Positions 1 to 64,000 of a DNA stretch of 64,000 nt are shown here, in pieces. The stretch spans positions 1,222 through 65,221 of the forward strand of contig JAODBI010000225.1 in the NCBI GenBank assembly GCA_025463875.1, read 5' to 3'. A model generated the notes under the pieces. That model was given only the letters and a program-made list of their open reading frames with translations. It searched no databases and was not told where the DNA came from. The stretch's first letter is position 1, and the number at the start of each line of letters is the position of its first letter. The stretch comes from Actinomycetes bacterium. GTDB lineage: Bacteria > Actinomycetota > Acidimicrobiia > IMCC26256 > PALSA-610. The translations under genes were made by a program, and so were the position numbers.

Positions 1-222
1 CCGCGGCGCGCGCCGGTCCGCCATCCACGGAATCGGACCGTCGAGGTTCCAGTCGACCTTCACGGTGCCGTTGTCCCATTGAAATTGAGAGAGGCGCGCG
101 CGGAACGCGGCCGGAAGATCGTCTTCCCGCACCAGTGATCGGTAGAGCACGGGCGCCGAAACGTCGGCGACGACCGCGCCCGGCGCGTCGACCACGTCAC
201 CTGCACGCGTCCGACCACACAC
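1..222 (-). pseudogene. Fragment of a phytoene-desaturase-like NAD(P)/FAD-dependent oxidoreductase (COG1233 type); runs off the left edge, N-terminal part absent
   Basis: The minus frame is open from 288 to 1. It reads ...AGDVVDAPGAVVADVSAPVLYRSLVREDDLPAAFRARLSQFQWDNGTVKVDWNLDGPIPWMADRRAP, which resembles the mid-protein motif of this family (..KVDWALDGPIPW). An in-frame TAG at 289-291 and the divergent gene starting at 302 leave no room for the roughly 250-aa FAD-binding N-terminus. Confidence 0.4.
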
Positions 223-301
223 CGGCGCATACCCGCGCGGAGGCGAGGCAAACTGGCCGTCGTCGGCGGTGACTGTCGTAGTGCGTCGCTACCTTCCCCG
301 G

Positions 302-1627
302 ATGGCAAAGAATCGCAGTCGGAACCCCCGGATCTCCTCGGCTACGGAGCTGCCCGACGAGCTCCTCGATTTCGCGACCTCCGCCGGGCGAACCCACGAG
401 TTCTTGCGACTGCGAGCCGTCGAGCAGCTGGCCGCGCTCGACCCCGCGGCGGTGAACCGCGCGGCCGAACGTCACGTGCTGGCGCGCATCGACTCCGCTT
501 GGAACCTGGGCTGGCAGCCCCGCGAGCTGGTGCGCCAGATCCGTCGCGCCGCCGACGCCCCGACCGTCGGGCTGGCCCTGGTCGCGATCGCGGCCGAGCG
601 CGCCGGGAACCAGGCGTTCCGACTCGATCCGCGCTGGGCGTCCCAGCTCACCGGACTCGAACTTCCGCCCGCCGTCCCGGGTCATTGGATGGCGACCTGG
701 ACGCTCGAGGTCGAGCGCACGAGACCGGAGCAGATCCGTGTCGTCGTCGCGCTCCTGCGGTGCTTGGCCGGGATCTCGCGCATCCCGACCCTGATTCCGC
801 CTCCGGGCGCACGCCGAGTCGACGACACGATCATCGACCTCGACTCCAAGCGGGACGATCCGATGTTCGATCGCGTACGCGCCCTGCTCGCGCAGGCGGA
901 GTCCACGCAGTACGAGGCCGAGGCCGAGACGTTCACGGCGAAGGCGCAAGAGCTCATGACCCGCCACGCGATCGACATGGCCATGCTCTCGTCCGGCGCC
1001 CGGCGCGCCGAACGCCCCCAGACGATCCGCATCGGCATCGACGAGCCCTACGTCGACGCGAAGTCGCTCCTCCTGCAGTTCGTCGCAGAGAGCTCGCGTT
1101 GTCAAGCGGTGTTCCACGAACGATTCGCGATGTCGTCGGTCGTCGGATTCGCCGCCGACCTCGACGCGGCGGAGACCCTCTTCACGTCACTGCTCGTCCA
1201 GGCCCAGGTCGCGATGCAGGCGGCCGCGTCGACCGCGCCGCCCGGAATGCGCACCCGCAGCCGCTCGTTCCGCACCGCGTTCCTGATGGCCTACGCCTGT
1301 CGGGTCGCCGAGCGGCTGGCCGAGATCAACCGGTACGTGGTGGCCGACGCCGAAGCCGAGACAGGCCAATCGATCACGCCCGTGCTCGCGGCGCGTTCGT
1401 CGGTTGTGGACGAGACCGTCGGCGAGATCTTCGGGCGGCTGCGCAGCACCACCGTTCGCCGCGGTTTCGACGCCGAGGGATGGGCGGGCGGTAGGTCGGC
1501 CGCCGACCGCGCCCGACTCGGCGCCGGTCGTCTCGACCGAGCCGGCGCGTCTCCGGCTACGCCACTGGCATCGGCGTCATCGTCTCCAGCCACGCACCGA
1601 GTTGGTCGGCGGGGAGCGGACGGCTGA
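302..1627 (+). CDS. DUF2786 domain-containing protein
   Basis: ORF 269..1627 with an ATG at 302 (MAKNRSRNPR). The central segment DPMFDRVRALLAQAESTQYEAEAETFTAKAQELMTRHAID matches the DUF2786 signature as I recall it. GC3 bias is strong. The 3' end overlaps the convergent GGDEF/EAL gene by 71 nt. Confidence 0.7.
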   Translation: MAKNRSRNPRISSATELPDELLDFATSAGRTHEFLRLRAVEQLAALDPAAVNRAAERHVLARIDSAWNLGWQPRELVRQIRRAADAPTVGLALVAIAAERAGNQAFRLDPRWASQLTGLELPPAVPGHWMATWTLEVERTRPEQIRVVVALLRCLAGISRIPTLIPPPGARRVDDTIIDLDSKRDDPMFDRVRALLAQAESTQYEAEAETFTAKAQELMTRHAIDMAMLSSGARRAERPQTIRIGIDEPYVDAKSLLLQFVAESSRCQAVFHERFAMSSVVGFAADLDAAETLFTSLLVQAQVAMQAAASTAPPGMRTRSRSFRTAFLMAYACRVAERLAEINRYVVADAEAETGQSITPVLAARSSVVDETVGEIFGRLRSTTVRRGFDAEGWAGGRSAADRARLGAGRLDRAGASPATPLASASSSPATHRVGRRGADG

Positions 1628-4112
1628 TCACGTAGCCCTGCGCGATGTCGCAGCCCATGTCGCGGAGCGCGGCCCACGTCGCCATCGTCTCGACGCCCTC
1701 GGCGACGACGCGCAACCCGAGGTTTCGCGCCAGGTCGATGATCGAGCGGACGATGACGGCGTCGTTCTCGTCTTCTTGCATGTTGAGCACGAACGACTTG
1801 TCGATCTTGACCTCGTCGACGGGCAGTCGCTTCAGATACGACAGCGACGAGTAACCGGTCCCGAAGTCGTCGATCGCCAGGGTGAGTCCCATCGCCGCGA
1901 GGCGGTTGAGTACCTGCATGGCGTATTCGGCGTCGGACATGACGCTCGTCTCGGTGATCTCCAGGATCAACCGGGACGGGTCGACGCCGGACTCGGTGAG
2001 CACGCGACTGATGTCGCCGACCAGGTCGGTGTCGAGCAGGCTGCGAGCCGAGAGGTTGACCGCCACCGAAAGATCGTGACCGTCCTCCCGCCAACGCCGG
2101 CTCTGCGCGAGCGCAGTCCGGAGCACGAAGTCGGTCATCGGTCCGATGAGCCCGGTGCGTTCGGCGATCGGTACGAATTCGTCCGGTGGCACGAGCCCGG
2201 CGACGGGGTGCGGCCAGCGGACGAGCGCCTCGACGCCGACGACCCGGCCGGTCGCCATCTCGAGCTTGGGTTGATAATGCATCGTGAGGCCGTCGCGCTC
2301 GATCACGGTGCGAAGCTCGCCGACGAGGGCGAGCTTGCGGGGACTGTGATCGTCGAGGTTCTCGCCGTACGCGGCCACTCCCGCCGTCGTGTTCTTGGCG
2401 GCGTACATCGCGACATCCGCGCGGCGCAGGAGCGTCGACGCATCGCGGCCATGGTCGGGTGCGATGGCAACACCGATGGTGGCACTCACCTCGAGCTCGA
2501 GGTCCTGATACGCGAACGGCTGGTGCAACTCCTCGCGCAGATGTTTCGCGAGGGCCACCGCGCCGTCGGGACCGTCCTGGGCGGGGTCGAGCAGCGCGAA
2601 CTCGTCTCCGCCCAGGCGCGCGACCGTCACCCGGTCCGCGACCCCGCGGCGAAGGCGGCGTGCGACTTCTTGCAGGAGCAGGTCGCCGGTCGCGTGCCCG
2701 AGCGTGTCGTTGATCTCCTTGAACCGGTCGAGGTCGATCAGCATCACCGCGATCTGCGGGTCGGTCGGGCGCTGCCGGAGGAGCAGGTCGGCGAGCCGCT
2801 GCTGGAAGAACACGCGGTTGGGCAGGCCCGTGAGATTGTCGTGGAGCGCGTCGTGACGCAGACGATCGACCAGACGCGCATTTTGCAGCGTCACACTCGT
2901 GTGCGCGGCAATCGTCTCGAACAGTCGGCCGTCCTGGTCGTCGAAGGTGCTCACATCGCCGAGCCGGTTGGCGACGGTGAGGATCCCGAGCACCTTTCCG
3001 TCGGCGACCAGGGGCGCAACGATGCAGTCGCGTTGCGCGCGCTGGGCAAGGTGCGCCCGGATGCGCGGCTCGCGTGAGGTACGCGGACCGACGACCGGTC
3101 GACCGCTCTCGAGAAGCGCCGCGAGCGACGCGTGCAACGACGGCTCGACCGTGCGCGTCGGCGTCTGCTCGTCGCCCTCGAGGATCAACCAGTCGATGCC
3201 CGAGGTGGCCCCGGACGGAAGCACCGCCAACTCGGCAATGTCGGCGCGCAGCATGTCGCGGGCCTGCGCGAGCACGTCGGTGACGATCTGCTCGGCGTCA
3301 CCGGATCCGCGAACCGCCTGCGTGAACTCGTAGAGCAACTCCAGGCTCGCGTTGCGCTGTCGGAGCGACGCGTATTCGCGGTACGCGACGAACAGGATCG
3401 CGGCAATCGCCGCGAGGAGCGCCGCTCCGCGCGCGTCGGCCAGGAGCACTGTGACCGCGACGAGCCCGAAGCATGCGTTGAAGATCGCGCCGATGAACGC
3501 GACACCGACGACCGCGCGTAGCTGGGCGAGGTCCACGCGCCCCTGGTGCACCCAGATCACGACACTCACGCAGAGCACGCTCACGGTCGCCGCCGCGAGC
3601 GTCGCCGCACCGACCGCGATCCACAGCGAGGGACCGACGCGGATCGCGGAGCCGATCAACGTGTGGAAGACGACGATCGCGACGCAGTCCTCGAGGGCGA
3701 AGTGCGCGAGGTTGAAGATGAGCTTCAGGGCAGCCTGGCGGCGATGGAACACGAGCACCGCTCCCGCCCCGATGAGGTGCGCCACGACGATGTGCCCGGG
3801 ACTCGCGAACACCAGCGCGAGCACCAGCGGGATCTCGTTGAGCGACACCGAGTGGGCGTCGCGCCGGAACTCGATGTGGACGACGGTCAGCTCGGATGCC
3901 GCGTACCCGGTCGCCAGGAGGAGCCACGGGACGGCCATCGGCAGCGGGATCGTCGAGAGCTGACGGATGACGACGAGGTAGAGGGCGGCCGCCGCTCCGC
4001 CGACGACGACGGAGAGTTCGAGGACCCGGGCGAACATGGCGGAAACGGCCCCTACAGGCCCTTCCGGCCCGCCATCCGTAGGCGCGACCACGGACGCCGG
4101 CTCCGATTCCAC
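1557..4112 (-). CDS. Membrane-anchored GAF-GGDEF-EAL protein (diguanylate cyclase/phosphodiesterase)
   Basis: 851-aa ORF. It has multiple N-terminal hydrophobic helices, a GAF-like region, a GGDEF motif (ARLGGDEFALL) and EAL domain motifs (EALVRWPHP, DDFGTGYSSLSYL). The GTG start at 4112 is uncertain; ATG 4037 is an alternative. Confidence 0.92.
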   Translation of the reverse strand: MESEPASVVAPTDGGPEGPVGAVSAMFARVLELSVVVGGAAAALYLVVIRQLSTIPLPMAVPWLLLATGYAASELTVVHIEFRRDAHSVSLNEIPLVLALVFASPGHIVVAHLIGAGAVLVFHRRQAALKLIFNLAHFALEDCVAIVVFHTLIGSAIRVGPSLWIAVGAATLAAATVSVLCVSVVIWVHQGRVDLAQLRAVVGVAFIGAIFNACFGLVAVTVLLADARGAALLAAIAAILFVAYREYASLRQRNASLELLYEFTQAVRGSGDAEQIVTDVLAQARDMLRADIAELAVLPSGATSGIDWLILEGDEQTPTRTVEPSLHASLAALLESGRPVVGPRTSREPRIRAHLAQRAQRDCIVAPLVADGKVLGILTVANRLGDVSTFDDQDGRLFETIAAHTSVTLQNARLVDRLRHDALHDNLTGLPNRVFFQQRLADLLLRQRPTDPQIAVMLIDLDRFKEINDTLGHATGDLLLQEVARRLRRGVADRVTVARLGGDEFALLDPAQDGPDGAVALAKHLREELHQPFAYQDLELEVSATIGVAIAPDHGRDASTLLRRADVAMYAAKNTTAGVAAYGENLDDHSPRKLALVGELRTVIERDGLTMHYQPKLEMATGRVVGVEALVRWPHPVAGLVPPDEFVPIAERTGLIGPMTDFVLRTALAQSRRWREDGHDLSVAVNLSARSLLDTDLVGDISRVLTESGVDPSRLILEITETSVMSDAEYAMQVLNRLAAMGLTLAIDDFGTGYSSLSYLKRLPVDEVKIDKSFVLNMQEDENDAVIVRSIIDLARNLGLRVVAEGVETMATWAALRDMGCDIAQGYVISRPLPADQLGAWLETMTPMPVA

Positions 4113-4231
4113 CCCTCCTCATCGGCGGGCCCCCAGGGCGCTTGAGCGCCGGGCCCTCCTGCGATCCGCCTGCAGGGGGGATCGGCGGAGGGCCGGGCGC
4201 ACTCACGATCTACTCGGATCGCAAACTCGGA

Positions 4232-6037
4232 TCAGCTCCAGGTGGACCCGTTCCAACTCGAGCCGTTCCAGGACGAGCCGTTCCAACTCGACCCGTTCCA
4301 CGACGAGCCGTTCCACGACGAGCCATTCCACGACGAGCCATTCCACGACGAGCCGTTCCAACTCGAGCCGTTCCAACACGACCCGTTCCACGACGAGCCA
4401 TTCCACGACGAGCCGTTCCAACTCGACCCGTTCCACGACGAGCCATTCCAACTCGACCCGTTCCACGACGAGCCGTTCCAGGACGAGAGCGCCCACGTCG
4501 AGTGCAGGTCGACATCGCTACCGACCGGAGTCGCCACCGTCGGCACCGTCTGGGTCAGCTCCAAACCCGGGAGCATGACCGCACCCAGGACGTTGAGCGC
4601 ACCGTGCCCGTCGACCATCGGGTTGCCGACGGGGCCCGGAACCGTGGTTCCCAAGAGCTGGGCCTTGACCTCGTCCGACGTCAACACCCGACCGCTGCCC
4701 TTGCCCGAGCTCAGCGCCGCGCCTTCGATCAACATCGCCGCCGCGCCGCTCGTGATCGCCGCACTGAACGACGTTCCCGAGCCGACGAAGTTGGCCGTGC
4801 CGATCCGCGCCGTCGGGTAGGTACGGTCGATGGTCGAACCGGGCGCCCGCAGGCTCACGACCGACCGGCCCGAGGTGACCAGGTCCGGCTTGAACCAGCC
4901 GTCGATGTTGGTGGGGCCGACACTGCTGAAGGTGGTCGCCGCACTCTGCGCCGGGTTCGTCGACCCGACGTCGTCGAGCGACCCGACGGTGATGACCAGC
5001 GGATCGTCACCGGGCGAGAGGATCGTGCCGTTGAACGGCCCCGCGTTGCCGGCGGAGACGACCACCGCGATGCCCGCCTGCCATGCGGTCTCGACGGCCT
5101 GGTCCAGAGGGTTGAGCACCGTCGACTGCGTGGGAATGGCGCCCATCGAGATGTTCAACACCCGGATGCCGTACTGGTCGCGATGCGACACGACCCAGTT
5201 GATCCCGGAGATGACCGTCGCGAGATCAGTCACACCGGTCGCACCGGCGACCTTGACCGAAACGAGGTTGGCGCCGGGCGCCTCACCCTTGTATGCGCCC
5301 TTCGACGACGCGCCGTTGCCCGCGATCAGCCCGGCGACGAACGTTCCGTGCCCGTAGCTGTCCTGGAACGCATTGCCTTCGCCGCTGAGGTCGACACCAC
5401 CGATGATCCGCTTCCCGAAATCGGGGAGCTTCGTGATACCGGTGTCGAGGACGGCCACGGCCACGCCCGAACCGTCGACATTGTTCTTCCACAGGGATGT
5501 GGCGCCCGTGGTCTGCGGGAAGACCGCGGCCGGCGCCCGCACGGCGCTCGGGAAGGAAGCGTCCTCGACTGCGACCGGTGCGTTCGGCGTCACGACCAGG
5601 TCGGGCTGCGCCTTCAGGGCCGCCAACTGGTCGGGTGAGACCTCGGCGACGACACCGCTGACCGCCGGCAGGTCCTTCTCGACGATGGCGGTGTCTGCAA
5701 CGCGCTGGCCGACGGCGTCCGTCTGCTCGGCGCGCTGACTCGCGTCGACGAGCGCAGCGGTCGGGTCACCGACGTCGCCGCTCGTGTACGGATCCGGGCG
5801 GTGCGCCGGCGTCACCAGAACGGTGACCGGGGCGCTCGACGCGGACGAGTCAATCGCCACCGCGCTGCCCATTGCGTCCGCGTACGCCGGGACGGCGACG
5901 CCGAGGCTCGCCACGGTCGCGACAGTCGCGACCAGCGCGACCCGGCGGTGCGCCCATTCGACGCCTCGGGCCGCAGCCCGCTTGTGTGACGAGCCCGGGC
6001 CCGCCGCATTGCCGATTCCTTCGTGCGATGCCCGCAC
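4232..6037 (-). CDS. S8 family (subtilisin-like) serine peptidase with C-terminal SSWNG repeat tail
   Basis: 601-aa ORF with a signal-like N-terminus (VALVATVATVASLGVAVPAYA). Subtilase triad motifs are present: VAVLDTGI (Asp), YGHGTFVAG (His), GSGTSFSAA (Ser). The last ~84 aa are pentapeptide repeats. Confidence 0.92.
   Translation of the reverse strand: MRASHEGIGNAAGPGSSHKRAAARGVEWAHRRVALVATVATVASLGVAVPAYADAMGSAVAIDSSASSAPVTVLVTPAHRPDPYTSGDVGDPTAALVDASQRAEQTDAVGQRVADTAIVEKDLPAVSGVVAEVSPDQLAALKAQPDLVVTPNAPVAVEDASFPSAVRAPAAVFPQTTGATSLWKNNVDGSGVAVAVLDTGITKLPDFGKRIIGGVDLSGEGNAFQDSYGHGTFVAGLIAGNGASSKGAYKGEAPGANLVSVKVAGATGVTDLATVISGINWVVSHRDQYGIRVLNISMGAIPTQSTVLNPLDQAVETAWQAGIAVVVSAGNAGPFNGTILSPGDDPLVITVGSLDDVGSTNPAQSAATTFSSVGPTNIDGWFKPDLVTSGRSVVSLRAPGSTIDRTYPTARIGTANFVGSGTSFSAAITSGAAAMLIEGAALSSGKGSGRVLTSDEVKAQLLGTTVPGPVGNPMVDGHGALNVLGAVMLPGLELTQTVPTVATPVGSDVDLHSTWALSSWNGSSWNGSSWNGSSWNGSSWNGSSWNGSSWNGSCWNGSSWNGSSWNGSSWNGSSWNGSSWNGSSWNGSSWNGSSWNGSTWS
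4235..4486 (-). repeat. About 16 tandem 15-bp units encoding (SSWNG)n
   Basis: Visible 15-bp periodicity (ccgttccaNNNcgag) on the plus strand. The minus-strand translation is SSWNG x16 (one SCWNG) followed by STWS and the stop. Units differ mostly at synonymous positions: Ser TCG/AGT/TCC, Gly GGC/GGG, Asn AAC/AAT. Confidence 0.95.
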
Positions 6038-6299
6038 TGCCAGCTCCCTGTTCCAGCGCCGAAGCGCCTTCCGACAAACAGGACGCCGGGTTCGCCACTA
6101 GCTCCCCGCCACCCAGGCGACCAGATACAGGTGGGCAGATCGATGCTTCGTCCGCCGGCTTTTCTCCGCCGACAGGGAGGGTCATCGGAGCGAAAGGAGT
6201 CGCTCCTTGACGGGTCGGTCCGCTTCCGTGGCGCAAGTCACTCGAGCGCCGGTCGACGCCTACCGCCGCCGGGCTGGTAGCCAGTGTCACGAACCACAC

Positions 6300-7211
6300 G
6301 TGGAGGTCGCGCATGCAGCACCAGATCCGACCGGTCGACGATTCGACGGTCGCGTGATCGAGTTCGTCGGAAGAGACGGCAACCGCCTCGCGGCCGACGT
6401 CGCCGGCGAAGCCGGGGATCCGCCGGTGATCCTGTTGCACGGCGGCGGCCAGACCCGGCACTCGTGGGGAACCACACTCAACGCGCTCGCCGACAAGGGT
6501 TGGCGCGCGTATGCCGTCGACCTGCGCGGTCACGGAGAAAGCGAGTGGGCCGCCGACGGCGACTACACGCTCGACGCGTTCGCGGGCGACGTCCTCGCCC
6601 TGTCGCGCGCTCTCGACGCGCCACCCGCGCTCGTCGGCGCGTCGCTCGGCGGTATCGCGTCGCTCGCGGCGATCGGCGAGCATCCGGATGAACCTGTTGC
6701 ACGCGCGCTCGTGCTCGTCGACGTGGCCCCCCGGATGGAGGAACAGGGGCGTATGCGGATCGGTGCGTTCATGGCCGAGCACATGACCGACGGCTTCGCT
6801 TCACTCGACGAGGTCGCCGACGCGATCCAGCGCTACAACCCGCACCGGCCCCGGCCTTCGGATCTGAGCGGTCTGGCCAAGAACCTGCGCCACGGTCCCG
6901 ACGGCCGCTGGTACTGGCACTGGGACCCAGCTTTCATCGGCGGAAAGCTCGGCGGCGCCGACGAGACCCGTGCGTCTCTGGTCGATCCGGTCCGCCTGAA
7001 GCAGGCCGCGCTCGGCCTCACGCTCCCCACGCTGCTGGTGCGCGGCCGGGTCAGCGACCTGCTCAGCGAAGAAGGCGCCCAGGAGCTCCTCCAGCTCGTT
7101 CCGCACGCACAGATGGTCGACGTCGCGGGCGCGGGACACATGGTCGCGGGTGACCGCAACGACCTCTTCAACGACGCGGTCGTCACCTTCCTCGAGTCGG
7201 TCCACGGTTGA
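6300..7211 (+). CDS. Alpha/beta fold hydrolase
   Basis: ORF 6207..7211. Motifs: PPVILLHGGGQTRHSW (HGGG oxyanion motif), VGASLGG nucleophile elbow, C-terminal GAGHMVAGD. The start is uncertain. GTG 6300 gives an N-terminus of typical length; the ORF is open from 6207. Confidence 0.85.
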   Translation: MEVAHAAPDPTGRRFDGRVIEFVGRDGNRLAADVAGEAGDPPVILLHGGGQTRHSWGTTLNALADKGWRAYAVDLRGHGESEWAADGDYTLDAFAGDVLALSRALDAPPALVGASLGGIASLAAIGEHPDEPVARALVLVDVAPRMEEQGRMRIGAFMAEHMTDGFASLDEVADAIQRYNPHRPRPSDLSGLAKNLRHGPDGRWYWHWDPAFIGGKLGGADETRASLVDPVRLKQAALGLTLPTLLVRGRVSDLLSEEGAQELLQLVPHAQMVDVAGAGHMVAGDRNDLFNDAVVTFLESVHG

Positions 7212-7280
7212 CGGGAGACGCCATGAGCGCCGACGACCTCGTCGTCACCCCGGACGACGACGCGGTGTGCCGCGCCACTG

Positions 7281-8075
7281 TTACTTGGAGAAATGCGTCT
7301 TCGGTCGAGCGAGGAGCTCGCCGTCGACGACGACGTCGACCCGCTCGTTGTAGAACGAGATCAGTCCGGCGATCGGCAGAAGTTGACGGGTCGGGAAGTC
7401 GTACGCCCACGCCACGTCGACATGCAGCGCGTCACCGACCCGCGCCGACCAGTAGCCGCTTGTCATTCCCTTGTACGGACACGACGTCACGGTGTCGGTC
7501 GGTACGAGGTGGTCGAAGTTCACCTCGGTGCGATTGAAGTAGTACCGCGTCGGAAGCCCGGTCTCGAAGACGAGCACGGGCGACGACGAGTCGGCGAGCA
7601 CGGCGCCGTCGAGCTCGATTCGCACGTGACGCGTCGAGCGCAGCGCGTCGACGCGTGTGTACGGATTCCGCGGGTGGACGAACACCTCCTCGTCCTCCTC
7701 GAACCAGCTGTCGAGCGCGTTCCACTCGAACCGGGCGGTTCCCGTGAGCCCGGCGAGCGTCGCGTCCGTATAGACGCGCACCGCTTTCGGTCGCTCGACG
7801 TCGCCGACGCGCAGGCCGTAGCGCTGAGTCATCCCGCGTTTGAGTCGCTGCGGGTGCTGCTCGTCGACCAGACGATCGGCATCCACATCGGCGATCGGTA
7901 TGTAGTACTGCGGATACCCGGGCCACTCCCACACGTACAGCGCACGCGTGGTGTCGAGGATCACCGCCCCTCCCAACGTCGCGCGGATTCGCCGCGGCAC
8001 GGGCTCCACCCGATCGACCGCCGCGATCATCTGCGGATAGTCGATCGCATCGCCTGGTACTACGTCGCTTGCCAC
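7281..8075 (-). CDS. DUF427 domain-containing protein (two tandem DUF427 repeats)
   Basis: 264-aa ORF. It has two copies of the DUF427 pattern (..YYIPxxDV.., ..FVHPRNPYTRVD.., ..SCPYKGxxxYW..), recognised from memory of the family. Confidence 0.85.
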   Translation of the reverse strand: MASDVVPGDAIDYPQMIAAVDRVEPVPRRIRATLGGAVILDTTRALYVWEWPGYPQYYIPIADVDADRLVDEQHPQRLKRGMTQRYGLRVGDVERPKAVRVYTDATLAGLTGTARFEWNALDSWFEEDEEVFVHPRNPYTRVDALRSTRHVRIELDGAVLADSSSPVLVFETGLPTRYYFNRTEVNFDHLVPTDTVTSCPYKGMTSGYWSARVGDALHVDVAWAYDFPTRQLLPIAGLISFYNERVDVVVDGELLARPKTHFSK

Positions 8076-8139
8076 ACCGTCTCCCCGGGCTCGAGTGTCG
8101 AAACCCAGATCAGCACACTGCGGCGGCCGGTCTGCCCCC

Positions 8140-9063
8140 TCAGCGCATGTCGACGTCGACCCGCCGGCCCGCGAGCGCGGCCCGCAGGTCGTTCAGCGTG
8201 CCGAGACTCTCCTCCGCCCCGTCGCGATCGCCCGCCGCGACCGCCAGGACGAGCGATTCGATCAGGACCAGAGTCGTTCCGTGGCTCGCGAACAGACCGG
8301 GGGTGCCGCGCCCGCATTCGAGCGTGGTGTGTACCGCCGAACCGAGCTTTCGGCCCAGCGTGTCGGTGATCAGCACGACGCGAAGGTCGAGCGCGTCACA
8401 CCGATCGAGCAGGACGCCCACGTGCGGCTGCAAACGGCCGTACGCCAAGACGACGACCGAGTCGCCGGGCGCGAGGGAGAGCAGCTCGTCGGCGAACGAC
8501 GTGCCGGTGTGCACGAGGGCCGCGCTCGGCTTTCCGACCCGTTCGCTCAGCAGTTGGCCGTATGCCGCGAGATGGGCCGACGGCCCTACGCCGCGCCACA
8601 CGATGCGGCGGCTCGCGGTCAGCACCGCCGCGGCCTGCTGGAACCGTTCAGCCGACACGTTCCGGGAGAGGGTCTCGATCGCGGCGAGATGGTTCCCGAT
8701 CGTCGCCCCGAACAGCTCTGCTCTCGGAGCCTGTTCGAGACTCCGACGCAGGCGCTGGCCGATGGACTCGTCGCCGGCCTGCGCGACCAGGGCTCGGCGG
8801 AGCTCGGCGAGACCCGAGTACCCGAGCGCCTTGGCGGTGCGCACGATCGTGGCGTCGCTCGTACCGATCCGTTCCGCCAGCGCGGCCGCCGACAGGAGAG
8901 ACGCCTCCGGGCCGAGCTCCAGGAGACGCTCGGCGACCCGGCGCTCGGCGGGGGCGACGTCGTCGACGCGTTCGGCGACCCGTGCGGAGAACGAGTCGGT
9001 TGGTTTTGCTACAGTCTTGACCACGGCAGTAGTATACGCTACTAACTGGTCCCCGACGCTCAT
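8140..9063 (-). CDS. MurR/RpiR family transcriptional regulator (HTH + SIS)
   Basis: ORF 8140..9075. N-terminal HTH (AERIGTSDATIVRTAKALGYSGLAELR) followed by a SIS-type sugar-phosphate binding domain. The start is uncertain (ATG 9063, GTG 9024). An AGTAG-N6-CTACT inverted repeat lies at 9028-9043 in the 5' region shared with the divergent gene. Confidence 0.85.
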   Translation of the reverse strand: MSVGDQLVAYTTAVVKTVAKPTDSFSARVAERVDDVAPAERRVAERLLELGPEASLLSAAALAERIGTSDATIVRTAKALGYSGLAELRRALVAQAGDESIGQRLRRSLEQAPRAELFGATIGNHLAAIETLSRNVSAERFQQAAAVLTASRRIVWRGVGPSAHLAAYGQLLSERVGKPSAALVHTGTSFADELLSLAPGDSVVVLAYGRLQPHVGVLLDRCDALDLRVVLITDTLGRKLGSAVHTTLECGRGTPGLFASHGTTLVLIESLVLAVAAGDRDGAEESLGTLNDLRAALAGRRVDVDMR

Positions 9064-9077
9064 GATCCGAGGCAACC

Positions 9078-9818
9078 ATGCACAGCGTCCTCTTGGTGGC
9101 CGCCGCGTTCCTCGCGGCGGCGGTGGAGATGGTCGAGGCCCTCACCATCGTGCTCGCGGTCGGGGTCACCCGAGGCTGGCGATCGGCGGGGTGGGGCGTT
9201 GCCGCCGCGCTCCTCGCGCTCACCGGGATCATCGGCGCGCTCGGTCCGGCGATCGCGAATCTTCCGATCGACGATCTACGACTCGTCGTCGGCACCGTCT
9301 TGTTGATCTTCGGCCTGCAGTGGTTGCGCAAGGCGATCCTGCGTTCCAGTGGCCTCAAGGCACAGCACGACGAGGACGCGATCTACCGAGCGGAGATCGA
9401 GGCGCTACGCGACGGCGGCGGTCGTCGCGTTCACGATTGGTACGCGTTCACGGTGGCGTTCAAGGGCGTCTTCCTCGAAGGACTCGAGGTCGCGTTCATC
9501 GTCGTGACGTTCGGGGGCGCGCAGAAGAACGTCGGGCTCGCGGCGATCGGTGCGGCGGCAGCGCTGGTGGTCGTGCTGATCGCGGGAGTGATCGCCCATG
9601 CCCCGCTCAGCCGGGTGCCCGAGAACTCACTGAAGTTCGGAGTGGGGATCATGCTCAGCGCGTTCGGGATCTTCTGGGCGGCCGAGGGCGCCGGCGTCTC
9701 GTGGCCGGGCGCCGATGCCTCGCTGCTCGGCGTGATCGGAATCGTCATCCTGCTTTCGTTCGGACTCGTCGCAGTGATGCGGCGCGCGGCCCCGCGCGGT
9801 ATCGCAGCCGTGACATGA
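9078..9818 (+). CDS. Integral membrane protein (COG4280-like; two ExxEA/GL-containing halves)
   Basis: 246-aa ORF with GAGG 6 nt upstream of the ATG and about 6 hydrophobic helices. It has an internal repeat, EMVEALTIVLAVG / EGLEVAFIVVTFG. Its TGA stop (9816-9818) is supplied by the first unit of the 13-bp array. Confidence 0.7.
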   Translation: MHSVLLVAAAFLAAAVEMVEALTIVLAVGVTRGWRSAGWGVAAALLALTGIIGALGPAIANLPIDDLRLVVGTVLLIFGLQWLRKAILRSSGLKAQHDEDAIYRAEIEALRDGGGRRVHDWYAFTVAFKGVFLEGLEVAFIVVTFGGAQKNVGLAAIGAAAALVVVLIAGVIAHAPLSRVPENSLKFGVGIMLSAFGIFWAAEGAGVSWPGADASLLGVIGIVILLSFGLVAVMRRAAPRGIAAVT

Positions 9819-9954
9819 GGTTGGGACATGAGGTTGGGACATGAGGTTGGGACATGAGGTTGGGACATGAGGTTGGGACATGAGGTTGGGACATGAGGTT
9901 GGGACATGAGGTTGGGACATGAGGTTGGGACATGACGTTGGAACATCACGTTGA
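9812..9954 (+). repeat. 13-bp tandem repeat GACATGAGGTTGG: 9 perfect copies plus 2 degenerate ones (further decayed copies up to 9989)
   Basis: Perfect units start at 9812, 9825, ... 9916. Unit 9929-9941 has 1 mismatch and 9942-9954 has about 4. Relics lie at 9961-9976 and 9977-9989. Each unit contains GAGG followed 7 nt later by ATG. Confidence 0.97.
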
Positions 9955-9993
9955 CACAGGGATACATGGGGTGTGGGACATGAGGTGTGACAC

Positions 9994-10257
9994 ATGAAGT
10001 GGCTCTCCCAGTTCGGCCGGTTCTGGTACGACTTCATCGTCGGAGACGATTGGACCATCGCCGCCGCCGTCGTTGCCGTCGTCGCGCTGACCGCCGCCGT
10101 TGCGCACTCGGGGCACCTGGCGTGGCCGATCCTGCCGATCGGAGTGGCCCTGGTCCTGACCGCTTCGGTGTGGCGTGTCCTGCGTTCCGAGCGCCGTGCG
10201 AGCACGCCGCCCGCCGCTGATGGTCCACACGCGTCGGAGAACGGCGGCGCGCGTTGA
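9994..10257 (+). CDS. Small membrane protein (2 TM), translationally coupled to uppP
   Basis: 87-aa ORF, MKWLSQFGRFWYDFIVGDDWTIAAAVVAVVAL.., with two hydrophobic helices. GAGG lies 7 nt upstream of the ATG. Its TGA overlaps the TTG start of uppP (TTGA). Confidence 0.6.
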   Translation: MKWLSQFGRFWYDFIVGDDWTIAAAVVAVVALTAAVAHSGHLAWPILPIGVALVLTASVWRVLRSERRASTPPAADGPHASENGGAR

Positions 10258-11144
10258 TCAGCTACTTCCAGGCCATCGTCATCGGGGCGCTCCAGGGCAT
10301 CACCGAGCTCTTCCCCGTCTCGAGCCTCGGGCACTCGGTCCTCGTGCCGGCGTGGCTCGGATGGGACACGTTGGTCAAGGACCAGTCGCGCAACGAGTCG
10401 CCGTACCTCGCCTTCGTCGTCGCACTACACGTCGCGACCGCGCTGGCGCTCCTGGTCTACTTCCGGTCGGACTGGGCGCGCATCATCAAGGGGTTCTTTC
10501 ACACGCTCCGCACGCGCAAGCTCGAGACGGCCGACGAACGCATGGCGTGGCTGCTCATCGTTGCGACCATCCCGGCGGGCATCACCGGCATCGTGTTGGA
10601 GCACTCGCTCAGAACGTTGTTCGCAAAACCGCTCGCGGCCGCGATCTTCCTCACCGTGAACGGTGTGCTGCTCTTGTTCGGCGACTGGCTCCGGCGCCGG
10701 CGCACGACCCGGGCGATCATCGACAGGCATCCGAAGACCCAAAGTCGCAGCGAGGAGGGCCGCCGCCTCGACACCCTCGACTTCCGGGAGGCGCTCGCGG
10801 TCGGCGTCGCACAGATCGGCGCACTCTTCGCGGGCATCAGCCGATCGGGCATCACGATGGTCGCCGGTCTCGCACGCGGTCTCGATCACGAAGACGCGGC
10901 GCGCTTCTCCTTCTTGCTGGCGACGCCCATCATCCTGGCCGCGGGGCTCTACAAAGTTCATGACTTCGTCGGCCCGAACGGCGACGGGATTCGTGGCCAG
11001 GCGCTCGTCGGTGGCATCGTCGCGGCCGGTGCCGCGTTCGTCGCTATCCACTTCCTTCTGCGTTTCTTCGAGACCCGCAACCTGCTGCCGTTCGCGATCT
11101 ACTGTCTGCTCGCCGGCGGCATTTCGGTCGTGAGGTTTGCGTAG
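10254..11144 (+). CDS. uppP: Undecaprenyl-diphosphate phosphatase (BacA/UppP)
   Basis: 296 aa. The N-terminus ISYFQAIVIGALQGITELFPVSSLGHSVL and the later GISRSGITM motif are the classic UppP signatures. The protein is polytopic. Confidence 0.94.
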   Translation: MISYFQAIVIGALQGITELFPVSSLGHSVLVPAWLGWDTLVKDQSRNESPYLAFVVALHVATALALLVYFRSDWARIIKGFFHTLRTRKLETADERMAWLLIVATIPAGITGIVLEHSLRTLFAKPLAAAIFLTVNGVLLLFGDWLRRRRTTRAIIDRHPKTQSRSEEGRRLDTLDFREALAVGVAQIGALFAGISRSGITMVAGLARGLDHEDAARFSFLLATPIILAAGLYKVHDFVGPNGDGIRGQALVGGIVAAGAAFVAIHFLLRFFETRNLLPFAIYCLLAGGISVVRFA

Positions 11145-11270
11145 CGCGCGCGCTTCCCATGCCCACGGTCCGTCGCATCGCATCCCGTGCAGTCCTCGTC
11201 GGCGCGCTCGCGAGCATCACGTCGACGGGCTGCGGGAAGTGAGCTGACCCGCGCACCGGCTCGCCGCTTG

Positions 11271-12302
11271 TCAGCGGGCCAGCGACGTGCAGTTCGCGAC
11301 GGCATGGAACCCGGGGGCGGTCGCGCCGCCGCACATCCAGAGCCTTCCGCGATACACCGCGAAGGCGGTGCCGTGACGCGGAACGAGCATGGGTTCGGTC
11401 GTCCACCGGTTCGTCCCGAAGCGTTGCACGACATCCGTGATGCTCGTCTCGCCGCTGGGCTCTCCCCCGGCGACGAGCGTCACGCCGCGCGCGAACGTTG
11501 CGGCGGCACCCGAGGTCGGTACCGGTAACACTCCCCTCGCCTGCCACGTCCCGGTCCCCGTGTCGAGACAATCGATCGCGCCACTCGTCGCGGGCGTGCG
11601 TCCACCCGCGACGCAGACCAGCACGCCGTCGACGAAGGCGGCCAGATGATTCCGGGGGTGCGGCATGGCGGCCGCGTCGGTCCAGGTGTTCGACTGTGGG
11701 TCGTAGACCTCGGGCACCGCGATCTCGGCACTGGCATCCCGTCCGCCGATCGCATACAACCGTTCCCCGACGGAGACGAGAGACAACGCGCCGCGCGCTC
11801 GTCGCATCGGCGCGATCTCGTGCCAGCCGGTAGTACCGGGCGCGAGGACGAAGGCGCGATTCGTCGCGCCGGAGGGCGTGAAGCCGCCCGCGACGTACAC
11901 GTCCGAGTTGATCGTCGCGGCGCCCGGGTGATTCACCGCCACCGGCAGCGTCGGGCCCGAGGACCAGGCTGACCCGTCGAACACGAACGTTGCCGCGCTG
12001 CTGTTGCGCTGGGTGTCGTAGCCGCCGACGACGTAGAGGCGGTCGGCGACGGTGGCCGCCGCGGATTCCTGGATGGCACGTGGGAGCGCGGACTCCTCGC
12101 GCTGCGACGCGACCGCGGACGGTGCAAGCGTCGAGGTCGCCGGTCCCCCAGTCGATCCCCGGCTCGGCGACGTCGAGCTCGTGGAAGCCACGCCGGGGCT
12201 CGCCGCACCACTGCCGCCACTGCTGCTGCACGCGCCGAGAATGACGACACCCACGCCGAGCAGCACCAGTCCGCTCCGAGCGGCGCGGACGGCGCGTGTC
12301 AC
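11271..12302 (-). CDS. Kelch-repeat lipoprotein
   Basis: 343 aa. Lipobox signal (LLGVGVVILGAC-S), a Ser/Thr/Gly linker, then six Kelch-like blades (LYVVGG, VYVAGG, LYAIGG, VCVAGG, LVAGG, LWMCGG). Confidence 0.85.
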   Translation of the reverse strand: MTRAVRAARSGLVLLGVGVVILGACSSSGGSGAASPGVASTSSTSPSRGSTGGPATSTLAPSAVASQREESALPRAIQESAAATVADRLYVVGGYDTQRNSSAATFVFDGSAWSSGPTLPVAVNHPGAATINSDVYVAGGFTPSGATNRAFVLAPGTTGWHEIAPMRRARGALSLVSVGERLYAIGGRDASAEIAVPEVYDPQSNTWTDAAAMPHPRNHLAAFVDGVLVCVAGGRTPATSGAIDCLDTGTGTWQARGVLPVPTSGAAATFARGVTLVAGGEPSGETSITDVVQRFGTNRWTTEPMLVPRHGTAFAVYRGRLWMCGGATAPGFHAVANCTSLAR

Positions 12303-12322
12303 CGCGTCACCACGTCATGGCG

Positions 12323-13483
12323 TCATCGCGTCACGCCGGTGTGGCCCAGCGAGTAGCGACCGGGCTGCGGCCACAGGCACAACCCGTGGGGCCGGTTCGG
12401 CACGTGGATGACGGAGATCACATGGCCGTCGGTCGTGGAGATCGCGTAGACCGCGTCGTTGTAGCGACCGGAGAGCCACAGCACCTTGCCGTCGGCGGAC
12501 ACGCCGCCCATGTCGGGTGAAGTTCCGGGCAGCTGCCAGGTCGTGACGACCGCCCGCGTGGCGAAGTCGATGACGCTGATGGAGGCACCGCGGCGGTTGG
12601 AGACGTAGAGATGACGCGCATCTCGACTCGGATACAGGCCGTGAGCGTCCCGGCCGGTCCGCAGGAAACCGATCTCCCGCAGCGACGCGCCGTCGATCAG
12701 GTGCACTCCCCCGAGGAGGAGGTCGGCGACGTAGAAGACCTTCCCCGCGGGCTCGAGTTTCACGTCTTGCGGGCTCGCACCCGGGAGGTCGAGATAGCCG
12801 GCGATTCGCTCACTCGGAAGATCGATCTTCACGAGCCGGCCCGCGAACTCGCAGGAGGCGATGAGGTAGCTCCCGTCGGCACTGAAGTCGAGATGATCGA
12901 TGCCGAGACAATCGACTTTGACCGACCGCTGGAGCGCGAACGTGTGCGGATCGCGAAAATCGAGCCGTTGGCGTCGTTCGGCGACCACGATCGCCGAGCG
13001 GCCGTCCGGCGTGAAGTACATGATGTAGGGATCCTCGACCGGGATGTTCGGCCCGGCGATCTTCCCGGTGCGGGGATCGATGGGCGTCAGCGAGTTGCCG
13101 AGATTGTTCGTCGCGTACAGGGTCCGCATGTCCCACGCGGGCACGACGTGTTGCGGCCGTCCGCCGGTTTGATACCGGTCGATCACGCGGTACGTCGTCG
13201 GGTCGATGACGTCCACGTAGCTCGACATGCTCTCGGGGACGTAGACGAGTGTCCTTGCGTCGCGCGTCGCGGCGCTGAAGTTGTTCACACCGATGTGTGA
13301 ATAGATGTTCACGGGTGCCGTGCCCGCGTGCGAACCCTTTGTCCGGCTGCTCGTCGGATCGGGTCGCGGTTGCTCGGTCGATGTGCTGGTCGACTTCAAC
13401 GCGCTCGACTCGCTCGACGCACTGCACGACGCGAGGAGTAGCAGCGCGACTAACAGTGCCGCGCACCCGGTCGAGCGCCTCAC
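12323..13483 (-). CDS. YVTN/YncE-like beta-propeller lipoprotein
   Basis: 386 aa with a lipobox (LLLLASC-S). It has repeated ~40-aa blades with ..LYVxN/..VxVID patterns (LYATNNLGNSLTPID, LYVSNRRGASISVID, VYAISTTDGHVISVI). Its start overlaps the permease stop by 4 nt. Confidence 0.85.
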   Translation of the reverse strand: MRRSTGCAALLVALLLLASCSASSESSALKSTSTSTEQPRPDPTSSRTKGSHAGTAPVNIYSHIGVNNFSAATRDARTLVYVPESMSSYVDVIDPTTYRVIDRYQTGGRPQHVVPAWDMRTLYATNNLGNSLTPIDPRTGKIAGPNIPVEDPYIMYFTPDGRSAIVVAERRQRLDFRDPHTFALQRSVKVDCLGIDHLDFSADGSYLIASCEFAGRLVKIDLPSERIAGYLDLPGASPQDVKLEPAGKVFYVADLLLGGVHLIDGASLREIGFLRTGRDAHGLYPSRDARHLYVSNRRGASISVIDFATRAVVTTWQLPGTSPDMGGVSADGKVLWLSGRYNDAVYAISTTDGHVISVIHVPNRPHGLCLWPQPGRYSLGHTGVTR

Positions 13484-16134
13484 AGTTCACGCAACACTGC
13501 GAGCGGGGCGGTCCGAGCCCGTCGGATCGTCACGACGCCCGTGACCACGACCGCCGTGACGGCGACCGCGGCAACCGTCGCGAGGTATGCCCACGGCACC
13601 GAGAGCGCCGCGGGTGGAGGATCGAAGACGCCCGTGAGCACCTTGGTGAGCATCGCGGCGAGCGCGGCGCCCGCGACCGCGCCCGCGAGCAGTCCGCCGA
13701 TGACGACGAACGAGGCTTCGCTCCAGACGAAGCCGCCGAGCTGACGCGATCTGGCTCCCAGCGCATTCGTGATCGCAAATGTACGGCGGCGTTCCGCGAA
13801 ACCGAGCGCGAACACGAGCCCGGTCGACGCCGCGGCCAGCGCGATCGCGAAGCCGAGCTCGACCTTCGTCAGACCCGACAGGTCGACGGCGGTAAGGCTC
13901 GACGCCACGACCTTGCGAGTACTTGTGATGTCGTTCACCGTGGCCGAGGTTCCGAGCAGAGACCGCACCCGCGTCGCGACGGTACCCGGCGACGCGGAAC
14001 CCACGTCGACCAGGTACGTGCCGACCGCACCGTTGCCTGTCCGGCTGGCGACGTAGTCGGCGTTGGCGATGAGGAAGCTGTCGCGCGGCGCGGTCGGAAA
14101 CTCCTTGGCGACGCCGACGTACCGGAACGGCACCTCGACCAGGCGCGTGCTCCGCGTATCACGCAGGCGGAGCCGCACCGTGTCACCGGGCTGGAGTTGG
14201 AAGTCTTTGACGGTTTCGGCGCTGAGCAGGATGCCGTCATTTTGCACGCTCAGCCGGCCGATGAGCTGTCGGGCGGTGCCACCCTGGAAGTATGCGTCCT
14301 GCAGTTTGGTCGCGGCGACGATGGTCGAGGTGCGCACGCCGTAGAGATCCTGCAGGTCAGCACCGACATACGCGAAGCGGTGCTGCATCGGCTCGACCGC
14401 CTTCACGCCGCCCACGCTCGCGATCTGCTGCTCGGTACCGGGCGTCACCGACGCGCCGGGCGCGACGGTGACGGTGACGTCGGCGCCGTTCGAGAGGCGG
14501 GCGTCGACGAGGGCCTGGGCCTCGTACGTCGCGTTGAACACGGCGGTCGACGCCGCGAAGGCAGTCGTGAGCGCGACGAGCGCGAGCGCGCTCGCCAAGA
14601 GGCGACGTTGTCGGCGCATCGTCGCGCCCACCGTCTGCGCGAGTCGCCCCGAGAACGGGCGCGCGATCCACGTGCCGGCGCGGCGCGTCGTGCCCAACAC
14701 CGTGTACGCCATGCGCCAGGCGAAGAGCCCCGCACCGAGCCAGAGCAGCGCCGGGCCGGCGAGGGCCCAGTAGTTCACCGAGATCGACGGCGTGCCTTCC
14801 GGGGCAAGCACGAGCTTGTAGCCGTTTCGGCTGGTCAGCCAGAACACGAGGCCCGAGACCGCGAGCACGACGAAATCGACACCGAAGCGCAGCCACCGCG
14901 GTGCTCGGAGCCGACCGACCGGGCGGCGCGCGCCGACAACGGTGATCATGCGGGCGTCCCGCCACGCCGGCAGCGCGATAGCCGTGCCCGCAATCACGAG
15001 GCCGACGAGCGCCGCGCCGAGCCCGAAGCCGATCGCGGTCGCGCGCGTCGCACCGAACGAAGCACTCCCGAATTGGATGGCGCCGACGATCGACGCGACC
15101 CCGAGCCCGACGATCGCCCCCGCGGTTCCCACGAGCGCCGCTTCCGCCAAGGCGATATGCACCAGCGCGCGAGTCGTCGCGCCCCTCGTTCGCAGCAGCG
15201 CCTGTTCGCGACGGCGTCGGGTCGCACCGGATGCGGCGACGGCGCCGGTCAGGAGCGCGGCGAGCACGGCACCCGGCAGGCCGAGAAACAGGAACAGCAC
15301 CTGCGCGTACAGCGCGTCGGCGCGGGCGGCTCCCAAAGCCGCCGCGAGGTTGTCGCCCACGAGACCGCCCCCCGAGAGCGAGACCTCGAGGTTGCGCGCC
15401 GCGCCCGTGACCTGGGTGTACGCGGCCGAGGGATCGTGCGCGAGATGCAGCGCGAGCGCGGCGTGTACCTGGGTGCGGACCAGGTCGGAGCGCTTGGCCG
15501 CGAGCGGGTCGAACAGCGTGTGCCACGTGCGCTCCGGCACGAGAAGGACGTTGTCCGGCGGTGCTTGCGGCTGCGCGCCCGCCGGCGCTCCGACCTTTTG
15601 GAAGAGTGAATCCGCCGTCGGCAGGTCGACCACTCCGTCGACCCGGACTCGGGCGGGTGCGAGCCCGGCCCGGCCGATCGTGATCGTGTCGCCCGGCACG
15701 ACGCGGAGGTTCGCAGCAGTCTGCTGTGCGACCAGCACACCGGCACCGGTTCCGGCGAGATCGCGGATCGTGTCCGGGAAGGTGCCGCGATACCCGTCGG
15801 GCAAGCCCAGTACGACACCCGGCCCCGTCGTCTGTGTGGATCCGCCGGTCGTTGCGCTCAACCCGGAGGTTTGCGCGAAGCCGACCGGCAGTGCGCGGCG
15901 CGCGCGGGATCGCACGGCATCGAGGACTGCACGCGGATCGGCACCCGGCTGCACCTCGACCTGCCAATCGACCGCGACGGTCTGCACCGCCCGCTTGGTC
16001 ATCGTCGCCTTGGAGCCCGCGAGGAAGGTGCCGATCGAGGCCAACAACGCGACCGCGATCGCGACACCGGTGGCAGTCGCGCCGAACCGGCCGGCGCGGC
16101 GGGCCGTTCCGCGCAGCCAGGTCATGCCGAGCAT
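13480..16134 (-). CDS. ABC transporter permease, duplicated FtsX/MacB-type (two FtsX domains with large extracytoplasmic loops)
   Basis: 884 aa. It has two TM1 / large loop / TM2-4 halves typical of fused FtsX-family permeases. The C-terminal half ends with the FtsX-domain helices. It overlaps the upstream ATPase gene by 13 nt. Confidence 0.9.
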   Translation of the reverse strand: MLGMTWLRGTARRAGRFGATATGVAIAVALLASIGTFLAGSKATMTKRAVQTVAVDWQVEVQPGADPRAVLDAVRSRARRALPVGFAQTSGLSATTGGSTQTTGPGVVLGLPDGYRGTFPDTIRDLAGTGAGVLVAQQTAANLRVVPGDTITIGRAGLAPARVRVDGVVDLPTADSLFQKVGAPAGAQPQAPPDNVLLVPERTWHTLFDPLAAKRSDLVRTQVHAALALHLAHDPSAAYTQVTGAARNLEVSLSGGGLVGDNLAAALGAARADALYAQVLFLFLGLPGAVLAALLTGAVAASGATRRRREQALLRTRGATTRALVHIALAEAALVGTAGAIVGLGVASIVGAIQFGSASFGATRATAIGFGLGAALVGLVIAGTAIALPAWRDARMITVVGARRPVGRLRAPRWLRFGVDFVVLAVSGLVFWLTSRNGYKLVLAPEGTPSISVNYWALAGPALLWLGAGLFAWRMAYTVLGTTRRAGTWIARPFSGRLAQTVGATMRRQRRLLASALALVALTTAFAASTAVFNATYEAQALVDARLSNGADVTVTVAPGASVTPGTEQQIASVGGVKAVEPMQHRFAYVGADLQDLYGVRTSTIVAATKLQDAYFQGGTARQLIGRLSVQNDGILLSAETVKDFQLQPGDTVRLRLRDTRSTRLVEVPFRYVGVAKEFPTAPRDSFLIANADYVASRTGNGAVGTYLVDVGSASPGTVATRVRSLLGTSATVNDITSTRKVVASSLTAVDLSGLTKVELGFAIALAAASTGLVFALGFAERRRTFAITNALGARSRQLGGFVWSEASFVVIGGLLAGAVAGAALAAMLTKVLTGVFDPPPAALSVPWAYLATVAAVAVTAVVVTGVVTIRRARTAPLAVLREL

Positions 16135-16826
16135 GTCTCGTCGCGGGGAACGCGCCGGCCGACCGTGAGGCGACCGTCGGCGACCGGCCAGATTTGATCC
16201 AGGCGATCCGCGACGGCCGGGTCGTGGGTGCTGACGACGAGCGCGGCGTCCGTCTCCGCGGCCGCGCGCACGAGGATCGTGATGACGTGGTCGGCGGTGT
16301 CGTGGTCGAGTTGGCCGGTGGGTTCGTCGGCCAGGAGCAGGCGAGGTCGCGGCGCGAGAGCACGCGCGACCGCGACGCGTTGCATCTGACCGCCCGAGAG
16401 CTCCTCGGGCAGTTTGGCGTGAAGGTCCCCGAGGTCGAGCAGGGCGAGGGCAGCCGACGCTCGCTCACGGGCTTCCCCTTGGTCTGCACCGTCGAGGACG
16501 AGTGGGAGCGCCACGTTTTCGATGACGTCGAGCGGAGGCAGGAGACTCGGGCCCTGGAACACAATGGCGACCGGTCCGGGCCGAAGCGTCGTGCGATCAC
16601 CGAGCGCGGGCCAGCTGATCGATCCGGCGGTCGGCCACTCGAGACCCGCGATCAGGTGCAACAGCGTCGACTTTCCGGAGCCCGACGGACCGACGAGCGC
16701 GATGCGCTCGCTCGGCCAGATCTTGCAGGTCGCGTCGTGCACGGCGACGACGGCGTTCGGACCCGAGCCGTAGGTGCGCCCGACCGAGTCGCAGTGGACG
16801 AGAACCGAGGAGGTCGTGTCGGTCAT
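16122..16826 (-). CDS. ABC transporter ATP-binding protein (MacB/LolD-like)
   Basis: 234 aa. Walker A GPSGSGKSTLL, signature LSGGQMQRVAVARAL, Walker B LLLADEPTGQLD, H-loop STHD. Confidence 0.93.
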   Translation of the reverse strand: MTDTTSSVLVHCDSVGRTYGSGPNAVVAVHDATCKIWPSERIALVGPSGSGKSTLLHLIAGLEWPTAGSISWPALGDRTTLRPGPVAIVFQGPSLLPPLDVIENVALPLVLDGADQGEARERASAALALLDLGDLHAKLPEELSGGQMQRVAVARALAPRPRLLLADEPTGQLDHDTADHVITILVRAAAETDAALVVSTHDPAVADRLDQIWPVADGRLTVGRRVPRDETCSA

Positions 16827-17488
16827 ACCGTCACCCTTCCGTCGTGCAGCGCGATCACGCGATCGGATGCCGACGCGATCTCGGCGCTGTGGCTGACGAC
16901 GACGACGGCCGCGCCGTCATCGGCGCGGGCCCGCAGCAGGGCGATCACTCTGGATGCGGTCGCATGGTCGAGCTCACCGGTCGGCTCGTCGGCGAGGACC
17001 ACGCTCGGATCGTTCGCGACTGCGACGGCGAGGCCGGCGCGGGCGAGTTCTCCGCCCGACAACCGGGAGGGACGCGAATGCGCGCGTTCGCCGATCCCGA
17101 GATCGCCCAGGAGATCCGCCACGGGCCGGAGCGTTCGCACCTTGCGCGCAAGCCGGCGGGCCACATGCACGTTCTCGGCGACCGTGAGGTGATCGAGCAG
17201 GTTGCCGTTCTGGAACAGCACACCGATGCTGCGCGCGCGCAGTGCGGCTCGGGTCTCCTCGGTGCGGCGCGACAGCGGCTCGCCGTCGATCCGCACCATC
17301 CCGCCGTCAGGTTCGTCGAGACCGGCGAGGCACGCCAGCAACGTCGATTTGCCCGAGCCCGACGGTCCCATGACGGCGACGAGCTCGCCCGCGTCGACCT
17401 CGAGCGACACGCCCCGCAGCGCGAGCGTCTCGTCGTCGCCCGCGTGGTAGAAGCGATAGAGGTCCCGCGCTTCGAGCGCAGCGGTCAT
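16823..17488 (-). CDS. ABC transporter ATP-binding protein (second, paralogous)
   Basis: Within ORF 16823..18274, the real start is ATG 17488 (MTAALEARDLYRFY..), giving 221 aa. Walker A GPSGSGKSTLL, signature LSGGELARAGLAVAV, Walker B VVLADEPTGELD. It has ATGA overlaps at both ends. Confidence 0.93.
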   Translation of the reverse strand: MTAALEARDLYRFYHAGDDETLALRGVSLEVDAGELVAVMGPSGSGKSTLLACLAGLDEPDGGMVRIDGEPLSRRTEETRAALRARSIGVLFQNGNLLDHLTVAENVHVARRLARKVRTLRPVADLLGDLGIGERAHSRPSRLSGGELARAGLAVAVANDPSVVLADEPTGELDHATASRVIALLRARADDGAAVVVVSHSAEIASASDRVIALHDGRVTV

Positions 17489-18159
17489 GCCGACCACGCG
17501 AACGAGTCGGTAACTTTCTTCCACGGGTCGACGTTGTCGGAGCCCGTCGGCGCCGAGAGCGTCAGCGTGACCGACGTGCCGTTGCGCCAGTACTCGTAGC
17601 GTTCGACGTCGAGAACGACGCTCTTGCCGGTGACAGGATCGGCCGCCGACTGCGCTCGATACGTGATCAACACGACAGTTCCGGCCGGGCGCGTCACTTC
17701 GCTCAAGTTGCGCAGGGCGAACGCGTGCTCGCGGCCCTGCAACGCGGGCACGTCGATGGACCGGGCCGTCGCAGCCGAGCGGGCAACCGCGCGTTGTGTC
17801 GGCGCGACGCGGATCGAGTTGTAATGACTCGCGAAGATCGTGACGCCGCCGGTATCCGTGCGCGCCCACCCCTCGGGCACTTGCAGGGAGAACGTGCCCC
17901 GAGCAGATGCGTAATTCACGAACGCCTGGTTGTCGGGGATGTCTCCCGACGGACTGACCTCGGGCCCGGTCGACGCCGGAACCGTCGTCGGACTCGTCAC
18001 TGCCGACGACGAACCGCCCGGTGGAGTCGTGGTCGCCCCGGTCGCGGCCGAGTTGTTCGTGGTCGTCGACGACGACGAGCTGGGGCTCGAGGAGCCGCAC
18101 GCGCCGAGCCCGACCAACGCGGCGACGGCAAGGGCGGGGGCGCAGACGGCTCGTCGCAT
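17485..18159 (-). CDS. Lipoprotein of unknown function, first gene of the ABC operon
   Basis: ATG at 18159 gives MRRAVCAPALAVAALVGLGAC-G (lipobox), then a Ser/Thr/Pro linker and a ~150-aa globular domain. The stop overlaps the next ATG (ATGA). Confidence 0.7.
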   Translation of the reverse strand: MRRAVCAPALAVAALVGLGACGSSSPSSSSSTTTNNSAATGATTTPPGGSSSAVTSPTTVPASTGPEVSPSGDIPDNQAFVNYASARGTFSLQVPEGWARTDTGGVTIFASHYNSIRVAPTQRAVARSAATARSIDVPALQGREHAFALRNLSEVTRPAGTVVLITYRAQSAADPVTGKSVVLDVERYEYWRNGTSVTLTLSAPTGSDNVDPWKKVTDSFAWSA

Positions 18160-18298
18160 CGGAGCTCCGGGGTAGGGGAATGAGACGAAGCCGACCGTAG
18201 GGGCCGGGCCGGAAGCGCAGACTTCTGTGAGGGTTATCGAGCGGTAAAAGCCGTCGCACCGAATCGGCCCGCACCGCACGGACACCTACCCTGTCGAG

Positions 18299-18985
18299 AT
18301 GGAAGCGCGGGTACTGCTGGTCGAGGACGACCCGACCATCGGTCGATCGCTCGACCAGTCGCTACGCGCCCAGGGCTACGTCGTCACCCTGGCCGCCGAC
18401 GGTGCGAGCGCTCGGCGCGCACTTGCCGAGGCGACACCCGACCTCGTCGTGCTCGACCTGGGCCTGCCCGACATCGACGGCCTCGATCTCTGTCGCGAGG
18501 TGCGCGCGTTCGCCCCGGGCATCTCGATACTCGTGCTGACGGCGCGCGACGAAGAGATCGACGTCGTCGTGGGTCTCGACGCGGGCGCCAACGACTACGT
18601 CACCAAACCGTTCCGGCTCGGCGAGCTCCTCGCGCGCGTGCGTGCCCATCTGCGCGGGAGTGACGTCTCCTCGCAATCGTCGGAGATCACCGTCGGCGAC
18701 CTCATCGTCGACATCGACGCCCGCCGCGCGTGGACGGGCGGCGAGGAGATGACGCTCCGCCCGCGCGAATTCGACGTGCTGGCGCTGCTCGCATCGGAGG
18801 CCGGCCGAGCCGTCACCCGCGAGCGCATCATGAACGAGTGCTGGGACGAGCACTGGTACGGGTCGACGAAGACCCTCGACGTGCACATCTCCCAACTACG
18901 ATCCAAGCTCGCGCAAGGAGGCGGGCCGCAGCGTCCCACGATCGCGGTGCTACGCCGGGTCGGATACCGGCTCGACACACAGTGA
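18299..18985 (+). CDS. OmpR/PhoB-family response regulator
   Basis: 228 aa. Receiver domain (VLLVEDD, DLVVLDLGLPDIDG, KP) plus a winged-helix output (LRPREFDVL..., VRRVGYRL). It is divergent from the ABC operon. Confidence 0.94.
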   Translation: MEARVLLVEDDPTIGRSLDQSLRAQGYVVTLAADGASARRALAEATPDLVVLDLGLPDIDGLDLCREVRAFAPGISILVLTARDEEIDVVVGLDAGANDYVTKPFRLGELLARVRAHLRGSDVSSQSSEITVGDLIVDIDARRAWTGGEEMTLRPREFDVLALLASEAGRAVTRERIMNECWDEHWYGSTKTLDVHISQLRSKLAQGGGPQRPTIAVLRRVGYRLDTQ

Positions 18986-20259
18986 GACCCAGGATCGTCA
19001 CCGCGATCGTGGGCGTCGCAGCGGTCGCGGTGCTCCTCGTCGGCATCCCGCTCGCGCTTGCCGTCAAGCACCTGTACACGAGCCAAGAGGTGCTGCGCCT
19101 CGAACGCGAGGCGAGCGAGACCCGACGCGCGATCGACGCCACCACACTCGGCGGCGCGGGCGATCCGATCGAGCTTCCCAAGACCGGTCCGGTGAGCTTC
19201 GCGGTCTACGACCCGGACGGGCACCGAATCGCCGGAACCGGACCCTCCGTGGCCGACACTGCGGTCCGGGCCGCGCTCCTCGGAGACGTGCGCGATGCAC
19301 GATTCGGCGGCGCGATCGTCGTGGCGGTGCCGATCAACGGTAACGAGCGCATCACCGGAGCACTGCGCGCGAGCAAGTCCGCGAGCTACGTCGTCGACCG
19401 CACCCGTCGCACGTGGGTCGCCATCGCGCTCATCGGGGCGGCCGCCTTGCTGATTGCGGCTCTGCTCGCCCTCTATCTCGCGCGCCGGCTCACTCGTCCC
19501 GTCGTCACACTGGTGAGCTCGGCCGAGCGACTCGGGGCCGGTGATTTCTCCGTGCGCACACAACCCTCGGGCGTCGACGAGCTCGACCATCTCGGCCACG
19601 CACTCGACACCACTGCCGAACGGCTCGGTGGACTCGTCGCGCGCGAGCGCGCGTTCAGCTCCGACGCGTCGCACCAGCTGCGCACGCCGCTTGCGGGTCT
19701 CCGCATCCACGTCGAGTCGGCCTTGACAACGCCCGGCACCGACCTGCGGGCGGCCCTCGAGGGAACCCTCGAACCCATCGACCGGCTCGAGGAGACGGTC
19801 GACAGCCTCTTGCAACTCGCGCGCGACACGCAAGTGGAGCGATCGCCGCTCGACCTCACCCGCCTCGTGAACGAGCTCGACCGCGACTGGCACGGCCCGC
19901 TTGCGTCGGCCGGACGACCACTGCGCGTCACCGTCGACGCATCCATACCGGCTCCGAGCATTTCCGAGCCCGCGGTCCGCCAGATCCTCGACGTCCTCGT
20001 CGACAACTCGATGCGCCACGGGCGCGGCGTTGTCACCGTCGACGTGCGGCGCGTGCCCGGCGCCGTCGCCGTCCGGGTCGAGGACGAGGGCACCGTCGTG
20101 CTCGACCCGACGCTGATCTTCCAACGCCGCAACGACAACGGACACGGGATCGGCTTGGCCCTGGCCCGGACTCTTGCCGAGGCCGAAGGTGGCCGGCTCG
20201 TCCTCGAACGACCCGGGCCGTCACCGAAGTTCGCACTTCTCCTTCCCGCCCTTCCATGA
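18982..20259 (+). CDS. Sensor histidine kinase (2 TM, HAMP, HisKA, HATPase_c)
   Basis: The GTG at 18982 overlaps the regulator's TGA (GTGA). H-box FSSDASHQLRTPLAGL; N/G boxes (VDNSMRHG, GHGIGLALA). Confidence 0.9.
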   Translation: MRPRIVTAIVGVAAVAVLLVGIPLALAVKHLYTSQEVLRLEREASETRRAIDATTLGGAGDPIELPKTGPVSFAVYDPDGHRIAGTGPSVADTAVRAALLGDVRDARFGGAIVVAVPINGNERITGALRASKSASYVVDRTRRTWVAIALIGAAALLIAALLALYLARRLTRPVVTLVSSAERLGAGDFSVRTQPSGVDELDHLGHALDTTAERLGGLVARERAFSSDASHQLRTPLAGLRIHVESALTTPGTDLRAALEGTLEPIDRLEETVDSLLQLARDTQVERSPLDLTRLVNELDRDWHGPLASAGRPLRVTVDASIPAPSISEPAVRQILDVLVDNSMRHGRGVVTVDVRRVPGAVAVRVEDEGTVVLDPTLIFQRRNDNGHGIGLALARTLAEAEGGRLVLERPGPSPKFALLLPALP

Positions 20260-20281
20260 AGGTCGGCGCATGAAGGTCGGT

Positions 20282-20324
20282 GCAACTCGGGAGAACGTGC
20301 AGCCTTCCAACTCCTCCGAGTTGC
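20282..20324 (+). terminator. Stem-loop downstream of the kinase gene (candidate terminator)
   Basis: GCAACTCGGGAG (20282-20293) pairs with CTCCTCCGAGTTGC (20311-20324): a 9-bp perfect stem plus extension, with a 17-nt loop. There is no U-tract, so function is uncertain. Confidence 0.3.
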
Positions 20325-20343
20325 TCAGAAAGGTAGGACAGAC

Positions 20344-20982
20344 GTGTCAGCTCTGATCGCTGCGGTGAACTGGTTGAGTCCCCGCGACCTGATCGAGACC
20401 TTCGGGACGATCGGACTCATGCTCGTGGTCTTCGTCGAGTCGGGACTCATCCCCGCACCGTTGCCGGGTGACTCCATCTTGTTCCTCGCGGGAGCGTTCT
20501 GCGCGACCAGCGCCCACTCGAACGATCCGCACCTGAACCTCGCGGTGGTGACGCTCGGTTCGTTCGTCGCCGCGGTCGCGGGCGCGCAGATCGGCTATGT
20601 GCTCGGTCACCGGTACGGCACGCGCCTCTTCAAGCCCGATGCGCGCCTCTTCCGGACGGAGTACCTCGAACGAGCGCAGGAATTCTTCGACGCACGGGGC
20701 CCGCGCGCGGTGTTGGTCGCGCGGTTCATTCCCTTCGTCCGCACGATCGTCCCGATGCTCGCGGGGGCCGGTCGCATGCCGGCCCGCAAATTCGCGGTCG
20801 CAAATGTCGTCGGCGCCGCGATCTGGACGATCGGCATCAGCATGCTCGGCTTCTGGCTCGGCAAGGCGATCAACATCGACAAGTTCATCTATCCGATCGT
20901 CGCCGTGATCATCGTGCTCTCGCTCATCCCGCCCTACCTCGAATACCGCCGCCACCGGCGTACTCGAACGTCCGAGGTCTGA
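20344..20982 (+). CDS. DedA family (VTT domain) membrane protein
   Basis: 212 aa. The signature FVESGLIPAPLPGDSILFLAGAF, and later RFIPFVRTIVPMLAG, is typical of DedA/SNARE-associated proteins. Confidence 0.9.
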   Translation: MSALIAAVNWLSPRDLIETFGTIGLMLVVFVESGLIPAPLPGDSILFLAGAFCATSAHSNDPHLNLAVVTLGSFVAAVAGAQIGYVLGHRYGTRLFKPDARLFRTEYLERAQEFFDARGPRAVLVARFIPFVRTIVPMLAGAGRMPARKFAVANVVGAAIWTIGISMLGFWLGKAINIDKFIYPIVAVIIVLSLIPPYLEYRRHRRTRTSEV

Positions 20983-20997
20983 CTATCGTCGCGGAGT

Positions 20998-21714
20998 GTG
21001 ACCGTCGTCGTCGCGCATCGAACGTGCCCTCGTGACGCACCCGAGAATTCATTGGAAGGCATCGTCGCTTCGGCCCGGCTCGGAGCCGACGTGGTGGAGC
21101 TCGACGCTCGGCGCAGTCGCGACGGCACGGCGGTCGTGATCCACGATCCGTGGCTCGGGCGTCTTCAACACGTGCCGTGGCCGGTGCGCGGGGCGAGTGA
21201 TTCGCTGTTGCGCCGTTTGCGGGTGCCGACGCTCGCCGACGCGCTGCAGACGGCGCGCTCCGTGGGGCTGCGGGTTGCGATCGACGCGAAGGACCCGGGC
21301 GTCGTCGGGGCCGTCCTCGAAGCCGTGCGCCGGACCGGGGCGCAGGAGCACGTGCTGTTCTGGTCGCAACACCTGTCGGCCGCCCACGGCTTCGCGCGAG
21401 CAGTCCCCGGCGCCGAGGTGGGGCTGTTCCGCGACACGTTCGACGAGGCGGCTCACCTTCGACTGCTCGCCGACGCCGCGGCGATCGGTGCGCGCGCGGT
21501 GTCGGTGCATCAAGACGCGGCCATGGTCGGGTTCATCGCCGCGGCGCGGGCGCGCGGCCTCGACGTGTACGTCGGATATCAGAGCCTCGGCGTCCAGTCC
21601 GAGCGTTTACGGGTGAGGGCCGACGCCGGCCTGACGGGTGTCGTCACGGATTGGCCGGCGGAGGCCCGCAGGCTGCTCGACCATACGACTCACCCTGACG
21701 ATCGGTCACCCTGA
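20998..21714 (+). CDS. Glycerophosphodiester phosphodiesterase family protein
   Basis: 238 aa. GDPD motifs: AHRTCPRDAPENSLEGI, VELDARRSRDGTAVVIHD, and a C-terminal VTDWP. Confidence 0.85.
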   Translation: MTVVVAHRTCPRDAPENSLEGIVASARLGADVVELDARRSRDGTAVVIHDPWLGRLQHVPWPVRGASDSLLRRLRVPTLADALQTARSVGLRVAIDAKDPGVVGAVLEAVRRTGAQEHVLFWSQHLSAAHGFARAVPGAEVGLFRDTFDEAAHLRLLADAAAIGARAVSVHQDAAMVGFIAAARARGLDVYVGYQSLGVQSERLRVRADAGLTGVVTDWPAEARRLLDHTTHPDDRSP

Positions 21715-21737
21715 CGATCGGTCACCCTGACGATCGC
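21690..21737 (+). repeat. 16-bp x3 tandem repeat (TCACCCTGACGATCGG) spanning the GDPD stop codon
   Basis: Copies lie at 21690-21705, 21706-21721 and 21722-21737 (last base differs). The gene's TGA (21712-21714) lies in copy 2. The same CTGA in copy 1 is read as cct-gac. Confidence 0.95.
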
Positions 21738-21823
21738 TCGCCGTTCACCCGGCACACAGTGGCTACTCAGATGCGCCGGGCATGCTCGGGTGGCTTCCGC
21801 CCACTGAGCCTCCGAGGTGCAAC

Positions 21824-22231
21824 ATGGCCGACCGCTCCCGCCGCGCCGACGCGTTTCCGACGATCAGCGGGCTCCTCGGGATCGCGACCGGACCGATCCT
21901 GCTCGCGACGGGCGCGCCCGCGGGTTGGTCGTTCCTGCTCATTGCCGCCGGCGTCGTCCTCGTGGCCGCGCAATGGGCGATCGCGCACGACGTCGAGCTC
22001 GAGCTCACGGGTTGGATGCAAATCGCCGCGGCGCTCGTCGGAATCGCCTGCGTAGCCGTCGCGGTCGTGTATCTCACGCGGTCGGCCGACGACCTTCCGT
22101 CGTTGTTCCCGGGTCACGACGGCGACTCCGAACACTTCCGCGTCCTGCCCGGCGTCCTCACCCTTGCGGTCGGGCTGGTGGTGTTGGGCCGAGGAGTGGC
22201 AACGGCGCTCCCGGCGCGATCTTCGCGCTGA
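21824..22231 (+). CDS. Hypothetical membrane protein (about 4 TM)
   Basis: ORF 21782..22231. ATG 21824 is preceded by GAGGTG. It has four hydrophobic segments. I recognised no family. Confidence 0.55.
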   Translation: MADRSRRADAFPTISGLLGIATGPILLATGAPAGWSFLLIAAGVVLVAAQWAIAHDVELELTGWMQIAAALVGIACVAVAVVYLTRSADDLPSLFPGHDGDSEHFRVLPGVLTLAVGLVVLGRGVATALPARSSR

Positions 22232-22399
22232 CGCCGATCACGGACGGCGCCGGGACCACGCACTTCGGCATCCGCGTGCCGCGACACCGACCAGTGCCAC
22301 GAATCCACCGATCAGCACGGCCACGACGAGTATCCACATCAGCGCCGTGCCGATTCCCACCGCCCTCGATCCCTCCGCGCCGACCGCCCTCGGCGGACC

Positions 22400-22429
22400 A
22401 TACGAATCGGACAGTTAGCGGGAAGTAAT
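22400..22429. repeat. Direct repeat copy 1 (16-bp perfect core GTTAGCGGGAAGTAAT, 22414-22429)
   Basis: The 30-bp window matches 23204-23233 at 26/30 positions. The core is identical and relatively AT-rich. It lies just downstream of the PAP2 stop. Confidence 0.9.
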
Positions 22430-22466
22430 GGTGCTGCGCGGAGTGCCGCTGTTGCGCGGTCAGAGG

Positions 22467-23216
22467 TCAGTCGCGTTCGCGTACCGGAAGTCCCTCGCCG
22501 CCGAGGCCGAGCGCCCAGCGGGACAACGTGCCCGACAACACTCCGACACCCGCGCCGCCGACCGCGTCGAGGGGAAGGTGCGACCCCGAATACAAACGGG
22601 CCACTGCTACGAACGATGCGAGAGCGAAGGCCGGCGCGCGGCCCGCACGCGGCAGCGACGGTGCAAGCACGGCCGCCAGCGCGAACGCGACGGCCGCGTG
22701 CCCGGATACGAATCCGACGCCGCTCGCCTTCGCCCGAAGATTCACGTCGACCAACAATGCCGATGGCCGGCCGCGACCGACGATCGACTTGACCGCCTTC
22801 GCCCCCCACCACGCCGCCTGGCTCGCCGCCAGCGTCGCGAGCGTCAGGCGGTGCTTCCTCGTCGCGGCGAACGTGCCGGCGACAACGACGACGGAACCGA
22901 GCAGGCTTCCGATCTGCATCGGGCCCCACACCACCGGCCACAGCACATCCGGCAGCTCGTTGACGCGCTCGAAGATCGCGACCTCCCACTCCGGTACCCC
23001 GTGTCCGACGGCGACCACGACCCACGAGCCGGCCAACGCGATCCCGCCGCCGAGCACCGAAGCGGCTTCGATTCGACGAACCGCGCGGCCGGGTTCTGCA
23101 GACAGCATCGACGGGAACCTAGGCGCGAAAAGGCGCTCGCGTTCGGGGGCACGCCGAGGCCGCGGATATCCGGGCCGGCGGACCTCGGCGGCCCGGCCGG
23201 AGAATACGAAGCGCAT
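22467..23216 (-). CDS. PAP2 superfamily phosphatase (BcrC/PgpB-like membrane phosphatase)
   Basis: ORF 22467..23306. PAP2 motifs: KxxxxRxRP (KSIVGRGRP), SGH (FVSGHAA), SRxxxxxHxxxD (ARLYSGSHLPLDAVGG). The start is uncertain (ATG 23216 or 23108). The 23306 start would sit in an AT-rich promoter-like stretch. Confidence 0.85.
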   Translation of the reverse strand: MRFVFSGRAAEVRRPGYPRPRRAPERERLFAPRFPSMLSAEPGRAVRRIEAASVLGGGIALAGSWVVVAVGHGVPEWEVAIFERVNELPDVLWPVVWGPMQIGSLLGSVVVVAGTFAATRKHRLTLATLAASQAAWWGAKAVKSIVGRGRPSALLVDVNLRAKASGVGFVSGHAAVAFALAAVLAPSLPRAGRAPAFALASFVAVARLYSGSHLPLDAVGGAGVGVLSGTLSRWALGLGGEGLPVRERD

Positions 23217-23233
23217 CGTTAGCGGGAAGTAAT
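23204..23233. repeat. Direct repeat copy 2 (core GTTAGCGGGAAGTAAT, 23218-23233)
   Basis: Same register as copy 1, 804 bp away. It lies in the divergent region between PAP2 and the response regulator gene. Confidence 0.9.
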
Positions 23234-23305
23234 TCGTGTCGACCGGGCCGGACATCAGCTCGGATTTCTCACAATGCTCACACGTGAGATCCATATCTTC
23301 GAGCA

Positions 23306-23983
23306 ATGCGGCTCTTGATCGTCGAGGACGAAGTCCGCATGGCCGCCTTGTTGCGCCGGGGCTTCGTCGAGGAGGGCTACGCCGTCGATATCGCGAACAA
23401 CGGAACCGACGCGGTGTGGCTCGCGACGGAGGCGACGTTCGACACCCTGATACTCGACGTGATGCTTCCCGGCGTCGACGGGTTCGAGGTCTGCCGTGTG
23501 CTGCGCGAAAAGGGATGCCGCGCGCCCGTACTGATGTTGACGGCTCGCGACGCGGTCGAGGATCGCGTCCGCGGCCTCGACGCCGGCGCCGACGACTACC
23601 TCACGAAGCCGTTCAGCTTCGCCGAGCTCAGTGCGCGCGTCCGGGCGCTCCTACGCCGGGGGGCGTCCGCACGACCGACCGTGCGTGAGGTCGGCGACCT
23701 GCGTCTCGATCCCGCGGCCCACCGCGCGACCCGGGCCGACGCCGAGCTCTCGCTCTCGCCCAAGGAGATGGCACTGCTGGAGCTGTTCATGCGCCATCCC
23801 GACGAGGTGATCACCCGAACGCAGATCCTCGATCACGTGTGGGACTTCGCGTACGACGGCATGTCGAACGTCGTCGATCAGTACGTGTCGTATCTGCGTC
23901 GGAAGATCGACAAGCCCTTCGGGCGCGACGACCTGCAGACGGTACGCGGGGTCGGTTACCGCCTCCGTACGTCAGAGCGGTAA
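23306..23983 (+). CDS. OmpR/PhoB-family response regulator
   Basis: 225 aa. MRLLIVEDE, DTLILDVMLPGVDG, LTKPF, and a winged helix (LSPKEMALLELF, VRGVGYRL). Confidence 0.94.
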   Translation: MRLLIVEDEVRMAALLRRGFVEEGYAVDIANNGTDAVWLATEATFDTLILDVMLPGVDGFEVCRVLREKGCRAPVLMLTARDAVEDRVRGLDAGADDYLTKPFSFAELSARVRALLRRGASARPTVREVGDLRLDPAAHRATRADAELSLSPKEMALLELFMRHPDEVITRTQILDHVWDFAYDGMSNVVDQYVSYLRRKIDKPFGRDDLQTVRGVGYRLRTSER

Positions 23984-23986
23984 GCG

Positions 23987-25369
23987 ATGCCGATCCGCCT
24001 TCGCCTGACCCTCGCGGCGCTGCTCGGCGCGCTCGCACTCTCGTCGATCGGCGGCTGGGTTTTCCTGCATCAGCTCCGCAACGGACTCCACGCGTCGGTC
24101 GATTCCTCCTTGCGGGTGCGAGCCGACGCGCTCGTGCAGAAGGTGCAGGATTCCGGCACGAATCTCGATTTCCAAGACGCCGGTTCGACCGCGCTTCTCG
24201 CGGCGCGTGAGTCGATCGCGCAGGTCGTGGGACCCGACAGCCGCCTGGTCGACTCCTCGCAGGCGGCCGGCAACAACGTCGTGATCCCGGAGTCCGCGCT
24301 GGCTGCGGCGCGGCGTGGCACCACGTACTCGGAGGGCGTCGTTCCCGGCGACAGCCATGCCGCCCGGTTCCTGGCAACCCCTGTGAAGCGACGCGAAGGG
24401 ACGTACGTCGTCATCGTCGGAACCTCACTTGCATCAGTTGACGACGCGGTGAGTCGGGTACGGGCCGGCATCCTTCTCGGCGACATCCTCACCGTCGCGA
24501 TCGCCACGATCGGCGCGTGGCTGCTGGGCCGTTTCGCACTGCGACCGGTTGAGCGCATGCGGCGGGAAGTGGCGGCCATCTCGGAGTTCGACGAGGTCAC
24601 GCGCCTCGACGTCCCGCGCACGCACGACGAGATCGCGCTGCTCGGCAACACGATGGACGCGCTGCTCGGTCGCCTCCACGCCGCCCTCGCGCAGCAACGC
24701 GCCTTCGTCGCCGACGCGGGCCACGAGTTGCGTACCCCACTGGCGATCCTGCGTACGGAGCTCGAGCTGGCCGGACGGCCGGGGCGGGACACGGACGAGC
24801 TCCGCCGCGCCGTGGCCAACGCGGGCGAAGAGACCGATCGGCTCGCGCGTCTTGCCGAAGCACTCTTGTACCTCGCTCGCCATGACGAACGTCGCCATCA
24901 GCAGCGGCGCGAGCTTCAACCGTTGCAACCGATATTCATGCGGGCGACGGAAACCGCGCGCGGGCGCGCGGGCGAACGAGGCATCGAGGTCGCGCTCGAC
25001 GCGTCCCCCGGTCTGGTCGCGCCGGTCGTGGGCGACGACCTCCGCCGTGCGCTCGACAATCTGCTCGACAACGCGATCCGCCACGCGCCCCGTGGATCGC
25101 GCGTCGAAGTCGCCGCAACCCTCCACACGAACCGGATCGTGATCACGGTGCGAGACCACGGGCCGGGTTTCCCGGTGGAATTTCTCGCGCACGCGTTCGA
25201 GCGCTTTCGCCGCGCCGATGCGAGTCGCACTCATCAAGACGACGACAGCGGAGCCGGCCTCGGGCTGGCCATCGTCCGCGCCGTCGCCCGCGATCACGGC
25301 GGCGACGCCCACGCGCGCAATCCGCCCGATGGCGGCGGCGAGGTCGCAATCACCCTGCCGGCGGTCTGA
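23987..25369 (+). CDS. Sensor histidine kinase (2 TM, periplasmic loop, HAMP, HisKA, HATPase_c)
   Basis: 460 aa. H-box FVADAGHELRTPLAIL, N box LDNAIRHAP, G boxes DHGPGF and GAGLGLAIV. Confidence 0.93.
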   Translation: MPIRLRLTLAALLGALALSSIGGWVFLHQLRNGLHASVDSSLRVRADALVQKVQDSGTNLDFQDAGSTALLAARESIAQVVGPDSRLVDSSQAAGNNVVIPESALAAARRGTTYSEGVVPGDSHAARFLATPVKRREGTYVVIVGTSLASVDDAVSRVRAGILLGDILTVAIATIGAWLLGRFALRPVERMRREVAAISEFDEVTRLDVPRTHDEIALLGNTMDALLGRLHAALAQQRAFVADAGHELRTPLAILRTELELAGRPGRDTDELRRAVANAGEETDRLARLAEALLYLARHDERRHQQRRELQPLQPIFMRATETARGRAGERGIEVALDASPGLVAPVVGDDLRRALDNLLDNAIRHAPRGSRVEVAATLHTNRIVITVRDHGPGFPVEFLAHAFERFRRADASRTHQDDDSGAGLGLAIVRAVARDHGGDAHARNPPDGGGEVAITLPAV

Positions 25370-25467
25370 AGATGTGAGTGCGCACACGCGCCTCTCACGT
25401 CGGTCCAACGCCCCGTTCCCCATCCTCGGAGGTGCAACAACCGACAACCCCTCGTAGGAGGACACCC

Positions 25468-25821
25468 ATGAACCCCACCCGCAAGCTTCTCGCCATCGGT
25501 GCGACGGTCGTCGCGTTCGGCGGCGTCGGAGCGATCGCCGCCGTTGCGCAGACGTCGACGACGACCAGGCCCACCCCGGTCACCGGCACGCCGTCCAACC
25601 CGACTTCGGACCCGGACAAGCTGCAGCAGGGCGACCAGACAACCCCTGATGTCCCGGGAGCCACGGGGACTCCGGACCCGGCCGAGAAGTCGACGTCGGC
25701 GACTTCAGCCGACCCGACCGAGAAGACCGCAACGCCGGAGAGCGAGACCGCCAACGACGGACCCGGCGGTCACGCTGATGCGCCCGGCGCGGTCGACCAC
25801 CAGTTCAACGGTCAGGAGTAG
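25468..25821 (+). CDS. Small secreted Thr/Pro/Asp-rich protein
   Basis: ATG 25468 is preceded by AGGAGGA. Signal peptide MNPTRKLLAIGATVVAFGGVGAIAAVAQ, then a low-complexity body ending GGHADAPGAVDHQFNGQE. It is followed by a hairpin. Confidence 0.6.
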   Translation: MNPTRKLLAIGATVVAFGGVGAIAAVAQTSTTTRPTPVTGTPSNPTSDPDKLQQGDQTTPDVPGATGTPDPAEKSTSATSADPTEKTATPESETANDGPGGHADAPGAVDHQFNGQE

Positions 25822-25823
25822 CG

Positions 25824-25867
25824 CGTCCGTCGCGGGTCGGGACTCGATGAGTCTCGACCCGCGGACG
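25824..25867. terminator. Imperfect GC-rich hairpin between convergent genes (bidirectional terminator candidate)
   Basis: CGTCCGTCGCGGGTCGGGACTC - gat - GAGTCTCGACCCGCGGACG. The stem is about 19 bp with two small bulges. Confidence 0.45.
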
Positions 25868-25877
25868 TGCGCGCGCG

Positions 25878-27407
25878 TCAGGGCCGGACCGGAGCGTCCT
25901 CGAGCGTGCGGCAGGTTGCCGCTTGACAGCTTTCGAGCCGGTTGACGAGGTTGTGCAGCTCACTCACGAGGTGCGCGTAGCGCGGATCGCCTGCGACATT
26001 GAAGATCTCGTACGGATCTCGGTCGGTCACGTAGAGCTCGCGGCTCGTCGAGGAGTATTCGGTGTACAGGTAGTGGTCGGTCCGCACGCCGCGGTAACCC
26101 GGGATGTAGTCGAACCCGGCGGTGGGAATCCTCGCCTCGATCGCCTCCGAGTCGAGGTCGCGCGGCTCCTTTGGCCCGGACCCGGTCGTCTCCACCTGCG
26201 ACGGCCGCCAGTGTTCGAGCAGATAGGCGTGGCGAGGATGCGGATCGGGGGCCGGGTCGTGCAGTAACCGCGCGAAGGAGCGTCCGTCGACGAAGCCTGC
26301 GGTACGAACTCCGGCGAGTTGCGCGAGCGTCGGCGCGAGATCGATGTTGCCGACCATGGAATCGGCGGTCCGCCCGGCGGGTATCCCGGGTCCGCGCACT
26401 ATCAGCGGCACGTGGACGTCGGTGTCGTACGCCGTTTCCTTCCCGGCCGGCATCTGGAACTGACCGAAATGGAAGCCGTTGTCGGAGCTGAAGACGAAGT
26501 AGGTGTTTGCGAGCTGATTGGTCGCTTGCAGAGTCTTCACGAGCGCGGCGACGCCGCGGTCGACCGCTTGGAGCGATTGCAGTCGCTTGCGATACAGACC
26601 GTCGAGACCGGTTACCTGCGCACGGTCCAGGGGCTTGAGCGCCCGCAACCACGCCGGCTTCCCGGAGTCGTAGAGGTTGAAGCTGGGCGTCCGCGGCGCG
26701 TGCGCGCCCGGGAACAGGTAGTGATCGCGCTGGGCGGGAGTCGCGGGTGTGTGCGGCGCGTACACGTTCAGATACAGGAAGAAGGGACTACCGGCCGACT
26801 TCTGAATGAACGACCGTGCCTTCTTCAGATAAACGGTCGTGCCGTAGTCGGCGACGTTGTTTCCGTACTTCACGAGGTGATGATTCTCGTTGAGTATGTA
26901 CCGGTACTCGGAATACGGATCGCCGGCGACCGCACTGTCGAACTCGCTCCAACCCGGAGGCACATACGTCAGCGACGCGGTATCCGGATACTGGTTCAGA
27001 TACTTGCCGATGTACGCAGTTCGGTAGCCGCCGTTCTGTAGCCACGTGGCCATCGTCGACTTTTCGATGCCGAGCCGATACGCGGCCTCGAATCCGCCGT
27101 TCAAGGCACCGTTGCTCTCCACGCCCGTGTTGTGCGCGTACTGGCCTCGCAAGATCGACGACCGCGAAGGACAGCACAACGAGTTGCTGACGAAGTAGTG
27201 GCTGAACGTCACGCCTTCGTTTGCGAGCAGCTTCCGGACGTTCGGCATGTACGCCATCGAGGAGACGTCGAGATCGTCTGTCAGCAAGAAGACGATGTTC
27301 GGATGGGCCGGATCCGACCGGGTCGTAGCGTGCTTCGCATCGCTCGAGCACGCCGTCAGAACCAAGCCGAGAGCTATGAGAAAGGCCGCCGACCGGAGGA
27401 GGGACAT
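25878..27407 (-). CDS. Sulfatase (formylglycine-dependent arylsulfatase family) lipoprotein
   Basis: 509 aa. Lipobox ALGLVLTAC-S. Sulfatase signature SNSLCCPSRSSILRGQY (C-x-P-S-R) plus the N-terminal NIVFLLTDDL metal-binding motif. Confidence 0.93.
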   Translation of the reverse strand: MSLLRSAAFLIALGLVLTACSSDAKHATTRSDPAHPNIVFLLTDDLDVSSMAYMPNVRKLLANEGVTFSHYFVSNSLCCPSRSSILRGQYAHNTGVESNGALNGGFEAAYRLGIEKSTMATWLQNGGYRTAYIGKYLNQYPDTASLTYVPPGWSEFDSAVAGDPYSEYRYILNENHHLVKYGNNVADYGTTVYLKKARSFIQKSAGSPFFLYLNVYAPHTPATPAQRDHYLFPGAHAPRTPSFNLYDSGKPAWLRALKPLDRAQVTGLDGLYRKRLQSLQAVDRGVAALVKTLQATNQLANTYFVFSSDNGFHFGQFQMPAGKETAYDTDVHVPLIVRGPGIPAGRTADSMVGNIDLAPTLAQLAGVRTAGFVDGRSFARLLHDPAPDPHPRHAYLLEHWRPSQVETTGSGPKEPRDLDSEAIEARIPTAGFDYIPGYRGVRTDHYLYTEYSSTSRELYVTDRDPYEIFNVAGDPRYAHLVSELHNLVNRLESCQAATCRTLEDAPVRP

Positions 27408-27524
27408 TGGCGCAGAACGCTATCCGCCCCGCCGACCAATTCGGGGGCGGGCCCGCGTGATCGGGTGGAGGGCGTGAGCCGATCACAGTTACTCTGCGGG
27501 CTTCCAAGAGCCCGAGGAGTGCCG

Positions 27525-29762
27525 ATGGCTGCGGCGGACACGACTGGGTCCGGACGACAGGTGCATCTGCGGACCTGCCCGTTGTGCGAAGCGATGTGCG
27601 GGCTCGAGATCCACGTGCGCGACGAGCAGGTCGAGCTCATCCGCGCGGACCGAGACGACGTGTGGTCGAAGGGACATCTCTGCCCGAAGGGCACGACCCT
27701 CGGGCACCTGCACCACGACCCCGACCGGCTGCGCACTCCGATGTTGCGTCAGCCCGACGGAACGTTTCGCGCCGCGACGTGGGACGAGGCGTTCGCGCGC
27801 TGCGGTGAGCTGCTCCTTCCGGTCATCGCCGAGCACGGCATCGAGGCGGTGACCGCCTACGTCGGCAACCCGCTCGCACACGCGTTCAGCCTCAGCCGTT
27901 ACATCGGCATCCTCATCGGGATGTCGGGCATCCCGATGATCTACTCGCCCGGAACCGTCGACCAGTGGCCCAAGAACGTCAGCAGCCATCTCATGTACGG
28001 CGCCATGTGGAGCATTCCGGTGCCCGACGTGCGCCGCACCGACCTGCTCGTCGCGATGGGCGCGAATCCGCACGCGTCACAAGGATCGTTGCTCGCCTGC
28101 CCCGACCTCATGGGCGAGATCGACGCGATCCAGGAACGCGGCGGCGAGGTGATCGTGATCGATCCCCGCCGCACCGGCACCGCCGACCGCGCCGGTGAGT
28201 GGCTGCCGATCACACCGGGCACCGACGCCGCACTCCTGCTCGCGGTGGTGCACGTGCTCTTCGCCGACGACCTCGTCGACCTCGGTACCGTGTCCGAACT
28301 CATCGAGGGCGTCGAGAAGCTGCGCGATCTCGTCGAGGAGTGGACGCCCGAGCGGGTCGCGGCGACGACCGGCATCACCGCGGAGCGGACACGCCGGCTC
28401 GCGCACCAGCTCGCCGAGACCGAACGCGGAGTGCTCTACGGCCGCATCGGTCTGTGCAACCAAGAGTTCGGGACGCTCGCGAGCTGGCTCGTTGACGTCG
28501 TCAACATCCTCACGCGTCACTTCGACGTGCCGGGCGGGCTGATGTTCCCGCGGCCCGCGGCCTGGCCGCTCACCGTGTTGCCGATGCCCGGCCTCGAGAA
28601 CGGCGCGCCGAACTTCGGTCGGTGGCGCAGTCGCGTGCGCGGCGCGCCGGAAGTCCTCGGCCATGTGCCCGCATCGTGTCTCGCCGAGGAGATCGCGACG
28701 CCGGGCGCCGGGCAGATCCGCGCGTTGTTCACCGTCGCGGGCAACCCGGTGCTCGCGACGCCGGGCGGAGACCGTCTCGACGAAGCGCTCGACGGGCTCG
28801 CGTGCATGATCAGCGTCGACAACTGGATCAACGAGACCACGCGGCACGCCGATGTGATCCTGCCCGGGATGTCGGCGCTCGAGCAGGCGCACCACGACGA
28901 CCTGATCTGGCAGTTCGCGGTCGGCAGCGGCGCGAAGTACTCGGCTCCGATCTTCCCGCCGACCGACGGCCGGCCGCACGAGTGGGAGATCCTGATCCGG
29001 TTGGCCGGTCTGTGCCTCGGACAACCGATGCGCGAGGTCGACGTCGCCGCCATCGACGACGGGTTCTTCGACGTGCTCGCCGACGTGCACGGCCTCGACG
29101 GCCCGACGTTGCGCGCGGGCTACGACGAGGGCGGGCCGGAGCGACTCCTCGACTTGACCTTGCGCACCGGTCCGTTCGGTGATCGCTACGGCGAGCATCC
29201 CGACGGCATCAACCTCGACAAGGTGAAGGCCGCGCCGCACGGCATCGACCTGGGCCCGAACGTCTCCCGGCTCGTCGAGGTGCTGCAGACGCCCGACAAG
29301 AAAGTGGTGCTGACGCCGGACTACATCGTCGCCGACATTCCTCGTCTCGCATCGCGTCTCGATCGGCCGGCCGACGACCTCGTGCTGATCAGTCGCCGAC
29401 ACTTGCGCTCGAACAACTCGTGGATGCACAACGTGGCGGTGCTGGTCAAGGGCAAGGACCGCTGCACGCTGCTCATCCATCCCGACGACGCGCAACGGTT
29501 CGGACTGAACGACGGCGACCACGCCAAGGTGAGCTCCGAAGCCGGCGCGCTCGTCGTCCCGATCGAAGTGACCGACGCGATCAAGCGCGGCGTCGTCTCG
29601 CTGCCGCACGGTTGGGGCCACGACAAAGCCGGTACGCAGATGGCCGTCGCCAACGAGCACCCCGGCGTCAACACCAACGTCTTGTCTCCCGGTGGATTCG
29701 TCGACGTGCTCTCCGGCAACGCCGCGGTCAACGGCATCCCGGTGAGCGTCTCCCCCGGCTGA
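27525..29762 (+). CDS. Molybdopterin-dependent oxidoreductase (MopB superfamily, FdhF/BisC-like)
   Basis: ATG 27525 is preceded by GAGGAG (the ORF is open from 27132). It has an N-terminal 4Fe-4S Cys cluster (CPLCEAMCGLEIHV...KGHLCPKG), molybdopterin-binding domains and a C-terminal MopB barrel (VSLPHGWGH). Confidence 0.9.
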   Translation: MAAADTTGSGRQVHLRTCPLCEAMCGLEIHVRDEQVELIRADRDDVWSKGHLCPKGTTLGHLHHDPDRLRTPMLRQPDGTFRAATWDEAFARCGELLLPVIAEHGIEAVTAYVGNPLAHAFSLSRYIGILIGMSGIPMIYSPGTVDQWPKNVSSHLMYGAMWSIPVPDVRRTDLLVAMGANPHASQGSLLACPDLMGEIDAIQERGGEVIVIDPRRTGTADRAGEWLPITPGTDAALLLAVVHVLFADDLVDLGTVSELIEGVEKLRDLVEEWTPERVAATTGITAERTRRLAHQLAETERGVLYGRIGLCNQEFGTLASWLVDVVNILTRHFDVPGGLMFPRPAAWPLTVLPMPGLENGAPNFGRWRSRVRGAPEVLGHVPASCLAEEIATPGAGQIRALFTVAGNPVLATPGGDRLDEALDGLACMISVDNWINETTRHADVILPGMSALEQAHHDDLIWQFAVGSGAKYSAPIFPPTDGRPHEWEILIRLAGLCLGQPMREVDVAAIDDGFFDVLADVHGLDGPTLRAGYDEGGPERLLDLTLRTGPFGDRYGEHPDGINLDKVKAAPHGIDLGPNVSRLVEVLQTPDKKVVLTPDYIVADIPRLASRLDRPADDLVLISRRHLRSNNSWMHNVAVLVKGKDRCTLLIHPDDAQRFGLNDGDHAKVSSEAGALVVPIEVTDAIKRGVVSLPHGWGHDKAGTQMAVANEHPGVNTNVLSPGGFVDVLSGNAAVNGIPVSVSPG

Positions 29763-29771
29763 CCCGGCGCG

Positions 29772-31322
29772 TCACCGCGGCAGGGCTGCGTCCCAGCACG
29801 CGCTCGCCGCGTGGCAGTTCTCCATTCCCGCCACGATCCCGTGCAGCGTGCTCCGCTGGGCCGCGGTCAGCTGTGACGCGATGTTGTGCTGCTCGAACGG
29901 ATCCTTGGAGATGTCGTAGTACTCGATCTCGTGTTGGCGGTCGTTGTACTCGACGTACACGCCCTCGACCGGACCGTCGAAGCTCGCGAGCGTCTTCGTC
30001 GAGATCCGGATCGCCTCGTAGGTCGTCGGATTGCTGCCGCCGCCCTCGAAGTCGGGGTCGGCCGGATCGGTGTTGCCACCGTGGTGCTCGACCAACGCAA
30101 CCGTGCGCCAGGGCGCGGCGCTGTCCGCGGGATGCAGGAGCGGTACCAGGCTCCGGCCCTCGATCTGGGGCGCGGGCGTGTGCCCGGCGAGCTGCACGAA
30201 CGTGGGAAAGAGATCGACGTTCTGCACCACCTGCGAGACCACGCGACCCTGAGGCACTCCGGGCCCCGCGACGATCAGAGGCACCCGGATGTCGGTGTCG
30301 AACGCGGTCTGCTTTCCCTGCAACAGACGGTGCTGGCCGAGGTGGTATCCGTTGTCGGAGCTGAAGACGATGTACGTGTTGTCGCTGAGGTGGTTCGCGG
30401 CGAGCGTCGCTTCCGTGTCGGCGAGCAGCTTGTCGACCGCCTCCACGGCCTGCGCGCGCTTGCGGTAGCTCGTGTCGATCCTCCGAATCTGTCTGGGCGT
30501 CAATGCCTTTCGCTGACCGAGCCACGCGGGTGGGTCGACGTTGTTGTTGTCGAACGACGGGTCACGCGGCTCTTGCAGTCCCGGAAAGTCGTCGGCGTTT
30601 CGCGGCGCGGGCGTGTACGGCGCGTGGGGCGCGAATGTCGCCACCTCGATGGCGAACGGCTTGCCGCCCGCGTGGTTGATGAACGACTGGGCATCGCCAT
30701 TCAGGACATCGACGCCGTACTTGTCCTTTCCCTTGTAGCGATTGAACGAGCCGTTGTCGTTCAGCAAGAAGTTGAACTCGGCGTACCCCGTCGAGTTGCT
30801 GACGTGCCAGTCCGACCAGCCGGGCGGCACCGGGGCGTTCTGCTGATTGAGCGGATCGCCGTAGCCGTTCAGATACTTGCCGAGCATCGACGTGGTGTAG
30901 CCGGCCGACTGCAGCGCAACCGCGTAGGTCTTCTTGTCGAGGCCCTCGGACTGGAACTTCCCAAAGCCACCGTCGGGCGGCAGGTTCGTCGCGACTTTCG
31001 TGTCGTGTGGAAAGAGTCCGGTGAAGATCGTCGACCGCGACGGACAGCACAGGGAGTCGGCGACGAAGTAGTGGTCGAACGTCTCACCGCGCTTTTGCAG
31101 CTGCGTGATGTGCGGTGCGAACCGATCGTTGATCAGGTTCCAGGAGAGGTCGTCGGTGAGGATGAACACGATGTTCGGCGGCTTCGAAATGCCGGGCGCC
31201 GCCGGTGACGACGATCTCGAGTGGCTGCTGCACGACCCGGCCGCCAGCGCAGTCGCGATGACGACGACGCCCGCGATTCCCGGGCGCCACCGCCCGGTGT
31301 TGCGCGAGAGACGGGTCATCAT
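29772..31322 (-). CDS. Sulfatase (formylglycine-dependent) lipoprotein
   Basis: Start ATGATG at 31322 (MMTRLSRNTGRWRPGIAGVVVIATALAAGSC-S). Motifs: NIVFILTDDL and ADSLCCPSRSTIFTGLF. The ORF is open to 31583, but that extension looks non-coding. Confidence 0.93.
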   Translation of the reverse strand: MMTRLSRNTGRWRPGIAGVVVIATALAAGSCSSHSRSSSPAAPGISKPPNIVFILTDDLSWNLINDRFAPHITQLQKRGETFDHYFVADSLCCPSRSTIFTGLFPHDTKVATNLPPDGGFGKFQSEGLDKKTYAVALQSAGYTTSMLGKYLNGYGDPLNQQNAPVPPGWSDWHVSNSTGYAEFNFLLNDNGSFNRYKGKDKYGVDVLNGDAQSFINHAGGKPFAIEVATFAPHAPYTPAPRNADDFPGLQEPRDPSFDNNNVDPPAWLGQRKALTPRQIRRIDTSYRKRAQAVEAVDKLLADTEATLAANHLSDNTYIVFSSDNGYHLGQHRLLQGKQTAFDTDIRVPLIVAGPGVPQGRVVSQVVQNVDLFPTFVQLAGHTPAPQIEGRSLVPLLHPADSAAPWRTVALVEHHGGNTDPADPDFEGGGSNPTTYEAIRISTKTLASFDGPVEGVYVEYNDRQHEIEYYDISKDPFEQHNIASQLTAAQRSTLHGIVAGMENCHAASACWDAALPR

Positions 31323-31385
31323 TACAACTCTACGGAGCGGTGGCGCGGCGAGCGAGCGACCGACTGCTAGTCGTTGGAGGAATCT

Positions 31386-31736
31386 ATGAACCTCGGACGC
31401 GTGAGTAGCGCGGCGTTGATGCTGTCGGGAGTCGCGGGCGTCCTGAACCCGAACGGCGTCGCGGCGGCCCTCCATCTGTCGGCTCTGTCCGAGCGCGGCG
31501 TGACCGAGACGCGCGCGGGGTTGGGGGGTACGTACGCCGCGCTCGGTGCGTGGGGCCTGCTGAGTCGCGACCCGGCGGCGCACCTCGCCGTCGGAGTCAC
31601 CTGGCTCGGTGCAGCCGCGACGCGTCTCGGATCGCTGGTGGTCGATCGTCCCGGCACCGACCGCACGTTCTGGGCGTACCTCGCGGCCGAGATCGGTTTC
31701 GGCGCGACCGCCCTCGCGGCTGCAAGGTCCCTATGA
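31386..31736 (+). CDS. Small membrane protein (DUF4345-like)
   Basis: ATG 31386 is preceded by GGAGG at a spacing of 5 nt. 116 aa, Gly/Ala-rich, with four hydrophobic helices. The family call is tentative. Confidence 0.55.
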   Translation: MNLGRVSSAALMLSGVAGVLNPNGVAAALHLSALSERGVTETRAGLGGTYAALGAWGLLSRDPAAHLAVGVTWLGAAATRLGSLVVDRPGTDRTFWAYLAAEIGFGATALAAARSL

Positions 31737-31796
31737 CAGAAGCTGCCCCGACGCGCGCCGTGCGCTGACACGGAATTCCGAAGTCGGGGCATCGCT

Positions 31797-32597
31797 CTAG
31801 GTTCGCGAATCTCCGAGCGCGACGCGCGCCGCGAGGAACACGACGCGGGGTCGGTAGGGCTTCATCGCACTACCAATCGCGGCGATTGCCGCGGCGCGCA
31901 CGGCGGTCTCCGCACTCGGGCCCAGCGCGGCGACCCAGTCTGCGAACTGCGCCTGGCCGAACCGGTAGTCGACGAGCGCACGAGGGTCGCTCACGCCGAC
32001 GTCGACATCGTCCTCTTCGACTTCGACGTCGACGAGGCCCGCGGCGACCGCGGACCTGGTCATCGAGCTCGCCGAGCCGAGGAGCGGCGTCGCATGCTCT
32101 TTGAGGTCGAGGTACCACGCCGGCGGCGACCACCCGCGAGCCTGCGCCACTTCGTCCACCGCGTCGCGGCTCTCGCTATGAGCCGCGTTGGCGAAGACTG
32201 TCGCGAGCAGGCCACCGCCCGGCCGGGAGACGCGGGCGAGCTCGACGAGGCCCGCGACCGGATCGGTGAGGTGATTGAGCACGAACGCCGCGACCGCGAC
32301 GTCGAACGACTCGTTCCGAAACGGCAGTCGCATCACGTCGGCGACGACCGCCGGCGGCCGGCTGGCGCGATTCCACGCGAGCATGTCGGGCGAGAGGTCG
32401 ACGCCCACGATCTTCGCGGCGCCCGCGGCGCGCATTGGTGCCTCGGAGACGCCGGTACCCGCACCCACGTCGAGCACGCGCCGTCCCGTCAGGGCGACCG
32501 GTGTGCGCGCGACCAGTTGTCCCGCGATCGGCGCGTAGACGAGCGTCGCGCCGTGAGCCCAGCCGGATGCCGCCCCGTCGTAGTGATCGCGACTCAC
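31797..32597 (-). CDS. Class I SAM-dependent methyltransferase
   Basis: The GTG at 32597 overlaps the upstream stop (GTGA). Motif I VLDVGAGTGV, followed by RLPFRNESFDVAVAAFVLNH and RPGGGLL. Confidence 0.85.
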   Translation of the reverse strand: MSRDHYDGAASGWAHGATLVYAPIAGQLVARTPVALTGRRVLDVGAGTGVSEAPMRAAGAAKIVGVDLSPDMLAWNRASRPPAVVADVMRLPFRNESFDVAVAAFVLNHLTDPVAGLVELARVSRPGGGLLATVFANAAHSESRDAVDEVAQARGWSPPAWYLDLKEHATPLLGSASSMTRSAVAAGLVDVEVEEDDVDVGVSDPRALVDYRFGQAQFADWVAALGPSAETAVRAAAIAAIGSAMKPYRPRVVFLAARVALGDSRT

Positions 32598-33628
32598 GCG
32601 CGCAACGGCGGGTACTCGTCGGCGACGTGCCGAGCGCCCTCGCTCGCACGCGCTTCCCACCAGCGCAGCTCGGCGTCGTCGCCCATTGCTTTCTCCCACC
32701 CGAAGCACGCCGTCATGCCGAGGAGACAGAGGTCGAGTTGCAGATCGAACCACTCGTCCGTCCGCACGCCGCGCCGTTCGAGCGCGTCGCGGAAGGCCGC
32801 GATGGTGGCCTCCTTGTCGATCGGCAGCCGCGCGCTGTTCAGCGCGAGATACCAGGCGACATCCCACAGCACCGGACCGGCTCCGGGATAGGCCCAGTCG
32901 AGCAGGATCGTGCGGCCGTCGCGATGGCGACCGAGGTTGCCCATCTTCCAGTCGCCGTGCAGAAACGTGGCGGGCGTCGAGCGCATCGCGTCGGCGAGCG
33001 GTCCGGGCTCGGAATGGATCGCGGCGACAAGCTCGGCGAGCGCGGGGGCGCGCTCCACCAGCCGGGGCCATCCCTGCCCGGCGACGCGTATCGGCAACGG
33101 CGGGTCGTCGACCTCCGCCTCGCGTGCGATGTTGTCCGGCGCGAAGAACCGGACGCGTTCCTCGAGCGTCGTGAGGCCGAGATCGTCGGACCAACCCCAG
33201 AACCGGGCCGAGAGCGCGGCCAGGCCGTCGAGCATCCCGAGATGATCCTCGAGCGAAATGGTCGAGTCGCCCTCCGGGAACAGGCCATCACCGATGTCGC
33301 GCATGAGGATCGTGAGCAACGCGTCTTCGTCCTCGCCCTCGCCGTCGGCCGCCATGCCGACGACGGCATGGTCGATCTCGGGCGGCGCGTCGCGCATGAT
33401 CCCGGCCCGCCAGATCTTCAACGTGCGCAGGTCGCGGTCGCCGGTGACGCGCATGATCCAGTCGGTGCGATACCCGAGCGTCTTCACGAAGTGCGGCTGA
33501 CCGTGGATGGTGACCTTCTCGAACGCCGAACCCGACCGGGCGTCGCCGGGATCGACGGTCACGTGGGACGTCACACCCGCGAGCAGATCGGTACGGGATG
33601 CGGCGATCCACGGGTCCGGCGCGGCCAT
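32594..33628 (-). CDS. Phosphotransferase (APH/choline-kinase-like) family protein
   Basis: ATG 33628 is preceded by GAGGAG. It has the catalytic loop LHGDWKMGNLG (HGD-x4-N) and a downstream LLDWAY(P) (D-x-x motif). Confidence 0.8.
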   Translation of the reverse strand: MAAPDPWIAASRTDLLAGVTSHVTVDPGDARSGSAFEKVTIHGQPHFVKTLGYRTDWIMRVTGDRDLRTLKIWRAGIMRDAPPEIDHAVVGMAADGEGEDEDALLTILMRDIGDGLFPEGDSTISLEDHLGMLDGLAALSARFWGWSDDLGLTTLEERVRFFAPDNIAREAEVDDPPLPIRVAGQGWPRLVERAPALAELVAAIHSEPGPLADAMRSTPATFLHGDWKMGNLGRHRDGRTILLDWAYPGAGPVLWDVAWYLALNSARLPIDKEATIAAFRDALERRGVRTDEWFDLQLDLCLLGMTACFGWEKAMGDDAELRWWEARASEGARHVADEYPPLRA

Positions 33629-33712
33629 TGCGCTCTCCTCGGGTCGTTCACCTCGAAGACGGGGGTGCTCCGCCGATTCTCCCACGGATGAACCCGCGAT
33701 TCCTCCGAGGTG

Positions 33713-34576
33713 CTAGAGCTCCTCGAGTCGAGCGGCGAGGTCGCCACCGAGACGGCGCGTGAACGCGACCGGGTCGCCGCTCGGGACGAAGATCGCCTTG
33801 TCGATGCCCAACTTGGCGTAGCCGCGCATCTCCTCGACCACGCCGTCGACATCGGACGGATCACTCCGCGACAGCATCGTCTTCGTGATCGTGTCGTAGT
33901 CGCGCCCTTCGGCGTCGCAATGACCGCGCAGCACGTCGAGCTTGTGCGCGATCTCGTCCGGGCCGGACGCGAAGAGGTTGCACGCGTCGGCGTATTTGGC
34001 GACGAGCCGCAGCGTCTTGCGTTCACCGCCGCCCCCGATCAGCACCGGCGGTCGCGGCGAGCTGATGGGGTGCGGGTTGCAGATCGTCTCCGCGAGCGTG
34101 AAGTGCTTGGTGTCGAAGGGCCCGTCGTCGTCGCTCCACATCCGGAAGCACACGTGCAGCGTCTCCTCGAGGATCTCGAAGCGCTCCGCCATCGGCGGGA
34201 AGGGCACGCCGAGGCCGACGTGTTCGCGCTCGTACCAGGCCGCGCCGATACCGAGCTGCCCACGTCCGCCGGACAGCACGTCGAGCGTCGCCACGATCTT
34301 CGCGAGCAGCGCGGGATAGCGGTAGGTCACGCCCGTGACGAGCAGGCCGAGCCGGATCGTCTCGGTGTGCGCGGCGAGAAATCCGAGGGTCGTGTATCCC
34401 TCCATCATCGGTTCGGTCGCGGGCGCCAGGGCGTCCATCTGGAACCAGTGATCCATGACGCTCATGTCGGTCAGGCCGGCCTCTTCCGCGGCCTCACCGA
34501 TCCGGGCGAGGGTCGGCCCGATCGCCCGCGCACCGTCGGGCCAGTCCCAGGTGACAATGTGCAAACCGATTTTCAT
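33713..34576 (-). CDS. LLM-class F420-dependent (luciferase-like) oxidoreductase
   Basis: ATG 34576 is preceded by [15 protein letters not shown]..., [22 protein letters not shown] and the overall TIM-barrel LLM pattern. It has an ATGA overlap with the upstream gene. Confidence 0.88.
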
Positions 34577-35583
34577 GATGCGGCCTCCGGAGTGAGGGGT
34601 TCGATCGGGCTCATGTCGGGATATCGCGCACCGGCAGCCGCGTCGGCCGGGAACGCGGCCTCGAGCGCCGCGACGTCGTCGGGGTTCAACGTGACGTCGA
34701 CAGCACCCGCGTTCTCTTCCAGGTAGGCGACGCGCTTCGTGCCGGGAATCGGGACGACATCGTCGCCCCGAGCGAGCACCCACGCCAGCGCGAGCTGTCC
34801 GGGGGTGCATCCCTTCTCCGCCGCGAGCTTGCGGACCTGCTCGACGAGGTCGAGATTCTTGGCGAAGTTCTCACCCTGAAACCGCGGATTGGTGCGGCGG
34901 AAGTCGTCGGGGGCGAAGTCGTCGAGCGACGTGATCTGGCCGGTGAGGAACCCGCGGCCGAGCGGGCTGTACGGAACGATCCCTACGCCGAGGTTGCGGG
35001 CCATGCCCACCATCTCGGTCTCGAGGTCGCGACTCCACAGCGACCATTCGCTCTGCAACGCTGCGATCGGGTGCACCGCGTGGGCGCGGCGCAACGTGTC
35101 GGCCGCCACCTCCGAGAGCCCGAGGTATCGCACCTTTCCGTCGCGGACGAGCTCAGCCATCGCCCCGATCGTCTCTTCGATCGGCGTGTTCCGGTCGGTG
35201 CGGTGCACGTAGTAGAGGTCGATGGTGTCGATCCCGAGTCGTTGCAGCGATGCATCGCACGCCTGATGCACGTACGCGGCGTCGCCCCGCACGACCCGGT
35301 GCGTCGGGTCGGTGGCCGAACGTTCCACACCGAACTTCGTCGCGACCGTCACCTCGGCGCGGCGGCCCTTGATCGCCCGGCCGACGAGCCGCTCGTTCGT
35401 GAACGGTCCGTACATGTCGGACGTGTCGAGGAACGTGACGCCGAGGTCGAGCGCCCGCCGGATCGTCTTCGTCGACTCGGCGTCGTCGCGATCGCCGTAG
35501 AAGTCGCTCATGCCCATGCAGCCGAGTCCCTCGGCCGAGACGACGAGGCCGGAGCGACCGAGTGTGCGCGTCGGGACCGTCAT
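34573..35583 (-). CDS. Aldo/keto reductase
   Basis: 336 aa. [52 protein letters not shown]. The ATG at 35583 overlaps the merR stop. Confidence 0.93.
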
Positions 35584-35942
35584 GCGGTGCTCCCCCGATA
35601 CCGATCGATCTTGAAGTTGATGGCGCCCAGGCAGTCGTTGAGGTGCTCCAGGTCGTGCAGCACGTGCCGGCGGTGCTGTTCCAGCAGCGCGAGACGGGCC
35701 GGCTCGGTGCCCGGGCCCCGCCGGACGAGTTCGACGTATTCCTGCATGCGGGTGATGGGCATACCGGTCGAGCGCAGCTTCCGGAGGAAGTCGACCCGGG
35801 CCAGGTCGGCGTCGCTGTAGATACGGCGGCCGCCCTCGTCGCGATCGACGGGGTCGATGAGCCCGATCCGCTCGTAGTACCGCAGGGTGTGGGCCGAGAC
35901 GCCGGTGCGTTCGGCGGTGGCGGCGATGGAGAGGTTCGTCAC
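35580..35942 (-). CDS. MerR family transcriptional regulator
   Basis: GTG 35942 ([29 protein letters not shown]...[25 protein letters not shown]). It has the classic MerR HTH plus a coiled-coil dimerisation helix. It is likely leaderless (see promoter). Confidence 0.88.
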
Positions 35943-35949
35943 GCCACCG

Positions 35950-35980
35950 ACGGTAGGACTTCGAGCGCACTCGAAGTCAA
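35950..35980 (-). promoter_or_regulatory. MerR-type promoter: -35 TTGACT, 19-bp spacer carrying a 9-4-9 palindrome, -10 TACCGT
   Basis: The minus strand reads TTGACT (35980-35975), then TCGAGTGCGCTCGAAGTCC (19 nt), then TACCGT (35955-35950). The inverted repeat GACTTCGAG-n4-CTCGAAGTC spans 35957-35978. The GTG start is 7 nt past the -10. Confidence 0.6.
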
Positions 35981-36313
35981 CCGGGTGTCTCGGGGACGTG
36001 TCTCCGGGGACCGGTCCGGTACCGGACACGTTCCTCTCGGTCGACCTGCGGGACCGCGCGGTCGATCGACGCCGCCGTCGCCGAGATGGAGGGACCGGTG
36101 CACGCGACGTTCAGCGTCGGCGGGCTCGCCGGACCGCCCTCCTCCGACCTCGAGACGATGATCGTCAACTTCATCGGCGCCCGGCACGATGCCGGCGTTC
36201 GAGGAAGCGAACGGCACTGACCTGACCGACGCGTTCATCGGACCGACCAGCTGAAGGTCGAGCTGCCCGGCTGAGCGGTCTATGCGTGTCCTCGGACGCG
36301 ACTGCTCATGGGT

Positions 36314-38503
36314 CTAGCGCCGGGCGATGCCGTCGCGCTCGAGAAGATCGGAGAGCTCGGCGTCGATCTCGTCGTCGTCGGTGCCTTCGATGTGGATGTT
36401 CGGCAGGATGCGGGCGAGCCACCGTGGCAGCCACCAGTTCGCGTCGCCGAGGAGCTCCATCGTCGCCGGCACGAGGATCATGCGAACGAGCGTCGCGTCG
36501 ATCAGGATCGCGGCGGCCAGGCCGAGTCCGAACTCCTTGATGACACGCTCGCCGCCGAGGACGAACGATCCGAAGACGCACACCATGATCGCGGCCGCGG
36601 CGGTGATGACGCGTGCCGTGTGCGCGAGGCCGTCGGCGACGGCTTCGGCGTTGTTGCGAGTCTTGTCGAACTCTTCCTTGATCCGGCTGAGCAGGAAGAT
36701 CTCGTAGTCCATGCTGAGACCGAAGATGACGGCGAACATCATCATCGGAATGAAGCTCTCGATCGGGCCCTTCTTCCCGATCCCGATGAGACCGGCGCCC
36801 CAACCCCACTGGAAGACGGCGACGAGCAATCCGTAGGCCGCACCGATCGACAAGACGTTCATGATCACTGCTTTGAGTGGCACGACGAGTGAGCGGAACA
36901 CCACGAGCAACAACAGGAACGACAGACCGAGCACGACCAGCATGAAGATCGGCAGGTGCGAGCCGAGGAAGCTCGACAGGTCGGCGAAGGTCGCGGTGTT
37001 GCCGCCGATGTGCACGACGAGGCCGGTTCCCGCGACGGCGGCGGGGATGACGTGCGAGCGCAGATTGTGCATCAGCGCGACCGTCTTCTGGTCCTGAGGA
37101 CCGGTCGTGGGAAAGACCTGCAGGACCGCCGCCGTGCCCGAGGGACCGACCCGGGGCGGCGTGACCTCCGCGACACCGGGCACGCGCGCGATCGCGTCGT
37201 GCAACGCGGGCAGCGCCGCCGCGGCGCCCTGGTTCGGGACTTCGACGGCGATCAGCAGCGGACTGTTGAACCCGGGCCCGAAACCCTTGGCGAGGAGGTC
37301 GTAGGCGACGCGGGTGGTGTCGCTCTTCGGATTGTTCCCCGCGTCGGAACTGCCGAGCGTGATCGAGAACACCGGCAGCGCGAGCACGACCAGGATGACG
37401 AGACCCACGCCCGCCGAAGTCCACGGCCGGCGTTGGATGAGCCGGCTCCAGCGGTACGCGACAGTGGTGCGCCCGCTCTGGGTGCTGCGCTGCGTCCACG
37501 GGAGCGCGAGCTTGTCGATCTTGGGACCGACGAAGCCGAGCACCGCGGGCAGCAGGGTCACCGACGCGGCCATCGTGAACACGACCGCGAGCGATGCACC
37601 GACCGCCAATCCCCGCACGAAGGAAAGACCCATCGCGAACATTCCGAGCAACGAGATCACGACCGTCGATCCCGCGAACAGCACGGCCTTGCCCGAGGTC
37701 GTGACCGACTTGACGATCGCACGTTCCGGATCGAGGCCGGCATGGAGTCCCTGTCGGTAACGGGTCACGATGAACAGCGCGTAGTCGATGCCGACGCCGA
37801 TGCCGATCATCGCCGCGAGGATGCTCGCGAAGCTCGGCATCGAGAACACGTTCGCGAGCAAGCTCACGCCCGCGAGCCCGACGCCGATGCCGAAGAGCGC
37901 GGTGAGGATGGGCAGACCCATCGCGAGGACCGAGCCGAACGCGATCAACAAGATGATCATCGCGGCGAGCACACCGACCAGCTCGGTGCCACCCGGCGGC
38001 GTACGGCTCTGGAACATGTTGCCCGACAGCGCGACATCGAAGCCCGGCGCGCCGGCTTTGGCGGCCACGTTCTTCACCTGAACCGCGTCGGCCGACTTGA
38101 GTTTGTCGATGTTCTGGTCGAAGTGCACCTGCGCGAATGCGACCGTGCCGTCATGCGAGATCTGGTTCGCACCCTGCGCGCTGTACGGGCTCGTCACCTC
38201 GACGACGTGCGGCGTGCGCGCGATCTGGTCGAACAGGGCCTTCGCCCGTTGTTCTACCGCCGGGCTCCTGACGCCCGCGGGCGAAGAGACCACGACCTCA
38301 CCCGTCGCGCCCGACTCCGTCGCGAAGCGGTCGGCAAGGAGGTTCTGCGCGCGTTGCGAGTCGCTCGCCGGAAGCTTGAAGCTCATCGACGACTTGCCGC
38401 CCACGGCCGAGCTCGCGACCTGGCTGCCGATCAGCAGCACGATCCAGAGCCCGAGGACGAGTCGTCGACGGCGATAGCACCAATGCGCCAGGCGACTCAG
38501 CAT
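36314..38503 (-). CDS. MMPL family (RND superfamily) transporter
   Basis: ATG 38503 is preceded by AAGGAG (MLSRLAHWCYRRRRLVLGLWIVLL). It has two 6-TM bundles, each followed or preceded by a large soluble loop, which is the typical MMPL layout. About 729 aa. Confidence 0.92.
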   Translation of the reverse strand: MLSRLAHWCYRRRRLVLGLWIVLLIGSQVASSAVGGKSSMSFKLPASDSQRAQNLLADRFATESGATGEVVVSSPAGVRSPAVEQRAKALFDQIARTPHVVEVTSPYSAQGANQISHDGTVAFAQVHFDQNIDKLKSADAVQVKNVAAKAGAPGFDVALSGNMFQSRTPPGGTELVGVLAAMIILLIAFGSVLAMGLPILTALFGIGVGLAGVSLLANVFSMPSFASILAAMIGIGVGIDYALFIVTRYRQGLHAGLDPERAIVKSVTTSGKAVLFAGSTVVISLLGMFAMGLSFVRGLAVGASLAVVFTMAASVTLLPAVLGFVGPKIDKLALPWTQRSTQSGRTTVAYRWSRLIQRRPWTSAGVGLVILVVLALPVFSITLGSSDAGNNPKSDTTRVAYDLLAKGFGPGFNSPLLIAVEVPNQGAAAALPALHDAIARVPGVAEVTPPRVGPSGTAAVLQVFPTTGPQDQKTVALMHNLRSHVIPAAVAGTGLVVHIGGNTATFADLSSFLGSHLPIFMLVVLGLSFLLLLVVFRSLVVPLKAVIMNVLSIGAAYGLLVAVFQWGWGAGLIGIGKKGPIESFIPMMMFAVIFGLSMDYEIFLLSRIKEEFDKTRNNAEAVADGLAHTARVITAAAAIMVCVFGSFVLGGERVIKEFGLGLAAAILIDATLVRMILVPATMELLGDANWWLPRWLARILPNIHIEGTDDDEIDAELSDLLERDGIARR

Positions 38504-38563
38504 CGCGGGGCTCCTTCTGACGGGGGGAACAGAGAGGGGCGGCGAGAACCCTAGGGACAATCG

Positions 38564-38576
38564 TTGATTGAGTCAA
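38564..38576. promoter_or_regulatory. Near-palindrome TTGATTGAGTCAA in the AT-rich MMPL/MarR divergent region (candidate MarR operator)
   Basis: 5 of 6 half-site pairs are complementary around a central G. It sits in the only AT-rich patch between the two divergent starts (38503 and 38655). Confidence 0.35.
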
Positions 38577-38654
38577 ATAATGAGTGGGGGTATGATTCGC
38601 GTCAGGCGACGGCGCCTCCCGGTCCGGTCGTACGTTGCGCGGGGGGAAGGCTTC

Positions 38655-39116
38655 ATGAAGGTGAAGGTGGCATCGGAAAAGGACGTGCGACTCGTCGAGC
38701 TCGTGATCGCGCTCTTCGACGAGTTCCGCGAGCACGCGAACACCTGCATGGCCGCTTTCGACCTCTCCGCCGCGCACGCCGCGGCATTACTTCGGCTCGA
38801 CACGCCGCTCTCGCAGCGCGAGTTGGCGGATTGTCTGAAATACGACGCGTCGAACATCACGGGGATCGTCGACACGCTCGAGCAACGCGGCCTCGTCGAA
38901 CGCCAGGTCGATCCGGCCGACCGTCGTGTCCGCCGGCTCGTGGTGACCGACGAAGGAAGCCGGGTCCTCGTCCACCTCCGGAAATGCTTCGAGGAAGCCT
39001 CGCTCGTCAGCCGACTCGGCGACGACGAGCGGGCGCAACTGCGCGCGCTCTTGACCAAAGCCGTCGGCGACCGTACGAACACGAGCTGGGCCGAGATGCT
39101 CCGCGGACGGCGGTGA
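38655..39116 (+). CDS. MarR family transcriptional regulator
   Basis: ATG 38655 is preceded by GGGGGAAGG. Winged-HTH pattern: LSQRELADCLKYDASNITGIVDTLEQRGLVERQVDPADRRVRRLVVTDEG. Confidence 0.88.
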   Translation: MKVKVASEKDVRLVELVIALFDEFREHANTCMAAFDLSAAHAAALLRLDTPLSQRELADCLKYDASNITGIVDTLEQRGLVERQVDPADRRVRRLVVTDEGSRVLVHLRKCFEEASLVSRLGDDERAQLRALLTKAVGDRTNTSWAEMLRGRR

Positions 39117-39147
39117 GCTGACCGGCTCGAGGCCGGCCGCCTCGGGC

Positions 39148-39687
39148 CTACTCCCCCGTTTGGCCGTCCACCGACTCGCGGATGAGGTCGGCGTGGCCGT
39201 TGTGCCGCGCGTACTCCTCGATCATGTGGACCAGGATCCATCGCAGGCTGGGGGCATCACCACCCGGCCAGGTCCGCTCCGACAACTGCTCGAGTTCGCC
39301 GTCGGACAGCGCCTTGGCGACGAGCGCCCGGGATCCGTCCACGGCGTCCTGCCACAGTTCCCGGAGCTGCGCAGGAGTGTCGTCGGCGGCCGAGTGCCAT
39401 TCCCAATCGGGGTCGGCGTCCCAATCGACGGTGTCGAACGGTGGCTGTCGATTCCGGCCGAACAACCAGCGCGAGAACCAGTTCTCCTCGACGTAAGCCA
39501 TGTGCTTGAGCATGCCGCCCAGCGTCATCGACGACGCGCCAACCGTCGCCGCGAAGCCGGCCGCATCGAGTCCCGCGCACTTCCACGCCAGAGTCGCGCG
39601 CTGGTATTCGAGGAAGCCCACGAGTGTCGTGATCTCGTCGCCCGCGAGAGGAGGTTCTGGGCGACCCTGCTCGTCGACGCGTGTCAT
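39148..39687 (-). CDS. DinB family protein (DUF664 / mycothiol-transferase-like four-helix bundle)
   Basis: ATG 39687 (MTRVDEQGRPEP..). Motifs FLEYQRATLAWKCAGL, LKHMAYVEENWF and HMIEEYARHNGHADLIRE are characteristic of DinB_2/DUF664. Confidence 0.85.
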   Translation of the reverse strand: MTRVDEQGRPEPPLAGDEITTLVGFLEYQRATLAWKCAGLDAAGFAATVGASSMTLGGMLKHMAYVEENWFSRWLFGRNRQPPFDTVDWDADPDWEWHSAADDTPAQLRELWQDAVDGSRALVAKALSDGELEQLSERTWPGGDAPSLRWILVHMIEEYARHNGHADLIRESVDGQTGE

Positions 39688-39844
39688 ACGCGACGAATCT
39701 AGCGGTGGCGCCGCGCACGACATGCGTTCGAGCGGCGCGATCAGACACTCGACAGGACCGGTCGCGAGAGGACCGGCCGGCTCACCTTCACCGATAGTGA
39801 CGAACGGCCGCGCCGCGACCCGTTCCCGCGGTCGTGCTCTCGGA

Positions 39845-40906
39845 CTACGGACGACGTCCGGACAGCGCGGCGACCAGTTCCCGCCGGCTGCCGATGCCGA
39901 ACTTGTCGAACACGGCGCGCAAGTGTTCCTGCACGGTGTTCGACGAGATGTGCAGTTCGTTCACGATCTGTCGCGTCGATCGGCCCTGCAGGACCAGGAC
40001 GGCGACTCGGCTCTGCGCCGCGGTGAGCCCACGCGCCGCGAGCATCAGCGAGCTCAGCTGCGACTCGTTCGCGGCGTCGAGAATCACGGCGACCTGATTG
40101 CCGGCCGCCCCGATGAGGGGGGACGCGTGCATGGTGAGCCAGCCACCTTCTGCTCGTCGAAGTCGCGTCACCGCCGGCGCGGCGTCGTGTTCGTGCCCCA
40201 GTACGTGCGCCGCCGACGCGTAGATGGGCAACGGGAGGTCGAGGTGCGCGGGCCAGTCGGCACCGCGCAGTTGGGACAGCCATCGTTGCGCCTGTGGGTT
40301 CACCGAGATGACCGACAGATCGTTGTCGAGGACGATGACTCCGGGGCCTTCGGCGATCGCGTCGGCGGGGGCGAATGCGGAGAACAGGGCGGTGCCTCTG
40401 CGCAGACCCTCCCCGAGATGCGGTGCGAGGCGCCGGACCAACGACATCTCTCGTCGGTCGAAACCCTGCTGCGCGGATTGTCGATGCAGGCAGAGGACAC
40501 CCCAGCATCGTCCGCCCGACATCAGCGTGACGCGCAGCTCGTCTCCCAGTCCGAGCGGGCGAATCACTTCCCGGTAGCGCGCGCTCGCCATCCGGTCGCC
40601 GGCGGTCGCGTGATCGAGAGTTCCCACCGAATCGGTCGCGCCGGCCAAGTCCGCAAACTTGTTCACGTCGTCGCGACCGAATTCGTTGTCGAGAAACAGC
40701 GGCGTCGCCGCGGCGAGCGGTTCTTCGGACAGCGCGCCCGTGAACAACAACGTTGCCGGATCGACGGTGGCGAAGAACGCGGCGTCGACACTCACGAGCG
40801 CGCGCAACAACCGGAGCGACTGCCGGCGGAACTCGGGCACGTCGAGACCGGCGTTGCCGAGCCGTTCGATGTCGGCCGCACCACGTTCCCACCGTGCGTC
40901 GCTCAC
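39845..40906 (-). CDS. LuxR-family transcriptional regulator with N-terminal GAF-like sensor region
   Basis: 353 aa. C-terminal HTH: LTAAQSRVAVLVLQGRSTRQIVNELHISSNTVQEHLRAVFDKFGIGSRRELVA. Confidence 0.85.
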   Translation of the reverse strand: MSDARWERGAADIERLGNAGLDVPEFRRQSLRLLRALVSVDAAFFATVDPATLLFTGALSEEPLAAATPLFLDNEFGRDDVNKFADLAGATDSVGTLDHATAGDRMASARYREVIRPLGLGDELRVTLMSGGRCWGVLCLHRQSAQQGFDRREMSLVRRLAPHLGEGLRRGTALFSAFAPADAIAEGPGVIVLDNDLSVISVNPQAQRWLSQLRGADWPAHLDLPLPIYASAAHVLGHEHDAAPAVTRLRRAEGGWLTMHASPLIGAAGNQVAVILDAANESQLSSLMLAARGLTAAQSRVAVLVLQGRSTRQIVNELHISSNTVQEHLRAVFDKFGIGSRRELVAALSGRRP

Positions 40907-40973
40907 GAGAACACGTTAGGTGTCACGCCCGGCACTGCAACCTCAGCCGGCACCGGGCCCGCGCTACACGCGG

Positions 40974-41399
40974 TCACGAACCTTCGACGACGCCGAGTTG
41001 ACGGAGGAAACCGAGGTCGTCGAGGCGTCCCCATCGCTCGACGATGCGGCCGGCGCGCAATCGGAAGATGTTGATACCCGGCAGCGCGACGGTCCGGCCC
41101 GACGCCGCGACACCCATGATGGCGGTTCCGGTGTGCGTCCCGGAAGCCGTGAACAACTCCACGACGACGTCTCCCTCGGCGACGAGGAGATGCAGATCAC
41201 TGTGCCAGTCCGGAAACCCCGACCGGAACATCGCTGCGGCCTCGCGCATCCCTTCCCGGTCGGCGCTCGCGCCGAACGGCGGATCGTGGTTCACGAAGTC
41301 GTCGGCGAGGTACACGTCCGCCGCATGCAGGTCGCCCTTCGTGAAGAGCCCGGTGATGAAGTCGCTGACGATGGTCTTGTTCTGTTCGGTGCTGGTCAT
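40974..41399 (-). CDS. SnoaL-like ester cyclase family protein
   Basis: 141 aa. The pattern NKTIVSDFITGLFTKGDL..DFVNHDPP...GMREAAAMFRSGFPDWH...GINIFRLRAGRIVERW is typical of ester cyclase / SnoaL-like proteins. Confidence 0.85.
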   Translation of the reverse strand: MTSTEQNKTIVSDFITGLFTKGDLHAADVYLADDFVNHDPPFGASADREGMREAAAMFRSGFPDWHSDLHLLVAEGDVVVELFTASGTHTGTAIMGVAASGRTVALPGINIFRLRAGRIVERWGRLDDLGFLRQLGVVEGS

Positions 41400-41433
41400 G
41401 ACAGCGAGTGTCCGAGGTTTTGTTGCCGCGCGC

Positions 41434-41453
41434 TACCCCAACTAGTTGGGGTA
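41434..41453. promoter_or_regulatory. Perfect 20-bp palindrome TACCCCAACTAGTTGGGGTA (candidate operator)
   Basis: It is an exact reverse complement of itself. It lies 35 bp upstream of the SnoaL-like start (41399) and 178 bp upstream of the small + strand ORF at 41631. Confidence 0.5.
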
Positions 41454-41630
41454 TGCGTGTGGGACCGCGCCTGCACTGTCTGCAGTCTGTGACGGAAAGC
41501 ACCGAAACGCAGGACTATTGCTGCCCGCGCGCGGGTAAGTCGTCTGGACCCGGCGGTCGACCCGCACGGACAATCGCAACCGACACTTACCAACGAGCCA
41601 TACCTCAGGTCCCTAAAGGAAGTGATTGAC

Positions 41631-41786
41631 ATGATCATCGCCGGAGTGCTCCTCCTGCTGATCGGATTGCTGACCGGCGTCTCCATTCTGTGGACGGTCG
41701 GCGTGATCCTCGTCGTGGTCGGTGCCATCCTCTGGATCCTCGGAGCCGCGGGCCGCGAAATCGGCGGGCGTCGCCACTACTACTGA
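41631..41786 (+). CDS. Small hydrophobic membrane protein (51 aa; DUF6131-like)
   Basis: Not in the ORF track because it is under 60 aa. AAAGGAAG precedes the ATG by 8 nt. MIIAGVLLLLIGLLTGVSILWTVGVILVVVGAILWILGAAGREIGGRRHYY has two TM helices, high GC3 and a C-terminal GGRRHYY tail like small actinobacterial proteins I recall. Confidence 0.6.
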   Translation: MIIAGVLLLLIGLLTGVSILWTVGVILVVVGAILWILGAAGREIGGRRHYY

Positions 41787-41887
41787 TCTGTCGATCACAC
41801 GATCGCCGCTCGCGCGAGCGGCGTCGTCCCGTCATGGGTGGACCAGTACTCCGATGGGCAATGCTCCAATGGGCGAAGGATCGCGGG

Positions 41888-42898
41888 ATGGGTGGGTACG
41901 CTCCCAAGGTGAGTGAGTCCCCGGGCGACGGCCACCCCGGAGCGCACGACCACGTCGTGAGCTTCTACGGCGGCGACGCCGAGCTGATCGACGCGCTCAC
42001 GGGCTTCTTCGTCGAAGGACTCGAAGACGGCGGGGCCGCGATCGTCGTCGCGACCGACGACCATCGGCGTGCGCTGGAATCGGCCCTGACTCGCAGCGGC
42101 TTCTCGCTCGACGAGCTCCGCTCGAGTGGGCGTTACGAGGCTTTCGACGCGCGCGAGATGCTGACCCGGTTCATGCGCGACGGCGCTCCGGATCGCCACG
42201 CGTTCGGACGAGTTGTCTCCCCCGTCATCGCCCGCGCGGGGCACGCGGATCGCCCCGTCCGCATCTTCGGCGAGATGGTCGCGGTGCTGTGGGACGACGA
42301 CAACGTCACGGCCGCGATCGACCTCGAGGCGATGTGGAATGATCTCCACGGCCAACACCCGTTCACACTGCACTGCGCGTATCCGCTGTCGGCACTCGAC
42401 GGGGCCACGGTGCTCGGCGACGCGAAACGGGTCTGTGACGCGCATTCTCACGTCGTGTCGCTACCAGTCGCTCTCGACGGCGCGGGTCGGCTCTCGAGCG
42501 ACGACGGCGAGACGTTCGCGCGATCCTTCGTTCCGACGCTTACGGCCCCGCGCGCCGCGCGGCAATTCGCCGCCGCCGCCGTCCGTGCGCTCGGCGAGGA
42601 CCACCTAACCGTCGGCGCCACGTTGATCGCGTCGGAGCTCGCCACGAACGCGATCACGCATGGCCGATCGCCCTTCACGGTGACGATCGCACCGACCGGT
42701 TCGACGATCGAAATCACGGTGCGGGACGCGTCCGCTCACGTCCCCCGCCTCCGGCCATCCGACTCGAGCCGGGTCGGCGGGAGAGGCATCGCGCTGGTCG
42801 CCGCGATCGCAGTCGATTGGGGAACACGATCCGAACCCGACGGTAAGGCCGTCTGGGCGAGGCTCGCACGCGCGCGCGAAATGCTCTTCGGCGCGTAG
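41888..42898 (+). CDS. MEDS domain fused to an RsbW/SpoIIAB-like anti-sigma-factor kinase (HATPase_c)
   Basis: ORF open from 41690; the start is uncertain (ATG 41834/41861/41888, GTG 41909). MEDS pattern: HVVSFYGGDAELIDALTGFFVEGLEDGGAAIVVAT ... FGEMVAVLW. C-terminal kinase: LIASELATNAITHG ... GGRGIALV. Confidence 0.8.
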   Translation: MGGYAPKVSESPGDGHPGAHDHVVSFYGGDAELIDALTGFFVEGLEDGGAAIVVATDDHRRALESALTRSGFSLDELRSSGRYEAFDAREMLTRFMRDGAPDRHAFGRVVSPVIARAGHADRPVRIFGEMVAVLWDDDNVTAAIDLEAMWNDLHGQHPFTLHCAYPLSALDGATVLGDAKRVCDAHSHVVSLPVALDGAGRLSSDDGETFARSFVPTLTAPRAARQFAAAAVRALGEDHLTVGATLIASELATNAITHGRSPFTVTIAPTGSTIEITVRDASAHVPRLRPSDSSRVGGRGIALVAAIAVDWGTRSEPDGKAVWARLARAREMLFGA

Positions 42899-42953
42899 TC
42901 CGCGGACGCACGCGAGACTGCGGAAACGATCGCGGCGGCCCTGAGGCGGATAC

Positions 42954-43673
42954 CTACTCCGGGGCGGAAGGAAGCTCCCCGGTCCGCACGACGTGATCGG
43001 CGACGTCGCGAAGTTTCATGTTGATGTTCTGTGACGTCTGGCGGAGCTGTTCGAACGCCTCGTCCATCGTGAGCACGAGCCGGGTGGCGAGGATGCCCTT
43101 GGCTTGTCCGATCACCTCGCGATTCTCGAGCGCACGCGTCAGGTTCTGCGTGAGCTCGTAGGTATTGAAGTAGACCTCCGCGTTCGTGACGGCGAGCGCG
43201 GCCTGCTCGGCGAACAGTTCGGCGAGATGCACATTCGGACCCGTGAAAGTGAGCGGTCGGGAACCGTAGAGGTTGAGCGCACCCACGATGTCGGATTTCA
43301 CGCGGAGCGGCATCGACAGGGAGCTGACGATCCCGAGATCGGCCGCCGTGTCCACGAACTTCGGCCAACGCGCGGCGCAGTCCTGGATGCGTCCGACCCG
43401 CACCATCTCGCCGGTGCGGTACGCGTGAAGACAAGGGCCGTTGCCGGCTTCGTACTGCGCCTCGTCGAGAGGCAATGCCGCGTCGCCGCTATACGCGGCG
43501 GTCGCGGGCGCGCCTTGGCGTTGCAGCGTCACACCCGCGTTGTCGGCGCCGATCGGGGCCTGACACGCGAGGAACGCGACGCGCGCGAGCGTGTCGTCCA
43601 AGCTCTCCTCGTCGACCAGGGAGGTGTTGAGCGCGACGACGAGCTGGGCGAGCCCGTCCGGAAACTCGTTCAT
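42954..43673 (-). CDS. GAF-ANTAR RNA-binding antiterminator-type regulator
   Basis: ATG 43673 (MNEFPDGLAQL..). GAF domain (GNGPCLHAYRTGEMVRV..), then ANTAR (LENREVIGQAKGILATRLVLTMDEAFEQLRQTSQNINMKLRDVADHVV). Confidence 0.88.
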   Translation of the reverse strand: MNEFPDGLAQLVVALNTSLVDEESLDDTLARVAFLACQAPIGADNAGVTLQRQGAPATAAYSGDAALPLDEAQYEAGNGPCLHAYRTGEMVRVGRIQDCAARWPKFVDTAADLGIVSSLSMPLRVKSDIVGALNLYGSRPLTFTGPNVHLAELFAEQAALAVTNAEVYFNTYELTQNLTRALENREVIGQAKGILATRLVLTMDEAFEQLRQTSQNINMKLRDVADHVVRTGELPSAPE

Positions 43674-43770
43674 GGCTACCTCTCGACGGAGGCAGTCGAG
43701 TCCCTGGGTGCTCAAGGTGACGCAACTCCGGTCGAGGGAACTTAGCCGTGGACCGCCGTCCACGACGATC

Positions 43771-44073
43771 TCACGTGGTCGAAGGCGTGTACGGCTCGTT
43801 GACGTGAAGCACAGCGGTGAGGCCGAGAACGTCGAGCACACGCGCCGTCATGTCGTCGGCATTGACAACCTGGAGCTGGCGGCCCTCACGGGCGAGCGCC
43901 CGGTACATCTTGACGATGACCGCAACGCCCGAGGAGTCGATGAACGTCAGCCCGCAACAGTCGAGGACGAGGGCTTCCTCGCCCTCTCGTACCCACTGGT
44001 CGAGCTCGTGCTGGACGGCGGGCGCCGTCGCGATGTCGACGTCGCCCCGGAGGAAGAATCGTTGCGTGGCCAT
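43771..44073 (-). CDS. STAS-domain anti-sigma-factor antagonist
   Basis: ATG 44073 gives 100 aa. GDVDIATAPAVQHEL.., LVLDCCGLTFIDSSGVAVIV (the phosphorylatable DSSG motif), VVNADDMTARVLDVLGL. Confidence 0.88.
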   Translation of the reverse strand: MATQRFFLRGDVDIATAPAVQHELDQWVREGEEALVLDCCGLTFIDSSGVAVIVKMYRALAREGRQLQVVNADDMTARVLDVLGLTAVLHVNEPYTPSTT

Positions 44074-44260
44074 CTCGAGGTCTCTCTGTTCATGAATGAG
44101 AGGAGAGCCACGCTTCGACTGCCTCCGCCGACGTAGGACTATCGCAGCGCCGAGACGGAACACAACCGCGCTGGACGGAATCGTCCGGCATTCGTGCGTC
44201 GTTCGCGCGATCCGTTGTCGCGCGCCTTCCGCGTGCGTCGATCACGGGGGTTTGGGACAG

Positions 44261-44488
44261 TTACTCCGAGTCGGGTTGGTGGGGATCGTCCAAGGTGAGG
44301 CCGAGCTCGTCGAGCTCCGTTTGATCGATCTCGACGAGCTCGTCGAAGGTCTCCTCGCCGTCGTCCTCCTCGGCGGCGTCGGCGTCGCCGCTCTCGGAGA
44401 GTTCGCTGCGGGCGTCCCGCCGTTCCTCTCTTGCCAGCTCCGCCTGTTCCTCCGGACCAGGTTGGTCGTTCCGACGTCTCGCGGCCAT
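44261..44488 (-). CDS. Small highly acidic hypothetical protein
   Basis: ATG 44488 is preceded by GAGGAGGAAG. 75 aa: a basic N-terminus (MAARRRND), then a Glu/Asp-rich body ending ELDELGLTLDDPHQPDSE. I recognised no family with confidence. Confidence 0.5.
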   Translation of the reverse strand: MAARRRNDQPGPEEQAELAREERRDARSELSESGDADAAEEDDGEETFDELVEIDQTELDELGLTLDDPHQPDSE

Positions 44489-44576
44489 GGTCTTCCTCCT
44501 CATGTTCCCGACGCGGACGTGCACTCCCGGCGCGGACGCAATCGAGGTTCCGGTCGTCCGATCGCCGTCGGTTTCT

Positions 44577-44750
44577 CTAGGAGTTGTCGACCGGCTCGAG
44601 TGATTTCACGTGTTCTTCCTGCACTCGCAGGATGGCGTCCGAACCGCGGAACAACACGACCCATCCGTCTTCGCGTTGCACTTCGACGTCCTCGAAGGTT
44701 TCGGTGACGACATTGTCGGCATCTCCGTAGACCATCCGGTAGGTGGGCAT
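44577..44750 (-). CDS. Small hypothetical protein (57 aa), not in the supplied ORF track
   Basis: ATG 44750 is preceded by GGACAGGAGCG. It translates as MPTYRMVYGDADNVVTETFEDVEVQREDGWVVLFRGSDAILRVQEEHVKSLEPVDNS with TAG at 44577-44579. GC3 is high. The listed 64-aa ORF in another frame (44606..44800) looks like a shadow. Confidence 0.45.
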   Translation of the reverse strand: MPTYRMVYGDADNVVTETFEDVEVQREDGWVVLFRGSDAILRVQEEHVKSLEPVDNS

Positions 44751-44917
44751 GGCGGACGCTCCTGTCCCTCGCGTGCTGAGTTCGCTCGAGTGTTGAGCAA
44801 GTGTTGCGCGTCTTCGGCGCGATCGCTATCGGAGCGTCAACGCCCGGCTCTCGACGGAACGCGCGTCGGATCTCACCGGTCTACCCTTTCCGTATCGCCG
44901 TTACCCGAACCGGCTTC

Positions 44918-45095
44918 GTTTCGATGGACTGCGCCGACCCCGCTCGAGCTCGGGGAATTCTGGGCCGCGATGCTCGGCCGCGAGATCGCATTCTCGAGCG
45001 CCACGACCGTCGGCGCCGACCGATGGCGAGTCCTCCTCGACCCCGCGGGTCATCCGTTCTGTCTCACGACCCAGATTCCGCCCGATGCTCGGTAG
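44918..45095 (+). pseudogene. Remnant of a VOC/glyoxalase-family gene (frameshifted and internally shortened)
   Basis: One frame reads VSMDCADP. One nt out of frame it continues LELGEFWAAMLGREIAFSS...WRVLLDPAGHPFCLTTQ. Together these resemble the N- and C-terminal strands of a VOC protein (..DCxDPxxLAxFWxxxLG.. / ..DPxGxxFCL) with the middle missing. Confidence 0.4.
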
Positions 45096-45252
45096 CAAGG
45101 AACGAGGCATTGGACCTGCGCCTGTCTATGTGCCCGGCGTTCGCGGCCGAGTTCGCGTGCTTACCGAACGTCGCCGAGGGCCGGATTTCGGCGACTATGC
45201 GTCGAGGAAGCTGCGGCCGCCGATCCGTCAGTGACCGTTCGAAGGCGTCACG

Positions 45253-45639
45253 TCACGCGACGCCGGCGACACCGATCAGGTTGCCTTCCGGATCGGTGAA
45301 GTGACCGATGACGAGGTCGGTACCCGGATTCTTGTCGGGGCCCAGCACGCGCTTGCCGCCGAGTCGTTCCGCCGCCCGGAGCGCGGCTTCGACGTCCGGA
45401 ACACCGACGTAGAAGAGCACGTGACTCGTGTAGTCGTCTCCTCCGCCCACACCGCCGCGGATACCCGTGCCGTCGTCGGTCGTGTACCGGTCGACGAACC
45501 CGTAGTTTCCCGCTTCCGAAACGGCAGCCGACACCGGCCCGCTCGTGTCGAACTCCCAGTCGAACAATCCGCCGTAGAAGGAGCGGAGCTTCTCCGGTTC
45601 ATTGCCGATGACCTCGAAGTGCACGACCGGTTGTCCCAC
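45253..45639 (-). CDS. VOC (glyoxalase/bleomycin-resistance) family protein
   Basis: GTG 45639 is preceded by GAGAGGAG. VVHFEVIGNEPEKLRSFYGGLFDWEF ... HVLFYVGVPDVEAALRAAERLGG ... FTDPEGNLIGV. Confidence 0.85.
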   Translation of the reverse strand: MGQPVVHFEVIGNEPEKLRSFYGGLFDWEFDTSGPVSAAVSEAGNYGFVDRYTTDDGTGIRGGVGGGDDYTSHVLFYVGVPDVEAALRAAERLGGKRVLGPDKNPGTDLVIGHFTDPEGNLIGVAGVA

Positions 45640-45761
45640 GCTTGCTCCTCTCGATGCAGCACATCTTGTCTGCGAGTAGCCACTGCAGTACACGACCGAT
45701 CGAAGCGCCCAAACTCACCGGTCGGCTGAACGCAATCTGGATGCAATGCAAATACGTCCGG

Positions 45762-47354
45762 CTACGGAGTCGTGCGTTGCCAGACGATCACGTGCGCGTT
45801 CTCGAATCTGTTGTCGTCGGCCGTCGTGAACCCGAGCCGGCGCAAGGCGGTGTCGAAGGTGAACCGGCCGCGACGCCGGAGGCCGGAGATGGCTTCGACG
45901 TAGAGGAGGACCCGATTCGCGTGCCCGACCGCGCGTGCGATGTCGGTCTCGTGGCCGGCGTCGGAGAGGGTCGTGAGCACCAACTTGTTTCCGAGGCTGC
46001 CGGCGAACGCGATGTAGTGGTAGCGAGGGTCGCGGATCTCGGGCTTGAACGCGACCTTGGCGTGGTGGGGCACGAGGACGATGTGAAGATGGGACGCGAC
46101 GGCATACGGATACACGCCGCCGTCGTTCTCGATGAACACGGCGTCGTTGCCCGAGAGCTGCCGTTCGACGAACCGGGTCGCCGACCTCGATCCGCTCAGC
46201 GGATACTTGGGTCCGCCGTTGGAGGCTCCCACCACCAAGAGCGCGGAGACGACGATCGCGACCGCGTCGAAGCCGATCCGTGCGAGGTGCCGGCCCGAGA
46301 CCGCAGTCCGCGCCTGTTGCAACGCGCTTGCGATTCCAATTGCAAAGATCGGGACGAGCCACACCGACAGCCGCATTCCGGCCGCGGTCGGACCCAACGG
46401 CAAGACGCTTGCCACGCTGGCGGCGACGACCACAAGTATCAGCAGCAGCAGATACTGCGCCCGCAGCGCACGCGCCGAACCGCGTCGGACCACCGCGTCG
46501 ACAGCCAGGGCGACGAGCGCAACGACCAGGATCAGCGTGGCCCACCACGCCGGACCGCCGGAGAAGACCGCCGCAGCGCGGCGCAAGTGGGTGACGATGC
46601 TCGAGACGAACCGGAGCGGTTGCAGATCGAAGCCGACGATTCCGTCATAGTTGCGCTTCCACCAGAGCTCGAGTGCTCTCGCGTTGTACGTCCGGCTCAC
46701 GGCCAACGACAACGCAACCGACAGCACCGCCTGCCCGCCGACCGCAGCCACGCGCATCGCCCGGTCTCCGGCCGGTCGCAACACGAGGATGATCCCCGCG
46801 ACTACCGCGGCCACGAGCGCAAACGGACTGAAGAAACCGACCGCGAACGATCCCACGATCCAGAGCACGACCGCGCGCCATTCGAAATGCACGCGAACGA
46901 TGCGCGGCAACAACGCCGCGATCCCCAACACGATGAGCGCGTCGATCACGTACGACTTCACTCGCCCGGAGTACGCGATGTTCATGCTCTCGGAGGCGAT
47001 GGCCGCACCCATGAGTAGGCAGATCGACCGCGCGTAAGCGAAGCGTCGGAGCACGACGTACACCACGGCCGGAGTCAGGGCACCCGCCGCGAAGGCGAGA
47101 TCTGCCATCTTTTCCGGCGCGCCGACCACGCGATGCCACACCATCAACGCGCCGGTGAAGCCCGGCGCGGAGAAACCGACGGTGACGAAGTTGCCGAGCG
47201 ACCCCTTTGCGGATCCGAGCGCCTGCCACGCATCGTCTCCGAACAAGCCATCGTGCGGGAGGACGTTGCGACGCGCGACTACCGCGGCTACCGACAAGCC
47301 CACGACCGCGAGCACGTCGAGCCACCCGACCCTCGCCCGCGATTGCACGCGCAC
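45762..47354 (-). CDS. Large polytopic membrane protein, possibly a GT-C-type glycosyltransferase
   Basis: ORF open to 47621, but that part overlaps the XDH gene. Likely GTG start at 47354 or 47348 (VRVQSRARVGWLDVLAVVGL..). An acidic first loop (HDGLFGDDAW), 10 or more TM helices and a ~150-aa C-terminal soluble domain. Function is inferred from architecture only. Confidence 0.6.
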   Translation of the reverse strand: MRVQSRARVGWLDVLAVVGLSVAAVVARRNVLPHDGLFGDDAWQALGSAKGSLGNFVTVGFSAPGFTGALMVWHRVVGAPEKMADLAFAAGALTPAVVYVVLRRFAYARSICLLMGAAIASESMNIAYSGRVKSYVIDALIVLGIAALLPRIVRVHFEWRAVVLWIVGSFAVGFFSPFALVAAVVAGIILVLRPAGDRAMRVAAVGGQAVLSVALSLAVSRTYNARALELWWKRNYDGIVGFDLQPLRFVSSIVTHLRRAAAVFSGGPAWWATLILVVALVALAVDAVVRRGSARALRAQYLLLLILVVVAASVASVLPLGPTAAGMRLSVWLVPIFAIGIASALQQARTAVSGRHLARIGFDAVAIVVSALLVVGASNGGPKYPLSGSRSATRFVERQLSGNDAVFIENDGGVYPYAVASHLHIVLVPHHAKVAFKPEIRDPRYHYIAFAGSLGNKLVLTTLSDAGHETDIARAVGHANRVLLYVEAISGLRRRGRFTFDTALRRLGFTTADDNRFENAHVIVWQRTTP

Positions 47355-47421
47355 ATGTAACCAACATCGGCCTCGGGGACTCGAATCCGGCGCACTGTGC
47401 GCGGATCCCGGATCGCTGCCG

Positions 47422-49527
47422 TCAGCCGATGAGCTTCTCGAGGCGGATCGGCAGATCACGTACCCGCACGCCGGTGGCGTTGTAGGTCGCGTTGGCGATT
47501 GCGGCGGCGGTCCCGACGATCCCGATCTCGCCGACTCCCTTGGCCCCCATAGGGTTGACGAAGTCGTCGCGCTCGTCGATCCAGTGTGCTTCCACCATCG
47601 GGACGTCGGCACAAGTCGCAATTTCGTATTGCGCGAGATCGTGGTTCAGGTAGTCGCCGTACTCACGATCGAGCAGGCTCGCTTCGAGCAACGCCATGGA
47701 GATGCCCATCGTCATTCCGCCGATGAGTTGTGAGCGCGCGGTCATCGGATTGACGATGCGGCCGGCGGCGAAAACACCGAGCAGACGCGCGACCCGAATC
47801 TCTCCCGTGTCCTCGTCGACTCGGACCTCGGCAAACTGCGCACCGAAGGCATGCGCAGGTCGTTGCGCGCGGCGTTCGATCTCGTCCTTGGTGTCGACCT
47901 CGACGGCGAGACCGGCGACCGGTACCGACCCGTTTGCTGCGGCGAGTCGCGCCCGCAGCCCCTCGCACGCGCGCGTCACTGCCCAACCCCACGACGACGT
48001 GCCCATCGACCCGCCCGCCAGCGGCGCCTCGGAGAAGTTGGTGTCGCCGAGGCCGAGCCGAACCCGTCGTGGTTCCGCGCCCAGCGCATCGGCGGCGATC
48101 TGAGTGAGCGCGGTACGCGCGCCGGTACCGATGTCGGCCGCGCAGAGCTCGACGTCGAAACTGCCGTCGGGCCGCGCCCACGCCGTGGCCTTCGAAGCCC
48201 GGGCACGGGCGGGATACGTCGACGCGGCGACACCCGTTCCGACGAGCCAACGACCGTCGCGCCGCGCGCGCGGCTCGGCGTGGCGCTGCGACCAGCCGAA
48301 CAAGCGGGCTCCCTCTCGTAGACACGCCTCGAGGTTGCGGCTCGTGAAGGGCGCGCCCGTCTCGGGATCCGTGGGCGGATCGTTCCGTAGCCGTAGCTCG
48401 ATCGGATCGAGTCTCGTGGCGATCGCGAGCTCGTCGACGGCCGACTCGAGCGCGAACATGCCCGGGCATTCGCCCGGTGCGCGCATCCACCCCGGAGTGG
48501 GCACGTCGAGACGCCGCAACCGGTGGGTCGTGCGCCGGCTGGCGCCCGCGTACATCATGCGCGTCGCGACCGCGGTCTGTTCGGCGAACTCCTCGATCGT
48601 CGAGGTCTGCTCGATCACGTCGTGCGCGATCGCAGTGATTCGTCCGCCGGCATCGGCGCCGAGTTGCACGCGCTGGATGGTCGGAGTTCGGTACCCGACG
48701 AACGCGAACATCTGCTCACGCGTCACTGCGATCTTCACCGGGCGGTCGACAACGCGTGCCGCCATGGCGGCGAGCACCACGACGGGTCGGGGCAGGCCCT
48801 TCGCGCCAAAGCCGCCCCCGACGTGTTCCGAGACGACGCGCACCGATCCCGTCGGTAGGCCGAACAGCTCGGCGAGCCGGGCGCGCACGGGCGACGCACC
48901 CTGATTCGAGTCGAACACGGTGAGGTCGTCGCCCTCCCAGACGGCGATCGACGCGTGGGGCTCCATCGGGTTGTTGTGATAAGCGGGCGTGCGATAGGTG
49001 TGGTCGACGACATGCGCCGCCGAGCGCAACGCACCATCGACGTCACCGGCCTCCGTGTCGGTCGGGAAGCCGGGATTCACCTTGTCGGGCCGGTAGAGAT
49101 CCGGATCGTCCGACTTCAACTCGACGGCGAACGGTTCGACGTCGTATTCGATCTCGAGCGCTCCCGCCGCCTCGGTGGCGATCTCGAACGACTCGGCCAC
49201 CACCGCGGCGACGATCTGGCGGCGGTATGCGACTCGGTCGGATTGGAGCACCGCGAGCTCCGACCCGTCCGAGATCGCGAGCCGCGGCGCGTTCGCGTGC
49301 GAGAGCACTTCCAAGACGCCGGGGATCTGTCGAATCGCGTCGGCCGAGGTCGACCGCACGCGACCGTGTGCGATCGTCGAGCCCACCGCGCAGCAATAGG
49401 CGACCGCGTCGAGGGGATACTCGTAGGCGTACGTCGCGGAGCCGCGGACCTTGTCGGGACCCTCGATCCGCGTCATCGCGGCGCCGATCGCAGGCGTCGT
49501 GCGCGTCGTCGTGGTCGTCCTTGTCAC
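47422..49527 (-). CDS. Xanthine dehydrogenase / aldehyde oxidase family, molybdopterin-binding large subunit
   Basis: The GTG at 49527 overlaps the FAD-subunit stop. IEGPDKVRGSATYAYEY.., GGGFGAKG, and the C-terminal NPMGAKGVGEIGIVG are hallmarks of CoxL/XdhB/PaoC-like subunits. Confidence 0.93.
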   Translation of the reverse strand: MTRTTTTTRTTPAIGAAMTRIEGPDKVRGSATYAYEYPLDAVAYCCAVGSTIAHGRVRSTSADAIRQIPGVLEVLSHANAPRLAISDGSELAVLQSDRVAYRRQIVAAVVAESFEIATEAAGALEIEYDVEPFAVELKSDDPDLYRPDKVNPGFPTDTEAGDVDGALRSAAHVVDHTYRTPAYHNNPMEPHASIAVWEGDDLTVFDSNQGASPVRARLAELFGLPTGSVRVVSEHVGGGFGAKGLPRPVVVLAAMAARVVDRPVKIAVTREQMFAFVGYRTPTIQRVQLGADAGGRITAIAHDVIEQTSTIEEFAEQTAVATRMMYAGASRRTTHRLRRLDVPTPGWMRAPGECPGMFALESAVDELAIATRLDPIELRLRNDPPTDPETGAPFTSRNLEACLREGARLFGWSQRHAEPRARRDGRWLVGTGVAASTYPARARASKATAWARPDGSFDVELCAADIGTGARTALTQIAADALGAEPRRVRLGLGDTNFSEAPLAGGSMGTSSWGWAVTRACEGLRARLAAANGSVPVAGLAVEVDTKDEIERRAQRPAHAFGAQFAEVRVDEDTGEIRVARLLGVFAAGRIVNPMTARSQLIGGMTMGISMALLEASLLDREYGDYLNHDLAQYEIATCADVPMVEAHWIDERDDFVNPMGAKGVGEIGIVGTAAAIANATYNATGVRVRDLPIRLEKLIG

Positions 49528-50528
49528 GACGGCGCCACCCCGACCTCGCCCCGGCCGACCAGTTCGGTGAGCACGCGCACGACCATGCGCCGGGCCAGCG
49601 TGACCTTGAACGCGTTCTCGGGCCGGGGCTGCGCGGCCTGCAACTCGGCATCGATGGCGGCGTGGAAATGGTCGGGGTCCGCGGGAGCGCCCATCAGATG
49701 CGCTTCCGCGATACGCGCCCGCCACGGAAGTGGAGCAACGCCGCCGAGCGCCAACGCCACGTGGGCAACGCGTCCGTCGGCGACGCGCAGCACACCCGCC
49801 ACCGACGCGAGTGCGAAGCCGAACGAGGCCCGGTCTCTCACCTTCATGTACGACGAACGGGCACCGTCCACAGGAGCGGGAACATCGATCGCGACGATCA
49901 GCGCGCCGTACGGCAGGTTCGTCTCGATGTCGGGTCGATCCCCGGGCAGACGGTAGAAGTCGGCGAGCGGGATCGTCTGCGCGCCCTTCTCCGTCTCGAC
50001 CAACACCGACGCGTCCAGCGCGCGCAGTGCCACCGCCATGTCCGACGGATGCGTCGCGATGCAGTGCTCGGAGCCTCCGAGGATCGCGAGCTCTCGGTTC
50101 GCACCGGTCTGAGCAGGACAACCACTCCCGGGCTTCCGCTTGTTGCAGGCCTTCGTGACGTCCTGAAAATAAGCGCAGCGCGTGCGTTGCAGCAGATTGC
50201 CGCCGACCGTCGCCATGTTCCGCAATTGTCCCGACGCGCCGGCAAGCACCGCGGCGGAGAGCACCGGGAAACGCGCCCGCACGCGGCGATCGCTCGCGAC
50301 GTCGGTGTTCCGTACCGACGCGCCGATGCGCAGGCTGCCGTCGACTCGCGACTCGATCTCGTCGAGGCCGAGCCGGGTCGTGTCGACGAGGATCTCCGGA
50401 GTCTCGACGCCGATCTTCATCAGGTCGATCAGGTTCGTACCGCCGCCGAGCAACTTGACCTCGGGATTTGCCGCGAGGTCAACGGCTCGCGCGCGATCCA
50501 GCGGACGGAGGTACTCGAAGCGCCTCAC
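49524..50528 (-). CDS. XDH-family FAD-binding subunit (CoxM/PaoB-like)
   Basis: The GTG at 50528 overlaps the small-subunit stop. FEYLRPLDRARAVDL.., LLGGGTNLIDLMK, ATVGGNLLQRTRC. Confidence 0.9.
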   Translation of the reverse strand: MRRFEYLRPLDRARAVDLAANPEVKLLGGGTNLIDLMKIGVETPEILVDTTRLGLDEIESRVDGSLRIGASVRNTDVASDRRVRARFPVLSAAVLAGASGQLRNMATVGGNLLQRTRCAYFQDVTKACNKRKPGSGCPAQTGANRELAILGGSEHCIATHPSDMAVALRALDASVLVETEKGAQTIPLADFYRLPGDRPDIETNLPYGALIVAIDVPAPVDGARSSYMKVRDRASFGFALASVAGVLRVADGRVAHVALALGGVAPLPWRARIAEAHLMGAPADPDHFHAAIDAELQAAQPRPENAFKVTLARRMVVRVLTELVGRGEVGVAPS

Positions 50529-51031
50529 GCCGAACGCCCGGCTTCGTACACGGCGGCGACGATGTTGACGTAGGCGGCGCACCGGCACAGGTTCCCGCTC
50601 ATCCGTTCGCGGATCTCTTCCGGCTCCAAGGTGGGCGCCGATCCCTCCCCGGTGACAACGCTCGGCGATCCCGCCGCCAATTCGGCGAGCGCGCCGACAG
50701 CGGAGCACAGCTGACCCGGCGTGCAGTAGCCGCACTGGTACGCGTCATGGTCGAGGAACGACTGCTGCAACGGATGCAGATCCGAGTCGCCGGCCAGACC
50801 TTCCACACTCACGATCTCCGAACCGTCGGCGCTCACCGCGAGCACGAGGCAGCTGTTCACCCGGCGTCCGTCGCGCAGCACGGTGCAAGCTCCGCACTGC
50901 CCACGGTCACAACCCTTCTTCGCTCCGGTCAGGCCGAAGTGTTCGCGCAGAAGGTCGAGCACCGTCACGCGCGAGTCGATGTCGACCGCCCGCGGTTCCC
51001 CGTTCACCGTCAGGCTGATCCTCGTCACCAA
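50525..51031 (-). CDS. (2Fe-2S)-binding small subunit of XDH-family enzyme
   Basis: 168 aa. GCDRGQCGACTV (plant-type 2Fe-2S) and QCGYCTPGQ...NLCRCAAY (second cluster). Confidence 0.94.
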   Translation of the reverse strand: MVTRISLTVNGEPRAVDIDSRVTVLDLLREHFGLTGAKKGCDRGQCGACTVLRDGRRVNSCLVLAVSADGSEIVSVEGLAGDSDLHPLQQSFLDHDAYQCGYCTPGQLCSAVGALAELAAGSPSVVTGEGSAPTLEPEEIRERMSGNLCRCAAYVNIVAAVYEAGRSA

Positions 51032-51540
51032 CGGCCTCGGTGCACGACGTCATCGAACGGACGCCGCTTCGGATGCCGGATTGCCCGCAGCGGCCGGTCG
51101 GCGGGATACCCGAACACGATCATCCAGGGACACACGCGGTCGGCCGGGAAGCCGAGAATCTCGCGCGCCCGATCTTGATCCCCGACCCGCGAGTGCGCGC
51201 TGCCGATCCCGAGGTCGACCGCGGCGAGCATCATGCACATGGTCGTCTGACCGAGGTCGTAGTGGGTCGACGCGAGGGAATCGTCTTCGGCAGGTTGCGG
51301 CGCCACGAGCGCGACCGTCGCCGCCGACGACGCCACGTGCTTCGCGCCCTGCCACACCGTCGAGAGATCCCGGAGCTCCGAACGGTCGGTGACGACCACG
51401 AAGTCCCAACGCTGGTCGTTCGACGACGACGGCGACCGCCGCCCCGCTTCCAGGATCTGATCCAGGTCGTCGGGCTTGATCGGGTCGTCGGTGTACTGCC
51501 GCACGTCGCGGCGAGTCGAAATTGCCTCGAAGACGTTCAT
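51025..51540 (-). CDS. Nitroreductase family protein
   Basis: ATG 51540 (MNVFEAISTRRDVRQYTDDPI...ILEAGRRSPSSSNDQRW). It overlaps the 2Fe-2S gene by 7 nt, so it is the first gene of the operon. Confidence 0.88.
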   Translation of the reverse strand: MNVFEAISTRRDVRQYTDDPIKPDDLDQILEAGRRSPSSSNDQRWDFVVVTDRSELRDLSTVWQGAKHVASSAATVALVAPQPAEDDSLASTHYDLGQTTMCMMLAAVDLGIGSAHSRVGDQDRAREILGFPADRVCPWMIVFGYPADRPLRAIRHPKRRPFDDVVHRGRW

Positions 51541-51787
51541 GGCGCAATGGCCTCCCCGGTCGGGCCCGATGAGCGTGCGGAGTGTGCTGTCGCTCCCGCC
51601 GTAGCTACCCGCGCGACTGTCGGACGACACGAGTTTGTTCCACGCGAACGCGGGATGTGTGCCTGCGGAACCGGTTCTACCGTCGATGCAGGAAGGCGGG
51701 ATGTGAGTCGGCGGTCGGAGTTCGGTGGTTGGAGTATCGAGACCGATTCCGGTTCGGTGGTCTTTCTTCGCTCAGTAAGGAGGGATC

Positions 51788-51958
51788 ATGGCTGTGATCG
51801 AGTGCCCGCACTGCGGCGAGCACGTGCAGGTCTACACACCGGAAATCGTCCGGGCCGGTCACAACGTGTCGAGCGGTGAACCGCGCTGGTGGGTCATGCG
51901 CGAGGGTGCCGACGAGATTCACCGTTGTTGCGAGCGGGCGTCTGCGGTCTCGCGATGA
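51788..51958 (+). CDS. Small Cys-rich (zinc-ribbon-like) hypothetical protein, 56 aa
   Basis: Not in the ORF track. A strong SD (TAAGGAGGGA) lies 4 nt before the ATG. MAVIECPHCGEHVQVYTPEIVRAGHNVSSGEPRWWVMREGADEIHRCCERASAVSR has CPHC...HRCC as candidate metal ligands. The stop overlaps the next ATG (ATGA). Confidence 0.5.
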   Translation: MAVIECPHCGEHVQVYTPEIVRAGHNVSSGEPRWWVMREGADEIHRCCERASAVSR

Positions 51959-52140
51959 CGTCGACGCGCTACGCACCGTCACCGCGCACGCTCGAAGCAG
52001 CCCGCCTCGTGGCCGCGCAACTCGGCTGCGACGAGGAAGAAGCCCTACGCCGACTCCGAGCGCGCGCGGAGTCGCTGCAGTACCGCGTCCACACCTACGC
52101 GCTCATGGTGATCGACGGCATGGTCCGGTTCGATCTGTAA
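51955..52140 (+). CDS. Small ANTAR-like protein, 61 aa
   Basis: The internal ATG of ORF 51889..52140 is coupled to the upstream ORF. LEAARLVAAQLGCDEEEALRRLRARAESLQYRVHTYALMVIDG aligns by eye with the ANTAR consensus (IEQAKGILM...s.deAF.lLRr.Sq..n.KLrdVA..iv). Confidence 0.5.
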   Translation: MTSTRYAPSPRTLEAARLVAAQLGCDEEEALRRLRARAESLQYRVHTYALMVIDGMVRFDL

Positions 52141-52179
52141 CGCACGCTCCGGGGCTGCCGCCTTGTCGGATCCGGCTGG

Positions 52180-53730
52180 TCAGGCCGCCTGCAGCTCGCT
52201 CGACTCTTCTGCTTCGACGGCCACGACCGGTCGGAGCACGAACGAGATGAGCACCGCGGTGAGCAACGCGACCCCGACCGCAACGAGCATGGTGATGTCG
52301 AACGCGTGAACATAGGCCGCCCGGGCGGAGTGCGCGAGTGCAGCACCGGCGGGCCCGGGCAACGTGGCCGCCGCCTCCAAGCCGGCGCCCAGCGACGTCG
52401 TCGCGGCGTGGGCTGAGACGGGAAGGTCGGCGCGGTACAGCGACGCGATCAGACTGCCCAGGACCGCGACGCCGAGTGCACCGCCGAGCTCGCGAGTGGT
52501 GTCGTTGACGGCGGAACCGACGCCCGCCTTGTTCAACGGCAAAGACACGATGATCGCGCCGGTCGAGGGCGCGGTGACCATGCCCATGCCCGCCGCGCCC
52601 ACCACGAGTGAGAGGACCAGCAGTGGATAGTTCGCGTGCAGACCACTGAGCGCCAGGAGCGCAAGGCCCGCGGCCACGACTGCGAGACCGAGCGACACCA
52701 CCGCGCGCTGGCCGAACCGTTCCACGACCCGGGCGGACCGACGGGCCGAGATCATGTACACGACGGCCCACGGCAGCATGCGCGCACCCGCCTCGAGCGG
52801 GCTGTACCCGAGCACGAGTTGCAGGTACTGCGTCAACGTGAAGATCATCCCGAACATCACGAAGAACACGAACGTGATCGATCCCGCGGCGGCCGCGAAC
52901 TGCGGGTTGCGGAAGAAGCGCAGATCCAGCATCGGCTCGGGCACGCGCAGTTCCCACATCGAGAACGCGGCCAGGATCACGATCGCGATCGAGAAGGCTC
53001 CGACCGTCGACGCCGACAGCCATCCCCGGCTCGGCGCTTCGATGATGGCGTAGACCAGCGCACCCAACCCGGCGATCGAGAGCACCGCGCCCACGAGGTC
53101 GAGCGCAGGCTCGTGGTCCTCGTTGGCCGATGGGATCAGGAACGCGCCCGCGATCAACGCCACGACGACCACGCCGACATTGGTGAGGAAGATCGAGCCC
53201 CACCAGAAGTGCTCGAGGAGCCATCCGCTGATGACGCCGCCGAGTGCGGCTCCCACTCCTGCGAATCCGGCCCAGATCGCGATGGCCTGCTTCCGTTCCT
53301 GTGGGGGGAACACGTGCGCCAGCACCGACAGCGTCGCCGGCATCACGAACGCCGCCCCGACTCCCATGACCGCACGGGCGGCGATCAGCTGGGTCGCGGA
53401 GCCGGCAAAGGCCGCCAGGCCCGACGCGACGCCGAAGATCAGCAGGCCGCCGTTGAGCGCGAGCCGACGTCCGTAACGGTCGCCGAGCGAACCGGCGGTG
53501 AGGAGCAGCCCGGCGAAGACCAGGCTGTACGCGTCGACGATCCACTGGAGCGAGCTCGAGCCGGCGTGCAGGTCGTTCACGAGCGTCGGCAAGGCAACGT
53601 TCAGTGACGCATTCGCGACCACGATCATGACCAGGCTGAGACACAACACGCCGAGCGTCCACCAACGCCGTTCGTACTCTCGCGACTTCAGGTCCTCGGT
53701 AATCACTCGCACTCCAAACGTCTCACTCAT
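52180..53730 (-). CDS. MFS transporter, DHA2 (EmrB/QacA, 14-TMS) family
   Basis: ATG 53730 (MSETFGV...RRWWTLGVLCLSL). The motif LGDRYGRR after TM2, 14 predicted helices and ~516 aa. Confidence 0.92.
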   Translation of the reverse strand: MSETFGVRVITEDLKSREYERRWWTLGVLCLSLVMIVVANASLNVALPTLVNDLHAGSSSLQWIVDAYSLVFAGLLLTAGSLGDRYGRRLALNGGLLIFGVASGLAAFAGSATQLIAARAVMGVGAAFVMPATLSVLAHVFPPQERKQAIAIWAGFAGVGAALGGVISGWLLEHFWWGSIFLTNVGVVVVALIAGAFLIPSANEDHEPALDLVGAVLSIAGLGALVYAIIEAPSRGWLSASTVGAFSIAIVILAAFSMWELRVPEPMLDLRFFRNPQFAAAAGSITFVFFVMFGMIFTLTQYLQLVLGYSPLEAGARMLPWAVVYMISARRSARVVERFGQRAVVSLGLAVVAAGLALLALSGLHANYPLLVLSLVVGAAGMGMVTAPSTGAIIVSLPLNKAGVGSAVNDTTRELGGALGVAVLGSLIASLYRADLPVSAHAATTSLGAGLEAAATLPGPAGAALAHSARAAYVHAFDITMLVAVGVALLTAVLISFVLRPVVAVEAEESSELQAA

Positions 53731-53899
53731 CGAGCTATTCCGCCGCCTTCGCACCGTGCGTCCCAGGGCGATCCCGAGCAACTTGTCGGCGCCGGCCGCG
53801 TGCCAGCATGCGGGAGCTGGTAATCCAGGACAAGAGAGGCCGTTATTCTGGTATCGGTACTACCTTGCTACTTGGCTGGCGAGCCTTCACACTGTCCGG

Positions 53900-54799
53900 A
53901 TGAGCCACGCGGTGACGAGCGAATCCCCGGCCAACGGCTCCGGGGCCGACGACAGCGCGCGGCGCACCGAGCTGGCGGATTTCCTTCGCCGCCGGCGCGA
54001 AGCGATCAGCCCCGCCGAGGTCGGACTGCACGTCGGGGGACGGCGTCGTACGCCCGGCTTGCGACGCGAGGAAGTGGCGCAACTCGCCGGCGTCGGCGTC
54101 ACCTGGTACACGTGGCTCGAACAAGCTCGCGCCATCCGGGTCTCCGAGAACGTTCTCGAAGCGCTGACCCGGGCGCTTCGGCTCGACAGCCACGAACGCG
54201 CCCATCTCTTCAACTTGGCCGGGGCGCCCAGCACCGCGGCCGTCGTCGAATCCGACACGCTCGATCCCGCCGTTGCCCTCTTGCTCCACCGATTCGGGAG
54301 CTATCCCGCCTCCGTCACCAACGCCAGGTACGACATCCTGGCGTACAACCCCTCGTACGCCGCGCTCATGGGCGACATCGAGTCTCTTCCTTTCGATCAG
54401 CGCAACATCCTGTGGCTCATGTTCACCAGCGCGCGAACGCGCAAGCTGCTCGTCGACTGGGAGCACGCGACCCGACGCTGCGTCGCGCAGTTCCGCGCGT
54501 CCTACGCCGACCACATGTCGGAGCCGGCGTGGCGATCGATGGTGAAGCGGCTGCAGGATGCGTCGCCGGAGTTCGGCGCGTATTGGGAGGAGCACCACGT
54601 CGCGGCCGCGGCGAACGTTGTCAAACAATTTCGTCACCCGGAGCTCGGTCTGCTTCGCTTCAACGCGACGAACATGTGGCTCAGTCAGCGAGTGGGCAAT
54701 CGCATGATCGTCCTTACGCCGGCCGATGAAGCCACCGAGTCTGCGTATCCGCGCCTCGCGCAAATGCAGCCGCCGCCGATCGCGACGGGCGCGCCGTAG
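53900..54799 (+). CDS. MmyB-like (XRE-family HTH) transcriptional regulator
   Basis: ATG 53900. LADFLRRRREAISPAEVGL..GRRRTPGLRREEVAQLAGVGVTWYTWLEQAR, then the MmyB-type C-terminal ligand-binding domain. It is divergent from the MFS gene. Confidence 0.85.
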   Translation: MSHAVTSESPANGSGADDSARRTELADFLRRRREAISPAEVGLHVGGRRRTPGLRREEVAQLAGVGVTWYTWLEQARAIRVSENVLEALTRALRLDSHERAHLFNLAGAPSTAAVVESDTLDPAVALLLHRFGSYPASVTNARYDILAYNPSYAALMGDIESLPFDQRNILWLMFTSARTRKLLVDWEHATRRCVAQFRASYADHMSEPAWRSMVKRLQDASPEFGAYWEEHHVAAAANVVKQFRHPELGLLRFNATNMWLSQRVGNRMIVLTPADEATESAYPRLAQMQPPPIATGAP

Positions 54800-54811
54800 C
54801 AGAACGAGCGC

Positions 54812-54958
54812 GCCGCGGAACGGCGCGGGATCGATCGCCACCGTTGCGTCGGCGAGGCCGCGCCCGGCGAGGATCTGCGCGAGCAGTCCGCCGAAGGCGT
54901 GCCCGATGACGATCGGCCGGATCGAGAGCTTCGCGATGATGTTGTCGACGTGGTCTCC
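54812..54958 (-). pseudogene. Internal fragment of an alpha/beta hydrolase gene (remnant)
   Basis: The minus frame reads GDHVDNIIAKLSIRPIVIGHAFGGLLAQILAGRGLADATVAIDPAPFRG. This is a nucleophile-elbow region (G-H-S-x-G-G expected; Ala sits at the Ser position). It has no N- or C-terminal remainder and is wedged between the MmyB stop and the REC-DHp stop. Confidence 0.45.
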
Positions 54959-54987
54959 CGGCGACGCTGCCGCTCGGTGAGGCGGCG

Positions 54988-55593
54988 TCAGCTGGATATG
55001 CGCTCCAGTCTGCTCGTGAGCTCGACGGCGGTCTCGGCGGCGATGCGAATTTGCTCGAGGTCCGCACCGACCTGCTCGTTGTCGGGTGTCGCCGCCGCTA
55101 CAAATGTCGCGTAGTTGAGAATGGCGCCGAGCAGGTTGTTCAAGTCGTGCGCGATCGCGTCGGTGAGCTCACCGACACTCTCGAGGCGCTGTCTCGTGCG
55201 CCGGTTGTCGCGCGTCAGCTCGCGATGGTGCAGCGCGTTTGCGACGGTGACGACGAGTTGCGCGGCAGTGAAGGGTTTGGTGATGTAGCCGTACGCACCG
55301 AGGTCGACTGCAGACCGCGCGATGTTCGTGTTCGCGATTCCCGAGACCATGACGACGGGAAGGTCCGGATCACCGGATCTGAGACGCGCTAAGAACTCGG
55401 GACCCGTCTCATCGGGCATCATCACGTCGCACACCACAAGGTCGATCGTGCCTGACGCCAGCTCCGCGTACGCATCCGCCGCGCTGGACACTGCGCGGAC
55501 ACCCACGCCCTGATCGGCAAGCACGCGGGCAATGAGGTCGCGATACCGCGCCTCGTCGTCCACGACCAGCACCGTCGCCCGAGTTAGCCGCAC
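54988..55593 (-). CDS. Receiver (REC) domain fused to a HisKA/DHp-like helix, lacking any HATPase domain
   Basis: 201 aa. REC (VLVVDDE, DLVVCDVMMPDETG, ITKPF), then the H-box IAHDLNNLLGAILNY and a second helix ending RLERISS-stop, about where a catalytic domain would normally follow. Confidence 0.85.
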   Translation of the reverse strand: MRLTRATVLVVDDEARYRDLIARVLADQGVGVRAVSSAADAYAELASGTIDLVVCDVMMPDETGPEFLARLRSGDPDLPVVMVSGIANTNIARSAVDLGAYGYITKPFTAAQLVVTVANALHHRELTRDNRRTRQRLESVGELTDAIAHDLNNLLGAILNYATFVAAATPDNEQVGADLEQIRIAAETAVELTSRLERISS

Positions 55594-55652
55594 CCATCGC
55601 CTCCCCTCTCAGGAGAGCACGAAGTCGTCACGGGATCGTTGCAACCTTGCCC

Positions 55653-57731
55653 TCAGGTGCTCGACGTCGGCGGGACTGGAACAGCTGACGCGGCGAGGGC
55701 TTCGTCGATCACGCGCAGAAGCTCTTGTACTTCGTACGGCTTGGTGAGGTAGGCGCTTGCCCCCGCGGTGAGGAGACGTTGACGCTGACCGGCCGTCGCG
55801 TCGGCGCTCACGATCACGACGGGGATCGGCGCCGTCAGAGGGTTGTGGCGCAGCTCTTGCAGCACTTGGTCCCCGGGGATGTCGGGAAGGTGCAGATCGA
55901 GCAGGATGAGCGCCGGCTGATGTTCCCGGGCGAGCTCGAGGCCGAGTCCTCCTTGCATGGCCGGAATGATCTCGACGTCGCCTCGATGCGCGACGACGCG
56001 CTGTACGAGTTTGAGGTTCGCCAGGTTGTCCTCGATGTACAGCAGGGATCGGCGACGCTCGTCGATCATCGGGGCCGGGTCGGGCAGCGTGCCGCCGGTC
56101 ACCCGTTCGAAGCGCTCGACTGGACCTTCGACGACGGGGAGCTCGACCCAGAAGACGCTTCCCTCCCCGGGCACGGATTCGACGCCGAGCGTGCCGCCCA
56201 TCGCTTCGGCGAGGCGCCGCGAGAGGGCCAGGCCGATTCCCGTGCCTTCGATGTCGGTTCGCTCCGCGCCGAGGCGTTCGAACGGAACGAAGAGTCGCCC
56301 GATCTGATCGTCGGTGATACCCGGTCCGGTGTCCGCGACCTTGATCCGCAGGCGGGCCGGGTCGGGATGTTCGCAGAGGATGGTGACGGACCCGTGCAGC
56401 CGGTTGTACTTGACTGCGTTGGACAGGAGGTTGAGGAGAATCTGCTTCAGTCGCTGTCGGTCGGCGAAGACGTGGTTGCCCCAGCACGCATGCCGTTCAC
56501 CGTGCAGTTGTATGGAACGTTGTTCGGCGAGGGGCCGAATGAGATCGACGGTTTCGCTGACGACATCACTGACCTGGACCGACTCGGACGACAGCGCGAG
56601 GTCGCCACTTTCGATCCGGGAGATGTCCAGGACCTCGTTGATGAGCCCGAGAAGGTGGGTCCCTCCGCGCAGGATCTGGTCGACCGCCTCTTGATGATTC
56701 TCGTCCAGATCGTCGAGATCGAGGATCTGCGCGAAACCGAGGACGGCGTTGAGGGGAGTTCGAAGCTCATGGCTCATGCGCGACAAGAAGGCGCTCTTCG
56801 ATTGGTTTGCCGTATCGGCTGCTTCCCGGGCCGCCTCGAGATCGGCGAGCGTCCTGCGTAGCTCTACGGTTCGCACGTCGACGAGCGCCATCGCGTACTC
56901 GCGACGCCGGATCAGAACAGCTACGACGCCGGCGACGATGAACGCGGCGGCGAGTCCGCCGGCGAGGATGATCCATGCGACGGCTTGGGCGAGCGAGCCG
57001 CCCAGCCATCCCTTGGCGGACGTCACCAGGAGCCAGCGATCGGCGCCGATCGTGAGCGTTCTCGTGTCGACCGTTCCGGAGAGCTCGAGATTCGGTGTGG
57101 TCTTCAGGAGGACCGCGTTCGGGTCCGCCGTGGGCGAGAGATACACGACGGCGTTCAGCTCGTGGTACGGGGAGTTGGCAGTAGACGCGACGACGCGCGT
57201 CGGATCGATCGTGGTCTCTTCGAAGACCACCAAGCCGTCCGCGCGCCCGAACGCCACCATCAGGCTCTTGTGCCCGGACGCCGGATCGTCGATCAGCGCG
57301 AAGACGAGGTCCTTCGCTTGAACCGCCCGACGTACCAAGGCGGCGCGCGGCCCGGTCAGTTGCGTCGCATCGGGCAGCGCGCGTCCTTGGGTGGAACGGA
57401 CGACGGCGCGGGCGCCCACGGACTCGGCAACCCCGACCGTTGCGGCTGCACCCTGGGCCAGTGATCGTTCGCCCGCCCGGAACGCGGCGTCGTCGACGCG
57501 CCGGGCCGCGTACGTCTCACCCAGGAGCCCGAGCGACGACTTCAGAGTCGAGATGGAGCTCGTCACGATGGCCGCTACTTCCGCGGCACGCTCGTGGAGC
57601 AATTTGTGTTCCGCGCTCCGCGCCGCGCCGCGGGTGACGAGGAAGCCGGCCGCCGTCAACGACGTCAGGGCAACGAACACGATGAGCGCGGCAAAGCGGT
57701 ACAGCGGCCGGGCTCGTGTGGAAGTCGTCAA
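55653..57731 (-). CDS. Hybrid sensor histidine kinase / response regulator with large extracytoplasmic sensor domain
   Basis: ORF open to 57956; likely TTG start at 57731 (LTTSTRARPLYRFAALIVFVAL). TM1, a ~270-aa periplasmic domain, TM2, HisKA (FLSRMSHELRTPLNAV), HATPase (NLLSNAVKYN, DTGPGI, GTGIGLAL), and a C-terminal REC (LLYIEDN, LILLDLHLPDIPG, LTKP). Confidence 0.88.
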   Translation of the reverse strand: MTTSTRARPLYRFAALIVFVALTSLTAAGFLVTRGAARSAEHKLLHERAAEVAAIVTSSISTLKSSLGLLGETYAARRVDDAAFRAGERSLAQGAAATVGVAESVGARAVVRSTQGRALPDATQLTGPRAALVRRAVQAKDLVFALIDDPASGHKSLMVAFGRADGLVVFEETTIDPTRVVASTANSPYHELNAVVYLSPTADPNAVLLKTTPNLELSGTVDTRTLTIGADRWLLVTSAKGWLGGSLAQAVAWIILAGGLAAAFIVAGVVAVLIRRREYAMALVDVRTVELRRTLADLEAAREAADTANQSKSAFLSRMSHELRTPLNAVLGFAQILDLDDLDENHQEAVDQILRGGTHLLGLINEVLDISRIESGDLALSSESVQVSDVVSETVDLIRPLAEQRSIQLHGERHACWGNHVFADRQRLKQILLNLLSNAVKYNRLHGSVTILCEHPDPARLRIKVADTGPGITDDQIGRLFVPFERLGAERTDIEGTGIGLALSRRLAEAMGGTLGVESVPGEGSVFWVELPVVEGPVERFERVTGGTLPDPAPMIDERRRSLLYIEDNLANLKLVQRVVAHRGDVEIIPAMQGGLGLELAREHQPALILLDLHLPDIPGDQVLQELRHNPLTAPIPVVIVSADATAGQRQRLLTAGASAYLTKPYEVQELLRVIDEALAASAVPVPPTSST

Positions 57732-57946
57732 CGATCCGCCTCTCTCAGCCTTGTCGGCGAGACACCGCGTGGCCTCCAGGTGACATCGGCCGCGCGGACG
57801 CACTTGGCGAGGCATTTGTCGCCGCGTGACCGCTCGGTGACGATCGGCACAGCTCGGAGCTCGACTACAGCGCCCGTTCCGAACTGCCGATAATCCGGCA
57901 TGGTCACGGGCGCAGGGTCGGGTCCCCGCCAGGATGGTGCTGCGGC

Positions 57947-59149
57947 ATGACCGCAACGCTCAATCAGTCTCGCATCCTGATCGTTGACGACGAAGCGGCC
58001 AACGTGCGGCTGATGACACGCATCCTGCAAAGCGCCGGTTACACACACATCAAGGGGCTGACGGATTCGCGTCTGGTGCTCGAAACCCGCGAGAGCTGGG
58101 CGCCTGATCTGATCTTGCTCGATCTCCAGATGCCCCATATCGATGGCATATCGCTGCTGCACATGTTCCGCACCCAGACCGCGCAGTCGGAGTTCGTGCC
58201 GGTCCTCGTATTGACCGCAGACGTCACCCGCGAGGCGCTCAAGCAAGCGCTGTCCGCCGGCGCCAACGACTATCTCACCAAGCCGGTCGACGTCGACGAA
58301 GTTGTGCTGAGGGTTCGGAACCTCCTCGCGATTCGACTCTCACACGAGAGTCTCAAGAACAACAACGCGGTCCTTGCCGAGGAACTTCGCAAGCGCATGC
58401 GCTGCGAGGAACGTCAAGCCGAGAGTCGTCGGAGTCGCATCGACGCGATTCGAGCAGTCATCGACAGCCGGCCGACGATGGCGTTTCAGCCGATCCTCGA
58501 CCTCGACACGAGCCGCGTCCTGGGCGTCGAGGCACTGGCTCGATTCGCGGCCGGCACCGCCCCCGACGTCTGGTTCGCCGAGGCCAACGAGCTCGGCATG
58601 GGCACCGAGCTCGAGCTCGCGGCCGTGAAAGCCGCGTTGCAACAGATCGACCGGCTCGCCCCCACCCAGTTCATGGCGGTGAACGCCTCGCCGCGGGTTG
58701 TGCTCGACCGACGCCTGCACGATCTGCTGCGCAGACACGGCAAGGGACGCGTCGTCGTCGAGATCACCGAACATGAACCCGTCGACAGCTACGAAGAGTT
58801 GAACACCGTTCGGGACCGGTTCCGACGCGACGGCATTCGCATCGCGATCGATGACGCCGGCGCGGGATACGCAAGCCTGCACCACATCCTGAAGCTCGCG
58901 CCCGACATCATCAAGCTCGACATCGGTCTGACCCGCGATATCGACCACGACCCTGTCCGACGAGCTCTCGCCGCGTCGCTCGTCGTGTTCGCGAAGGAAA
59001 CCAACGCAATCGTCACGGCGGAGGGCATCGAAACCGCCGGCGAGTTCGCCACGCTGCACGACCTCGGCGTGCCATGGGGTCAGGGCTTCTTTCTCGGACG
59101 TCCCGCAGCCATGGAAGACGACGAAACGCGCTTCACCCGCGCGGTGTGA
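57947..59149 (+). CDS. REC-EAL response regulator (c-di-GMP phosphodiesterase type)
   Basis: 400 aa. REC (ILIVDDE, DLILLDLQMPHIDG, LTKP), a coiled linker, then an EAL domain (GVEALARF, EITE, DDAGAGYASL, KLD, EGIE, QGF). Confidence 0.92.
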   Translation: MTATLNQSRILIVDDEAANVRLMTRILQSAGYTHIKGLTDSRLVLETRESWAPDLILLDLQMPHIDGISLLHMFRTQTAQSEFVPVLVLTADVTREALKQALSAGANDYLTKPVDVDEVVLRVRNLLAIRLSHESLKNNNAVLAEELRKRMRCEERQAESRRSRIDAIRAVIDSRPTMAFQPILDLDTSRVLGVEALARFAAGTAPDVWFAEANELGMGTELELAAVKAALQQIDRLAPTQFMAVNASPRVVLDRRLHDLLRRHGKGRVVVEITEHEPVDSYEELNTVRDRFRRDGIRIAIDDAGAGYASLHHILKLAPDIIKLDIGLTRDIDHDPVRRALAASLVVFAKETNAIVTAEGIETAGEFATLHDLGVPWGQGFFLGRPAAMEDDETRFTRAV

Positions 59150-59419
59150 TCTGCGGGTCGGACCGCGCGCGATGAGGAGCGCGGGCGCGTGGTGCCTAGA
59201 AAGTCGCGACCCCCGGGGCGCGGAGTTCACACTCAACACCCAGCCCGTTCACACCACTGGGCTCGTGAGCCGTCGCAGCCGGCATTTTGCGACCGCGAGC
59301 GCGACCGGCGGCCCGGAATCGAGCGCTCTTACCCGCTTCTTGACCTGACCTCAGCCGGGTCCCATGTGCTGCCCCGAGGGTGAGACCCGACCGTGCCCCC
59401 GAACAAGGAAGTGGCCGCT

Positions 59420-59779
59420 ATGCCCCTCTCTCGCAAAGTCCCGTTCGCAGCCGCCCTCGGAACCGTGATGCTCGCGGCCGGTGCGTTCGGCTATGTGTTC
59501 TTCGCTCCCGCAAGCAGCAGTGCGCAGACGACGACGGTGCCGGCCGCCGGCGGATCGACGAGCACCACGGCGCCGAGCGCGCCGCACTCGAACGAGGACC
59601 CGACCCACGAGAAGGGTGAGAGCGCCCAGCGCGAAGCCGACGAGAACTCGGGCAAGGCGTTCGCGGGCGGCCGTCACGACGGGTCCTTCACCCCGAACAC
59701 CGACCCGGCACACGAAAAGACGGAGAGTGCCGCCCGCGAGGCGCAGGAGAAGGCCGGTCAGGCTCCGACCCAGCCGTAG
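59420..59779 (+). CDS. Small secreted protein with duplicated DP-x-HEK-x-ES-A-x-REA-x-E motif
   Basis: ATG 59420 is preceded by AAGGAAG. Signal/TM: MPLSRKVPFAAALGTVMLAAGAFGYVFFA. Two motif copies: NEDPTHEKGESAQREADENSG and NTDPAHEKTESAAREAQEKAG. Confidence 0.6.
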   Translation: MPLSRKVPFAAALGTVMLAAGAFGYVFFAPASSSAQTTTVPAAGGSTSTTAPSAPHSNEDPTHEKGESAQREADENSGKAFAGGRHDGSFTPNTDPAHEKTESAAREAQEKAGQAPTQP

Positions 59780-59931
59780 GAGGTCGCACCCCGGCTCGAC
59801 GGTTGGTGGTTGCCGTCGTAGCGAACTGATGCCGTCGTAAGCCACGTGATGATGGTGCGCACGTCACGGACGACGTAGCGTGCTGACCGCGTTCTCGGCC
59901 GTATGAACGACCGAGGTGTCAGGGGAACATC

Positions 59932-61311
59932 ATGGGTGCACGGCGCCTTCTCGCCGGCGCGGCGGTGCTGCTCAGCGTCGCCGGCGCGGCGTGTGGCAAC
60001 TCCAAGTCGCAGAACAGCAGCCCGACGACATCACCGTTGAGCAACACACCGCTGACGACGGCGAGCGCGGCGGATCTCACGAGGAGCGTGCCGCGGCCGG
60101 GCGTGCGCGGCGTGACCGACACGACCATCCGCGTCGCCGTGATCACCGCGAAGACGAACCCGATCGGTGGCCGGTACCACGAATACATCGACGGGATCCG
60201 CGCCTACTTCAAGGTCATCAACGACAAGGGCGGCATCTACGGCCGCAAGCTTGTCGTCGTGTCGGATCGTGACGACGTGGTCGGGCTGCAGAACGTGCAG
60301 CAAACGACCTCGAGCCTCGCCGACGACAACGCGTTCGCGACGTTCGAGGCGACCCAGCAGCTCACCGGCGCCGACCTGCTCGCCAAGGCGCACATGCCGA
60401 CCTTCATCTGGAACATCGACCCCGAGATGGCGAGCACGCCGACCGTCGATCACAGCAACATCTTCGGGACCAACCCGGCGATCTGCTTCAGTTGCCCCGG
60501 GCCGTTGGCCTCGTGGCTCGCGGAAAAGAACGGCTTCACGAAGGTCGGCATCCTCGCCTACGGCGTCTCCGCGGAGTCGAAGCTCTGCGCGTCCGGGACG
60601 CGCGACGCGTACAAGCAGTACACCAACGGCAGGGTGAAGGTCGTGTTCTTCGACAACGCCCTGCCGTTCGCAGCCGACCTCACGGCCGACGTCGCCAACA
60701 TGAAGGACGCCGGTGTTCAGTTCGTCAACACATGCGTGGATACCAACGAGGTCATCAAGCTGCAGAAGGAGATGAAGAAGCAGAACCTGAAGGCGGTCCA
60801 GAGCCTTCCCAACGCTTACGACCACGACTTCGTGCGCGAGAACGCGGCGCTGTTCGAGGGCAACTTCGTCGAGTCGTTGTACACGCCGTGGGAGACCCAG
60901 CCGCAATCGCCGGAGACCAAGGCGTATCTGACGAACATCAAGGCGATCACGCAGGATCCCGTCGAGTTGACGCAATTCGGTTGGATCAACGCCGTGCAGT
61001 TCGTCGACGGTCTGAAGGGCGCGGGGCCGGAGCTCACCCAACAGAAGGTGATCGACTACCTCAACGCCCAACGGGCGTACTCGCCCGCCGGAATGGTGCC
61101 GCCGATCGACTGGTCGACAGGTCACATCGACCCGATGAAGCACCCCGAGGTGCGGCTGAAGGAACAGTGCATGCCGGTGATGCAGATCAAGGGCGGCAAA
61201 TTCGTGCTGCTCGAGACACCACCCGACAAGCCCTACACGTGCCTCGACACGGCCAAGGGCGCGGACCAGACGCCGGTCTACAAATCGTTCGCACCCGGCG
61301 GCGTCGGATGA
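59932..61311 (+). CDS. ABC transporter substrate-binding lipoprotein (type I PBP, branched-chain amino acid/amide-binding-like)
   Basis: 459 aa. Lipobox LLSVAGAAC-G. The pattern IRVAVITAKTNPIGG...YFKVINDKGGIYGRKLVVVSDRDD is typical of the LivJ-like family. No cognate permease or ATPase is adjacent. Confidence 0.88.
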   Translation: MGARRLLAGAAVLLSVAGAACGNSKSQNSSPTTSPLSNTPLTTASAADLTRSVPRPGVRGVTDTTIRVAVITAKTNPIGGRYHEYIDGIRAYFKVINDKGGIYGRKLVVVSDRDDVVGLQNVQQTTSSLADDNAFATFEATQQLTGADLLAKAHMPTFIWNIDPEMASTPTVDHSNIFGTNPAICFSCPGPLASWLAEKNGFTKVGILAYGVSAESKLCASGTRDAYKQYTNGRVKVVFFDNALPFAADLTADVANMKDAGVQFVNTCVDTNEVIKLQKEMKKQNLKAVQSLPNAYDHDFVRENAALFEGNFVESLYTPWETQPQSPETKAYLTNIKAITQDPVELTQFGWINAVQFVDGLKGAGPELTQQKVIDYLNAQRAYSPAGMVPPIDWSTGHIDPMKHPEVRLKEQCMPVMQIKGGKFVLLETPPDKPYTCLDTAKGADQTPVYKSFAPGGVG

Positions 61312-61318
61312 CATCGTC

Positions 61319-61843
61319 GTGATCGGCACGGCTCGGGTCCTCGACGCGTTCGAGCCTCATGTGCAGCCGGGAACCGTTGCCGTCTGCATCGCCAGCATGG
61401 CCGGCACGATGACGACGCTCCCGCCCGACGTGTTGCGGCTGCTCGCCACGACACCGACCGACCAGCTTCACGCCTTGGCGGTGCTCGATCCGGCGACGAT
61501 GAGCCCGGGCAGCGCGTACGGCATCGCGAAGCGGGCCAACCACGTGCGCGTGCAAGCCGCGTCGATTCCCTGGGGTCGGCGCGGGGGGCGCGTGGTGTCG
61601 ATCAGCCCGGGCGTCATCTCGACTCCGATGGGGCAGGCGGAGCTCGCGGGCCCGTTCGGCGACTCGATGCGGAGCATGATCGAGATGTCGGCCAGCCAAC
61701 GGATCGGTACGCCGGATGACATCGCCGCGACCGTGGAATTCCTCACGAGCCCCGCGGCTTCGTTCATCACCGGCACGGACCTGCTCGTCGACGGCGGCGC
61801 GATCGCCGCGCTGGACGCGGCCCCGGTCGGAGGCGCGCCGTGA
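61319..61843 (+). CDS. SDR family oxidoreductase, C-terminal part only (probable truncated gene)
   Basis: 174-aa ORF. It starts at ..IGTARVLDAF.. and contains IASMAG, the catalytic YGIAKRAN (YxxxK) and the PG motif (ISPGVISTPM). It lacks the N-terminal TGxxxGxG Rossmann segment, about 100 aa. Confidence 0.6.
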   Translation: MIGTARVLDAFEPHVQPGTVAVCIASMAGTMTTLPPDVLRLLATTPTDQLHALAVLDPATMSPGSAYGIAKRANHVRVQAASIPWGRRGGRVVSISPGVISTPMGQAELAGPFGDSMRSMIEMSASQRIGTPDDIAATVEFLTSPAASFITGTDLLVDGGAIAALDAAPVGGAP

Positions 61844-61853
61844 ACGCGCCGCG

Positions 61854-63158
61854 TCAGCGGGCTGCGTCGCGGCGTGCCAGTGCGTCGATCGTCACGGCGA
61901 CGAGGAGCACGATCGCAGTGACGACGTCCTTGGCGGCCGCGCTATAGCTCTGGAGACTCATGCCATTGTCGATGGCGGCGATCACGATTCCGCCCAGCAC
62001 CGCGTGCGATGCCCTGCCCCGACCTCCAAAGAGGCTCGCGCCGCCGATCACAGCCGCGGCAACGGCGTAGAGCACGAGAGTGCCGCCGTCGAGGGCGGTG
62101 GAGACCGACCGCAAACGCGACGCGTAGACAATGCCGGCGATGCCGGCGGTGAACGACGCCAGCATGAAGCACAAGGTGCGGATTCGGGCGAGGTTGATGC
62201 CGGCCCGCCGCGCCGCTTCGGCATTGCCGCCGATCGCGTAGACGTAGCGCCCGAACTTGGTGCGCCCGAGTAGGAACGTCCACGCCGCCAGCACGCCCAG
62301 CACGATGAGGACCACCCATGGCACGCCGTTGATCGGGACGATCCGGCCCCGGTTGGTGTTGCAGATCAGCACGATCACGACGCCGGCCGCCGCAGTCGCC
62401 GCGACTTTGATTGCGGTCACGCTCGCCGGGGGCGCCATGAGGCCCGTGCTCCTCCGGCGCGACTCCTGGACCCACATGCGGGTGCCGACCACGGCGACGA
62501 TGGCGACCATCACGATCCAACTGGCCGCCGGGGTCAGGTTGCCACTTGCGAAGTCGTTGATGATCTTGTCGTTGATGGGCAGCGAGCCGCCCGGGCCCAG
62601 GATGAGGAGCATCACGCCCTGGAAACCGAGGAGGCCGGCGAGGGTCACCACGAACGAAGGCAGGCCGATGCGCGTGATGATCGTGCCTTGCACCACGCCG
62701 ATGACCGCACAGACGAGGAGCCCGGCGAGGATCGCCCCCCACCACGGCCACCCCGTCGATTGCTTCACGAGCTCCGCGGTGACGACGCCCCCGATACCGC
62801 TCACGAAGCCGATCGACAGATCGATCTCACCGAGCAGCAGCGCGAACACCTCGCCCATCGCGAGGAGCATGTACACCGCGCCCTGGATGAGCAGGTTGAC
62901 GAGGTTGCCGGCGGAGAGAAAATTCGAGTTCAGCGATTGGAACAGGATCGAGATCAGCAACAGTCCGCCGACGACGGGTAGGACCCCGCTGTCGCCCGAG
63001 CGGATGCGCACGTACACCACGTGCACGTACTCGCGCAATGTTTGCGCGTTCGCGACTACGGCCGCCGCGCGTTCGGCCTCGGCCTCGGCCGCGCGCCGCA
63101 ATTCGGCATCGCCGGGCGCGACGGGCTCCAGTGGTTCGGGTTCGTCAACCTTGGTCAT
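61854..63158 (-). CDS. Sugar ABC transporter permease (XylH/FrcC-like, BPD_transp_2)
   Basis: 434 aa. A ~60-aa cytoplasmic N-extension, then about 10 TM helices with the pattern typical of monosaccharide (CUT2) permeases (GEIDLSIGF..., TLAGLLGFQG). Confidence 0.9.
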   Translation of the reverse strand: MTKVDEPEPLEPVAPGDAELRRAAEAEAERAAAVVANAQTLREYVHVVYVRIRSGDSGVLPVVGGLLLISILFQSLNSNFLSAGNLVNLLIQGAVYMLLAMGEVFALLLGEIDLSIGFVSGIGGVVTAELVKQSTGWPWWGAILAGLLVCAVIGVVQGTIITRIGLPSFVVTLAGLLGFQGVMLLILGPGGSLPINDKIINDFASGNLTPAASWIVMVAIVAVVGTRMWVQESRRRSTGLMAPPASVTAIKVAATAAAGVVIVLICNTNRGRIVPINGVPWVVLIVLGVLAAWTFLLGRTKFGRYVYAIGGNAEAARRAGINLARIRTLCFMLASFTAGIAGIVYASRLRSVSTALDGGTLVLYAVAAAVIGGASLFGGRGRASHAVLGGIVIAAIDNGMSLQSYSAAAKDVVTAIVLLVAVTIDALARRDAAR

Positions 63159-63990
63159 CGAGCGTCCTCGCGGTCTTGTCCGACAACGGGTCGACGATAC
63201 GGCTCGACCGGCCCGTCGTCATCAGGTCGACGACGATCTGCGGATCCAGCTCGGCCACCGGGCGTTGCGCGACCAGCTCCCCGAGGCGCAGCACGGCGAT
63301 CCGATCGGCGACCTCGAACACGTCGTTCATGTTGTGCGAGACGATGATCACGCCGAGTCCGCGGTCGGCGAGGCTCCGGACGAGACGGAGCACCATTTCG
63401 GTCTGGGCGACCCCGAGTGCGGCGGTCGGCTCGTCCATGATCACGAGCATCGAGTTCCAGAGCACGGCCTTCGCGATCGCGACCGCCTGACGCTGGCCCC
63501 CGGAGAGCGACGCCACGAGTTGACGGACGGAGCTCACCGTGGTGACGGCCAAGCTCTGCAGCGTTTTCGCCGCGGCCTGCTCCATGGCGTCCTCGGCAAG
63601 TATGAGTCGCCGCGTTATCTCCCGCCCGAGGAACATGTTCTCGGCGATGTCGAGGTTGTCGCAGAGGGCGAGATCCTGGTGGACAGTCTCGATGCCGAGC
63701 GCGGCGGCGGCGCGCGGACTCCGGATGTGCACCGGCTTGCCCTTCCATAGGATCTGACCGGAGTCGGGGGTGTGGATCCCGGAGATGCACTTGATGAGCA
63801 CCGACTTGCCCGCGCCGTTGTCGCCGACGAGCGCTGTCACCTGTCCGGCCGGTATCTCGAGGTCGATCTGGTGGAGCGCGCGCACGGCCCCGAAACTCTT
63901 GCTGACGTTGCGCAGGTGGAGGAGCGGGATCGCGTCGGCTGCGGGCACATTCCGTGGTTCGACCGGCGCGGTGCCGACGTCGGTGCTCAC
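63145..63990 (-). CDS. Sugar ABC transporter ATP-binding protein (single-cassette, FrcA-like)
   Basis: 281 aa. Walker A GDNGAGKS, signature LSGGQRQAVAIAKAV, Walker B LVIMDEPTAALG, H-loop SHNM. It overlaps the permease start by 14 nt. Confidence 0.93.
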   Translation of the reverse strand: MSTDVGTAPVEPRNVPAADAIPLLHLRNVSKSFGAVRALHQIDLEIPAGQVTALVGDNGAGKSVLIKCISGIHTPDSGQILWKGKPVHIRSPRAAAALGIETVHQDLALCDNLDIAENMFLGREITRRLILAEDAMEQAAAKTLQSLAVTTVSSVRQLVASLSGGQRQAVAIAKAVLWNSMLVIMDEPTAALGVAQTEMVLRLVRSLADRGLGVIIVSHNMNDVFEVADRIAVLRLGELVAQRPVAELDPQIVVDLMTTGRSSRIVDPLSDKTARTLDDQG

Positions 63991-64000
63991 GATGCGATCC

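What the first reader, a model, noticed from the sequence alone, without database searches (positions are those of the whole stretch)
9812..9993. 13-bp tandem array of Shine-Dalgarno+ATG mimics linking a membrane-protein gene to the small-membrane-protein/uppP start
Seen directly:
- The unit GACATGAGGTTGG is repeated head to tail. There are 9 perfect copies (9812-9928), then progressively decayed copies (9929-9941, 9942-9954, 9961-9976, 9977-9989) running up to the ATG at 9994.
- Every unit has GAGG followed 7 nt later by ATG. The genuine start has the same geometry (GAGG 9983-9986, ATG 9994). The array therefore looks like serial duplication of the downstream gene's own translation-initiation region.
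- Each ATG opens a 9-codon ORF (MRLGHEVGT) whose TGA overlaps the ATG two units further on (ATGA).
- The TGA of the upstream gene (9816-9818) overlaps the first array ATG (9815).
- A 13-nt unit is not a multiple of 3. All three + frames are closed and all three - frames are open.

Inference: this is a slippage-prone element. It could tune or phase-vary expression of the small membrane protein and uppP (a bacitracin-relevant phosphatase), act as a ribosome standby site or sponge, or relay translation from the upstream gene through chained termination-reinitiation. I know of no described element of this type.
Basis: partly seen in the sequence, partly recalled or inferred. Interest (0 to 1): 0.68.

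Follow-up and report, generated by a model that had tools for sequence, protein, structure and literature searches.

The report
Variable tandem repeat born from gene junction
Two membrane-protein genes that normally overlap by four bases (ATGA) have been pushed apart here by a 13-base repeat copied from that overlap; copy number differs (2 versus 9) between near-identical soil strains, so this is a real but fairly ordinary variable repeat with an unusually clear origin.

Summary
GACATGAGGTTGG occurs 9 times perfectly at 9812-9928, followed by decayed 13-nt and 14-nt copies up to the ATG at 9994.

Comparison with relatives shows what it is:
- The 246-aa membrane-protein gene and the small membrane-protein gene form a pair conserved across phyla. 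In 52 of 74 readable species loci the stop and start overlap (ATGA/GTGA).
- Relatives about 90% identical keep that overlap (GACATGAGATGG).
- Relatives 95-97% identical carry one 14-nt duplication of it.
- Five other metagenome assemblies encode identical proteins, and the three long ones are 99.7-99.9% identical in DNA downstream. They carry the same decayed copies but only 2 perfect units.
- The window has 9, and the difference is exactly 7 x 13 nt.

So this is a slippage-type variable repeat born in place from a stop/start junction. Each unit inherits GAGG, ATG and TGA. The array therefore reads as overlapping 9-codon mini-ORFs that lead to the true start, unbroken for even copy numbers and with one 11-nt gap for odd ones.

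Any regulatory role is untested. The uppP link is restricted to close relatives.

The parts
9078..9818 (+). Upstream gene: 246-aa multi-pass membrane protein with weak similarity to OFeT_1. Its stop TGA is at 9816-9818, inside the first repeat unit.
   Evidence: ORF list. Pfam PF16955, 28.5 bits. Thousands of homologues, most 246 aa long. It is MCU1466665.1 of a metagenome-assembled Actinomycetia genome.
9812..9928 (+). Nine perfect 13-nt units GACATGAGGTTGG. This is the block whose copy number varies. Each unit carries GAGG, then 7 nt, then the next unit's ATG, and an ATGA.
   Evidence: Only 2 units are present in L006, L007, L008, L012 and L013.
9929..9954 (+). Two decayed 13-nt units. In GACATGACGTTGG the GAGG is lost and the ATG at 9932 is kept. 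In AACATCACGTTGA both the ATG and the TGA are lost, and a new TGA lies at 9952-9954.
   Evidence: The same copies are present in the 2-unit alleles. A variant of them (GACATCACGTTGA) is present in L106, which is 97% identical in DNA, so they are older than the perfect block.
9955..9963 (+). A 9-nt remnant of a unit, CACAGGGAT. L106 has CACATGGAT here, still with an ATG.
9964..9991 (+). Two 14-nt units, ACATGGGGTGTGGG and ACATGAGGTGTGAC. They encode 5-codon mini-ORFs (ATG 9966 MGCGT, ATG 9980 MRCDT) linked by ATGA overlaps. GAGG at 9982-9985 is the Shine-Dalgarno-like motif 8 nt before the true start.
   Evidence: TRF period 14 at 9964-10001. Mini-ORF trace. Coordinates. The 13-nt unit equals the L106 14-nt unit ACATGAGGTGTGGG minus one G.
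9992..10005 (+). The founding junction copy, ACATGAAGTGGCTC, containing the true start ATG at 9994. It is homologous to the ATGA overlap of relatives.
   Evidence: Junction sequences of L001, L003, L005, L014-L016 and L107-L109.
9994..10257 (+). Small membrane-protein gene, 87 aa, beginning MKWLSQFGRFWYDF. It is the conserved partner of the upstream gene.
   Evidence: tblastn finds it directly downstream of the large gene in 78 of 80 species loci.
10254..11144 (+). uppP (undecaprenyl-diphosphate phosphatase). Its TTG start overlaps the small gene's TGA as TTGA, so it is the third gene in the coupled series.
   Evidence: Pfam BacA 252 bits. NCBIfam NF001395 438 bits. Overlap shown.

Best explanation
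The array is a variable-number tandem repeat that arose in place, by tandem duplication of the ATGA stop/start overlap between two translationally coupled genes.

**Shown**
1. The ancestral and widespread state is a 4-nt overlap.
2. A first 14-nt duplication separated the genes by 10 nt. It left a 5-codon leader mini-ORF whose start overlaps the upstream stop and whose stop overlaps the true start. It also placed a GAGG 8 nt before the true ATG.
3. More copies were added. A 13-nt derivative (the 14-nt unit minus one G) was amplified, and older copies decayed.
4. The perfect block now differs between near-identical strains, 2 units against 9.

**Inferred**
- Expansion and contraction occur by replication slippage.
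- The array is co-transcribed with both genes.
- Each unit carries GAGG, ATG and TGA, and the RNA is unusually unstructured. Ribosomes would therefore translate overlapping 9-codon mini-ORFs and be handed down to the small gene's start.
- Under that reading the insertion is tolerated and changes downstream translation only quantitatively.
- The invariant proximal 14-nt unit supplies the small gene's own ribosome-binding site in every allele.
For: - **Ancestral overlap.** Of 74 readable junctions among 78 species-representative loci, 52 have a -4 overlap, 4 have -1, and the largest gap is 82 nt. The window has 175 nt.
- **Stage 0.** Relatives about 90% identical in protein (L001, L002, L003, L005) have ...GAT(G/T)(A/T)CATGAGATGG... 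with the ATGA overlap.
- **Stage 1.** Relatives 95-97% identical (L014-L016, L101-L104, L107-L109) have ACATGAGG(T/A)GTG.. followed by ACATGAAGTGG, a 10-nt gap. The 14-nt self-similarity has p of about 0.01 in L107.
- **Stage 2.** L006, L007, L008, L012 and L013 come from five assemblies and encode identical proteins wherever the contigs reach the genes. Downstream DNA of the three long contigs (L006, L007, L011) is 99.7-99.9% identical to the window; L012 and L013 are 98.9-99.0% identical. They carry all the decayed copies but 2 perfect units, an 84-nt gap against 175 nt. The difference is 91 nt, or 7 x 13.
- **Contig breaks.** L011 and L106 begin inside the array.
- **Mini-ORF chain.** Traced.
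- **RNA structure.** The region 9790-10020 folds worse than all 200 shuffles, z = +4.46. No G-quadruplex is predicted.
- **No alternative signals.** No promoter-like or terminator-like site at 8900-10500 and no Rfam match.
- **Independent case.** A separate 13-nt tandem duplication sits at the same junction in a complete Thermomicrobiales chromosome (L051); none of 2000 shuffles matched its score.
Against: - All alleles come from metagenome assemblies and no reads were examined. The value 9 could be a lower bound: a de Bruijn assembler with a final k of 112-124 would output exactly 124 periodic bases for any longer array (my reasoning, not tested).
- Only two length classes were seen, 2 and 9. 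The 9-unit allele appears in one assembly only.
- No data on transcription or translation exist for this organism.
- Reinitiation through up to seven successive mini-ORFs may be inefficient.
- The proximal ribosome-binding site may make the array irrelevant to expression.
Confidence: 0.62

Rival explanations
1. The array is an adaptive contingency locus or rheostat. Slippage changes copy number, and this tunes or switches translation of the small protein (and uppP) relative to the large protein. The switch would act through total spacer length and through copy-number parity. Even numbers give an unbroken chain of ATGA overlaps from the upstream stop to the true start. Odd numbers break the chain once.
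For: - The parity rule was verified by simulating 0-13 units.
- The common allele has an even number (2) and an unbroken chain. The window's allele (9) has one 11-nt gap.
- The array has persisted through about 3% DNA divergence, because L106 shares the decayed copies.
- The gene pair is otherwise held at a -4 overlap, which suggests that stoichiometry matters. Huber et al. 2023, cited in PMC12548453, link such overlaps to heteromeric complexes.
Against: - The chain geometry follows arithmetically from duplicating an ATGA junction, so it needs no selection.
- Both parities still reach the true start.
- The proximal ribosome-binding site is identical in all alleles.
- Only two alleles were observed.
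- There is no expression data.
Confidence: 0.15
2. The 9-copy block is an assembly artefact. The true locus has 2 units as in the other assemblies, or an unknown number.
For: - The window comes from a metagenome-assembled genome.
- Five other assemblies show 2 units.
- A 124-nt periodic stretch is close to common maximum k-mer sizes (119, 127).
Against: - With 2 units the periodic stretch is 33 nt. That creates no cycle in a graph built with the k values of 119-127 seen in contig names, so an assembler has no route to invent 7 extra perfect copies.
- The array and its decayed copies are reproduced independently in all assemblies.
- At worst the number 9 is an underestimate.
Confidence: 0.07
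3. The repeat is a binding array for a protein or an RNA-binding regulator (operator or iteron type, or a GGA-motif sponge as in CsrB), or it encodes a product on the opposite strand.
For: - Each unit contains GGGA.
- All three reverse frames are open.
Against: - No Rfam family matches.
- The antisense ORFs have no Pfam match.
- The repeated antisense peptide PNLMSQPHVPTSC has no relative among 5.8 billion proteins.
- The unit occurs nowhere else in the window and at no other locus among the fetched relatives.
- The origin from the gene junction explains the sequence without any binding partner.
- To my knowledge CsrA is not found in Actinomycetota.
Confidence: 0.03

Closest known systems
MIRU (mycobacterial interspersed repetitive units), e.g. 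the senX3-regX3 intergenic repeats of Mycobacterium tuberculosis (Supply et al. 1997, as summarised in review PMC12548453)
   Same: - Both are tandem, copy-number-variable units in an Actinomycetota operon, lying between co-oriented genes.
- Both carry an internal ORF coupled at -4 nt to the flanking gene, which is thought to minimise the effect on expression.
   Different: - From my own knowledge, MIRU units are roughly 40-100 bp. They are dispersed over many loci and appear mobile.
- Here the unit is 13-14 nt and is found at one locus only.
- It demonstrably derives from the local junction.
- The unit length is not a multiple of 3, so mini-ORFs span two units.
Simple-sequence-repeat contingency loci, e.g. 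the 7-bp repeats upstream of hmw1A/hmw2A in Haemophilus influenzae that grade expression (from my own knowledge)
   Same: - Perfect head-to-tail repeats whose length is not a multiple of 3, lying outside the coding frame.
- Copy number differs between close strains.
- Slippage is the presumed mechanism.
   Different: - Those repeats lie between promoter and gene and act on transcript level.
- Here the repeat is intercistronic, is made of translation signals, and no effect on expression has been shown.
Leader-ORF or 'bicistronic design' translational coupling (short upstream ORF that contains the Shine-Dalgarno sequence and whose stop overlaps the start of the gene; PMC12548453)
   Same: The proximal 14-nt unit (9978-9997) has exactly this layout: a 5-codon ORF containing GAGG, with a TGA that overlaps ATG 9994. 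Stage-1 relatives have only this unit.
   Different: It is natural and arose by duplication. In the window it is preceded by a whole series of such units.
Intergenic TAACTGA heptamer direct repeats of Beggiatoaceae, Cyanobacteria and Bacteroidetes (PMC4679880)
   Same: Tandem repeats with a unit length not divisible by 3, lying just upstream of start codons, proposed to act in translation.
   Different: - Those repeats occur at 169 sites in one genome and share one sequence across phyla.
- They rarely coincide with canonical ribosome-binding sites.
- This array is a single-locus derivative of its own junction.

Membership tests
Variable-number tandem repeat / simple-sequence contingency locus | Head-to-tail repeats of high purity | tested here: met
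   Nine exact units, with 98% matches over 10.4 copies.
Variable-number tandem repeat / simple-sequence contingency locus | Copy number differs between closely related genomes while the flanks stay the same | tested here: met
   Five other assemblies have 2 units and the window has 9. Downstream DNA is 98.9-99.9% identical and the flanking proteins are identical. This rests on assemblies only, not on reads.
Variable-number tandem repeat / simple-sequence contingency locus | A change in copy number switches or grades expression of the adjacent gene | not testable with these tools
   Only the geometry could be computed.
MIRU | Lies between co-oriented genes of an operon, with an internal ORF overlapping the flanking stop and start codons | tested here: met
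   ATG 9815 overlaps TGA 9816-9818, and TGA 9995-9997 overlaps ATG 9994.
MIRU | The same unit is dispersed over many loci of the genome (interspersed, apparently mobile) | tested here: not met
   There is no other copy in the 64-kb window. The unit appears at no other locus among the fetched relatives. Only 4 unrelated hits, at the level expected by chance, were found in the metagenome collection. The rest of the genome was not available.
MIRU | Unit length of tens of bases (about 40-100 bp, from my own knowledge) | tested here: not met
   Units are 13 and 14 nt.
Translationally coupled gene pair (-4 overlap) | The stop of the upstream gene overlaps the start of the downstream gene (ATGA/GTGA) | tested here: not met
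   The window has a 175-nt spacer. The feature is met in 52 of 74 relatives and in the nearest array-free relatives, so it is the ancestral state and not the present one.
Known structured RNA families (Rfam) | Match to a curated covariance model | tested here: not met
   No match at E <= 1 in 9000-10800. The RNA folds less well than shuffles.

The most novel reading that the evidence does not exclude
The array would be a self-generated 'translation relay' that acts as a stochastic switch. Each unit is a complete module of Shine-Dalgarno sequence, start and stop. Because 13 is 1 more than a multiple of 3, gaining or losing one unit toggles between two states. In one, an unbroken chain of ATGA overlaps runs from the large gene's stop to the small gene's start. 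In the other, the chain is interrupted once. Slippage would then vary the subunit ratio of a conserved membrane-protein pair, and of uppP, from cell to cell. More generally, stop/start overlaps could be birthplaces of such repeats. An independent 13-nt duplication at the same junction in a Thermomicrobiales chromosome hints at this.
Probability: 0.12. Interest if true: 0.65.

Novelty: new variant of a known kind. Interest (0 to 1): 0.4.

Why it matters
- **Origin.** This is a clean natural series showing how a 4-base gene overlap can be taken apart by tandem duplication and then turn into a variable repeat: overlap, then one duplicated unit, then several, then 2 or 9 perfect units.
- **Consequence of that origin.** The repeat keeps ribosome-handover signals simply because of where it came from. 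This offers an origin in place for MIRU-like intercistronic repeats, and a natural counterpart of engineered leader-ORF expression cassettes.
- **Practical uses.** The locus could serve as a strain marker in soil metagenomes. It is also a warning that short-read assemblies may misreport copy number.
- **Limit.** No evidence shows that it regulates anything, so its importance is modest unless an effect on expression is demonstrated.

Tried and rejected
- **Rfam.** A scan of 9000-10800 at E <= 1 found nothing.
- **Promoters and terminators.** The consensus scan of 8900-10500 found none. It uses sigma-70 consensus hexamers and may miss actinobacterial promoters.
- **Antisense product.** The two long reverse-strand ORFs have no Pfam match. 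The 13-aa repeated antisense peptide has no relative in the 5.8-billion-protein collection. That search was also meant to find other long arrays, and it found none.
- **G-quadruplex.** Folding with G-quadruplexes allowed predicted none. The array alone gives -12.6 kcal/mol against -25.4 +/- 8.9 for shuffles.
- **Metagenome scan.** A search for ACATGAGGTTGGGACATGA gave 4 hits at unrelated loci, about the number expected by chance for a 19-mer. None was orthologous.
- **CRISPR.** Rejected because there are no spacers between the units.
- **CsrA-type sponge.** Rejected because there is no family match and, to my knowledge, the phylum lacks CsrA.
- **Function of the gene pair.** NCBIfam and a sequence search of solved structures gave nothing for either protein.
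- **Second repeat.** A cluster look-up for the second repeat-bearing gene (20998-21714) failed because that exact sequence is not in the collection.

Full report
**1. The observation**

Tandem Repeats Finder gives 9812-9946, period 13, 10.4 copies, 98% matches. The exact unit GACATGAGGTTGG occurs nine times head to tail at 9812-9928. Allowing two mismatches there are 15 hits in the window against 1.28 expected. Exact periodicity covers 9812-9935, 124 nt.

The upstream ORF (9078-9818) ends with TGA 9816-9818, which overlaps ATG 9815-9817. Every unit ATG opens the 9-codon ORF MRLGHEVGT, whose TGA overlaps the ATG two units on. The + frames are closed and the - frames are open.

Two details need correcting:
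- The GAGG before the true start is at 9982-9985, 8 nt before ATG 9994. The last copies are 14-nt units, not 13-nt units.
- The decayed part parses as two 13-nt units, a 9-nt remnant and three 14-nt units. The last 14-nt unit holds the true start.

**2. The genes**

- 9078-9818 encodes a 246-aa membrane protein with a borderline OFeT_1 match.
- 9994-10257 encodes an 87-aa membrane protein.
- 10254-11144 is uppP. Its TTG start overlaps the small gene's TGA.

The three proteins are MCU1466665-7 of a metagenome-assembled 'Actinomycetia bacterium'. The nearest species representatives are labelled Acidimicrobiia or uncultured Actinomycetes.

**3. Comparison with relatives**

In a scan of species-representative genomes, 78 of the 80 best loci have the small gene directly after the large one. 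These loci come from Actinomycetota, Chloroflexota and Deinococcales. Of 74 readable junctions:
- 52 have a -4 overlap (ATGA/GTGA);
- 4 have a -1 overlap;
- 9 have gaps of 1-5 nt;
- 6 have gaps of 10-25 nt;
- 3 have larger gaps, with a maximum of 82 nt.

The window's 175-nt gap is the largest. uppP follows the pair only in the closest relatives and in one 80%-identical species locus.

The closer relatives form a series:
- **About 90% protein identity (L001, L002, L003, L005).** The sequence reads ...GATGACATGAGATGGATC... with the overlap intact.
- **95-97% identity (L014-L016, L101-L104, L107-L109).** The sequence reads ...ACATGAGGTGTGGC|ACATGAAGTGGCTC..., one 14-nt duplication giving a 10-nt gap. 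The self-similarity has p of about 0.01 in L107.
- **Identical proteins (L006, L007, L008, L012, L013).** These come from five assemblies. Downstream DNA of L006, L007 and L011 is 99.7-99.9% identical to the window, and that of L012 and L013 is 98.9-99.0% identical. All the decayed copies are present but only two perfect units, an 84-nt gap.
- **The window.** It has nine perfect units. The difference from the previous stage is 91 nt, exactly 7 x 13.

L106, 97% identical in DNA, shares the decayed copies in a less decayed form. It also shows the 14-nt unit ACATGAGGTGTGGG, from which the 13-nt unit differs by loss of one G. The contigs L011 and L106 begin inside the array.

**4. What it is**

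The array is a variable tandem repeat generated in place from the stop/start overlap of a coupled gene pair. It has an old, decayed 3' part and a young, length-variable 5' block. The unit occurs nowhere else in the window and at no other locus among the fetched relatives. A metagenome-wide search gave only hits at chance level.

Similar events happened independently at the same junction. L051, a complete Thermomicrobiales chromosome, carries a 13-nt duplication; none of 2000 shuffles matched its score. L004 has a 30-nt in-frame insertion.

**5. Is it an artefact?**

A 2-unit allele has only 33 periodic bases. Graphs built with the k values of 119-127 seen in contig names would contain no cycle there, so seven extra perfect copies cannot be invented. 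The reverse risk is real. If the final k was between 112 and 124, a longer array would be output with exactly 124 periodic bases. Nine may therefore be a lower bound. This is my reasoning; no reads were available.

**6. How it probably works**

The following points are inferred, not shown.
- The ancestral overlap forces co-transcription. No promoter-like or terminator-like site, and no known RNA family, lies in the array.
- The RNA is markedly unstructured. It has z = +4.46 and all 200 shuffles fold at least as well. No G-quadruplex is predicted.
- Each unit offers GAGG, then 7 nt, then ATG.
- From the upstream stop, the mini-ORFs run 9815, 9841, 9867, 9893, 9919, ending at TGA 9952-9954. After an 11-nt gap come ATG 9966, then 9980, then the true ATG 9994, each linked by an ATGA overlap.
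- The other register (9828 ... 9932) ends directly on the true start.
- Simulation of 0-13 units shows an unbroken chain for even numbers and a single 11-nt gap for odd numbers.
- This geometry follows arithmetically from duplicating an ATGA junction, so it needs no selection.
- The first duplication also put a GAGG before a start that had none in the array-free relatives. That may explain why it was kept.

My best reading is a tolerated, near-neutral slippage repeat that preserves ribosome handover. The proximal 14-nt unit would act as a natural leader-ORF cassette. A regulatory switch is possible but unsupported.

**7. Comparison with known elements**

- **MIRU.** The closest element is the MIRU repeat of mycobacterial operons, whose internal ORF is coupled at -4 nt to the neighbouring gene (PMC12548453). 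This array shares the position and the overlaps. It fails on dispersal and on unit size, so it is not a member of that family.
- **Contingency loci.** It meets the structural criteria and the polymorphism criterion of a contingency-type repeat. The expression criterion could not be tested.
- **TAACTGA heptamer repeats (PMC4679880).** These are a looser parallel.

**8. Verdict**

The feature is real and its origin is well resolved. The kind of element is known, the variant is new, and its function is undemonstrated.

Noticed in passing
window 21690-21736: A second perfect tandem repeat whose unit is not a multiple of 3: TCACCCTGACGATCGG, 2.9 copies, 100% matches. It covers the stop codon of a glycerophosphodiesterase-like ORF (20998-21714), so copy number would change that protein's C-terminus. 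It suggests this lineage is prone to short tandem duplications at gene ends.
   Followed up: partly
window 4248-4487 (- strand gene 4232-6037): A 15-nt repeat with 16 copies encodes a run of SSWNG pentapeptides at the C-terminus of a subtilisin-like (S8-type) secreted protease.
   Followed up: partly
L051 about 2225-2300 (Thermomicrobiales chromosome OZ244596.1): An independent 13-nt tandem duplication at the same gene junction, this time copying the stop-codon side (TCGACGTAATGAT / TCGACGTAACGAT / TCGACG...). It gives a 39-nt gap.
   Followed up: partly
L004 3738-3770: A 30-nt in-frame insertion at the junction. The ATG overlapping the upstream stop now opens a small protein extended by 10 residues (MRTADTRSGP-MRW...), so the overlap is kept in a different way.
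   Followed up: no
L017-L096, and window 9078-10257: The uncharacterised pair of a 246-aa membrane protein and a roughly 60-aa membrane protein (N-terminus M.W..FGRFWYDF..GDDW) is conserved across Actinomycetota, Chloroflexota and Deinococcales, mostly with a 4-nt overlap. It is likely a two-subunit membrane complex of unknown function.
   Followed up: partly
L068 about 2215-2320: An 82-nt spacer at the same junction contains what looks by eye like a G+C-rich inverted repeat (ggggcggcgc...gcgccgcccc). It appears to be a hairpin-type insertion rather than a duplication.
   Followed up: no
window 10180-10257 compared with L001 about 985-996: The small protein is 86-87 aa in all lineages with a duplicated junction but 63 aa in the array-free relatives. 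The extra 24 residues are a C-terminal extension that ends in the overlap with uppP.
   Followed up: no
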